From Actinomycetota bacterium (lineage in GTDB: Bacteria > Actinomycetota > Actinomycetes > Nanopelagicales > Nanopelagicaceae): a stretch of 41,751 nucleotides of DNA. The stretch spans positions 1-41,751 of the forward strand of contig RGER01000001.1 of NCBI GenBank assembly GCA_009917815.1, read 5' to 3'. The notes below the pieces were generated by a model. That model had not been told where the DNA came from. It did not search any database and saw only the letters and a program-made list of their open reading frames with translations. Below are positions 1 to 41,751 of this stretch, piece by piece. Numbering within the stretch: position 1 is the first letter of the stretch; the number at the start of each line of letters is the position of its first letter. The translations under genes and the position numbers were made by a program.

Positions 1-165
1 GCGCTCTTCTCCGAAGGTGATCGATCGCCCGCCAGGTTGCGCCTACGTACGCCTTCCATGGGAAACCTTTCGGCATTGGAATCTCTCCTCCCCGGGGTCG
101 CGCTAGATCACCTCGAAATGATGTTGGCTACCTGGCCGTTTCTGCCAGGCGATCTCGACCGCTAA
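1..165 (+). CDS. 3' end of an unidentified CDS (partial, runs off the left edge)
   Basis: Frame 1 is open from nt 1 to a TAA at about 163-165 (...LESLLPGVALDHLEMMLATWPFLPGDLDR*). I recognise no motif. It is too short to appear in the ORF track. Confidence 0.3.
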   Translation, partial: ALFSEGDRSPARLRLRTPSMGNLSALESLLPGVALDHLEMMLATWPFLPGDLDR

Positions 166-185
166 CCACATATTAGAATCTACAC

Positions 186-734
186 ATGGCTACCAACCCG
201 GATCGCGCTTCCTACTTTCCTGCGATAGAGAAGAAGTACGGACAGCCTATGTCGTACTGGTTTGCCCAAATGAAGGAGATCGCAGATCGAAAATATCCCG
301 AGCAAATTGCATTCTTGCGCGAGAATCACGGTTTTAGTCAGGCACATGCCAACGCGCTTGTCTTGTACTCACGAGGCTCGCTCAGTTCAAAGAAGTACAA
401 CACCGTTGATCAATATCTAGCCCAGTTTGATGAAACGAAGCAAACTACCGTGCTCGGAATAATCAAGACATTGAGTACCAAATTTCCAAAAGCCGAATGG
501 GTAATCGCTTGGAATCAGCCAATGTTGAAATACAAGGATCAGTACATCTTTGGAGTCACTGTCTTAAGGAACCATATTTTGATGGCACCTTGGAGTACCG
601 ACGTGCTGAACACTTTTCTTCCGAGGCTTTCTGGTTACGAAGTGAACAAAAAGACCATCAAGATTCCAGTCGATTGGATGATCGACGCGAAACTACTCAA
701 AGATATGGTTGCAGCCAGAGTCGCAGAGTTCTAG
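186..734 (+). CDS. DUF4287-like N-terminal domain plus DUF1801/YdhG-like C-terminal domain protein
   Basis: The N-terminus (YFPAIEKKYGQPMSYWF...ENHGFSQAHANALV) matches my recollection of the DUF4287 pattern. The C-terminal half resembles YdhG/DUF1801. It starts with ATG and is a clean 182-aa ORF. Confidence 0.7.
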   Translation: MATNPDRASYFPAIEKKYGQPMSYWFAQMKEIADRKYPEQIAFLRENHGFSQAHANALVLYSRGSLSSKKYNTVDQYLAQFDETKQTTVLGIIKTLSTKFPKAEWVIAWNQPMLKYKDQYIFGVTVLRNHILMAPWSTDVLNTFLPRLSGYEVNKKTIKIPVDWMIDAKLLKDMVAARVAEF

Positions 735-876
735 GTCAAGTAATTTAACCTCATCGAATCCAATTCGACGCCATTTCTTCACCTGCCATTCATCGAGCCC
801 CACGCCTTTGAGGTCGGCTCCATACCATTATTGAAGTGCTTCCCCTTAAACGTCCAACAAACGAAGGGAAGTTGCC

Positions 877-1059
877 ATGTCAAATTATCTTGAATATCCA
901 ACTTGTTTCGCTTGTCGTTCCATTGATTTGGAAATAGTTACGCATGCAGATTTTGGGCCAATGTTCATGTGCGATGAGTGTGGATACTCCTGGGTCGCCT
1001 CATTCGAGAGCATCGACCCTGAGATTTCTCAATTCGTCGTAAAACTTAAGGTAGCCTGA
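877..1059 (+). CDS. small zinc-ribbon-like protein (CxxC...CxxC)
   Basis: 60-aa ORF with CFAC and CDEC pairs about 22 residues apart. A GAAGGGAAG Shine-Dalgarno-like sequence lies just upstream of the ATG. Confidence 0.5.
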   Translation: MSNYLEYPTCFACRSIDLEIVTHADFGPMFMCDECGYSWVASFESIDPEISQFVVKLKVA

Positions 1060-1077
1060 CCTCATTAGCAGTGAGGT

Positions 1078-1533
1078 CTACTTCTTCTTATAACCTGCTG
1101 GGCAGACGGGCTTAAGGCCAGCCACCTTCTTACTAACTTTGCCCTTCACGCAAATGATGGTCTTACTATTTGCTGCTTCTTTCTCGAGTAAGGGAATCGA
1201 GAAGCTAAATTCACCGGTCTCTTCTTCCGCATAACTCTTGAGAATTTCTATATCCGTCGTGATATCCGTCAAACTCGTGTTGATGAACTCTCGTACATGT
1301 AAGAAATCCTTAAGAATGAAATTATAGGAACTTAGCAATTTTGGGTTATTGGCTGTCTTCGCCTTAATTGCCAAGATCCGTGCATATTGCGCATCAAAGA
1401 TTGGATCGTACTGCGCGTGGATTGCCACGACTTGTTGCTCACGCGTAGGTAGTACGTCGGCAGCTCGCGCGACTCCCGTAAATCCAACAAAGAGAGAAAG
1501 TACTAGGACTCCCGTAGCGAACTTGCGGTTCAT
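1078..1533 (-). CDS. secreted protein with lysine-rich two-cysteine C-terminal tag
   Basis: Signal peptide MNRKFATGVLVLSLFVGFTGVARA/AD. The C-terminus TIICVKGKVSKKVAGLKPVCPAGYKKK is shared with two other ORFs in this window. Confidence 0.8.
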   Translation of the reverse strand: MNRKFATGVLVLSLFVGFTGVARAADVLPTREQQVVAIHAQYDPIFDAQYARILAIKAKTANNPKLLSSYNFILKDFLHVREFINTSLTDITTDIEILKSYAEEETGEFSFSIPLLEKEAANSKTIICVKGKVSKKVAGLKPVCPAGYKKK

Positions 1534-1603
1534 ACTTTCAAGGTACTTCGCCGAACTACGAAACGCAATGAAAGTTGACTGTGATCTGCGACCACTTGCA
1601 AAG

Positions 1604-2923
1604 CTACTTCTTCTTATACCCCGCAGGACACTTCGGGTTGATCCCCGAAATTTTCTTCACAGTTTTACCCTTCACACAGGAAATAGTGATCTGTTTGGTG
1701 ACTGGCTTTGCACTCGCTTTTACCGGAGCGGCGTCGGCTGCGCTGACTTGAGATGGCGCGCTTGGCGCCACAGACGCGGGTGGTTGAAACCGAATACGAA
1801 TGGTATTGGTTGAGTAATGGTACCCATAACCGCGAATTTCCACAGTGTCGCTGGCGGAAACATATTTCGTTGAATAGGTAGCAGTTTGCGGTGTGCCATC
1901 GCTTGAAGTTACTTCAATAATCGCTTCATTCATGGTCTTAGGCTCCAGCTTGAAAACCTTGCGGATCATGTCTCCGCGAATGCTTGCCTCAACCCAGCCC
2001 GTAATGAGATCGCCAAAGATGTCGAAGTGTGTGCCGGTCGAGACCACTTGAATCATTTTCGTTGCAGGATCGACCGTGACGCGAGATTCACATCCACCGT
2101 TCTGAGTAATGAAGATTCCCCCAGGGGGAGTCCCTTGCAATATTGCATACTCGCGATAGTAGGGCTCGATATTGATGGAGAATTCCACGTTGTAGAAATT
2201 TGCGACTAATTCGTTACCGCCCGGTGCGTTACAGGGACTTTGTTTCGTGTTATCGAACCACTTATATTCGTTTACTTCCTGGACTGTGCCTGAGGCAATA
2301 ATTCGATTTTTGCCATCTGGGCCTTTCTTCACCTCGAGGCTCGGATTCTTCATACGGGCGAGACCAATTCCTGCATTTTTCCCACCTGCATCAGAGACAA
2401 CTGTGAGCCTGAAGGTCGTTCCTGGCTTAAGAGTGACCCACGCATTGTCGTTCGCCGGAATCTTGCTTCGCTTAGGAACCAATCCGTTCTGAGCTTGAAG
2501 CGAGAGCGAAATCCTGGGGTAGCCGGGCACTTCTTCCAGCGATGTGACGGTTGCGGTTACAAATTGATCTGTCCCATCCACTGCAGCACCTTTGAACCAA
2601 TAGCAATAGTCGGCGTAGCTGGCGTTGCCGTAACCACACTTGAGCTCACCGGGAGCACTCTCCTGAAGGGGTAGGTCCACACCAGGCTTCCAAAGGGAGC
2701 TCTTTTCTTCAACGGCAGGAACCCATTGCTGAGTTGCATCATCGAGAATCTCGACCGACTCAATGCAATTATCTTTTATCTCGATGCTCTTGCAATTTAC
2801 CCACCAGGTCTTTGCATTCACATTCACTGAAGCGCCCGGGATGATGTCGCCTTCAGCAGCAAGCACAGGTTGGACAGCGAGCAACGAGAGGCCAAGCGAG
2901 AGAAGTATCCGCGGAAGCCGCAC
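1604..2923 (-). CDS. secreted protein (439 aa) with lysine-rich two-cysteine C-terminal tag
   Basis: Signal peptide MRLPRILLSLGLSLLAVQPVLA/AE. A Pro/Ala/Ser linker is followed by ITISCVKGKTVKKISGINPKCPAGYKKK at the C-terminus. Confidence 0.85.
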   Translation of the reverse strand: MRLPRILLSLGLSLLAVQPVLAAEGDIIPGASVNVNAKTWWVNCKSIEIKDNCIESVEILDDATQQWVPAVEEKSSLWKPGVDLPLQESAPGELKCGYGNASYADYCYWFKGAAVDGTDQFVTATVTSLEEVPGYPRISLSLQAQNGLVPKRSKIPANDNAWVTLKPGTTFRLTVVSDAGGKNAGIGLARMKNPSLEVKKGPDGKNRIIASGTVQEVNEYKWFDNTKQSPCNAPGGNELVANFYNVEFSINIEPYYREYAILQGTPPGGIFITQNGGCESRVTVDPATKMIQVVSTGTHFDIFGDLITGWVEASIRGDMIRKVFKLEPKTMNEAIIEVTSSDGTPQTATYSTKYVSASDTVEIRGYGYHYSTNTIRIRFQPPASVAPSAPSQVSAADAAPVKASAKPVTKQITISCVKGKTVKKISGINPKCPAGYKKK

Positions 2924-3005
2924 AGTTGATGCTATCAGCGGCTGCCTTTATTGACGATGGTGCTAGCCCACTCTTTCTATCCAAATCACTTTGCCAGGCG
3001 AATTC

Positions 3006-3428
3006 CTATTCATCTTGAGGATTTTGAGATTTCAATTGCCGCTCAAGTGCGATTCCCACGATTGCCAGAATGAGTGCGCTCACTGCGTCAACAAGCGAGA
3101 CCCAGAGCTGATGCTGAGCGAAAGCGCCACTTAAGTTGGGAAGTTGAAAGAGCGCAAAGCCAAGATAGAGACCGGAGAGGAGCCCGCCTCCATGAGAGCC
3201 ACTCTTTGCCAAGAGAACGAGCCGCCCTACAAAGGTCACAGGTAATACGTTGATACGTCGTTTAACCATCAGCATGAGTAAAGCGAAGAGCAAGATAAAT
3301 GGCGCGCTCTGCCAAGAGAGCTCTGGCGCCGCCGAATCATTTGAGCGAAGCACTTGTAAGAACGCCCAACCAGCGCTCACTCCTAAGAGAAGTAGCAGCG
3401 CAAGGGTGCTCGGCTTACTTACCTTCAT
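3006..3428 (-). CDS. DUF3180-type small membrane protein downstream of folK
   Basis: 140 aa with about 4 hydrophobic helices. Its start overlaps the folK stop by 4 nt. The position matches the conserved membrane protein that follows folK in actinobacteria (Rv3605c context). Confidence 0.7.
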   Translation of the reverse strand: MKVSKPSTLALLLLLGVSAGWAFLQVLRSNDSAAPELSWQSAPFILLFALLMLMVKRRINVLPVTFVGRLVLLAKSGSHGGGLLSGLYLGFALFQLPNLSGAFAQHQLWVSLVDAVSALILAIVGIALERQLKSQNPQDE

Positions 3429-3892
3429 AAAGTAGCTCCGGCACTCTGCAAAGCTTCAATAATGGCGCTCACATCTCCTTGACCAATCAACTGAGCGTCT
3501 GGCTGCAACTCAATCCATGGAATGAGTACGAAGAGCCGCTCATGGGCACGTGGGTGCGGAAGTGTGAGTTTCGGATCATCACTTACTTGGTCTCCGAAGG
3601 TGATGATGTCGATGTCGAGGGTACGAGCGCCCCAGCGCTGTATGCGTTCCCGACCGGCGGCCTCTTCAAGTTTCGAAGTCCTTCCAAGAAGTTCATCGGC
3701 CGTACCACCCCACTCTCCCAACACAACCGCATTGAAATATTCTGGTTGATCTTCAACGCCCACCGGAGCGGTTTGATAGATCCTTGAAGCTTTCGATTCC
3801 TTCAATATTCCGCTCAGTTGATCGATGGTTTGGCGAACCATGGTTTCGGCATCGCCGAGATTCGCGCCAATAGATAGCACTACGTGTGTCAT
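3425..3892 (-). CDS. folK: 2-amino-4-hydroxy-6-hydroxymethyldihydropteridine pyrophosphokinase (HPPK)
   Basis: Typical HPPK sequence (VLSIGANLGD..., RWGARTLDIDII, LTLPHPRAHERLFVL). It overlaps folB and sits in the fol operon. Confidence 0.9.
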   Translation of the reverse strand: MTHVVLSIGANLGDAETMVRQTIDQLSGILKESKASRIYQTAPVGVEDQPEYFNAVVLGEWGGTADELLGRTSKLEEAAGRERIQRWGARTLDIDIITFGDQVSDDPKLTLPHPRAHERLFVLIPWIELQPDAQLIGQGDVSAIIEALQSAGATL

Positions 3893-4257
3893 GGCCGCGT
3901 AATGGTTACAGAGACATCTGCAAACGGTACTTCGATAGGCGCTGTTGGCTTATGAACGGTTACCACAACTGTCTGCACCAATTTACGCGTAAGAATTTTC
4001 GATGCGATGCGCTCTGCAAGAGCTTCGATGAGAGCAACTGGATCCCCTACGATTTCGGCATGTACGTCATTCGCAACTTCGCCGTAATGAACGCTCTTGG
4101 TCAAGTCATCACTCAACCCTGCCGGTGCTAGAGAGAAGTACAGAGTGACATCAACAACGAATTCTTGGCCGATCTGACGCTCTGTAGGCAATACCCCGTG
4201 GTATCCAAAACCTTTGATCCCAGTGATTGATATGGAGTCGGTCATTTCTTGCCCCAA
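3889..4257 (-). CDS. folB: dihydroneopterin aldolase
   Basis: GIKGFGYHGVLPTERQIGQEFVVDV matches the FolB signature. 122 aa, between folP and folK. Confidence 0.9.
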   Translation of the reverse strand: MGQEMTDSISITGIKGFGYHGVLPTERQIGQEFVVDVTLYFSLAPAGLSDDLTKSVHYGEVANDVHAEIVGDPVALIEALAERIASKILTRKLVQTVVVTVHKPTAPIEVPFADVSVTITRP

Positions 4258-4892
4258 CGTGTGACTACTTCGATGGCATCTCGACTATCACGCACATTGT
4301 GTACGCGAACTCCCCAGACTTTGCGTTCCGCCAACATAGTGGTGACTGCAATCGTGGCGGCTTCACGCTCCTTCACATCGCGGTCGCGATCGCCATCGTT
4401 GAGAAGCGTTCCTAGAAAACGTTTGCGGGAAGCACCAACAAGAAGTGGTCGCTGCAGCTTTTCAAAGCTTTCGATCGCCTGTAGTACATCCCAGTTATGG
4501 TCAGGCTCTTTGGCGAACCCAAGGCCTGGATCGAGAATTAGTTGATCGATCTCTACCCCAGCCTTGGTCAGTTTTTCAATTCGCTCAGCTAATTCATGCC
4601 GAACTTCCTTTGCAGTAACTTCATACACCGCGAGTTTCTGCATGGAATCCGAGAATCCGCGCCAATGCATCACCACGTAAGGGACTCGCACATCTGCAAT
4701 CAGTCGAGACATGTCACTGTCAGCCAAACCACCACTGACATCGTTCACGATGGACGCCCCTACCGCTATTGCCTCTTCGGCAACCTCCGCGCGCATCGTG
4801 TCGATACTGAGCACGGTGTCGTAATCGGAGAGAGCTCGCAGTACTGTGCGCTTGGGTTTGTGGAGAAACTCTGGCAACCCAAGGACACGCAT
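4242..4892 (-). CDS. folP: dihydropteroate synthase, N-terminally short form (216 aa)
   Basis: SIDTMRAEVA, NDVSGG, LDPGLGFAK, GASRKRFLG and GVRVHNV are colinear with M. tuberculosis FolP1 from about residue 60 onward. There is no room for the canonical N-terminus (see finding). Confidence 0.85.
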   Translation of the reverse strand: MRVLGLPEFLHKPKRTVLRALSDYDTVLSIDTMRAEVAEEAIAVGASIVNDVSGGLADSDMSRLIADVRVPYVVMHWRGFSDSMQKLAVYEVTAKEVRHELAERIEKLTKAGVEIDQLILDPGLGFAKEPDHNWDVLQAIESFEKLQRPLLVGASRKRFLGTLLNDGDRDRDVKEREAATIAVTTMLAERKVWGVRVHNVRDSRDAIEVVTRWGKK

Positions 4893-4894
4893 AC

Positions 4895-5509
4895 TTACTT
4901 CCCGAGCGCCAATTGCATTGCTTCGGCACGAGTCGCAGGGTCGCGAAGCTGCCCACGTACTGCACTTGTGACTGTGCGGGCGGTGGACTTACGCACTCCA
5001 CGCATCGACATGCAGAGATGCTCACAATCGATAATCACGATGACGCCCAGTGGTTCCAGAATGCGCACAAGTGCGTCGGCAACCTGACCAGTAAGGCGCT
5101 CTTGAACTTGTGGACGCTTTGCATACACATCAACAAGTCGAGCAAGTTTTGATAGACCAGTGATGCGCCCGCTCTCCCCAGGGATATAGCCAATGTGTGC
5201 TCTACCGTGGAAGGGAACTAGGTGATGCTCGCATTGTGAAAAGACTTCGATATCTTTCACGATAATCAACTCGTGATGATTCATATCAAAAGTAGTTGTA
5301 AGAACCTCATCCGGCGACATCCAAAGTCCGGCGTAACTCTCTTTCAATGAACGAGCAACTCGTGCCGGTGTCTGTGCCAATCCGTCGCGATCAGGATCTT
5401 CACCAATAGCGAGCAATAACTCTCGCACGGCCTTTTCTGCACGCGCTTCGTCAAACGAGCCGGTTACTTGGCCATCGTTGGGAATTGAAACTGGGCCGAT
5501 GTCACTCAC
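4895..5509 (-). CDS. folE: GTP cyclohydrolase I
   Basis: [11 protein letters not shown] and the [10 protein letters not shown] motifs are present. 204 aa, full length. Confidence 0.95.
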
Positions 5510-7457
5510 TTGCGGGAGTCTCCGGGTTTCTCTCCTCGGCAGCGACGGTTGGCTTCACGTAATCGATCGCTGGTCGGTCAGAGGGGATACGGTGAGTTGA
5601 CCCCGTCCACGCTGGTCTCGCCGGGCGCTTGGCAACGGGTGCAAAGATTTCCGCGATCTCTTCCTTATCCAAAGTTTCGCGATCCAAGAGCGCCACCACC
5701 AGAGCATCGAGCACATCTCGATACTGGGTCAAAATGCTCCACGCCTCTTGATGTGCGCGTTCGATGAGAGCACGCACCTCTTCATCTACGACTGCCGCAA
5801 CATCTTCGCTGTAATCTCGTTGGTGTCCATAGTCGCGACCCAAAAATGGCTCGCCGCCAGAGGTTCCCAACTTGATCGCACCGAGGCGCTCGGTCATGCC
5901 GTATTGGGTCACCATGGCACGAGCGAGAGCGGTTGCCTTCTCGATGTCGTTAGATGCGCCAGTCGTGGGATCGTGAAAGACCATCTCTTCAGCAGCGCGA
6001 CCACCCAATGCGTAGGCAAGTTGATCCAGCATTTCGTTGCGAGTAGTGGAGTAGCGATCTTCATCAGGTAAGACCATCGTGTAACCGAGCGCACGTCCAC
6101 GCGGCAAAATCGTCACCTTATGAACAGGGTCAGTATTTGGTAGCGCATGCGCAACAAGTGCGTGACCACCTTCATGGTAAGCAGTTACTTTCCGCTCGTG
6201 CTCATTCATGAGTCGCGAGCGCTTCTGCGGGCCAGCCATCACACGATCAATCGCTTCATCAAGTGACTCTTTATCGATCAACTCTTTGCCAGCGCGGGCA
6301 GTGAGAAGTGCAGCCTCGTTGAGAACGTTTGCTAAATCGGCGCCCGTGAAACCGGGCGTACGCCGCGCGAGGGTAACAAGATCGATATCTTCCTCGAGTG
6401 GCTTGCCTTTCGCGTGTACCTCGAGAATCTGTTGACGGCCTTTGAGATCTGGGCGCTCCACCGCGATTTGTCGATCGAAGCGACCAGGACGAAGAAGCGC
6501 GGGGTCCAAAATATCTGGGCGATTAGTAGCTGCGATCAAAATGACGGAGCCGTTAGCTTCGAACCCATCCATCTCTACCAGTAATTGATTGAGTGTTTGT
6601 TCGCGCTCATCGTGACCGCCACCCATACCAGCTCCGCGATGGCGACCAACCGCATCGATTTCATCAACGAAGACGATGGCTGGTGCGTTTGCCTTGGCTT
6701 GCGTAAAGAGATCGCGAACTCGAGCAGCTCCAACGCCGACAAACATTTCTACGAAATCAGAACCGGAGATTGAGTAGAAGGGCACGTTTGCTTCACCAGC
6801 AACTGCGCGAGCAAGCAGAGTCTTTCCAGTTCCGGGCGGACCATAGAGGAGAACACCTTTGGGAATCTTGGCGCCGATCGCTTGAAACTTTGCTGGCTCA
6901 GCCAGAAACTCTTTGATCTCTTGCAGTTCTTCTACCGCTTCGTCGACACCAGCGACATCTGCGAAGGTGGTCTTAGGCGTGTCTTTCGCCATCAGCTTGG
7001 CTTTTGAGCGTCCGAATTGCATGACGCGACCGCCGCCGCCTTGCATTTGATTCATAAAGAAGAGGAATACGAATGCGATCAAGATGATCGGTCCAACGGT
7101 CATGATGAAGGACATGAGTGCAGAAGTTCGTGGAACTTTTACGTCCCATAATTGCGGAGGCTGGTGAGCTTTCAACAAATCAATGACTTGAGTTTCTTGC
7201 CCGACGATATAACTTGCCTCTACTCGTGAGGCATCTGAAATCTTTACGCCGCTCTTCAAAGTAATTTGGATAAGTTGCTCGCGGTCCACAACTACTGCCG
7301 ACTTCACTTGCTCATCTGCGATTGCCTTCAGCACCACCGACGTATCAACTTTCTTAAAAGTTGCATTGGCAGATGCGAATTGACCGTAGAGGAAGAAAGC
7401 CAAGACGGCGATCAAAATCCAAAAGGCAGGAGTTTTATGTAAACGACGTTTCTTCAT
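5502..7457 (-). CDS. ftsH: ATP-dependent zinc metalloprotease FtsH
   Basis: Two N-terminal TM helices, Walker A GPPGTGKT, Walker [12 protein letters not shown] region and the zinc motif HEGGHA. The ATG at 7457 has an AAGG RBS. The ORF track starts at a TTG at 7463. Confidence 0.95.
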
Positions 7458-7466
7458 AACCAACCT

Positions 7467-8018
7467 TTAGGAGTAAACGTGGGGGGCTAAGGTGCCAATA
7501 ATGCGAAGATTGCGGTAGCGCTCGGCGTAATCCAAGCCATAACCCACAACAAACTCGTTAGGAATATCAAAGCCAACGTACTTAACGGCGACTTCAACTT
7601 GGGCAGCATCTGGCTTGCGAAGCAAGACGAGAACTTCAACACTGGCCGCTCCACGTGACATCAAGTTTGAAACGAGCCATGAGAGCGTGAGCCCGGAATC
7701 GACGATATCTTCCACGATGAGAACGTGTCGCCCAGTAATGTCTTGATCAAGATCTTTAAGAATGCGAACTACACCGCTCGACTTCGTTCCTTTGCCGTAT
7801 GAAGAGACAGCCATCCAATCCATCGTGGCATGACGTGATAGCGAGCGCGAGAAATCTGACATCACCATGATCGCGCCCTTTAGGACACCCACCAAGAGAA
7901 CTTCGCGCTCTGCATAGTCATGTTCGACTTCAGCGGCGAGTTCTTTCAGTCGATTTTGAATCTGCTCCTCGGTGAAGAGAACTTTCTCCAAGTCGCCTTC
8001 AATATCTCGGTGATCCAC
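7467..8018 (-). CDS. hpt: hypoxanthine-guanine phosphoribosyltransferase
   Basis: PRPP-binding loop [13 protein letters not shown]. 183 aa. Conserved hpt-ftsH neighbourhood. Confidence 0.95.
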
Positions 8019-8040
8019 GGTGACCTCTCATTAGTTGCGG

Positions 8041-9012
8041 TTACGCCTTACCCTCGCCCTGGGGCGAGAGGATAAGTCTGCCCGACTTCCGGGCTAGCGA
8101 AAGACCACCGGGCAGGGCGATCTCCCCCTGACCACGCCAATCCACCAGAAGTTGATCACCCCGCTCCAGGTGCTCAAAGGTAAGCAGGCCGCCATCGAGT
8201 CCGGCGGCGAGGAGCGCCAGCCGGAGCACCCGGCTCCGGATCGCCTTGGGCAGGTCGGAGAGGGCCGCTACCGTTAATCCGGGATTGCTCGCAAAGTGCT
8301 CGGCCGCGAGGGTGTCGAGGGCGGCCAAATCGTCCTGAATGAGCAGGGCGGTCCGGGCTAGCGCCTCGGAGACTCCCCCGCCGAGAGCCTCTTCCATGGC
8401 GGGAATGAGCTGGTGACGGAGCTTCACCCGCAAGAAGTGCAGATCTGCATTCATGGGGTCGTCAAAGAATTGGCCAAGTGAGAGCGCCACCGCTCGTAGG
8501 GCAGCTCGACGCATACCCAACGCCGGACGTCGATAGATGCCACTCACCGCGGACATTCCTGCGATTGACCGTGGCCCGGATCCGCGAGCCAGACCTAAGA
8601 GCACGCTCTCGGCTTGATCATCAAGCGAATGAGCTAGATAAACGCCCACGGCACCCACCCGGCCTGCATATTCAGCGAGCGCGCCATATCGCGCTTCTCT
8701 CGCGGCAGCTTCCAACCCACCTTCGCTACCCACTGCAACGCTGATGATTTCGGTGGGGATATTTAACGTTGCCAGAAAGGCCGCGCACTCACCTGCCACC
8801 TCAGCCGAATCATCTTGTAAACCGTGATCGATGGTGACGGCAGAGAGCGATAGCGCCATTTTTGGCGCCTCTAAAGAGAGTGCGTATGCGAGCGCAATGG
8901 AATCTGCTCCGCCTGAGCAAGCGACCACAATTCGATCGCCGGCTTCAAGTAGTGCGAAGTCAGCGCGGATGGCAGCACGCAACTCCATGAGCTCTTCTGA
9001 ATGTGCGACCAC
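8041..9012 (-). CDS. tilS: tRNA(Ile)-lysidine synthetase
   Basis: PP-loop motif SGGADS near the N-terminus. 323 aa. tilS-hpt-ftsH synteny. Confidence 0.9.
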   Translation of the reverse strand: MVAHSEELMELRAAIRADFALLEAGDRIVVACSGGADSIALAYALSLEAPKMALSLSAVTIDHGLQDDSAEVAGECAAFLATLNIPTEIISVAVGSEGGLEAAAREARYGALAEYAGRVGAVGVYLAHSLDDQAESVLLGLARGSGPRSIAGMSAVSGIYRRPALGMRRAALRAVALSLGQFFDDPMNADLHFLRVKLRHQLIPAMEEALGGGVSEALARTALLIQDDLAALDTLAAEHFASNPGLTVAALSDLPKAIRSRVLRLALLAAGLDGGLLTFEHLERGDQLLVDWRGQGEIALPGGLSLARKSGRLILSPQGEGKA

Positions 9013-9021
9013 CAGGAAAGG

Positions 9022-9870
9022 TTAGTTGGCGTTTACTAGTGCTGTCGCTATCTGATCGATCGCTTTACGCGCCTTATCGGTGCCACCGGGCTCAATCGGC
9101 ACCGCATCGGCCAGGATGGAAAATGCCACCGCCCTGCCTGCCGAGGTTTGAAAGATACCCGCGAGCGCATTGACCCCACTGAGCGTGCCAGTTTTAGCAA
9201 GCAGTGAACCTGGTTCGTTAGCGGCGCGCTTCTTCATCGTTCCGCTCTCACCCGAGACCGGTAACCCCGCAACTAATGCAGCCAGCCGTGGGTTATTCCA
9301 TGCCAGTGCCAAGAGAGAAGCAAGGGCGCGCGGTGAGGTCCTGTTCTTACGCGATAGACCCGCAGGATCCTCGATTACGGTTTCACTGAGATCTAATTCC
9401 GGTAATTCAAAAATCAACATCTCAGTGGCGGGTTTAGGAAGAAGTTTGGCAAGAACCTTCGCACCCTCGTTGTCGCTTTCGGCGAGCACGCGGCCTAATT
9501 CTGTACCGAGATCTACCGACTTACCTTCTTTTGTAGTGACTGGAATATGGGAATCGAAGGTGAGTAAGAGCGCTGCTCCAGTAAATAATTTTGCGGTTGA
9601 TGCAGGGATGAATGTACCGCCGGTGTCGTAGAGAAGTTGACCAGTTGCCACATCCACTACAGCTAAACCAACTGACTTTCCAAGTTGCGGATTGCTGAGT
9701 AAGGGATCAATTATTTTAGAGAGGGCGTTGGGCGAGATTGCAGGGGGCGGTGGTGGCTCAACACTTACTTTTACTTGCGGCCGGCTCTCGGTCGCGGAAT
9801 CAGTAGCCGAGCACGCAACTAACAGCAGTAGCGCAACTGCCGCGGCGGATATTCGCTTAAACGCGTCCAC
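9022..9870 (-). CDS. compact D-alanyl-D-alanine carboxypeptidase/endopeptidase-like lipoprotein (PBP4/S13-like or beta-lactamase-fold)
   Basis: Lipobox LLLVAC. Motifs STAK (S91), SDN (S132) and KTG (K226). The position matches the Rv3627c-like gene next to tilS. At 282 aa it lacks the inserted domains of classical PBP4. Confidence 0.8.
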   Translation of the reverse strand: MDAFKRISAAAVALLLLVACSATDSATESRPQVKVSVEPPPPPAISPNALSKIIDPLLSNPQLGKSVGLAVVDVATGQLLYDTGGTFIPASTAKLFTGAALLLTFDSHIPVTTKEGKSVDLGTELGRVLAESDNEGAKVLAKLLPKPATEMLIFELPELDLSETVIEDPAGLSRKNRTSPRALASLLALAWNNPRLAALVAGLPVSGESGTMKKRAANEPGSLLAKTGTLSGVNALAGIFQTSAGRAVAFSILADAVPIEPGGTDKARKAIDQIATALVNAN

Positions 9871-10858
9871 CAGAAGGCATCAACCCTTCCATGCCATAAA
9901 TAGAGGAGTATTTGAGCCCTGCTCGCGTATTGCGCGCTTCCCAGACCATATCGTTTCCTGCATAAATGGCGATGTGGTGAATAGCTTGCACTGTTCCGTT
10001 ATACGACCAGAAGACTAAGTCGCCAGGTTGTAAATCTGCCAACGGAACTCGCTTCGACGCCACAAAGAAGAGAGCAGCATTCAACCGAGACCATGAAGGC
10101 GACGTGAGACCGGCTTTTTTGTAGGCCGCGTAAACCAATCCAGAACAGTCATAGCTGTTGGGTCCTTGAGCGCCCCAAACATAGGGCTTCCCTGATTTAA
10201 CTTCTTTGATTGCAAAGTCGAGCGCAATTTGGCGTTGCTCAGCAGTCGTACGAATTGTTTGACGACCTGTAAAACCACGATCCGGCCAAATGCGGGCTTG
10301 TCCGGAAGTGCTTGCCGCCGTATTTGATGACTGTTCTTCCAGGATCGCAAGTTGACGTTGTTGTTCAAGAGTGACCCGCACATTGCGTGCACTGGCTAAT
10401 TGCTTGGCCAAAGCGTTCTGCATGGCCATCAACGAATCGACTTCCTTCTTTTGATTCGCCTTCACAACATCTGCCGCTACTTTGGCAACGCGAACCTTCT
10501 CGGTGGCCGCGGCTTGGGTGGCGCGAGCTGCATCCGCCTCGGCTTTCGCCTTAGTCGCCGCATCGCGTGCGCTCTCTAGCCGAGCAAGCGCCAAATTAGT
10601 GTTATTCTCGCGATCTAATATGGCCTTTGCAGCAGCAGCTTTTGCAGCCAAGATTTTCAATCGCGCGGCAGCGGCATCTAATTTTGCTTTGGCCACCGAA
10701 GCAGCCTTAGCCTTTGCCGCCTCTTTTGCTTTTGCCGCTGCGATCTCTTGAAGAGTGGGTTTTCGAGTCTTGGCTTCAGCCCCATCGGTGATCAGTACCG
10801 GGGCAAGGACCACCGAGAGCGCAAGGAATACGCGGAAAATCGGTAATTTCACAGACAC
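9857..10858 (-). CDS. NlpC/P60 peptidoglycan endopeptidase with Ala/Lys-rich coiled-coil N-terminal region (RipA-like)
   Basis: Signal peptide, a long AKA-rich coiled coil, the catalytic Cys context YDCSGLVYAAYKKAG and the His context IHHIAIYAG. It overlaps the start of the PBP gene by 14 nt. Confidence 0.85.
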   Translation of the reverse strand: MSVKLPIFRVFLALSVVLAPVLITDGAEAKTRKPTLQEIAAAKAKEAAKAKAASVAKAKLDAAAARLKILAAKAAAAKAILDRENNTNLALARLESARDAATKAKAEADAARATQAAATEKVRVAKVAADVVKANQKKEVDSLMAMQNALAKQLASARNVRVTLEQQRQLAILEEQSSNTAASTSGQARIWPDRGFTGRQTIRTTAEQRQIALDFAIKEVKSGKPYVWGAQGPNSYDCSGLVYAAYKKAGLTSPSWSRLNAALFFVASKRVPLADLQPGDLVFWSYNGTVQAIHHIAIYAGNDMVWEARNTRAGLKYSSIYGMEGLMPSGGRV

Positions 10859-10950
10859 CTAAACAACTCCTGAGGGGAAGAGAGATACCCCTTAAGGATA
10901 AAGGGGTACTCGCCTACACCCTTGGATTTACTCGCCAGGTTCCCTGTGAA

Positions 10951-11748
10951 TTAGGAGGAGACATCTCGCTTCTTGAAGAGGAAGGCTGCCAGGCCCCCTG
11001 CGGCTACCAAAATTAGGAGCGAGGTGGTTAACGCCCATTTATAAGTGATCGTGGTCGAACCACCGCTACCCACTGCCGTCAGTAGCAACCCTGGCAGGTA
11101 CTTCTGTGTGCTCTCCCAGACGGCACCGACAATGCCCTCAACGATCATGACCCAAGAGATGCCAATGGCGATTGAAGAAATAGGTGAACGAAGAATGAGG
11201 CCAAGGAGCATCCCGATAATTCCAAAACCAACGGTCGCAAGTGAGACGTTCGCCAATGTCGTGAAGAGATTTGAAATACCGTCGCCGCTAACTCCGCCAG
11301 CGGTCCAAGCATCAGTAGAGATATCTTTCGAATTCGCCCAGATGAAGCTAGTGACCACCGAAATAAGGGAAGTTTCCACGACAATTAAGAGTGCAAAGAT
11401 CGCCATTGAAAGCGCTTTACCACCGAGCAAAACCATGCGCCGAGGCTGACGCACCAAGAGATTTCGTAACGTTCCATGCGAATACTCTTGCGCAGTTTGA
11501 GATGCAAAAACCGAGAGGGCAACAATGCCGAGCAAGGTCGATGCAAAAGCCAGGCCAAGTGAGAGGCCGGTATAACTCTCAATCGAGACGCGAGTGAAAC
11601 CAGGTTCACGGCCTCGTCGAGGGGTATCCATTGCAATATAGGGAATGGATGCGGTGAGAACCGCGATTGCTCCCACTGCACCTAAAGTTCCAAAGAAAAG
11701 TGTAGGGCGACGGAGCTTGCGCCACTCGGCGCGAATTACGCGGATCAC
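10951..11748 (-). CDS. ABC-2 type transporter permease
   Basis: 265 aa with about 6 hydrophobic helices. Its start overlaps the stop of the upstream ABC ATPase gene by 4 nt. Confidence 0.75.
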   Translation of the reverse strand: MIRVIRAEWRKLRRPTLFFGTLGAVGAIAVLTASIPYIAMDTPRRGREPGFTRVSIESYTGLSLGLAFASTLLGIVALSVFASQTAQEYSHGTLRNLLVRQPRRMVLLGGKALSMAIFALLIVVETSLISVVTSFIWANSKDISTDAWTAGGVSGDGISNLFTTLANVSLATVGFGIIGMLLGLILRSPISSIAIGISWVMIVEGIVGAVWESTQKYLPGLLLTAVGSGGSTTITYKWALTTSLLILVAAGGLAAFLFKKRDVSS

Positions 11749-12656
11749 TTGGTATCTCCTGTCATTTCAAAGAAAGTCTCTTCAAGTGTGGGACGAACCG
11801 CCGTGAGCGAAGCAAGTGTGAGTCCGGCCGCAAAAGCAAGTGAATTGAACTCACTAGCCCAATCGTCATGTGCAATGACATGGACAGACCCGTCAAGAAT
11901 CACTCCTTGGTGTCCGGCTGATTTTGCAATCTCAATGAGCTTGGGAAGATCGCTCTCCTTAAGTGTGCGTGCAATAACTGTGGGCTGCTGAGCCGTAAGC
12001 AGAGACTCAGTCGTTCCGCTGAAAATCATTTTTCCTTCGCGAAGCATGACTAAGTGATCACTGATCTGTTCGAGTTCACTCAAGAGGTGGCTCGATACGA
12101 AAACAGTGATGCCCCCGTCGGCTAGTGAACGCAAAAGGGTACGGACTTCATGAATACCTGCTGGATCTAGACCGTTCGTCGGCTCATCGAGGATGAGAAG
12201 TTCTGGTTGCGGAAGAAGAGCCGCCGCGATACCAAGGCGCTGCTTCATTCCGAGTGAGTACTGCTTGTACTTGGACTTAGCGCGATCATTCAGACCCACC
12301 AATTCCAGCAACTCCCCCACACGTGCGTGCGGGAAACCGCCGAGGGTGGCCAACATCTTGAGATTCTCGGCACCAGAGAGCCCGGGATAGAAAGCAGGAC
12401 CCTCGATCATGGCGCCCACACGCTTGAGGTACTTCTCCGGATGAGTGATCTTTTCGCCGAGCACGGTGCCACTTCCATCAGTGGGGGTGATGAGCGAAAG
12501 GAGCATGCGAATAGTGGTGGTTTTGCCAGAGCCGTTGGGGCCTACGAAGCCGCAGACGCTTCCCATGGGCACATCAAAAGTGGCGTGATCGAGCGCAAGA
12601 CGTTCGCCGTAACGCTTGGTCAGTCCAGTGACTGATATTGCAGTAGAAGATGACAT
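11745..12656 (-). CDS. ABC transporter ATP-binding protein
   Basis: Walker A GPNGSGKT, signature YSLGMKQR, Walker B LLILDEPT. The ATG at 12656 (MSSSTAISV) has an AAGG RBS. The GTG at 12704 in the ORF track has none. Confidence 0.9.
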   Translation of the reverse strand: MSSSTAISVTGLTKRYGERLALDHATFDVPMGSVCGFVGPNGSGKTTTIRMLLSLITPTDGSGTVLGEKITHPEKYLKRVGAMIEGPAFYPGLSGAENLKMLATLGGFPHARVGELLELVGLNDRAKSKYKQYSLGMKQRLGIAAALLPQPELLILDEPTNGLDPAGIHEVRTLLRSLADGGITVFVSSHLLSELEQISDHLVMLREGKMIFSGTTESLLTAQQPTVIARTLKESDLPKLIEIAKSAGHQGVILDGSVHVIAHDDWASEFNSLAFAAGLTLASLTAVRPTLEETFFEMTGDTK

Positions 12657-12751
12657 GAGGACACCTTGCCATGAAAAGGTGCGTGACTCATCAGAGTTAC
12701 CCACAGGGCAAGCGAGAGTTTGCTGTGAATGCCTTGACGGCCAAAAAGTCT

Positions 12752-14602
12752 TTACAGACCAAGTAGACGCGCTTGATGATCAAAGTCGGGAACCTGGGCA
12801 CGCACTTCATCGAAAGTACCCATCGCAAGGGCGCGGCCTTGGTCGAGGTACACCACTAGGTCTGCCGTTCGCACTGTGGCTAAGCGGTGAGCAATCATCA
12901 CTACCGTAGTACTTCCGCGAAGCGCCTGAATCGCAGCGGCCACATTTGCTTCCGTCTCCGCGTCGAGTGCACTAGTTGCTTCATCGAGTACGAGAAGTTT
13001 TGGTTTCGTAAAAAGCGCACGTGCGATGCCAAGGCGCTGGCGTTGTCCACCGCTCACTCGAGCGCCACGCTCGCCCACTTCAGTATCGATTCCTTTTTCT
13101 AACTCGCGTACGAAATCATCGAGATGAGCAACGCGCAGTGTCTCCCAAATAGATTCATCTGTCGCGAAAGCACGTGGGAAACCAAGAGCGATGTTCTCTC
13201 GAAAAGTTCCGCTGGCTATCGCGACATCCTGCGGTACATATGCGACCGCCCCTGGCCACGTAGTAATTGCCTCCATAGGAGGTAAGCCGGAGATCTTCAC
13301 GCTGCCCTGTGCTGGCGGCAGGATTCCTAACAAAATGTCGACGATGGTGGTCTTTCCTGCGCCTGACGGTCCAACGAAAGCCACGAATGCACCGTTTGCT
13401 ATCTCGAGTGAGACATCACGTACCGCGGGTTCTTCTTTACCGGGATAGGTAAAAGTGGCGTCAGACAAAGTGATAGTGGCGTTAAACCCATGGTGTGAAG
13501 TCTCGAGCGAATCTTCCTTCGCTAACTTCGGAGCTTCAATATGCTGCAAGCTTTCTGCGAGATCAAGAGTGACTTTCGAAGCACCGGCGCTGGAACGTAT
13601 TGCCAACATTCCCTGTTGTACACGCAATATCGCCGGAGCAATACGCGTGCCGGCGGCCATGAAGATTGCGAGTGTTCCCACTGCATGTCCAGCATCTTGC
13701 AAAAGAAATTGCGCAGCAGAAAGTAGTAGTGCACCAAGGACGACCGATGTTTCGAGCACGTACTTAGAAACGTTTGGCATAAAGGATATTTCGGCTTGGG
13801 CATGAGCTAACTTGTATCGAAGCTCGCCAATTTCTTTTGCGTAATAAGCGCGTCGATTACGGACAAGTGATTCTCGATATGAACTCAAAACCTCAACGAT
13901 CTTTTCATTGCTCATGATGCTCAACTCGGATTGCTCCATACCAAGACGTTGTGCTTTTCCACTGAGCAAACGCTGCAAGAGGAAACCAATGAGAGCAAAG
14001 AAAATAAAACTCGACAGTGCAACGGTGGGATCAACTACTACGAGACCTATGGCCATCACCGCAAGGAGTGATGCATCAGAAGCCATGGTTACTACCGTGC
14101 CTAACAAGCCGAGCGTGACGCTGCTGACTCCAGAGGTGAGTGCATAGAGCGTCTCTTGTGAAGTTCGCTCCTGCACCGCAAGCAATGATTGCGAGAGCAC
14201 GCGTGAAGTGAGATCGGCCGAGATGGCCGCGCCACGACGACCTAAGAAGAAGAGCGCCTTACGTGTGAAGAAGACGGAGAGCACCGTTCGCCCCACCAGG
14301 ATGATGCCTGCGCCCAATCCGAGTAGTGCAGTCTGGGTTTGGAAGTCAAAGTTTGAAAGTCCTACAAAGTTCAGTACAGAACTCACTCGATTGCCAGGAA
14401 CGCGAGATTGCACTCCCGAAACTGCGAGCGCGCCGACGATACCGATGAGAGCTACACCTAAGAGGTCTAGTGCTCCTAGGAAAATCTGGATCACAATAAC
14501 AATGAAGACTTTGCGACGATCGCTCTTGGAAAGTAAACGAGCTGCGCGACCAATAATGGTATTGCGATACTTCGCGTTAAAGGCTCGTTTCACCATATTC
14601 AC
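12752..14602 (-). CDS. fused permease/ATPase ABC exporter (MsbA-like, type I exporter)
   Basis: N-terminal six-helix TMD. The C-terminal NBD has GPSGAGKT, VSGGQRQRLGIARA and LLVLDEATSALD. Confidence 0.9.
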   Translation of the reverse strand: MNMVKRAFNAKYRNTIIGRAARLLSKSDRRKVFIVIVIQIFLGALDLLGVALIGIVGALAVSGVQSRVPGNRVSSVLNFVGLSNFDFQTQTALLGLGAGIILVGRTVLSVFFTRKALFFLGRRGAAISADLTSRVLSQSLLAVQERTSQETLYALTSGVSSVTLGLLGTVVTMASDASLLAVMAIGLVVVDPTVALSSFIFFALIGFLLQRLLSGKAQRLGMEQSELSIMSNEKIVEVLSSYRESLVRNRRAYYAKEIGELRYKLAHAQAEISFMPNVSKYVLETSVVLGALLLSAAQFLLQDAGHAVGTLAIFMAAGTRIAPAILRVQQGMLAIRSSAGASKVTLDLAESLQHIEAPKLAKEDSLETSHHGFNATITLSDATFTYPGKEEPAVRDVSLEIANGAFVAFVGPSGAGKTTIVDILLGILPPAQGSVKISGLPPMEAITTWPGAVAYVPQDVAIASGTFRENIALGFPRAFATDESIWETLRVAHLDDFVRELEKGIDTEVGERGARVSGGQRQRLGIARALFTKPKLLVLDEATSALDAETEANVAAAIQALRGSTTVVMIAHRLATVRTADLVVYLDQGRALAMGTFDEVRAQVPDFDHQARLLGL

Positions 14603-14635
14603 CTGCTCAGCCTAAGACCAGAACGTGAAAGACCA

Positions 14636-15076
14636 CTATTGAGTGACGGTTATCGTGAAGGTGATTTTCTGCTTTCCGTCCGATGCCGTGACTTTTACAA
14701 CTCCTGGCTTGAGCGGTTTCGCAGAAGGATTGGTGGTGTACGTGCCTTGATCCCCACCCGGGGTGAACTCCAAAATATCCCCAGGTTCACCAGCGAAGCT
14801 CCATGCCCCAGGGTTTGTGAGGTTAAAGACCAGGGTATTTGTCATCGGGAGTGAGGCGGAGGTATTGACCTCATCAACCATTATCGGCGGTAGCGCTTGA
14901 GATGACCCAGCCGGATCTGCCTGAGGAGTATTCGGCGTAAGTGGTGCGCTCGGTACCCCATCATCATCGCCACCGCCACTCTCCTCGCCACCCTCGACGC
15001 CTTCGCCACACGCTGCCAAGGTCAACGAAGTCAGCAGCGCGGCTAGTACGAGTAGCGACTTTCGCGATCGACTCAT
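14636..15076 (-). CDS. lipoprotein of unknown function
   Basis: Lipobox LTLAAC after a basic n-region, then a Gly/Asp/Glu-rich linker and a beta-rich C-terminal domain. Confidence 0.7.
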   Translation of the reverse strand: MSRSRKSLLVLAALLTSLTLAACGEGVEGGEESGGGDDDGVPSAPLTPNTPQADPAGSSQALPPIMVDEVNTSASLPMTNTLVFNLTNPGAWSFAGEPGDILEFTPGGDQGTYTTNPSAKPLKPGVVKVTASDGKQKITFTITVTQ

Positions 15077-15124
15077 TGCTCTCCTTCAACTTGATGGAAC
15101 CTGACTTCTTGCTAGGGTCGCTAT

Positions 15125-15421
15125 ATGGCTGAGTACCAAATTACCCGATGGCGCGAGATCCCATCGATGGTTGTCGCCCGAAGCGGCGAAGAAGTTTCTA
15201 AGATTTCTCTACCAAACAGATTCCAAGAGGCGATCGATGAAGCTGCCATGCGCCTTGGTGAGATCGATGCGGACGCTTACATGAATGGCTGGAGCCGCGA
15301 CCCTTGGATTGAAAGGGCTGGCGCTCCAGCAGAAGTAGCGGAAGCAATTGCCATCGAATTAGAAAGCGAATTTAGCGAAGAGAACATCACAACTATCCTC
15401 GATCAAATAGGAGCTAAATAA
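15125..15421 (+). CDS. small WREIP-motif protein (possible Pfam 'Virulence_fact'-type domain)
   Basis: 98 aa with ITRWREIPSMV near the N-terminus. Its TAA overlaps the ATG of the downstream homocysteine methyltransferase (TAATG). Confidence 0.6.
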   Translation: MAEYQITRWREIPSMVVARSGEEVSKISLPNRFQEAIDEAAMRLGEIDADAYMNGWSRDPWIERAGAPAEVAEAIAIELESEFSEENITTILDQIGAK

Positions 15422-16299
15422 TGTCCGCTCTATACGAAGCCCTTGCGCACGGAACTCTGGTGTCAGATGGCGCGATGGGAACGATGCTCCAAGAGAGTGG
15501 ACTCGACGACGGAGGTGCGCCCGAACTCTGGAATGTCGAACATCCTGATCGTATCGAGGCAGTGCTCGAGGCTTATGCGTCAGCGGGCGCAAACCTGATC
15601 ACCACCAACACATTTGGTGGCACCGCAGGTCGTTTAGCCATGCACAATTTGGAAGATCGGCTCTATGAATTGAATAAAGCGGGCGCCGAGGTTGCTCGCA
15701 AAGTAGCTGATCGTCATCCGGGTTGTTATGTGATGGGTGACGTGGGGCCATCAGGAGAACTGATGGAACCGATGGGAACGCTCACTCTCGAGAGTGCAAA
15801 AGAGATTTTTGCCGCACAAATCAAAGCGCTGGCCGATGGTGGCGTTGATGCAATTCTCATTGAAACGATGAGTGACCTAGCCGAGGTAGAGGCTGCGGTT
15901 AACGCTGCTAAGGAAGTAGCTCCCCACCTACCGATCATTGCCACTATGAGTTTTGATACGAATTTGCGAACCATGATGGGCGTCAAACCAACTCTGGCAG
16001 TTACTTATCTCGCCTCGCTCGGGGTAAAGATCATCGGCGCAAATTGTGGTCGCGGTATTGATGAAATGCGTCTTATCGCTAAAGAATTGATCGACGCCCG
16101 CCCAGAGGGTGTCTTCATCATTACCCAATCCAACTCTGGCCTTCCCAAGTTGGTGGGTGACACTTTCATCTATGAGGGCACACCCGATGAAATGGCCAAG
16201 TACGCCATTGAGATGAAGGGTATCGGCGTCAACGTCGTAGGTTCCTGTTGCGGTTCTACTCCATCCCATACCGCCGCAATCGCTGCTGCTGTCAAGTAA
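15421..16299 (+). CDS. homocysteine S-methyltransferase family protein (stand-alone Hcy-binding domain)
   Basis: The N-terminus LVSDGAMGTML, plus the zinc-ligand cysteines in GANCG and GSCCGSTPSH, are typical of Pfam S-methyl_trans (MetH N-domain, MmuM, BHMT). Confidence 0.85.
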   Translation: MSALYEALAHGTLVSDGAMGTMLQESGLDDGGAPELWNVEHPDRIEAVLEAYASAGANLITTNTFGGTAGRLAMHNLEDRLYELNKAGAEVARKVADRHPGCYVMGDVGPSGELMEPMGTLTLESAKEIFAAQIKALADGGVDAILIETMSDLAEVEAAVNAAKEVAPHLPIIATMSFDTNLRTMMGVKPTLAVTYLASLGVKIIGANCGRGIDEMRLIAKELIDARPEGVFIITQSNSGLPKLVGDTFIYEGTPDEMAKYAIEMKGIGVNVVGSCCGSTPSHTAAIAAAVK

Positions 16300-16302
16300 A
16301 TA

Positions 16303-16952
16303 TGGACTCCCGCAACAATGATGCAATAGGTCCTGGCGAATTCTTTCCGGTAGTTGGCGTAGGCCCACATCCAGAACCCTGGCCCACAGGTGTTCAATAC
16401 GATCCCGAATTATTGGCAAACGGTGATCGACGCAATGTCCTTGATAAATATAGGTATTGGACCGTTTCGGCCATCGTCGCGGATTTAGATACCCGCCGCC
16501 ATGACTTACACATCGCGATCGAGAATTGGCAGCATGACTTAAATATTGGCTCTATCGTAAGAACGGCGAATGCTTTTAACGTTGCGGGGATTCACATTGT
16601 CGGTAAGCGCGATTGGAATCGACGCGGGGCTATGGTGACCGATAAATACCTCACCGTTCACCATCACCCAACAGTGGCCGAATTTAAGTTGTGGTGCGAT
16701 GAGCACGCGATTCCCATCATCGGCATCGACAATGTTCCAGGATCAAGTTCACTCGAAGTTGCTGAACTTCCAAAATCTTGTGTGATGTTCTTTGGACAAG
16801 AAGGTAGTGGAATGTCGGATGAAGGTATTGCGGCTTGCGAAAAGATCTATGAGATTTCACAATTTGGTTCTACACGTTCCATGAATGCCTCGGCCGCAGG
16901 AGCGATTGCGATGTACGCCTGGGGAATGCAACACATTCCACATAATTCTTAA
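16303..16952 (+). CDS. SpoU/TrmH-family RNA 2'-O-methyltransferase
   Basis: SpoU-type motifs (NIGSIVRTANAF, FFGQEGSGMS, STRSMNASAAGAIAMY). The ATG at 16303 lies just after the stop of the upstream gene. The ORF-track start at 16248 would overlap that gene. Confidence 0.8.
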
Positions 16953-16955
16953 ATT

Positions 16956-17225
16956 CTACTCTTCTTCTGAGTCTTCCAATTCATCAAAGTTCGTTGGATG
17001 CGTTAATTTCCAATACATGTAGCCGATAAAGATCGCAAAAAATGGCCATTCAAAGACATAAACCCAGCTTCGTCGGTTACCAGAGAATGCGCGGCCAAGT
17101 TCAACAATTGCGAGAACGATACAAAGAGGTATGCCGAGTAAGAGCCACTTACGTTTGGGATCATTTACTAAACTCGCTCGAGGAGCACGTTCGGGTTCAT
17201 CTGAAATCCATAACTCGTCAGCCAT
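16956..17225 (-). CDS. small two-helix membrane protein coupled to ctaG
   Basis: 89 aa with two hydrophobic helices. Its ATG overlaps the ctaG stop (TAATG). The acidic C-terminus DSEEE resembles the CtaG tail. Confidence 0.6.
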   Translation of the reverse strand: MADELWISDEPERAPRASLVNDPKRKWLLLGIPLCIVLAIVELGRAFSGNRRSWVYVFEWPFFAIFIGYMYWKLTHPTNFDELEDSEEE

Positions 17226-18022
17226 TACTCCTCCTCTTCAGAATCGCGTTCGTGTACAAACCAATCTCTTGCGGTTAGCGCTAGCCAACCGGCATCGATG
17301 AGCATTCCCATGCTCCACATTAATGATCCACCAATGCGCTGATCGTTGAGCGCGCTCGCGCTATGCGCCATGTTCATTCCTGCCATCGCCGGTACATCGT
17401 GCAAAAGTCGACTACTGGAATATAGGAAGAAGCCAGTCATTGTCTCAGGTACCATCATGCCGAAGAGCGAGGCAAGCCGGATCGGATGTGGAACGTAGAA
17501 CGGCATCGGGTTACCGCTCATGAGTGGGTAGTAGTAGATCAAGCCAGCTACCAGAAAAATTATTAATTCGAGGGAGTGAACATTTCCGTTCTTCATGCCT
17601 GCGTTTGCAAGAGGTGAGAAATGGGTAGCAAAGAGCGCGATTAAGAAAATACCGAAACCAATTTGTGGCTTCAGAATCGTGCGCACAATCCAGGAGCGAT
17701 AGCCCACTCGTAAGAAAGTGCCAAAGCCGGAAGCGCGTTCGCTAGTGGCCGCTACCGCCATGGGTGCACCCAAGATGATCATCGGAGAGATCAGCATCAT
17801 TAAGGAGATGTGCTGCACCATGTGCACCCAGAAAATACGGATCGCGTAATGCGGTACTGGGCCTACCAAGACAATGAAGGCAAATGAGAGGCCGGCGTAG
17901 AAGAGCGCCTGGCGCCAGCGCGGGATTTCCGAGGTGACCGCGCGGTGGTACCAAAAACCACTCGCGAGAAGGGGGAGTCCAAAGGCGAGATCCCATCCGA
18001 TATTGAGCGACATATCGGACAA
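17225..18022 (-). CDS. ctaG: cytochrome c oxidase assembly factor CtaG (Caa3_CtaG family membrane protein)
   Basis: Polytopic membrane protein with WVHMVQHISLMMLISPMIILGAP, the family hallmark. It is divergent from the cta operon. Confidence 0.8.
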   Translation of the reverse strand: MSDMSLNIGWDLAFGLPLLASGFWYHRAVTSEIPRWRQALFYAGLSFAFIVLVGPVPHYAIRIFWVHMVQHISLMMLISPMIILGAPMAVAATSERASGFGTFLRVGYRSWIVRTILKPQIGFGIFLIALFATHFSPLANAGMKNGNVHSLELIIFLVAGLIYYYPLMSGNPMPFYVPHPIRLASLFGMMVPETMTGFFLYSSSRLLHDVPAMAGMNMAHSASALNDQRIGGSLMWSMGMLIDAGWLALTARDWFVHERDSEEEE

Positions 18023-18172
18023 ATACCCCCATCTACCACTTATTTATTCGTTTACCTCGAAAAGATGCCGCTAGGCGTTCTCATAGGTACCTCTCAGCCT
18101 TACCCTAGTGATGTTCGTCTCAAGAATTGAATACGAACGAGGCGGGCTCGAATTTTTCGGGAAGGTGAAATC

Positions 18173-18928
18173 GTGACCACAGCAACCACTGGTACTACTC
18201 CTGGAGCCGGAGATGGATCTACTCCCGGCGCCAAGAAGTTGTTAGGGGGTCTCCTCTTCGTCCTTGTAAGTGTCGCCGCTGTCGCAGGTGTCGGTCTCTT
18301 TCTGCACAGTGCTAGCGGTGACCCGCAACCCATTTTGGTAGCAACTCCCATGGGAAGCGTAGATTCTCCGCAAGGCAAGATGAATGGAGCTTCAATCGAG
18401 CTCTCGGTCTATGCCGATAGTGAGAGCTCCAACAACATTCAAAACAAAGAGGGCAGCCGTCCGGGTTATGTCACCTACGGACCCTCCACACATCTTCAAC
18501 TTCCTGCAAACTCCCTAATCACGATGACCATCAAGGGTTATGACGGCGGCGAAAAGTTAAATAACACCTTCTTTAGCCGAGTTGTGGGCACTGTCGACGG
18601 AACGATGACAGTTGATGGTAAGAAAGTGAAGTCACTTGGTGAAGATCAGGTACAACACACCTTCACCATTCATAGTCTTCCCACAAGCACTCAACCCACG
18701 CTCTTCGTCAATATCCCTGTGCATATTCAATCCGAAGAGACTATGGGCAAGTTTGACGAAGATGGAGTACTACCTACTCCTATCGTCACCACCTTCCAGT
18801 TCTACACACAAGGTCCAGGCGAGTATGTCTGGAATTGTGAGTACCCCTGCGGCGATGGAACGTACGCCAAATTTGGTGCGGCCATGAGTCGCTATGGATT
18901 TATGTCCGGAAAGGTGACCGTCAAGTGA
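18173..18928 (+). CDS. membrane-anchored cupredoxin-like protein (subunit II paralogue with degenerate CuA motif)
   Basis: GTG start, one N-terminal TM helix and a beta-rich domain ending HTFTIHS...GEYVWNCEYPCGDG...AAMSRYGFMSGKVTV. Its stop overlaps the ctaC start by 4 nt. Confidence 0.65.
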   Translation: MTTATTGTTPGAGDGSTPGAKKLLGGLLFVLVSVAAVAGVGLFLHSASGDPQPILVATPMGSVDSPQGKMNGASIELSVYADSESSNNIQNKEGSRPGYVTYGPSTHLQLPANSLITMTIKGYDGGEKLNNTFFSRVVGTVDGTMTVDGKKVKSLGEDQVQHTFTIHSLPTSTQPTLFVNIPVHIQSEETMGKFDEDGVLPTPIVTTFQFYTQGPGEYVWNCEYPCGDGTYAKFGAAMSRYGFMSGKVTVK

Positions 18929-19719
18929 GCGATCAACACGAAGTAACGGATCTCGCTCCCACTCCAGGTGAGCGATTCAGAAATGCATTCAATTCACGCG
19001 ATGTAAAGATCACCATGGTTTTCGGCGTGATTATTACCGCGTTTTTCGTACTTTTAGGTCTCTGGTTTTATCCGAAGTTCATGCCAGAGATCATGAGTGA
19101 AAATATGAAGCGCGGCAAAGATGTCATCGTTTATTTCACCGTGATTTCGGCGCCAATTGCAGGTCTGGTGATTGCGGTAGCGCTCTACACCCTCTTAAAT
19201 CGTCACCACGGTGAAAATCCCCCAGAGGAGGGCGCATCCTTCCGGACGCATACGCCAATTGTCTTTGCGTGGACAGTAGTTTCGGCAATTTTTTGTATCG
19301 TGGCCATCGTCTGGGGCCTTACCGAGATGAACGTCAACAGTGAAGACGCCACTGCGAATGCAAAATCCGCTCTCGTCGTCGAAGTCACCGGCTCGCAATG
19401 GGTCTGGACCTTCAACTACCCAGAGCTCGGTGTGCAGTCGGAGCAACTCAATCTCCCACTTGATCGAGCTGTGGAATTTCGAGTGCACTCTGTTGACGTC
19501 AACCACTCTTTCTGGCCCGTGCAATTGGGTGTGAAGGTGGATGCCAACGATCGGGTTACGACTCTGGCACACACCACGCCCAACGTGTTGGGAACTATCG
19601 ACATTAAGTGCGCTGAGCTCTGTGGGCTCTACCACGCCTATATGGAGACTCAGGGCAAAGTCATGAAAGAGGCCGACTTCAATAATTGGGTCACCGCACA
19701 AGGAGGACATGTCGCATGA
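18925..19719 (+). CDS. ctaC: cytochrome c oxidase subunit II
   Basis: Two N-terminal TM helices, QWVWTFNYP, DVNHSFW and the full CuA motif CAELCGLYHAYM. Confidence 0.9.
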   Translation: MSDQHEVTDLAPTPGERFRNAFNSRDVKITMVFGVIITAFFVLLGLWFYPKFMPEIMSENMKRGKDVIVYFTVISAPIAGLVIAVALYTLLNRHHGENPPEEGASFRTHTPIVFAWTVVSAIFCIVAIVWGLTEMNVNSEDATANAKSALVVEVTGSQWVWTFNYPELGVQSEQLNLPLDRAVEFRVHSVDVNHSFWPVQLGVKVDANDRVTTLAHTTPNVLGTIDIKCAELCGLYHAYMETQGKVMKEADFNNWVTAQGGHVA

Positions 19720-21578
19720 CAACTCTCGATCACGCAAAAGTTTCTGAGTCGCGTCCAAACCCACCGAAGAGCCTCATCACAAAGTTGAACATGGGCACCG
19801 GCATGATTGTCGGCATCGTCTTCGCAGAAGTGACCTACTTCTGGGGCAAGAGCATGTGGGATCGCCAAGAGGCGGTTATGGAGAATCGAATTCTGACTCT
19901 CTCTATGTTCGCTTGGTGTATCGGTTTCCTCATTGGAATTGGCGCCTTCATCGGGCCATTCCGTTGGCTCATTGGCAAAGACCTTACGGATGAAGAACAA
20001 CTCTTCCTTGCAGGGAAAGGCCAGGGCGTCTCGCGCTACTTCCGCTACTGCACTGATCACAAAGTCGTAGGTATCCAATACCTCGTCGGCGTGATGGTCA
20101 TGCTCGGTGCCGGTGGAACTATGGCAATGATGATTCGTACCAACCTCATCACCCCAGGTTCCAAGTGGGTCAACGCCGAGATTTACAACTCTCTCGTCGG
20201 ACTTCACGGCATCACGATGATCGTTGCGATGATCATTGTGTCCACGGGTCCATTCGGTAACTTCATTCTTCCGATCATGATCGGTGCGCGCGATATGGCG
20301 TTCCCTCGCCTTAACGCGCTCAGCTGGTGGTTGCTCTTTACCGCAATCCCAGTGCTTTGCTCGGCTTGGTTCTTCGGTGGTATCCCTACCGGCTGGACTG
20401 CATACGCTCCTTTGAGCGTTCAGGCGGGCGCAGGCATGAATGCCTTCATCGTCACCATCATCATCTTTGCAATCTCCTCTGCGATCGCCGGTGCGAATAT
20501 CACCACGACCGTTGTAGCGATGCGCGCAAAGGGTATGAAGTGGAATCGAGTTCCTATCTTCGTTATCGGAGCAACGATGAGCGTGGCGCTGGCAATCCCA
20601 GCTTTCCCTTCGTTCATGGCTTCGCAAATGATGGCCGGCTTCGATCGTACGATCGGAACACATTTCTACGATGCAGAGTTCGGTGGCAGCGGTTGGCTCT
20701 ACGCGCACCTCTTCTGGATCATGGGCCACCCAGAGGTATACGTCATCTTGATTCCAGGCGTTGCCATCCTGATGGAAATTGCACCGGTCTTTGCGCGCTC
20801 ACCACTCTTCTCGTACACCACCGCAGTGGTGGGCTTCGCGGGAATCGTGGGTCTGAGCGTGCTCGTCTGGGCTCACCATATGTACATCTCAGGATGGATG
20901 CCGAGTTTGAACGGTCCATTCATGGTGACTACCGAAATGATTTCGATACCGACAGGTCTGCTCTTCCTCGTCTTACTAGGAACCATCTGGCGAGGTAGAC
21001 CGTGGATGAAACTTCCGATGCTCGGCGTATACGCCCTCATCTGGAACTTCCTCATCGGCGGCATCACCGGCATTTACCTTTCAGATGTGCCAGCTGACGA
21101 TTACTTGCACGGTTCTATGTTCGTGACGGCACACTTCCATTACACGTTGATGGGTGCTGCACTTACCGGAGCTATCGCCGGTCTTGCTTACTGGTTCCCG
21201 AAGATGACCGGTCGCATGCTCGATGAGCGTTCTGGCTACATCTCCTTCTGGACGGTGCAGATTGGTTTCCAAGTGCTCTTCCTCGGCATGTTCGCCGCGG
21301 GTTCACAAGGACAACCTCGTCGCGTAGCTGATTACGAGCAAGCCTTCGCTACCTCGGATCTCATTAGCACCATTGGTGCGTACTTAGTGGGAATCGGCAT
21401 GATCGTGCTTCTCTACTCTGTGGTTCATTCATGGCGTAAGGGCAAGATTGCTCCGATGAATCCATGGGGTGCAAAGACGCTCGAATGGACGGTCCCTTAC
21501 CCGATCTACTTGGAAAACTTCCATGAGGCACCTGTCGTCACAAGCGATCCATACGGCTACGGAAGGAGTGAGAAATGA
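19716..21578 (+). CDS. ctaD: cytochrome c oxidase subunit I (with about 110-aa N-terminal extension)
   Basis: TDHKVVGIQYL, GHPEVYVILIPG (His-Tyr crosslink motif) and HHMYISG. The ATG at 19716 overlaps the ctaC TGA (ATGA) and is preceded by AGGAGG at 19701-19706. Confidence 0.95.
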   Translation: MTTLDHAKVSESRPNPPKSLITKLNMGTGMIVGIVFAEVTYFWGKSMWDRQEAVMENRILTLSMFAWCIGFLIGIGAFIGPFRWLIGKDLTDEEQLFLAGKGQGVSRYFRYCTDHKVVGIQYLVGVMVMLGAGGTMAMMIRTNLITPGSKWVNAEIYNSLVGLHGITMIVAMIIVSTGPFGNFILPIMIGARDMAFPRLNALSWWLLFTAIPVLCSAWFFGGIPTGWTAYAPLSVQAGAGMNAFIVTIIIFAISSAIAGANITTTVVAMRAKGMKWNRVPIFVIGATMSVALAIPAFPSFMASQMMAGFDRTIGTHFYDAEFGGSGWLYAHLFWIMGHPEVYVILIPGVAILMEIAPVFARSPLFSYTTAVVGFAGIVGLSVLVWAHHMYISGWMPSLNGPFMVTTEMISIPTGLLFLVLLGTIWRGRPWMKLPMLGVYALIWNFLIGGITGIYLSDVPADDYLHGSMFVTAHFHYTLMGAALTGAIAGLAYWFPKMTGRMLDERSGYISFWTVQIGFQVLFLGMFAAGSQGQPRRVADYEQAFATSDLISTIGAYLVGIGMIVLLYSVVHSWRKGKIAPMNPWGAKTLEWTVPYPIYLENFHEAPVVTSDPYGYGRSEK

Positions 21579-22177
21579 GCACATCAACCGAACACGTAAT
21601 GCATCATGATGCACCTGAAGTTGTAGGTCGTCGCGAGCGCCTTGGCGTTCGTCTGATTATCCTGGCAGACGGTGCCTTCGTCTTCTCGATGATCTTCTCC
21701 TACTTCTACCTACGTAACTTGAACGTGAACAATGGATGGCTTCCTGCCGATGGCCACACGTTCACTGTTTCATCTGGTTGGTTGTTGGCATTGCCATTTA
21801 TCATCGCGGCCATCACTCATAACCTCGGGCAGAAGCGACGCGAGAGCATGGGGATTCTTTCCATCATCTCTTTCGTGGTTCTAGCAATTGGCCTTGTGAT
21901 GCAATGGAATCAACTTTCCCATATGCCATTCATGCTCGCTGAGGAAGGTGGCTTTGAAGGTGCATACGCATCGATGGCCTTCTTCCTGGGCGGCGCCAAC
22001 CTGCTCCACTACGTGCTCGGTACTTTCGTAGCTCTCGGTATCGCGATCCGCACAAAGCGCGGATCTTCTACCGGCATTCACGAGACCTGGCGTTTACGTA
22101 CCGCAGGTTCATGGTTTACCTGGCTGGCGATTTCGGCGGTTGCTTGTGCAATCACCACTTCATTCGCTGCTGTATAA
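21575..22177 (+). CDS. ctaE: cytochrome c oxidase subunit III
   Basis: 200 aa, about 5 TM helices, 4-nt overlap with ctaD. Size and position are typical of actinobacterial CtaE. Confidence 0.75.
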   Translation: MSTSTEHVMHHDAPEVVGRRERLGVRLIILADGAFVFSMIFSYFYLRNLNVNNGWLPADGHTFTVSSGWLLALPFIIAAITHNLGQKRRESMGILSIISFVVLAIGLVMQWNQLSHMPFMLAEEGGFEGAYASMAFFLGGANLLHYVLGTFVALGIAIRTKRGSSTGIHETWRLRTAGSWFTWLAISAVACAITTSFAAV

Positions 22178-22190
22178 ATCTAAAAGAAAA

Positions 22191-22225
22191 AGAGAGGGCG
22201 CCCCTGAAGCGCCCTCTCTTTTTTG
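22191..22225. terminator. bidirectional rho-independent terminator between the cta operon and the convergent small ORF
   Basis: An 11-bp perfect stem (AGAGAGGGCGC / GCGCCCTCTCT) with a 7-nt loop. It is followed by a T6 run and preceded by an A-rich run. Confidence 0.8.
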
Positions 22226-22263
22226 TTCCGGATGTATGTTCCGGATGTATGTGCCGGATGTAT
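22225..22263. repeat. 13-bp tandem repeat x3 (GTTCCGGATGTAT, third copy GTGCCGGATGTAT)
   Basis: Read directly from the sequence. It fills the space between the terminator and the stop codon of the 39-aa ORF. Confidence 0.9.
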
Positions 22264-22382
22264 TAAGCCGCTAATTCGTAAGAATCTGGACGCTTAGCCA
22301 GTCGGTGAATGCCTGCATAAAGCACGGTAGAGAGGATGGCAACCGGAACGATCGCGATTGCTGCGGCTTGAAGAATGCTCAT
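22263..22382 (-). CDS. unlisted 39-aa single-pass membrane peptide (MSILQAAAIAIVPVAILSTVLYAGIHRLAKRPDSYELAA)
   Basis: My own translation. ATG is preceded by AAAGGAG with 5-nt spacing, and the stop is TAA. A hydrophobic helix is followed by a basic HRLAKR segment. It is below the ORF-track length cutoff. Confidence 0.5.
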   Translation of the reverse strand: MSILQAAAIAIVPVAILSTVLYAGIHRLAKRPDSYELAA

Positions 22383-22499
22383 GGTTGCTCCTTTGATAGG
22401 AAACCCTGTCGGTTTCTCTGTTGGTTGATATGCCTTAAGGAAAACATCCCAAACTCTGAGAACTATGAGCAGACTCTGTCTTGTCGCTCAGGGCACCCT

Positions 22500-22549
22500 G
22501 TGAACTTTCGCAGAGTGAACTTTCGCAGAGTGAACTTTCGCAGAGTGAA
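22500..22549. repeat. 15-bp tandem repeat x3 plus partial fourth copy (GTGAACTTTCGCAGA)
   Basis: Three perfect copies at 22500-22544, then GTGAA... It lies about 12 nt downstream of the Sco stop and upstream of the 39-aa ORF, both on the minus strand. Confidence 0.9.
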
Positions 22550-22561
22550 ATCTCTAAAAAA

Positions 22562-23280
22562 CTACTTAACTGGGTTCAGGGTGAGTTGTGTAATGGCGGC
22601 GAGTACCGCTCCTACACTCCAGGTGGGCTCTTCGGGAGCTGCCAGGTTCTTCTGCCCATCCTCAGTTAAATACGCCTTGAGGGCCGCCGGGATATCACCC
22701 TGGGACGTCTTTGGAGATCCAAGATCGAGCCAACGCCACGTGGAATCTGGACCGAGGATGATGACCAGATCTGAGTGCATCATGTCGTAGGTATCACTCT
22801 TGCCGGTCTGCCAATCCTTCGGCAGGGGGCGGTGTCGCGCTCGCCATCTACGGATACTTCCATCACCGCAACTTTGCTGGCGAGACCAACGGCAGATAGG
22901 GCGCGGGCAATATCGCGCATATTGACCGTAGTCATCGGACAAATCTCGTGGCACGAGGTGAGGAAATTGGTAATCACCACATACTTTCCAGCGAAGTCAG
23001 CCAATGTGAATGCTTCACCAGTGGAATCAAAGAGCGGGAGGGCGAGCACATCAGCCGGCAACTTCTCATTGAGAAAAGAACCGCCACCAGGGGCCGCCGT
23101 TGCCATCCCCGGCGCCAACGAAGGGGCTGGCATGCTGCTGTGATCCATCTTGGGATCCATACTGGAATCCATACTGGAGCCAACAGCCGCGCTATCGGTG
23201 CTCGAAGAAGTTGAGGATGAGCAACCAGCGAGCAGAGCGAGCGAGGTTATTACGGCGATTGTGAGACGAGTTCTTTTCAT
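22562..23280 (-). pseudogene. SCO1/SenC-family copper chaperone lipoprotein, split by a 1-nt frameshift
   Basis: ORF 22780..23280 carries the lipobox LLAGC, a Met/His-rich stretch, the CxxxC motif FLTSCHEICP and VSVDGERDT. ORF 22562..22954, in another frame, carries the conserved His context YDMMHSDLVIILGPD and the C-terminus. The frames meet at a G5 run (C5 on the coding strand) at about 22825-22829. Confidence 0.75.
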
Positions 23281-23349
23281 GCTGGAATTTTAGGTGCATG
23301 GGTGCCAATTCCCTAGGCAATCGAGGCGTTAATCCGACATGATGACCGA

Positions 23350-25233
23350 ATGAAGAATTCAGCCATTCCAGGAGCTTGGAACTCACCGCTCTCTGCCGCC
23401 ATGCTCGCCGGAGCCGCCACCAGTATTGGATACACGCAAGTCGCTGATGGGGAGCTTTATTGGGATGAAATAAGGCCACATGAGGGTGGGCGACGAGTTG
23501 TAGTCAGTCGCAAGGGAGATTTTCTACCCGCACCGTGGGATGCCAAGACTTCTATTCTGGAATACGGCGGTTTGAGTTGGCTCGTGATCGAAAGAGGCGG
23601 CTCTCCTGCATTGGTCTTCTGCAATAAGAGCGACCAGCGGCTCTACGTTTTAGAAGCTGGCAGCGATCCCATCGCTCTCACGCCAGAACCAAAGGAAGCT
23701 CGTTCGCATCGTTACGCCGGGATGCTTCAAGTGGGGAATGAAATTTGGTGCATTCGCGAAATTGTTGAAGGACATGATTGTCAGCGAGACCTAGTCGCCA
23801 TCAATTTCTACGGAAAACTCCGGGTAGTTGAATCCTCATCACACTTTTACATGCATCCACGACTCTCACCTGACGGTAAGCACCTCTCGTGGATGGCATG
23901 GGAACACCCACAAATGCCTTGGGACGGAACCGAATTTCGCATTGGCGACATCACGAATGGCGAATTAACCAATGTGCGAACTCTTACTGGTTCTACCGAG
24001 GAATCGATTCTGACTCCCGAGTGGGTAAGTAACAACGAGCTCTATTACATTTCAGATTCTTCAGGTTGGTGGAATCTCTGGAAGATCTCACTCGACGGTA
24101 CGAAGGAACACATCGTTTCGGAGAGTGCCGAGTGGGGTATGCCCATGTGGCAAATCGGCCAACGCTTCATCTCGCTACTAGATGACGGCCGCGTGCTCTC
24201 CATTCATGGAACTCCAGATAACCAACGCGTGGTGATCGTGGATCCAAAGAGCAAGTCGTGCGCCGACATAGTTTCGTCATTCACAGCCTTCACTGCAACG
24301 CAATCAATTAATGGAGATCGCGCATACGTCATCGCCGGCGGCGCCAAGTCGCCTACAGCATTGGTTGAAATCGATCTTGCAACCGCAAAGGTGGTCGACA
24401 CCATTTGGGAGACCACACTCCCTGTTTCAGCCGATTACCTCACCACCCCGCGCGCAATCACTGTGCCGGGCAAGCACGGTCGTTCGGTACATGCGATCTT
24501 GCATCCACCGCAAAATCCCGATTACACAGCTAGCGGTCCCGTTCCACTACTTGTTACCGCGCATGGTGGACCTACTTCGCAAGTTTCGGCGACCGCGAAA
24601 TTGAGTTTCGCTTATTACACCTCTCGCGGAATCGCAGTGGTAGATGTGAACTACGGTGGATCGACTGGTTATGGACGTGAGTATCGCAATGCGTTGCGCG
24701 GTCAGTGGGGCATCATGGATTACGAAGATGTCCTTTCAGTCGTCGATGCGCTGGTAGCCGATGGCACTGCAGATAAATCAAAAGTAGTGATCAAGGGTGG
24801 CAGCGCTGGTGGTTTCACCGTGCTCAATGCTCTTGTGATGGGCGATGTCTTTGCGGCGGGAGCCTCGTATTACGGTGTCGCAGATTGCGAAACGCTCGCT
24901 ACCGATACCCACGACTTTGAATCGCGTTACCTCGATTCGATGATTGGGCCGTATCCCGAGCGAAAAGATCTCTACGTAGAACGTTCACCGATCACTCATG
25001 CAGAGAATCTCTCTGCGCCACTGATCATCTTCCAAGGACTCGATGACAAAGTAGTGCCGCCGGCGCAATCAGAAACCTTCCGCGATGTCTGCGTCCGAAA
25101 AGGAATCAAGCATCGCTATATCGCTTACGAGGGAGAGGGCCACGGATTCATCAAGGCCACTTCGATTATCGATAGCCTGGAGAGCGAACTCACCTTCTTT
25201 GGCGAAGTGCTCGGTTTTACTCCAGCTCTTTAA
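23350..25233 (+). CDS. S9 family serine peptidase (prolyl oligopeptidase / acylaminoacyl-peptidase type)
   Basis: N-terminal beta-propeller-like region. The C-terminal alpha/beta hydrolase domain has the nucleophile motif GGSAGGF and a distal D...H (GEGHGF). Confidence 0.9.
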   Translation: MKNSAIPGAWNSPLSAAMLAGAATSIGYTQVADGELYWDEIRPHEGGRRVVVSRKGDFLPAPWDAKTSILEYGGLSWLVIERGGSPALVFCNKSDQRLYVLEAGSDPIALTPEPKEARSHRYAGMLQVGNEIWCIREIVEGHDCQRDLVAINFYGKLRVVESSSHFYMHPRLSPDGKHLSWMAWEHPQMPWDGTEFRIGDITNGELTNVRTLTGSTEESILTPEWVSNNELYYISDSSGWWNLWKISLDGTKEHIVSESAEWGMPMWQIGQRFISLLDDGRVLSIHGTPDNQRVVIVDPKSKSCADIVSSFTAFTATQSINGDRAYVIAGGAKSPTALVEIDLATAKVVDTIWETTLPVSADYLTTPRAITVPGKHGRSVHAILHPPQNPDYTASGPVPLLVTAHGGPTSQVSATAKLSFAYYTSRGIAVVDVNYGGSTGYGREYRNALRGQWGIMDYEDVLSVVDALVADGTADKSKVVIKGGSAGGFTVLNALVMGDVFAAGASYYGVADCETLATDTHDFESRYLDSMIGPYPERKDLYVERSPITHAENLSAPLIIFQGLDDKVVPPAQSETFRDVCVRKGIKHRYIAYEGEGHGFIKATSIIDSLESELTFFGEVLGFTPAL

Positions 25234-25544
25234 TCTGGTCGCTCCCAGTGGTACTCGCGCTCCACGCGGGTAACTCTCGTGCGATATTCGCTATAGAACT
25301 TTTCACGGCCAAGATTCTGGGCTTGTTGATGCTCACTCACCTCGCGCCACATCTTCACGGCTTCGTCGTCTTCGAAATAGGAGATCGTGACGCCTTCCCT
25401 ACTCTCGGGGTCGCGGAAAGAATCTGAGCCGAGAAAACCTGGAACCTCGCGCACCATTTCCGACATGAGATGGCTCCACTTTGCGTACTCCTCGTGATCA
25501 CTATCCCGACGGGTAGAAGTGAAGATGACTGCTATATAACTCAT
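25230..25544 (-). CDS. antibiotic biosynthesis monooxygenase (ABM) domain protein
   Basis: 104 aa with a ferredoxin-like ABM pattern (IAVIFTS..., GFLGSDSFRD, ISYFEDDEAVKMWR). Confidence 0.75.
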   Translation of the reverse strand: MSYIAVIFTSTRRDSDHEEYAKWSHLMSEMVREVPGFLGSDSFRDPESREGVTISYFEDDEAVKMWREVSEHQQAQNLGREKFYSEYRTRVTRVEREYHWERPD

Positions 25545-25558
25545 CTCGAAGTGAACCC

Positions 25559-26353
25559 TTACTGGAGCAGGAGAGTATCTAAGCCGCGGATAAGGCCCTT
25601 TTGCTTGATGACCGCACGTGCTGCAAGGAGAGTGCCATCCACATATGGTGCCGGCGAACTACCTGCGTCAAAGCGGATAGAAAGTCGTTGCTCTGGTAGC
25701 CCGAAGATCACTTCGGTAGAGACTACGAAACTTGGTTGGCGAATCGAGTGGACTCGAGTGCCATCGATATCTGCACCGCGGGCTTCCTTTGGTCCAGCGA
25801 TATCAGCAACTTCGACGCCGATTGCTGGGCGATGCACTGCGCTGAGTTTCTCTGCGAGCTCGCGCGCGGTGCCGCTGGGAACATCTGGCTTGGTGAAACT
25901 TGCGTAGTCGATGACCTCCCATTGCGGAAGATGTTTAGCCACCATCACGGCGGCGGCTTGTGCAAGTGCGGCCGTGATTGCAAAGTTTCCAGAGCCAACA
26001 ACGCCAACTCCAGCTTTCTTTGCTGCTGCATCAACTTCATCGTAATCTGCACCGGTAAGTCCTGAAGAACCCACAATCACGTGCACACCGTGAGCAATAG
26101 CAGCCAACGTATTTGCTTTAACAGTTGCATGGCTGGTGTATTCGATCATTACATCGACGCCCGCGAGCGCATCATTTATGTCAGCAAAGACCGGAACTCC
26201 CCACTTTCCAGCACCGAGTGCTTCACCTAAATCTCTACCTGCACTTTTGCGAGCAACGGCGGAAACGAGTTTGAGATCGGAACTTTCGTGAATAGCGTGG
26301 GCCAGGGCCACTCCGGTCCAACCGGTAGCTCCTGCAAGGCAGATGTTGATCAT
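25559..26353 (-). CDS. DapB-like (4-hydroxy-tetrahydrodipicolinate reductase family) oxidoreductase
   Basis: N-terminal Rossmann motif ICLAGATGWTG and a KPDVPSGTA motif. The canonical HH preceding that motif is replaced. I prefer the ATG at 26353 to the ORF-track start at 26455. Confidence 0.7.
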   Translation of the reverse strand: MINICLAGATGWTGVALAHAIHESSDLKLVSAVARKSAGRDLGEALGAGKWGVPVFADINDALAGVDVMIEYTSHATVKANTLAAIAHGVHVIVGSSGLTGADYDEVDAAAKKAGVGVVGSGNFAITAALAQAAAVMVAKHLPQWEVIDYASFTKPDVPSGTARELAEKLSAVHRPAIGVEVADIAGPKEARGADIDGTRVHSIRQPSFVVSTEVIFGLPEQRLSIRFDAGSSPAPYVDGTLLAARAVIKQKGLIRGLDTLLLQ

Positions 26354-26564
26354 GCGGGCAGTCTGCCATGAGCGTAAATCGAGCGCGGAGAACACGCTGG
26401 TAAGAACGGGGGCAAAGCCACGGTAGACTTGGGTCAGTTGGAGCAACCGCTTCAAAAGAACTTCCCTGAACGCTTCGTGCGTTTACTTGCGAGTCTTGGC
26501 AACATCTTGGTCGAAGTTGGGCCATTTCGGGACGCGCTTGTCGTCCCGTTAGGTGTATTTGTCC

Positions 26565-27911
26565 ATGTCATTCTTTAAACTCGGTGTTAATCCTGCGCTC
26601 GTAAAGGTCCTCAAGGCCGGCGGGATCCTCGAACCGTTCCCTATTCAAACCGCCACCCTTCCCGATGCTATCGCTGGCCGGGACGTCTTGGGCCGCGGTC
26701 AGACCGGTTCCGGTAAGACCCTCGCCTTCGGCCTAGCAATGCTCACCCGCCTCGCTGGACGCCAAGCTAAGGCACACCAACCACTCGCGCTGATCCTGGC
26801 TCCTACTCGCGAACTCGCGATGCAGATCAACGACACCTTGCGCCCACTCAACCAATCACTTGGTCTTGATTCACGCCTCATCGCTGGCGGTATGCCTTAC
26901 GGACAACAAATCCAGGCGCTGCGTAAAGCGGTCCCGATTCTGGTTGCCACCCCTGGTCGTCTCATGGACTTGATCAAGCAACGCGAAGTACGTCTTTCAG
27001 ATGTTGAAATCGTGATTCTTGATGAAGCCGATCAGATGGTCGATATGGGCTTCCTTCCAGTCGTGAAGGAAATCCTTGATCAAACGAAGCCAAACGGCCA
27101 ACGTCTTCTCTTCAGTGCAACTCTTGATGGTCCCGTTGAACAACTTGTTCGCAAGTATCTCCGTAACCCAGTCGTGCACTCAGTAGATTCCGATAAGGCA
27201 TCCGTTGACACCATGGATCACCATGTTCTTGTTATCGATCCGCTCGATAAAGATAAAATCACTACGCAGCTTGCTGCGCGCGATGGTCGCACCATTCTTT
27301 TCGTACGTACCCAACACGGTGCTGACAAGCTTGCGAAGAAACTTGCAGATCGCGGTGTACCCGTCGGCTCACTTCACGGTGGTAAGTCACAAGCAGTGCG
27401 TACGCGTACTCTTGCGGCCTTCAAGTCCGGTGAAACAAATGCACTTGTTGCAACAGACGTAGCCGCTCGCGGTATTCACGTTGATGGCATTTCACTTGTA
27501 GTGCACGTTGATGCACCTACCGATCCCAAGGATTACTTGCACCGTGCCGGTCGTACCGCACGTGCAGGTGAGTCCGGAACAGTAGTAACGCTTACGACTT
27601 CGAATCAACAGAAAACGATTCGTGGGCTCACCACTCGTGCGGGCGTTAACGCAGCATTCGTTCGCGTCAAGCCACATGCACCTGAACTCAACTCACTCTT
27701 CGGCGCACAAGAGCCAAGTGGCACCCCATGGGTTGCTCCGGTCTTTGCAGATAAGAGCGAAGGACGCCGTTCAGGTGGCGCTCGCCCAGCTGGTCGTTCC
27801 AATTCAAGTGGTCGCCCCGGCGCTTCAGGTGGTCGTCCCGGCGGACGCCCTGGTCAATCCAGCGGTAAGTCACGCCCACGTCCCGAGAGCCGTCGCCAGC
27901 GCCCTCGCTAA
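26565..27911 (+). CDS. DEAD-box ATP-dependent RNA helicase with Arg/Gly/Ser/Pro-rich tail
   Basis: Q-motif region, GSGKT, DEAD (ILDEADQM), SAT, HRAGRTAR and a basic low-complexity C-terminal tail. Alternative starts are GTG 26553 and TTG 26559. Confidence 0.9.
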   Translation: MSFFKLGVNPALVKVLKAGGILEPFPIQTATLPDAIAGRDVLGRGQTGSGKTLAFGLAMLTRLAGRQAKAHQPLALILAPTRELAMQINDTLRPLNQSLGLDSRLIAGGMPYGQQIQALRKAVPILVATPGRLMDLIKQREVRLSDVEIVILDEADQMVDMGFLPVVKEILDQTKPNGQRLLFSATLDGPVEQLVRKYLRNPVVHSVDSDKASVDTMDHHVLVIDPLDKDKITTQLAARDGRTILFVRTQHGADKLAKKLADRGVPVGSLHGGKSQAVRTRTLAAFKSGETNALVATDVAARGIHVDGISLVVHVDAPTDPKDYLHRAGRTARAGESGTVVTLTTSNQQKTIRGLTTRAGVNAAFVRVKPHAPELNSLFGAQEPSGTPWVAPVFADKSEGRRSGGARPAGRSNSSGRPGASGGRPGGRPGQSSGKSRPRPESRRQRPR

Positions 27912-27967
27912 ATCTTCGAGAGAGCGCGAGAATTGATCTTGCGCGAGAACGTCAGCGAAGGGAGACC

Positions 27968-28609
27968 ATGACAACGCGAGTCTTTGTTGTGGATGACCAC
28001 GAGTTGGTACGTAAGGGTTTAATCGATCTCATCAACTTTGAGGATGATCTCATTGTGGTTGGGAGCTCTGGAAGTTGTGCTGAGGCTAAAGCAACTTTTA
28101 AGACTTTAGATTTTGATGTCGCGGTTCTTGACGTTCGCCTTCCAGATGGAAGCGGTGTAGAACTCTGTCGAGAAATTCTGACTAATTGTTCTGACGTTAA
28201 AGTACTAATGCTGACCTCGTTCTCCGATGACGAAGCACTTCTCGGCGCCATTTTGGGTGGAGCTAGTGGTTTTGTCATCAAGGATATTAAGAATTTGGAA
28301 TTACTCGGTGCTATCCGTCAAGTTGCATCGGGTGAATCCCTGCTCAGCACCGCATCTGTTTCTGAAGTCACCTCACGACTACGCAGGAATAACAATCCGG
28401 CGAGTGAAATCTATGAACTGACAGATCAAGAGCAACGAGTCCTGGAATTTATTGGTCAAGGTATGACAAATCGCGAGATTGCATCCACGATGTTTTTGGC
28501 CGAGAAGACCATCAAGAATTACGTATCATCGCTTCTTCGCAAATTGGGGCTAGAACGCAGAACGCAAGCCGCAGGTCTCGCAGTCCGCCTCGGGGTAGAT
28601 AGGCACTAG
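27968..28609 (+). CDS. dosR: NarL/LuxR-family response regulator, DosR/DevR-like
   Basis: Near-colinear with M. tuberculosis DevR as I recall it: VDDHELVRKGL, DVAVLDVRLPDGSGVELCREIL, ASGFVIKDIK, MFLAEKTIKNYVSSLLRKLGLERRTQAA. Confidence 0.9.
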   Translation: MTTRVFVVDDHELVRKGLIDLINFEDDLIVVGSSGSCAEAKATFKTLDFDVAVLDVRLPDGSGVELCREILTNCSDVKVLMLTSFSDDEALLGAILGGASGFVIKDIKNLELLGAIRQVASGESLLSTASVSEVTSRLRRNNNPASEIYELTDQEQRVLEFIGQGMTNREIASTMFLAEKTIKNYVSSLLRKLGLERRTQAAGLAVRLGVDRH

Positions 28610-30795
28610 AGACTGCCCTGCCATACAGCTTTAGTTCCCGCCGATCCCATACCAAAGATTTCAAAACTGCCTTGTCGCTCTAAGGCTCTACTCTCCAAAT
28701 TGAGTAGACCACTTTTGCGATGACTTGCTACAAAACCCTTGCCATTATCGGTAACAGTTACCACGCAGTAAGTTTTGTTGGTGGAAAGAAGTAGCGAGAT
28801 ATCTGTCGCTCCGGCATGACGAATAGCGTTAGTAATCAGTTCCCGGATTACCGCAATAATATGAGTAGCAAGCTCAGGACTCACTAAGACATTTACTGGA
28901 CCTTCAAATTCGCAACGTATCTGGAAACCTGCGCTTGAATGAAGTGCATCTACCTCTCTCACGACTTGCGACCGAATGTCCAAGAGTGGCAGAGCTGCTT
29001 GAAGCTCGAAAATAGTATTCCTAATTTGCGAAATTGTATGGTCCAGATTGTCGACGCTCTCTTGAACACTTTCTGCGTCATCAACTGCCAAACTGCTTCG
29101 CTTGCCTAGAGTTTGCAACATCATCCCAGTAGCAAAGAGTCTCTGTATTACCAAATCATGAAGATCTCTCGCAATTCTCTCTCGCTCCGCAAGCACGCTC
29201 ATTTGGCTCTGTGCGATATGTCCACGGTAACTATCAATGGCGACCCCGGCGGCCGACGCTAAAACAATAACGAGTTGTTCATCTTCTTCAGTGAATTCCT
29301 CACCATTTCGCTTCTGCGTGAGATAGAGACTTCCGTAAATCTCATCTCGGATTCTGATGGGAACACCCAAAAAACCAGCCATTGATGGATGACCTTCAGG
29401 AAATCCCACTGATGCTGGATGCTCTCGGATTTCCTTTACGCGCAGTGGCTGAGGATGTTCAAGCAAGTGACCAAGAAGGCCTTTACCTTCCGGAAAAGAA
29501 GCAATCTCGTCGGCACTTTCTTCGCTAATTCCCACGTAGGTGAATTCTTCAAGAGTTCCATCTGGGCTCAATGCGCCGAGGGCACCGTACATACAGGCGG
29601 CTATAGCGCCAGTCCATCCGATGACGCCCCCAGCTTGGCGGGGTGGAAAGATCATCGGCATCTGTTTGAACGTGCTCGCATTACCTACGCCAGCAAAGAA
29701 GAAGATCGCCATCATGCCCCAAAAGAAGTTCATGAAGTCATCGCTACTTCCCGGTGAGAGCTGTCCCGATGTATATAGCGCAGACCCTGCGATCCCGACG
29801 CCTGAGAAGAAGGTCAGAATTCCGCCGCCTAGGCGATCGGCAACTGGCCCACTAATTACGCGCGCCGCCGATCCGACAAGGGGGCCAAAGAACGCGTACT
29901 TAACCGGGTCGGGCGCATTTGCAAAGTCACCATAGAGATTCTTAATAAGGAGCCCGAATTGACCGGCAAGCCCCGAGAAAGTTCCGAATGTCATCATGTA
30001 AAGCAATGTCATCAGCCAGGTGTCCTTATTCCGAAAGATATCCAGTTGATCTCGTACGCCGCGTGAGGTAACTGGAACGCTTTGCAACATTTTCCACGCG
30101 ATTAACACTGCGACTAATACAAATGGCACCCAAATCAAACCAGCATTCTGGTACCAAACGTCCTTACTCACTCCTTTAGCATTATCTACAAAGTGCTGTG
30201 GGGCTCCTAGTGTTGCTCCAAACATTGCCGAGCCAACGAGAATGGGTGTGAAGAATTGAATAACACTCACACCAAAGTTTCCGATGCCCGCCTGCACTCC
30301 AAGCGCTAAACCTTGCTTAGATTTTGGAAAGAAGTATGAAGTACTGGGCATGAAACCGGAGAAGATTCCGCCACCAATTCCGGAAAGGAATGCCAACAGC
30401 ATTAATGCGAAATATGGAGTGGCTGGAGAGCGAACTGCAAAGGACCAACCAATGAGCGGCAATAGCAATAGCGCTGTTGAAAAAGTAACCAGTTTACGAG
30501 TGCCCAAGATGGGAGGTAAGAACATCCAGATAAGGCGAAGCCCGCCTCCAGCTAAACCAGGCATGGCCGCCAGCCAGTAGAGCTCCTTCTTGCTGAGGTC
30601 GAATCCGAGGTTATTGAGCTTGGGTGCTAATGCTGAAACCAAGAACCAACTCATGAATCCGAGTGTCAATGCGTACGTAGTAATCCATAACGTTTTCCAT
30701 GAAATTCTCGAATCCCACTGACCCTCAACATTCGGATCCCACGATTTAATCCATTCAGCGGAGTTCTCTCGGGTTTTTTGATTTATTGAGGACAT
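28606..30795 (-). CDS. fusion protein: NarK-type nitrate/nitrite porter (TM1 to mid-TM11) + DosS/DosT-like haem-GAF domain + HisKA_3/HATPase_c histidine kinase
   Basis: A single uninterrupted ORF. NarK motifs (GGGLRLIW, FFPKSKQGLALG, GSAARVISG, GNASTFKQM) run into MYGALGAL...HPASVGFPEGHPSMAGFLGVPIRIRDEIYGSLYLTQK. These are followed by the H-box ERERIARDLHD, the N-box ELITNAIRHA and DNGKGF. I prefer the ATG at 30795 (GGAG RBS, 1 nt after the narK stop). Confidence 0.85.
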   Translation of the reverse strand: MSSINQKTRENSAEWIKSWDPNVEGQWDSRISWKTLWITTYALTLGFMSWFLVSALAPKLNNLGFDLSKKELYWLAAMPGLAGGGLRLIWMFLPPILGTRKLVTFSTALLLLPLIGWSFAVRSPATPYFALMLLAFLSGIGGGIFSGFMPSTSYFFPKSKQGLALGVQAGIGNFGVSVIQFFTPILVGSAMFGATLGAPQHFVDNAKGVSKDVWYQNAGLIWVPFVLVAVLIAWKMLQSVPVTSRGVRDQLDIFRNKDTWLMTLLYMMTFGTFSGLAGQFGLLIKNLYGDFANAPDPVKYAFFGPLVGSAARVISGPVADRLGGGILTFFSGVGIAGSALYTSGQLSPGSSDDFMNFFWGMMAIFFFAGVGNASTFKQMPMIFPPRQAGGVIGWTGAIAACMYGALGALSPDGTLEEFTYVGISEESADEIASFPEGKGLLGHLLEHPQPLRVKEIREHPASVGFPEGHPSMAGFLGVPIRIRDEIYGSLYLTQKRNGEEFTEEDEQLVIVLASAAGVAIDSYRGHIAQSQMSVLAERERIARDLHDLVIQRLFATGMMLQTLGKRSSLAVDDAESVQESVDNLDHTISQIRNTIFELQAALPLLDIRSQVVREVDALHSSAGFQIRCEFEGPVNVLVSPELATHIIAVIRELITNAIRHAGATDISLLLSTNKTYCVVTVTDNGKGFVASHRKSGLLNLESRALERQGSFEIFGMGSAGTKAVWQGSL

Positions 30796-30796
30796 A

Positions 30797-32107
30797 TCAA
30801 GCTCCATTCGTTTGTAATGGGTGGTAATCAATTCGATGCTCTAAATCAGGTGATGCTTGATGGAGCATTTTGACAATGACGTAATGCATCCAAAGTGTTG
30901 CTACAAGAGTGAGCAGAAAGAGCACGATAAAGGTCGACTGCGGCAATCCGGTTAGACCGCGCATAGAGACAAAGAACGGTGGGAGTAAGAATCCGCCAAG
31001 TGCCCCGAGAGTTCCTACTAAGCCACCGACAGCCCCTACGTCGTGAGGGAAATACTCTGGTATGTGCTTGAAGACAGCAGCTTTTCCTATTCCCATCGAG
31101 CATCCCACTACAAAGAGAATTATGGTGAAAGGAAACACACCAAGGTGGTAGGGCAGCACCGACTTAGCCCCTTCAGGCGTATTTAGAACTATGTATCCAA
31201 ATGGTGCCGCCAAGAGGGCGAGCGATACGAGCATCGAAATAAAAGTTGCGTACATGAGCCGTCGGGCTCCGATTTTGTCGGAGAGATAGCCACCCAGTGG
31301 ACGTAGTAGTGACGCCGGGAAGATGAAGAGAGCGGTGAGCAGCGCTGCATCATGGAGGTTTAACCCGTATACCGATACATAATATTTGGGCATCCATGAG
31401 GCGAGCGCCACATATGCGCCAAAGACAATTACGTAGTAGAAGCTAAAGCGCCACACTTGCATGTACTTCAAAGGTGCAAACATTTCTCGGAGTGGGCGAG
31501 AAGGTTGAATATTAATTGAATCTGCCGGTGTGAGAAATATGATGGCAACAGCGGTAAGGACTAGAAGCACTGCATAGAGAGCGGGAACAAAACGCCAACC
31601 ACCAGGGATTATTCCTCCAATATAAGAGGTGCCAATCGTTGCCGAAATTACTGCAGGGCCAATGAATTTAGTTGCAGAGGCACCCACATTTCCAGCACCA
31701 AATACACCGAGTGCAAATCCTTGACGCTCTCTCGGAAACCAATGCGAATTCCATGCAATGCCGACGCTAAAGAGATTTCCAGCGAACCCAACAAAGAAGG
31801 CGAGAGTGAGTAACCAGTGATAATTGAGAGTCATGTGGGCTAATAGATATGAAGGAATCGCAGTCAGAAGCAACATAACTACCGTGACACGCTTTCCGCC
31901 AATTCGATCAGCGAGCACGCCAAGTAGAAGTCGCCAGATAGCCCCATTCAGAATGGCAACAGAGGAGAGCCACGCTAATTGAGAATCTGTAAGGCCAAAT
32001 TCCTTCTGTATCGGAATGCCTAGAACACCAAACATGAGCCAGACTGCGAACATCAATGTAAAAGCAAATGTCGAGAGAGTGAGAACTCGACCAGCCCCGC
32101 GTGCCAT
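30797..32107 (-). CDS. narK: NarK/NasA-family nitrate/nitrite transporter (MFS, 12 TM)
   Basis: 436 aa. Motifs LADRIGGKRV, FPRERQGFALGVFGAGNVG and GTLGALGGFLLP. GGAGG RBS. It is divergent from narG. Confidence 0.9.
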   Translation of the reverse strand: MARGAGRVLTLSTFAFTLMFAVWLMFGVLGIPIQKEFGLTDSQLAWLSSVAILNGAIWRLLLGVLADRIGGKRVTVVMLLLTAIPSYLLAHMTLNYHWLLTLAFFVGFAGNLFSVGIAWNSHWFPRERQGFALGVFGAGNVGASATKFIGPAVISATIGTSYIGGIIPGGWRFVPALYAVLLVLTAVAIIFLTPADSINIQPSRPLREMFAPLKYMQVWRFSFYYVIVFGAYVALASWMPKYYVSVYGLNLHDAALLTALFIFPASLLRPLGGYLSDKIGARRLMYATFISMLVSLALLAAPFGYIVLNTPEGAKSVLPYHLGVFPFTIILFVVGCSMGIGKAAVFKHIPEYFPHDVGAVGGLVGTLGALGGFLLPPFFVSMRGLTGLPQSTFIVLFLLTLVATLWMHYVIVKMLHQASPDLEHRIDYHPLQTNGA

Positions 32108-32165
32108 GATTCCTCCACTTCGTCTTGGTGAAATCAGTTTCTCAAGGCTCGTTCTGCGTCCAATA

Positions 32166-32179
32166 GGGTCTTAAGTCCC
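32166..32179. promoter_or_regulatory. DosR-box-like palindrome GGGTCTTAAGTCCC
   Basis: Inverted repeat with the same 5-4-5 architecture as the M. tuberculosis DosR core GGGACTWWAGTCCC. It lies about 59 bp upstream of the narK start. Confidence 0.45.
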
Positions 32180-32202
32180 GTCTTCCCTTCGCAGCTTAAG
32201 TA

Positions 32203-32216
32203 GGGTCTTTAGACCC
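32203..32216. promoter_or_regulatory. DosR-box-like perfect palindrome GGGTCTTTAGACCC
   Basis: Perfect half-sites (GGGTC/GACCC) with a 4-nt AT spacer. It is centred about 43-44 nt upstream of the ATG at 32253. A GATAAT -10-like hexamer lies at 32241-32246. Confidence 0.45.
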
Positions 32217-32252
32217 TTATTCCACTATGTGCCTAGCCCAGATAATGAAGAC

Positions 32253-35200
32253 ATGATGCGAACCAAAGTTTCGAAATTCGATTTTGAAGACTCACTTGTT
32301 AACTTGGGTAGGTTCTTTACTAAGGGTGAAACTTCCTCCGACCTTCGATCGATTACCAAGAGCGGAGGGCGTGAGGGCGATGTCTTCTACCGTGATAGAT
32401 GGAGCCATGACAAAGTTGTTCGTTCCACACATGGAGTTAATTGCACCGGATCGTGTTCATGGAAGGTCTATGTAAAAGACGGCATCATTACGTGGGAGAC
32501 ACAGCAAACGGATTATCCATCTGTTGGCCCCGACTCCCCCGAGTATGAACCGCGAGGTTGCCCTCGCGGAGCAGCATTTTCTTGGTATACCTACTCACCG
32601 ACCCGCATACGTTTCCCATACATTCGTGGAATTCTTCTTGAGCTCTATCGCGAAGCTAAGAATCGCTTAAATGATCCCGTGCTCGCGTGGGCTGATGTGG
32701 TCGATAACCCAGTCTCTCGAAAGGCTTATCATCGCGCACGAGGTAAGGGTGGCTTGGTAAGAGCTAGCTGGAGCGAGGTAGCCGAAATTATCTCTGCCGC
32801 ACATGTTCATACCATCAAGAAATATGGACCAGATCGGGTTTTTGGCTTCTCTCCCATCCCTGCTATGTCAATGGCATCGCACGCAGCTGGTGCTCGATTC
32901 ATTTCTCTCCTAGGTGGAGCGATGCTCTCCTTCTATGACTGGTATGCCGATCTCCCAGTTGCCTCACCGCAAGTGTTTGGTGATCAAACTGACGTCCCCG
33001 AATCAGCCGATTGGTTTAACGCCTCTTATTTGATCATGTGGGGCTCTAATGTGCCTGTCACGCGTACCCCTGACGCTCACTTCATGACTGAAGCGCGTTA
33101 TCGTGGACAGAAAGTGGTAGCCATCAGTCCCGACTATGCAGACAATACAAAGTTTGCGGATGAATGGGTCGCCCCTCATCCCGGGACTGATGGCGCCCTG
33201 GGCATGGCGATGGGTCATGTCATACTCAAAGAATTCTTTATCGAAAAACAGACGCCTCGCTTTACCGATTATGTGAAGAAATACACAGATCTTCCGTATC
33301 TAGTTACGTTACGCGAAAAAGATGGCGCATGGATTCCCGATAAGTTCTTGGTAGCTTCAGATCTGGGCGATTTGTCTGAAGGTGCAAAATTCAAGACAGT
33401 GCTCCTTAATTCCGCCAGCAACGAGCCCTATATACCTAATGGATCGCTTGGACATCGATACAACGACGAGTCCATGGGAAAGTGGAATCTCGACCTCGAG
33501 GGCGTTGATCCAATTCTCACTTTGATCGGAGCGGCAAACTCAACTCCACTGAAAGTTGCTATGCCCCGTTTCGATATGGGTCAAGAGGATTCCGAGGGTG
33601 GAGGTGTACTACATCGAGGAGTACCAACGATTCGTGTTGCTGACCGACACGTAACCACTGTTTTCGATCTCATGTTGGCCCAATACGGAGTGGGTCGAGA
33701 AGGGCTTCCTGGGGAGTGGCCAACCGATTACACAGATCCGCTTCCTTATACACCGGCCTGGCAAGAAACGATTACAAACGTACCAGCCCAACAAGTAATT
33801 CGAATCGCCCGCGAATTCGCCCAAAATGCAGATGAATCTGAAGGTCGTTCAATGATTCTTCTCGGTGCAGGAACTAATCATTGGTTTCACTCAGACACGA
33901 TGTATCGCACTTTTCTCGCACTCGTCACTCTCACTGGATGTCAAGGAGTAAATGGTGGCGGCTGGGCGCACTATGTTGGTCAGGAAAAGTGTCGTCCGGT
34001 AACAGGTTGGGCCCAGCTCGCCTTTGGAGCTGATTGGTCTCGTCCCGCTCGGCAAATGATCGGCACTGCTTTCTGGTATGTATCCACGGATCAATGGCGC
34101 TATGACGCTCTTAAATCTGAACTTCTAGCAACACCACTCGGAGAAGAACGCTTCGCCGACATGACAGGCATCGACATTCTTGCAAAATCTGCACGCATGG
34201 GATGGATGCCTTCTTATCCTTCACTCAATAGAAATTCGCTCGACCTAGTAGATGAAGCACGTGAGTTGAGTGTCGATCCTGCGCAACATGTCGTCAACGA
34301 GTTGAAGAATGGCAATATCCAGTTTGCTATTGAGGATCCAGACGCGCAAGAGAATTGGCCACGAGTCTTGACTGTATGGCGAGCAAACATTCTTGGGTCA
34401 TCCAGTAAAGGAAATGAGTACTTCCTTAAGCATTTACTCGGCACCGATAATTCTGTCCGGGCTGAAGAGAACGGAGCGGATAACCGTCCACGCGATGTGA
34501 AGTGGCATGAAGATGCTCCAGAAGGCAAACTTGATTTACTCGTTTCTATCGACTTTCGGATGACAAGCACGGGTCTCTTCGGAGATATTTTGCTCCCAGC
34601 CGCTACTTGGTACGAGAAGCATGACCTCTCTAGTACAGATATGCATCCTTTCATCCATGCGTTCACCCCAGCAATCAAACCTCCTTGGGAAACTAAGACC
34701 GACTACGACATCTTCCAAATGCTTGGACGCGAAGTTGCTCAGCTCTCGCATGGCCACTTAGACGAGCGCGAAGATCTAGTAGTCGTTCCGCTTATCCATG
34801 ACACTCCTGATGCAATGGCCAACCCAAGTGGAATTGTGGCTGATTGGAAAGAGGGCGAGATTGAGCCGATTCCAGGGGTGACAATGCCCAAACTCATCGT
34901 TGTGAAGCGCGACTATCGCCAAATCGGCGAAAAGATGGGCGCTTTAGGACCCCTGGTCGATCAACTCGGCACCAACACCAAAGGTGTGCCGGTATCCGTA
35001 CTCCCGGAAATCGAATTACTGCGCCACTCTAATGGTGTTATCTCCCATGGTGTCGCTGCTGGACGTCCATCGCTTGCTCGTGACGTAGACGCCTGCGAAA
35101 CCATTCTGGCTCTCTCTGGAACAACTAACGGCAGAGTGGCAGTTGCCGGTTTCCGAGCGTTAGAACGCCGTACAGGACAGAAGCTCACAGATCTGGCGCT

Positions 35201-35936
35201 TGATAACGAAGGTAAGAGAATTACCTTTGCAGATACCCAAGCAAGACCAGTTCCAGTTATTACTAGCCCTGAATGGTCTGGTTCAGAACACGGTGGACGG
35301 CGCTATACCGCCTTTGCAATCAATGTGGAGCGCCTCAAGCCATGGCACACACTCACAGGTCGCCAACACTTCTTTATTGATCACGATTGGATGACAGAGC
35401 TTGGCGAACAACTTCCGATCTTTCGTCCCCCGCTAAATATGCACCGAATATTTGGCTCACAAGCGGAAGGAATCGAGAAAGAAGTGACAGTTCGGTATTT
35501 AACGCCACATTCAAAGTGGTCGATTCACTCCGAATATCAAGACAATCTCTTCATGCTCTCGCTCTCCCGTGGCGGACAAGAAATATGGATGAGCGTGGAG
35601 GATGCCGAGACTATAGGTGTTGCCGATAACGAATGGATCGAGGCCTATAACCGCAACGGGGTCGTTGTAGCTCGTGCGTGCGTCTCTCATCGGATGCCCA
35701 AGGGAACAGTCTTTATGTATCACGCCAAAGATCGTGTAGTAGATGTCCCGTTAGCGGAAACTTCCGGAAAGCGGGGAGGAATTCACAATTCACTGACTCG
35801 ACTCATTCTTAAGCCGACACACCTTATCGGTGGGTATGCCCAACTTACCTTTGCTTTTAACTATCTCGGACCCACCGGGAATCAGCGTGATGAGGTCACC
35901 GTAATCCGCCGACGTTCACAAGATGTGGAGTACTAA
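32253..35936 (+). CDS. narG: respiratory nitrate reductase alpha subunit
   Basis: [30 protein letters not shown] (FS0 cluster motif) with NarG-like sequence throughout. The start is either the ATG at 32253 (possibly leaderless) or the GTG at 32229 from the ORF track. Confidence 0.97.
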   Translation: [1227 protein letters not shown]

Positions 35937-37492
35937 TGAAAGTTATGGCCCAAATGGGCATGGTCATGAATCTCGATAAATGTATCGGATGCCATACCTG
36001 CTCAGTGACGTGCAAACAAGCCTGGACGAATCGCACAGGGCTCGAATACGCGTGGTTTAACAATGTCGAGACACGTCCAGGCCAAGGGTATCCCCGTCGT
36101 TACGAAGATCAGGAGAAGGCTAAGGGTGGATGGATAAGGAATTCACGAGGTCGCCTCAAACTCAAGGGAGGAAGTAAAGCTCGTCGACTACTTTCCATTT
36201 TTTCAAATCCAAAGATGCTCAATATCAAGGATTACTACGAGCCATGGACATACGAGTACGACAATCTCATTACAGCTCCACTCGGGCAACAAACACCTGT
36301 AGCGCGTCCGAAATCTCTGCTGACAGGTAAGCCAATGAAGATTGAGTGGTCTGCAAATTGGGATGATGATTTGGGCGGTGGGCCTGCCAATATTGAAAAG
36401 GATCCCATCCTTCAGAAACTTGCTGAGGATGTCACTACTAAAGTAAAACTCGCCTTTGAACAGACGTTCATGTTCTATCTTCCGCGAATCTGCGAGCACT
36501 GTCTCAATCCCGCATGCGTAGCTGCCTGCCCGTCAGGAGCAATGTACAAGCGAGAAGAGGATGGCATCGTGCTAGTTGATCAACAGCAATGCCGCGGTTG
36601 GCGGATGTGCGTCTCCGCCTGCCCCTATAAGAAGATCTATTTCAATCATAAAACCGGGAAAGCAGAGAAATGCACGCTCTGCTACCCAAGATTAGAGCTC
36701 GGGCTTCCCACGGTCTGTTCTGAGACCTGCGTAGGACGCCTACGCTACCTAGGCCTCTTTCTCTACGATGCCGACAAGGTTGCCGAAGCAGCCGCAACAG
36801 AAGACGAAAGAGATCTATACCAAGCCCAACTCGATTTACTACTTGACCCTAACGACGAAGAAGTCTTGAAAGCCGCACGCGCTTCAGGAATTCCGGAAGA
36901 TTGGTTAATTGCGGCACAGAACTCTCCCGTCTATAAACTTGCCAAGGTTTATAAGATCGCACTTCCACTCCATCCGGAATATCGAACAATGCCGATGGTT
37001 TGGTATGTACCTCCACTCTCACCCATAGTCGATGTACTTACCGAGACCGGACATGATGGCGAGGAGGCAGGAAATCTCTTCGGAGCTATCAACGCACTCC
37101 GTATCCCGTTGGCTTACCTTGCCGAACTCTTCTCAGCTGGAGATATCGAGGTAGTTGAAAATACCTTACGCAAGCTATCCGCAATGCGCTCCTACATGCG
37201 TGATATCAACCTGGGTAGAGAGCCTCGCCCAGAAATTCCCGAGGCGGTTGGCATGGATCAGGAATCCATTTATGAAATGTATCGGCTCCTTGCTATTGCT
37301 AAATATGAGGATCGGTATGTCATTCCAGCGGCCCATGCGGAGCAAGCTAAAGACCTGGAGAACATGGGCTGTTCACTCGACGGTGTTGATCTTGGAGCCA
37401 ACTCAAGTGGACCGTTTGGTCAATCCTCTGGAAACCCCGTGCCTGTAACTATTGAGAATTTCCACATTATGAAGGATAGGCAGACTCAATGA
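35936..37492 (+). CDS. narH: respiratory nitrate reductase beta subunit
   Basis: Fe-S motifs CIGCHTCSVTCK, CEHCLNPACVAACPSGA, CRGWRMCVSACPY and CTLCYPR. 518 aa. Its ATG overlaps the narG stop. Confidence 0.97.
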   Translation: MKVMAQMGMVMNLDKCIGCHTCSVTCKQAWTNRTGLEYAWFNNVETRPGQGYPRRYEDQEKAKGGWIRNSRGRLKLKGGSKARRLLSIFSNPKMLNIKDYYEPWTYEYDNLITAPLGQQTPVARPKSLLTGKPMKIEWSANWDDDLGGGPANIEKDPILQKLAEDVTTKVKLAFEQTFMFYLPRICEHCLNPACVAACPSGAMYKREEDGIVLVDQQQCRGWRMCVSACPYKKIYFNHKTGKAEKCTLCYPRLELGLPTVCSETCVGRLRYLGLFLYDADKVAEAAATEDERDLYQAQLDLLLDPNDEEVLKAARASGIPEDWLIAAQNSPVYKLAKVYKIALPLHPEYRTMPMVWYVPPLSPIVDVLTETGHDGEEAGNLFGAINALRIPLAYLAELFSAGDIEVVENTLRKLSAMRSYMRDINLGREPRPEIPEAVGMDQESIYEMYRLLAIAKYEDRYVIPAAHAEQAKDLENMGCSLDGVDLGANSSGPFGQSSGNPVPVTIENFHIMKDRQTQ

Positions 37493-38130
37493 GTAAGGAA
37501 AAGGCGCGGGCAGTATGTGCCTTTGCGCTCATTTATCCAGAAGAGGACTTCTTCGCTAAAGCTGCCGCAATGCAAGCATTGATAAACGGCACCCCGGAGG
37601 TACTCAGTGTTCCGTTATCTGCCTTTTTTGAAGAAGTAAATGAGTTGTCTCTGTATGAACTACAACAGCACTATGTAGAGACTTTCGATATGAGAAGAAA
37701 GTGTTCATTATTCCTTACCTCATGGACACATGGTGATACCCGAAATAGAGGGATGGCACTACTTTATTTCAAGCAACTCTACCAACGTTGTGGATTGACT
37801 CTCTCCGACGAAGAGCTTCCTGATCACCTGGCCGTGGTACTCGAATTCGCAGCGCTTCAAGACCCTGTCGAGGGCGAGCTGCTTCTCGCAGAACATCACG
37901 CTGCCCTCACGCTCATATTAGATGCACTTACCAAGGCCAATTCTCCTTACCGGCATATTCTCGAGTGTGTTACCGCTACCTTGCCAATAATTACTGCGGA
38001 GATCGAAGAGCGCGCCAAGGCCTTAGCGCTCTCCGGCCCCCCAAAGGAATTCGTTGGTCTCAGTGGTGCTGTTTCAATAGCGCTCGAACCGTTCTCATCA
38101 CGAAATATCTTTGAGGGAGTGGCACAATGA
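37489..38130 (+). CDS. narJ: nitrate reductase molybdenum cofactor assembly chaperone
   Basis: Position between narH and narI, 213 aa, with NarJ-like sequence YVETFD...LPDHLAVVLEF. Confidence 0.9.
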   Translation: MSKEKARAVCAFALIYPEEDFFAKAAAMQALINGTPEVLSVPLSAFFEEVNELSLYELQQHYVETFDMRRKCSLFLTSWTHGDTRNRGMALLYFKQLYQRCGLTLSDEELPDHLAVVLEFAALQDPVEGELLLAEHHAALTLILDALTKANSPYRHILECVTATLPIITAEIEERAKALALSGPPKEFVGLSGAVSIALEPFSSRNIFEGVAQ

Positions 38131-38867
38131 GCTCGCCAAATATTTTGCTCTGGACTGTCTTGCCTTACATTGCCATTGCCGCTTTTGTGCTGGGGCTTGT
38201 GTGGCGCTTTAAGTATGACAAATTTAATTGGACAACACGATCCTCACAAATTTACGAAGGTAAGTTACTTCGAATTGCAGGTCCACTCTTTCATCTCGGA
38301 CTCTTCGCAGTGATTGGTGGCCATATAGTTGGTCTTCTTGTTCCCCAAACCTTTACCGATAAGTTAGGGCTGAGCCATCAGGCTTACCACCTTGGAGCGG
38401 TCACGATGGGCGGCGGAGCGGGCGTCGCCACTTTGCTTGGAATCTCATTACTTATTTATCGACGTCGGACAAGTGCAATGGTGTTTGCAGCGACCACTCG
38501 AAATGATAAGACGATGTACATCTTCCTCGTTGCTACTCTGTTGGCTGGCTCAAGCGCAACACTTTCGAGTGCAGGCGTCCTTGGGGAAGAGCACAACTAT
38601 CGTGAGACTGTTGGCCCTTGGGCGCGTTCAATTCTCACCTTTAGCCCCCATGGCGAGTACATGATGGCTAGCCCCCTAGCATTTCGAATCCACGCTGTAG
38701 CTGCCATGTCACTCTTTATTATCTGGCCCTTTACACGTCTGGTCCACTCTCTTAGCGCACCCGTGGGCTACCTCTTTAGGCCTTCAATTGTGTACCGCTC
38801 CCGTGACAATCAATCTACCTCGGGAAGCCGAGAGGCACGACCAGGTTGGGAGAAGGTTAAGTATTAG
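38127..38867 (+). CDS. narI: respiratory nitrate reductase gamma subunit (dihaem cytochrome b)
   Basis: 246 aa, 5 TM helices. Conserved His residues lie in FHLGLFAVIGGHIVG and RIHAV...RLVH. Confidence 0.93.
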   Translation: MSSPNILLWTVLPYIAIAAFVLGLVWRFKYDKFNWTTRSSQIYEGKLLRIAGPLFHLGLFAVIGGHIVGLLVPQTFTDKLGLSHQAYHLGAVTMGGGAGVATLLGISLLIYRRRTSAMVFAATTRNDKTMYIFLVATLLAGSSATLSSAGVLGEEHNYRETVGPWARSILTFSPHGEYMMASPLAFRIHAVAAMSLFIIWPFTRLVHSLSAPVGYLFRPSIVYRSRDNQSTSGSREARPGWEKVKY

Positions 38868-40419
38868 TATTCTGCATCGAGTCTACAAACATTTTGGCAG
38901 CTCGCAAGAGCGTCATCTCGTCAAAGTGTTTGGCTGCAAACATTGCTCCGACCGGTAAGCCATCGATCGTTCCCGCAGGTACGGAAATCGAAGGATGACC
39001 AGTGAGATCGGTAACGCAACAATTTTGATAAAAAGAAAAAGTTTCGCGTCCGATATTCTTCGAATCTCCAGACATCTCCAATGCAATGCCCGCAGGTGCC
39101 GTTGTAGGGCAGAGTAAGACGTCATAATTTTCAAAAACTTTGTTGTACGCGTCAGAGATTTGCTTCCGCAGGATATTTGCCAGGCGATAGAAATCTCCGT
39201 GCGTCTCCTTGAAGAAGATATTCCCCATAATTGCGATTAATTTCGTAAGCGGAGATGCGGCACTTCCATTACTCGAAAGTCCGCGGACGATTTCGCTCTC
39301 TACATTTCCCGTTGCGCTATATCCCTGCCCAAAGAGCGTCGATTTCAATGAGGTCAGTGAGAGCGCACCGCCTTCTAGCAAGATAGGAAGGTAAACATGT
39401 TCAGCGAACCGATGCTCTGGAATCGAAATGAGATCAACGGTTGCGCCTAAGGAAATCAATTTCTGCGCCTGCATCATGACGAGTTCGGCAGATGCAGATG
39501 AACCAGGAAATTCTGCCTCTCCCTCGCGCGTCAGTTCAAAGCCTTCACTAATCAATGCAACTCTCAAGTGAGCGAGAGGCGTGAGCTGGGTTTCACTGAG
39601 TACCTTCTTTAGCCCTTGAATCTCGTTTACGAATGGACGCTGGCGGGGATCACTCTCCTGGAATGTCACCAACGCTTGCAGAGATTGGTGAATGGTCTCA
39701 ATGTCCCGAGCGATAGGGCCGACATGATCAATCGAAGGCTCAAGTCCAAGAACTCCTGTATAGGGAATCGCTCCAAAAGTAGCCTTCAATCCGATGACTC
39801 CGCAGAGTGATGCAGGGATACGAATTGAACCCCCTTGATCCGCCCCTAATGCGAGATCTACCTCCCCAGTGGCGACCAGAACAGCGCTCCCTGAAGAGGA
39901 TCCGCCGGCGGAGTAATTCCTTCTTACTGGGTTATGCACCGGGAAGGGTTGTGAGGTGATTGAACCGCCACTGATACAGAGATCCTCGCATTGAGATTTG
40001 CCGACAATCTCAGCGCCATTTTCAAGTAGTGATGTCACCACGGTTGCGTCGCTTTCTGCAAGCCAGCCGTCGGTGATATTTGATCCCGCGCGCATGGGGA
40101 GACCAGCTACTGCAATGTTGTCTTTGACGGCCACTTTGATTCCGTCGAGAACACCTTTTGAGGTGGGAGGAATTGAACACTTCCACGTCCAGGCATGATG
40201 CGGATTCTCGATTGGTGGCATTCCAGTCTGAGCTCTCACCGGACTCGAAGTCGACGCAGCGTGCTGTAGAGAGATCTCTTCATAGGAATTGATCAGGCCG
40301 GGTAAAAGGGCAAGGACTATCTCTACTTCCTCTTCCGAAAGTGGCATTCCAAGGTCGGTACCCATCTGAAGGAGTTCTTCCTTAGAAGGCATTCCTGGAG
40401 GAGTTACAGCACTCACCAT
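38857..40419 (-). CDS. amidase (amidase-signature family)
   Basis: AS signature GGSSSGSAVLVATGEVDLALGADQGGSIRIPASLCGVIGLKATFG. 520 aa. It converges on narI and overlaps it by 11 nt. Confidence 0.85.
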   Translation of the reverse strand: MVSAVTPPGMPSKEELLQMGTDLGMPLSEEEVEIVLALLPGLINSYEEISLQHAASTSSPVRAQTGMPPIENPHHAWTWKCSIPPTSKGVLDGIKVAVKDNIAVAGLPMRAGSNITDGWLAESDATVVTSLLENGAEIVGKSQCEDLCISGGSITSQPFPVHNPVRRNYSAGGSSSGSAVLVATGEVDLALGADQGGSIRIPASLCGVIGLKATFGAIPYTGVLGLEPSIDHVGPIARDIETIHQSLQALVTFQESDPRQRPFVNEIQGLKKVLSETQLTPLAHLRVALISEGFELTREGEAEFPGSSASAELVMMQAQKLISLGATVDLISIPEHRFAEHVYLPILLEGGALSLTSLKSTLFGQGYSATGNVESEIVRGLSSNGSAASPLTKLIAIMGNIFFKETHGDFYRLANILRKQISDAYNKVFENYDVLLCPTTAPAGIALEMSGDSKNIGRETFSFYQNCCVTDLTGHPSISVPAGTIDGLPVGAMFAAKHFDEMTLLRAAKMFVDSMQNTNT

Positions 40420-40461
40420 GTCAGAATCATATCTAACAATAATCCTATTAATCTTCAGAAT

Positions 40462-41751
40462 TTACTTCTTCGTATACCCCACCGGACACTTCGGATTTAC
40501 CGCAGTGACCTTCTTTATGGTCCTACCCTTAATGCATGTAATGGTTGAACTCTTTGGAGCGGATGCATTCTTTGAAGGAGTTGCGCTCACGGGCTTTACT
40601 TGAGTTAGCTTCACTTGCAGCGTTGGTTTCGAGAAAGTAAACCCAGTTGCTTGGAAACGCACAAAGTTATCGTCCATCTTCACTGATGAAGTAGCAATCT
40701 TGGCTTGCCCGGTTTCGCTCAGCACAGAAACTGTGGCGCTGATGCTGCCTTCTCCCAATTTCCAAATACAGCGCGAATATTTCTGATCGAGAACCATTGA
40801 ATATAGACCAGTGAATTCTTTGCCGGTGGGCATGTAGTGCGGTGATGCTACTTGGTAGTTAAGAGTGCCGACCCTCGCGTCAAAGACAGGAAGTTCAGAC
40901 GCATACGTAAGAGCGTTTGAACCAACGAATCCGAGGAAGCCCTTCTGCGTACACGAACCGAGCGGACCAGTGTATACACCGCCCCATGAGGCATTGAGCA
41001 GCCATTTATCGACGAGGCCTGTCGCAATATCCAAATCTGAATCCGCCTTCACCGCCGAAGTGAATTCATTGATATTGGTAGGCCCAAGCCCTGGTCCGGC
41101 CGAATAATTGAGCGTCCACGGCAGATCAAAGATTTTGGCGACCTTTTCCCACGAAGCCCGTTCAGCCGGCACGTCATAGAAGTATTGCTTGGAGAGTTTC
41201 GGAGTGGGAACTGGGCTTCCTGAAATCGTCAACCGAAATGGTTGAGAAGCGGCTCCTGCGACGTCCTCATATTTCACATCGGGATTGAAGAGTCGTCCCG
41301 TAAGCCACCCGCTGGGCGCCACCGGGAGACGGAGGACAACTTTAAACTCATTAGTAGATGGATTGTTGTCATACTTCCAACACTTATCTGTGTAGATCGC
41401 CGAGTCGATGCAACGAGTCTCCTCCTTCGTCACGTCACCTCCACTCTTAGCTTCGGATCGGTACGTTCCAGGAGCGGCTTCGGATGCGTCTTGATAAACA
41501 GCATGAATTGTCATGCTGAGAGCATTCGGCTTCTGCAATACACCTTTCTTAATCCCTCGAATAAGTATCGGAGTCACCTCGAAGAGATTTCCATGATCGC
41601 TCTTGATACCCGCGAAAGTGAAGAGGTTGTTACGTCGAGCAGCGGCCAGTTCATACTCTGGTTTAGCTGGAAATGAGTAAAGACTCCAAGAAGGTGTGCG
41701 CTCGCCCGAACTCACGCCGCGTATCCAATCGGAAGTATCTGTTCGAGCAAA
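40462..41751 (-). CDS. secreted protein with lysine-rich two-cysteine C-terminal tag (5' end beyond window edge)
   Basis: The C-terminus STITCIKGRTIKKVTAVNPKCPVGYTKK matches the tags at 1078 and 1604. The frame stays open from the GTG at 41715 to the window end, and no signal peptide is visible, so the N-terminus probably lies outside the window. Confidence 0.8.
   Translation of the reverse strand, partial: FARTDTSDWIRGVSSGERTPSWSLYSFPAKPEYELAAARRNNLFTFAGIKSDHGNLFEVTPILIRGIKKGVLQKPNALSMTIHAVYQDASEAAPGTYRSEAKSGGDVTKEETRCIDSAIYTDKCWKYDNNPSTNEFKVVLRLPVAPSGWLTGRLFNPDVKYEDVAGAASQPFRLTISGSPVPTPKLSKQYFYDVPAERASWEKVAKIFDLPWTLNYSAGPGLGPTNINEFTSAVKADSDLDIATGLVDKWLLNASWGGVYTGPLGSCTQKGFLGFVGSNALTYASELPVFDARVGTLNYQVASPHYMPTGKEFTGLYSMVLDQKYSRCIWKLGEGSISATVSVLSETGQAKIATSSVKMDDNFVRFQATGFTFSKPTLQVKLTQVKPVSATPSKNASAPKSSTITCIKGRTIKKVTAVNPKCPVGYTKK

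What the first reader, a model, noticed from the sequence alone, without database searches (positions are those of the whole stretch)
1078..1690. Conserved lysine-rich, two-cysteine C-terminal module on neighbouring secreted proteins
Two adjacent signal-peptide proteins with unrelated bodies (151 aa and 439 aa) end in almost the same peptide of about 27 aa:
- TIICVKGKVSKKVAGLKPVCPAGYKKK
- ITISCVKGKTVKKISGINPKCPAGYKKK

A third copy lies 39 kb away (see next finding). The pattern is [TI]-I-x-C-[VI]-K-G-[KR]-x3-K-K-[VI]-x-[GA]-x-x-P-x-C-P-x-G-Y-[KT]-K-K at the extreme C-terminus, preceded by a Pro/Ala/Ser linker.

It is not a sortase, exosortase or GlyGly-type signal, because it has no hydrophobic helix. 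It does not resemble LysM, SH3b, PASTA or choline-binding repeats. The fixed Cys-x16-Cys spacing suggests a disulfide-stapled or metal-stapled hairpin. The net charge of about +8 suggests non-covalent docking to an anionic envelope polymer, or recognition by a dedicated processing system.

The underlying DNA has visibly diverged while the peptide is conserved. This argues for selection on the peptide rather than recent duplication.
Basis: partly seen in the sequence, partly recalled or inferred. Interest (0 to 1): 0.7.

Follow-up and report, generated by a model that had tools for sequence, protein, structure and literature searches.

The report
Unnamed cationic two-cysteine surface-protein tail
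Three secreted proteins in this window end in the same ~28-residue, lysine-rich, two-cysteine hairpin, which is an unnamed mini-domain on thousands of exported proteins of the abundant freshwater acI actinobacteria (and some of their phages) and most likely holds those proteins on the cell envelope.

Summary
Three ORFs on the minus strand (1078-1533, 1604-2923, 40462-window end) end in the same ~28-aa tail. A tail HMM scores them at E 1e-15 to 1e-17, and the next best ORF in the window scores 2.6. Synonymous sites between the copies are saturated while the peptide is conserved.

Pfam-A and NCBIfam do not match the tail, even at E <= 10. A profile search found 2,939 protein clusters carrying it. 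Genomic loci are almost all acI/Nanopelagicales, usually with carriers side by side.

Carriers nearly always have a signal peptide. Their bodies are diverse extracellular types, including trypsin-like proteases and Ig-like, fn3, LRR and BNR domains. AlphaFold models a confident beta-hairpin plus a C-terminal segment on a disordered linker.

Divergent relatives carry 2-5 tandem or internal copies, so it is an autonomous domain rather than a cleavable sorting signal. Net charge stays at +8 to +11 even where the lysine positions move.

A phage family encodes a signal-peptide protein with the same tail next to its terminase gene.

Best reading (inferred, not shown): a disulfide-stapled cationic knob that docks exported proteins non-covalently to an anionic envelope component. 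It is a new domain family of a known functional kind.

The parts
1078..1533 (-). Gene for the 151-aa secreted protein: signal peptide (residues 1-24), about 95-aa helical body with no family match, then the tail joined directly with no Pro/Thr linker.
   Evidence: ORF. No Pfam or NCBIfam hit. Orthologues down to 43 % body identity are all 151-155 aa and all keep the tail.
1081..1164 (-). Tail module copy 1: KTIICVKGKVSKKVAGLKPVCPAGYKKK (net charge +9 with its flank).
   Evidence: HMM E = 1.3e-15. Charge.
1604..2923 (-). Gene for the 439-aa secreted protein: signal peptide (residues 1-22), multi-beta-sandwich body, Pro/Ala/Ser linker, tail.
   Evidence: ORF. AlphaFold model: beta-rich body, pLDDT below 50 for residues 384-409, hairpin at 412-427. 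Orthologues at 64-98 % identity all keep the tail. No significant structural neighbour.
1697..1774 (-). Disordered Pro/Ala/Ser-rich linker of the 439-aa protein (residues 384-409).
   Evidence: pLDDT below 50. Sequence PPASVAPSAPSQVSAADAAPVKASAKP.
1607..1690 (-). Tail module copy 2: ITISCVKGKTVKKISGINPKCPAGYKKK.
   Evidence: HMM E = 1.7e-16. AlphaFold of the 45-aa tail with a 68-sequence alignment gives pLDDT about 90 and strands 18-24 and 27-33.
40462..41751 (-). Gene for the third carrier. The listed ORF is 417 aa but the frame is open to the window end, so the N-terminus is missing. Its pre-tail beta-domain is homologous to that of the 439-aa protein.
   Evidence: frame open 40465..41751. 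(E = 1e-15 over about 140 aa). It falls in the same body cluster as the 439-aa protein.
40465..40548 (-). Tail module copy 3: STITCIKGRTIKKVTAVNPKCPVGYTKK.
   Evidence: HMM E = 2.4e-17.
1058..1078 (.). 9-bp-stem inverted repeat (GACCTCA...TGAGGTC) directly after the stop codon of the 151-aa gene. It lies between that gene and the convergent 60-aa ORF and is a likely bidirectional terminator.
   Evidence: (consensus scan only) and the sequence.

Best explanation
The tail is an autonomous mini-domain of about 27-30 residues. Its consensus is KK-x-T-I-T-C-[VI]-K-G-K-x-x-K-K-V-T-A-V-[NK]-P-K-C-P-x-G-Y-K-K-K.

It forms a two-stranded beta-hairpin. The C-terminal P-x-C-P-x-G-Y segment folds back onto the hairpin, probably fixed by a disulfide between the two invariant cysteines. 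The result is a small knob with net charge about +9.

Proposed mechanism:
1. The carrier protein is exported by Sec and its signal peptide is removed.
2. The knob is oxidised outside the cell.
3. The knob binds non-covalently, mainly through charge, to an anionic component of the cell's own envelope. Candidates are a teichoic- or teichuronic-acid-like wall polymer, peptidoglycan-associated polyanions or the outer face of the membrane.
4. The cargo is thereby held at the surface on a flexible Pro/Thr/Ala linker. Cargo includes proteases, glycan-acting or glycan-binding domains and Ig-like or LRR adhesin-like bodies.

In this window it tags three exported proteins.

Shown: the existence, fold prediction, distribution, selection, charge conservation and cargo diversity of the module.

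Inferred: the disulfide, the ligand and surface retention.
For: (1) It is a real and very widespread domain. A 33-position profile finds 2,939 clusters at E <= 1e-3 and 587 at E <= 1e-10 among 1.84 billion representatives. One peptide pattern alone gives 392 confirmed stretches in species-representative genomes. The best 80 are almost all acI/Nanopelagicales.

(2) It sits on exported proteins. Nearly all full-length carriers in the 80 loci have a signal peptide.

(3) The cargo is diverse and extracellular. There are 14 unrelated body clusters. Pfam finds BIg21, trypsin, DUF3472, fn3, BNR, MG2/A2M, LRR_5, Flg_new, PUD and NHL.

(4) It is an independent folded unit on a tether. The tail has pLDDT about 90. 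In the full 439-aa model a disordered linker separates it from the body.

(5) It is a domain and not a C-terminal signal. Proteins with 2-5 tandem copies and with internal copies exist, and each copy has exactly two Cys. Tandem repetition is typical of avidity-based wall-binding modules (established knowledge for LysM, SLH, GW and choline-binding repeats).

(6) Charge is the selected property. Net charge is +8 to +11 in all orthologues of both window proteins, although the lysines move: a lost KKK end is compensated by CKKGK and GKNPK. Bodies are slightly acidic. Terminal copies carry +9.4 against +4.9 for non-terminal copies.

(7) The copies are old and under purifying selection. pS is saturated and pN is 0.20-0.27.

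(8) A phage family has taken up the module. Its conserved terL - signal-peptide protein with tail - second secreted protein block appears in 25 IMG/VR loci. This is as expected for a portable address label for the host envelope.
Against: There is no experimental or direct computational evidence for the ligand.

The envelope polymers of acI bacteria are not described in any paper found.

No peptidoglycan hydrolase was seen among about 165 carriers scanned. Such enzymes often carry wall-binding modules.

The uncharged positions (T-I-T-C, V-T-A-V, C-P-x-G-Y) are conserved more strongly than simple electrostatics requires. This could reflect fold constraints or a specific protein partner.

In acI the module is almost always single and within 4-5 residues of the C-terminus, a pattern also typical of sorting signals.

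Confidence: 0.5

Rival explanations
1. Protein-protein docking. The knob plugs into a specific receptor protein on the cell surface (a cohesin-dockerin-like arrangement, or attachment to an S-layer or scaffold). Charge plays only a supporting role.
For: The uncharged positions and the spacing are very strongly conserved across thousands of proteins. There is usually one copy per protein in acI, at the extreme C-terminus. Carriers cluster in operon-like arrays, in 18 loci together with a DUF4436 membrane protein. Mini-proteins made only of signal peptide, linker and tail exist and could compete for or cap a receptor.
Against: No single candidate receptor recurs next to carriers of different body families. 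The DUF4436 neighbour goes with one body family only. The lysine positions drift while the net charge is held, which fits a polyanion better than a shaped protein pocket. Non-terminal tandem copies have a much lower charge and divergent surfaces.
Confidence: 0.17
2. Sorting or covalent-attachment tag. A dedicated enzyme recognises the tail and then cleaves it or links the protein covalently to the wall. One version uses a lysine side chain, as L,D-transpeptidases do with the C-terminal ...YRK of Braun's lipoprotein. The system would replace sortase in these streamlined genomes.
For: The tail sits at the extreme C-terminus in 209 of 237 proteins. Many paralogous carriers per genome have unrelated bodies and Pro/Thr linkers, which is the pattern of LPXTG and PEP-CTERM proteins. 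The ...G-Y-K-K-K end resembles ...Y-R-K of Lpp (resemblance recalled from established knowledge, not tested).
Against: There is no hydrophobic helix (sequence). No NCBIfam sorting-signal model matches. Internal and tandem copies exist. The terminal residues are not conserved in orthologues: they end in YRA, YRP, YKA, YQKI or YLKVPQ. No peptidase or transpeptidase recurs in the flanks of 80 loci or in this window. The only wall enzyme seen in the window is an ordinary S13 D-Ala-D-Ala carboxypeptidase inside a housekeeping block.
Confidence: 0.12
3. Substrate-binding module. The knob binds external polyanions (algal or cyanobacterial acidic polysaccharides, extracellular DNA, humic matter) and directs enzymes to substrates, rather than binding the cell's own envelope.
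For: The cargo includes hydrolase-like and lectin-like domains: trypsin, BNR, PUD, PP2 and a GH16 neighbour. The charge is high and conserved. Tandem copies occur, as in carbohydrate-binding modules.
Against: The same tail is on proteins with no enzymatic domain, on a 151-aa helical protein and on tail-only mini-proteins. A phage-encoded secreted protein carries it, which is easier to explain by targeting to the host surface. A freely diffusing enzyme is costly for a dilute planktonic cell (inference).
Confidence: 0.1
4. Released cationic disulfide peptide. The tail is cut off at the conserved KK and acts as a defensin-like or signalling peptide.
For: It is a cationic, disulfide-stapled beta-hairpin of about 25 aa, like thanatin-, tachyplesin- or arenicin-type peptides (resemblance from general knowledge). 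A conserved dibasic KK precedes it. Signal-peptide-plus-tail mini-proteins exist.
Against: It is attached to dozens of unrelated large proteins per lineage, including tandem and internal copies. The KK is absent in many copies, including the 151-aa protein (NSKTIIC) and the third copy (KSSTITC). There is no associated immunity or export genes in the flanks.
Confidence: 0.03

Closest known systems
Non-covalent Gram-positive cell-wall-binding modules (LysM PF01476, SLH PF00395, GW/SH3_8, choline-binding CW_binding_1, SH3b)
   Same: They sit on Sec-exported proteins with unrelated catalytic or adhesive bodies, usually at a terminus behind a flexible linker, and are sometimes tandemly repeated. 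They retain the protein on the producer's envelope.
   Different: There is no sequence or profile similarity. The tail is much smaller (about 28 aa against 45-80 aa), depends on two cysteines and is usually single in acI. Its ligand is unknown.
Cationic C-terminal anchoring regions of Lactobacillus S-layer proteins (SlpA/CbsA, SLAP domain PF03217), which bind (lipo)teichoic acids
   Same: A strongly basic C-terminal region docks an otherwise acidic or neutral exported protein to anionic wall polymers by charge.
   Different: Those regions are about 60-120 aa, lack cysteines and belong to Firmicutes. No profile match was found here.
C-terminal protein-sorting signals (LPXTG/sortase, PEP-CTERM/exosortase, GlyGly-CTERM/rhombosortase, PGF-CTERM/archaeosortase, MYXO-CTERM)
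   Same: They lie at the extreme C-terminus, occur once per protein and are found on many paralogous carriers per genome with unrelated bodies. Pro/Thr-rich spacers lie upstream and the distribution is lineage-specific.
   Different: The tail has no signature motif followed by a transmembrane helix. It is a folded, soluble, charged hairpin, and internal and tandem copies exist. No NCBIfam model matches and no linked sorting enzyme was found.
Braun's lipoprotein Lpp, whose C-terminal ...Y-R-K lysine is linked to peptidoglycan by L,D-transpeptidases
   Same: A Tyr followed by basic residues at the very C-terminus of an envelope protein.
   Different: The terminal lysine is not conserved in orthologues here (YRA, YRP, YKA and others). 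The tail is a Cys-containing hairpin, not the end of a coiled coil. The bacteria are monoderm actinobacteria.
Cationic disulfide-stapled beta-hairpin peptides (thanatin, tachyplesin, arenicin, protegrin)
   Same: Size, beta-hairpin with stabilising disulfide(s), high positive charge and affinity for anionic envelope components. This is a structural analogy only.
   Different: Those are free host-defence peptides of animals. Here the hairpin is a permanent module of large bacterial proteins. There is no sequence relation and no significant fold hit.
EGF-like / cEGF modules (C-P-x-G-[YF] sub-motif)
   Same: The C-P-x-G-Y turn gives weak sub-threshold Pfam hits to cEGF, FXa_inhibition and Antistasin in one tandem protein.
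   Different: EGF domains need six cysteines in three disulfides. This module has two. All the hits are far below the gathering scores.

Membership tests
LPXTG / sortase-type cell-wall sorting signal | LPXTG-like motif followed by a hydrophobic transmembrane helix and a short basic tail | tested here: not met
   The last 45 residues of all three proteins contain no LPXTG-like motif and no hydrophobic stretch. There are no Gram_pos_anchor or NCBIfam sorting-model hits at E <= 10.
Exosortase/rhombosortase/archaeosortase C-terminal signals (PEP-CTERM, GlyGly-CTERM, PGF-CTERM, MYXO-CTERM) | Short signature motif, then a transmembrane helix, then an Arg/Lys cluster, matched by NCBIfam/TIGRFAM models | tested here: not met
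   NCBIfam r20 gives no hit for the tails or whole proteins at E <= 10. There is no TM helix in the sequence.
Exosortase/rhombosortase/archaeosortase C-terminal signals (PEP-CTERM, GlyGly-CTERM, PGF-CTERM, MYXO-CTERM) | Co-occurrence with a dedicated sorting enzyme in every carrier genome | not testable with these tools
   Whole genomes could not be fetched. Only flanks of 3 kb or less around 80 loci were examined, and no recurrent peptidase or transpeptidase was seen.
Known non-covalent wall-binding domains (LysM, SLH, GW, CW_binding_1/2, SH3b, PG_binding, SLAP) | Profile match to the Pfam family | tested here: not met
   Pfam-A gives no hit for the tails (E <= 10), the whole proteins, 79 + 87 further carriers or the tandem versions.
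Known non-covalent wall-binding domains (functional class, not homology) | Binds the producer's cell wall or wall polymer and retains the cargo at the surface | not testable with these tools
   This needs binding or localisation experiments. Indirect support: signal peptides, linkers, tandem copies and conserved charge.
Lpp-type covalent attachment through a C-terminal lysine | Invariant C-terminal Lys as the attachment residue | tested here: not met
   Orthologues of the 439-aa protein end in YRA, YRP, YKA, YRS, YQKI or YLKVPQ. About 10 % of the first 65 tails end in R, S or A.
Zinc ribbon / zinc knuckle | Four metal ligands (Cys/His), typically two CxxC knuckles | tested here: not met
   Each module has exactly two Cys and no conserved His.
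EGF-like domain | Six conserved cysteines and a Pfam EGF/cEGF match above threshold | tested here: not met
   Each module has two Cys. cEGF scores 13-19 bits against a cut-off of 26.6.
T9SS C-terminal domain | C-terminal beta-sandwich of about 70-100 aa matched by TIGR04183/PF18962, in Bacteroidota with a type IX secretion system | tested here: not met
   There is no Pfam or NCBIfam hit. The module is about 28 aa and the hosts are Actinomycetota.

The most novel reading that the evidence does not exclude
The tail is the recognition element of a previously unknown surface-display system of the genome-streamlined acI actinobacteria. In this reading a dedicated partner, either an enzyme that links the knob covalently to the wall or a specific receptor or scaffold protein, reads it. 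The system replaces sortase-type anchoring in the most abundant freshwater bacteria, and their phages exploit it to place their own proteins on the infected cell's surface.
Probability: 0.15. Interest if true: 0.85.

Novelty: new variant of a known kind. Interest (0 to 1): 0.6.

Why it matters
acI/Nanopelagicales are among the most abundant bacteria in lakes, yet how these tiny, streamlined Gram-positive cells keep exoenzymes and adhesins on their surface is undescribed. No paper found here addresses it.

A single 28-residue module tags a large and diverse part of their exported proteome. It occurs in thousands of protein clusters, often in arrays of adjacent genes, and currently has no name in Pfam or NCBIfam.

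Defining it would have four practical effects:
- It would give these 'hypothetical proteins' a predicted location, which helps the interpretation of freshwater metagenomes and metaproteomes.
- It would point to an unknown anionic envelope ligand.
- It would provide a very small portable surface-display tag.
- It would open the question of why a phage family encodes a secreted protein with the host's tail, for example superinfection exclusion or surface remodelling.

Tried and rejected
- **Named domain or sorting signal:** rejected. Pfam-A and NCBIfam gave nothing for the tails at E <= 10, the whole proteins, 166 further carriers or the tandem versions.
- **Solved or predicted structural relatives:** none. 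The PDB sequence profile search gave only a chance 11-residue match to FimA. Foldseek against PDB and BFVD gave best E-values of 1.5 and 0.22. The 439-aa body also has no significant neighbour.
- **Chance or low-complexity match:** rejected.
- **Recent duplication:** rejected, because synonymous sites are saturated.
- **Anchor-swap test:** inconclusive. I asked whether distant homologues of the 439-aa body carry LPXTG or a TM anchor in place of the tail. Homologues at 47-52 % identity instead carry a different beta-rich C-terminal domain of about 90 aa with no Pfam match.
- **Neighbour analysis for a partner enzyme:** 575 ORFs in 80 loci gave only ribosomal-protein genes, a DUF4436 membrane protein tied to one body family, a GH16 protein and a solute-binding protein.
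- **Phage lysin test:** no lysin carries the tail. The viral carriers are signal-peptide proteins, namely a 562-aa Ig-like protein and trypsin-like proteases.
- **Deposited phage genomes (INPHARED):** no match.
- **Literature:** six searches, including searches for the peptide strings themselves, found nothing on this module or on acI surface anchoring.
Full report
**1. What is in the window**

The minus strand carries two adjacent genes, 1078..1533 (151 aa) and 1604..2923 (439 aa). Their products begin with classical signal peptides. They end in ...KTIICVKGKVSKKVAGLKPVCPAGYKKK and ...ITISCVKGKTVKKISGINPKCPAGYKKK.

A six-frame motif scan finds one more copy...STITCIKGRTIKKVTAVNPKCPVGYTKK, ending the ORF at 40462..41715. 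That reading frame stays open to the last base of the window. The protein is therefore truncated by the window, and its missing signal peptide is not informative.

An HMM built from 68 tails scores the three ORFs at E = 1e-15 to 2e-17. The next best of all window ORFs scores E = 2.6.

Over the 28 tail codons the three copies are only 61-69 % identical in DNA. The proportion of synonymous differences is 0.66-0.82, which is saturated. The non-synonymous proportion is 0.20-0.27.

The 151-aa and 439-aa bodies are unrelated. The 439-aa and 417-aa proteins, however, share a homologous beta-domain upstream of the linker (E = 1e-15) and fall in the same body cluster.

The rest of the window is ordinary actinobacterial housekeeping: the folate operon, FtsH, hpt, tilS, an S13 carboxypeptidase, cytochrome oxidase, nitrate reductase and an amidase. 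No obvious partner gene is present.

**2. It has no name**

Pfam-A and NCBIfam release 20 give no hit for the whole proteins or for the isolated tails, even at E <= 10. They also give no hit on the tail of 79 + 87 further carriers or on tandem-repeat versions.

A profile search of PDB sequences gives only a chance 11-residue match. Foldseek of the modelled tail against PDB and BFVD gives nothing significant.

Six literature searches returned nothing relevant. One of them searched for the peptide strings themselves.

**3. Distribution**

- A word-seeded search with a 42-aa tail alignment returned 66 metagenomic proteins (E 4e-18 to 1e-7). Their consensus is very tight: KK-T-T-I-T-C-[VI]-K-G-K-[TL]-x-K-K-V-T-A-V-[NK]-P-K-C-P-A-G-Y-K-K-K. 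In 60 of 65 hits it ends exactly 24 residues after the first Cys.
- An exhaustive profile search of 1.84 billion representative proteins found 2,939 clusters at E <= 1e-3 and 587 at E <= 1e-10.
- In species-representative genomes one peptide pattern gave 392 confirmed stretches. The best 80 loci are almost all acI/Nanopelagicales: 'Ca. Planktophila', 'Ca. Nanopelagicus', IMCC26103, IMCC19121 and SCGC AAA044-N04. One MAG, Kiruna3_bin-1122, has a tail identical to the window's 439-aa protein.
- A carrier with one internal and one terminal copy lies on a contig with 64.6 % G+C. This suggests the module extends to high-G+C Actinomycetota, although that contig's taxon was not determined.
- Orthologues of the 439-aa protein (64-98 % identity) and of the 151-aa protein (down to 43 % body identity) all retain the tail.

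**4. Anatomy of carriers**

The 80 genomic loci (each 6 kb or less) contain 116 tail-bearing ORFs, so carriers often sit side by side, up to four in a row. Nearly all full-length carriers have an N-terminal signal peptide.

With the tail removed, the bodies fall into 14 unrelated clusters. Recognisable domains are typical of extracellular or surface proteins:
- BIg21, GOLD-like, PP2, trypsin-like peptidases and DUF3472;
- fn3, BNR and MG2/A2M;
- BspA-type LRR, Listeria-Bacteroides repeats, PUD, NHL propellers, Cyt-b5, FMN_bind and beta-helix.

No peptidoglycan hydrolase was seen. Most tails follow a Pro/Thr/Ala/Ser linker or an Ala/Lys/Glu-rich coiled-coil-like tract.

Mini-proteins made only of signal peptide, linker and tail exist. 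One (P0029) is a complete gene that heads an operon with a 583-aa carrier.

**5. Structure**

AlphaFold2 on the 45 C-terminal residues with a 68-sequence alignment gives pLDDT of about 90 over the last 25 residues. The model has strands ITISCVK and TVKKISG joined by the invariant G-K turn, followed by the N-P-K-C-P-A-G-Y segment and a short terminal strand.

In the full 439-aa model a beta-rich body is followed by a disordered linker (residues 384-409, pLDDT below 50) and then the same hairpin (pLDDT about 80). The body has no significant structural neighbour.

From the register of a two-residue hairpin turn, I18, I20, C22 and I31 lie on one face (my inference). The C-terminal segment with the second Cys, two Pro and the Tyr can cover this face.

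Each module has exactly two invariant Cys and no His, and the location is extracytoplasmic. An intradomain disulfide is therefore the natural reading. It was not measured.

**6. Domain, not signal**

The best-scoring proteins of the exhaustive search contain several copies. There are five tandem copies in P0078, P0080 and P0118, and three in P0070, P0072, P0075 and P0077.

Some copies are internal:
- the P0068 family has three copies separated by Pro/Gln linkers;
- the P0069 family has two copies upstream of a weak, sub-threshold CAP/SCP match (19.1 bits against a cut-off of 21.1);
- P0082 has one copy between two NHL propeller halves and one at the end.

Among 239 proteins held, 181 have one copy, 38 two, 12 three, 2 four and 4 five. 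In 209 of 237 the last copy ends 4-5 residues before the C-terminus.

The module is therefore an autonomous folding unit that prefers, but does not require, the C-terminus. This counts against a cleaved or processed sorting signal.

**7. Charge is what is conserved**

In every orthologue of the two window proteins the net charge of the tail, counted with six flanking residues, is +8 to +11 (mean +9.1). This holds even where the C-terminal KKK has become RA, RP, KA or QKI, because extra lysines appear elsewhere (C-K-K-G-K, G-K-N-P-K). The bodies are slightly acidic.

Terminal copies average +9.4 and non-terminal copies +4.9.

The drift of the last residues also argues against an Lpp-like mechanism that needs a C-terminal lysine.

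**8. Phages**

Forty IMG/VR contigs encode the tail. In 25 of them the gene order is conserved: terminase large subunit (PHROG hit), then a 562-aa signal-peptide protein ending in the tail, then a second secreted or membrane protein. Terminase identity across the contigs is 73-100 %. These viral loci have about 36 % G+C against about 46 % for the host loci.

The other viral contigs carry trypsin-like signal-peptide proteases with the tail. Whether those contigs are truly viral was not checked.

The 562-aa body matches none of the host carriers held here. Deposited phage genomes contain neither the protein nor the tail.

A phage-encoded exported protein bearing the host's tail fits the idea that the tail is a portable address for the host envelope.

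**9. Interpretation**

The best-supported explanation is a non-covalent, charge-driven envelope-retention module: a disulfide-stapled cationic knob on a flexible tether. I put my confidence at about 0.5.

The rivals are:
- a specific protein receptor or scaffold (0.17);
- a recognition tag for a dedicated covalent-attachment or processing enzyme (0.12);
- targeting to external polyanionic substrates (0.10);
- a released cationic peptide (0.03).

None of these can be separated decisively with the tools at hand. In particular, partner phylogenetic profiling over complete genomes and any binding experiment remain to be done. A neighbour census of 575 flanking ORFs found no recurrent processing enzyme.

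**10. Novelty**

The functional kind, a module that keeps exported proteins on a Gram-positive envelope, is well known. This domain is unrelated in sequence and size to all named families and appears to be undescribed. It is lineage-wide in one of the most abundant freshwater bacterial groups and has been taken up by phages.

I rate it a new variant of a known kind, with interest 0.6.

Noticed in passing
L085-L119 (e.g. L100:598-6706): A phage family (about 36 % G+C, contigs up to 111 kb) has a conserved block: terminase large subunit, then a 562-aa signal-peptide protein ending in the host-type tail, then an 838-aa second protein with an N-terminal hydrophobic segment. The block is seen in 25 IMG/VR loci, with terL 73-100 % identical. 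A secreted protein sits where a portal gene would be expected.
   Followed up: partly
L122:363-584 (P0029); also P0049, P0101, P0143: Mini-proteins of 73-80 aa consist only of signal peptide, short Pro/Ser/Ala linker and tail. P0029 is a complete gene whose stop overlaps the start of a 583-aa carrier, followed by a further signal-peptide protein that runs off the contig end.
   Followed up: partly
window 1081-1164 and orthologues P0273-P0290: Among 151-aa orthologues whose bodies are 98-99 % identical, the tail occurs in two distinct versions: VKGKVSKKVAGLKP and [VT]KGKTTKKVSGIKP. They differ at 4-5 positions, all in the second hairpin strand. This suggests recombination or gene conversion between tails, or diversifying selection on exposed positions.
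   Followed up: no
window 40462-41751: The third carrier's reading frame is open to the last base of the window, so the listed 417-aa ORF with a GTG start is an artefact of the window edge.
   Followed up: yes
P0257, P0259-P0269 (homologues of window 1604-2923): Homologues of the 439-aa body at 47-52 % identity (about 500 aa) replace the linker and tail by a different beta-rich C-terminal domain of about 90 aa (ending ...PIKIGSKVFKIKLIVK) with no Pfam match. It may be an alternative anchoring domain.
   Followed up: partly
L035:271-1278 and 17 other loci: A DUF4436 protein of about 336 aa with an N-terminal membrane helix lies directly upstream of the paired 550-600-aa carriers of the largest body family. 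These arrays often sit next to ribosomal-protein genes (S13, S11, S4).
   Followed up: partly
window 877-1078: A 60-aa ORF with two CxxC pairs (CFAC...CDEC, zinc-ribbon-like) converges on the 151-aa gene. A 9-bp-stem hairpin at 1058-1078 between them looks like a shared terminator.
   Followed up: no
window 32229-38867: Four consecutive plus-strand ORFs (1235, 518, 213 and 246 aa) have sizes that fit a respiratory nitrate reductase narGHJI cluster. The Pfam families found in the window (Molybdopterin, Fer4_11, Nitr_red_bet_C, Nitrate_red_gam) also fit. The assignment of families to individual ORFs is inferred. Such a cluster is not what one expects in a streamlined acI-type genome.
   Followed up: no
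L009, L025, L029, L038, L072, L076: Several MAGs carrying typical tails are labelled Bifidobacterium, Flavobacteriales or Acidimicrobium in their records. These are probably mis-binned or mis-labelled acI-type contigs, not true occurrences in those taxa.
   Followed up: no
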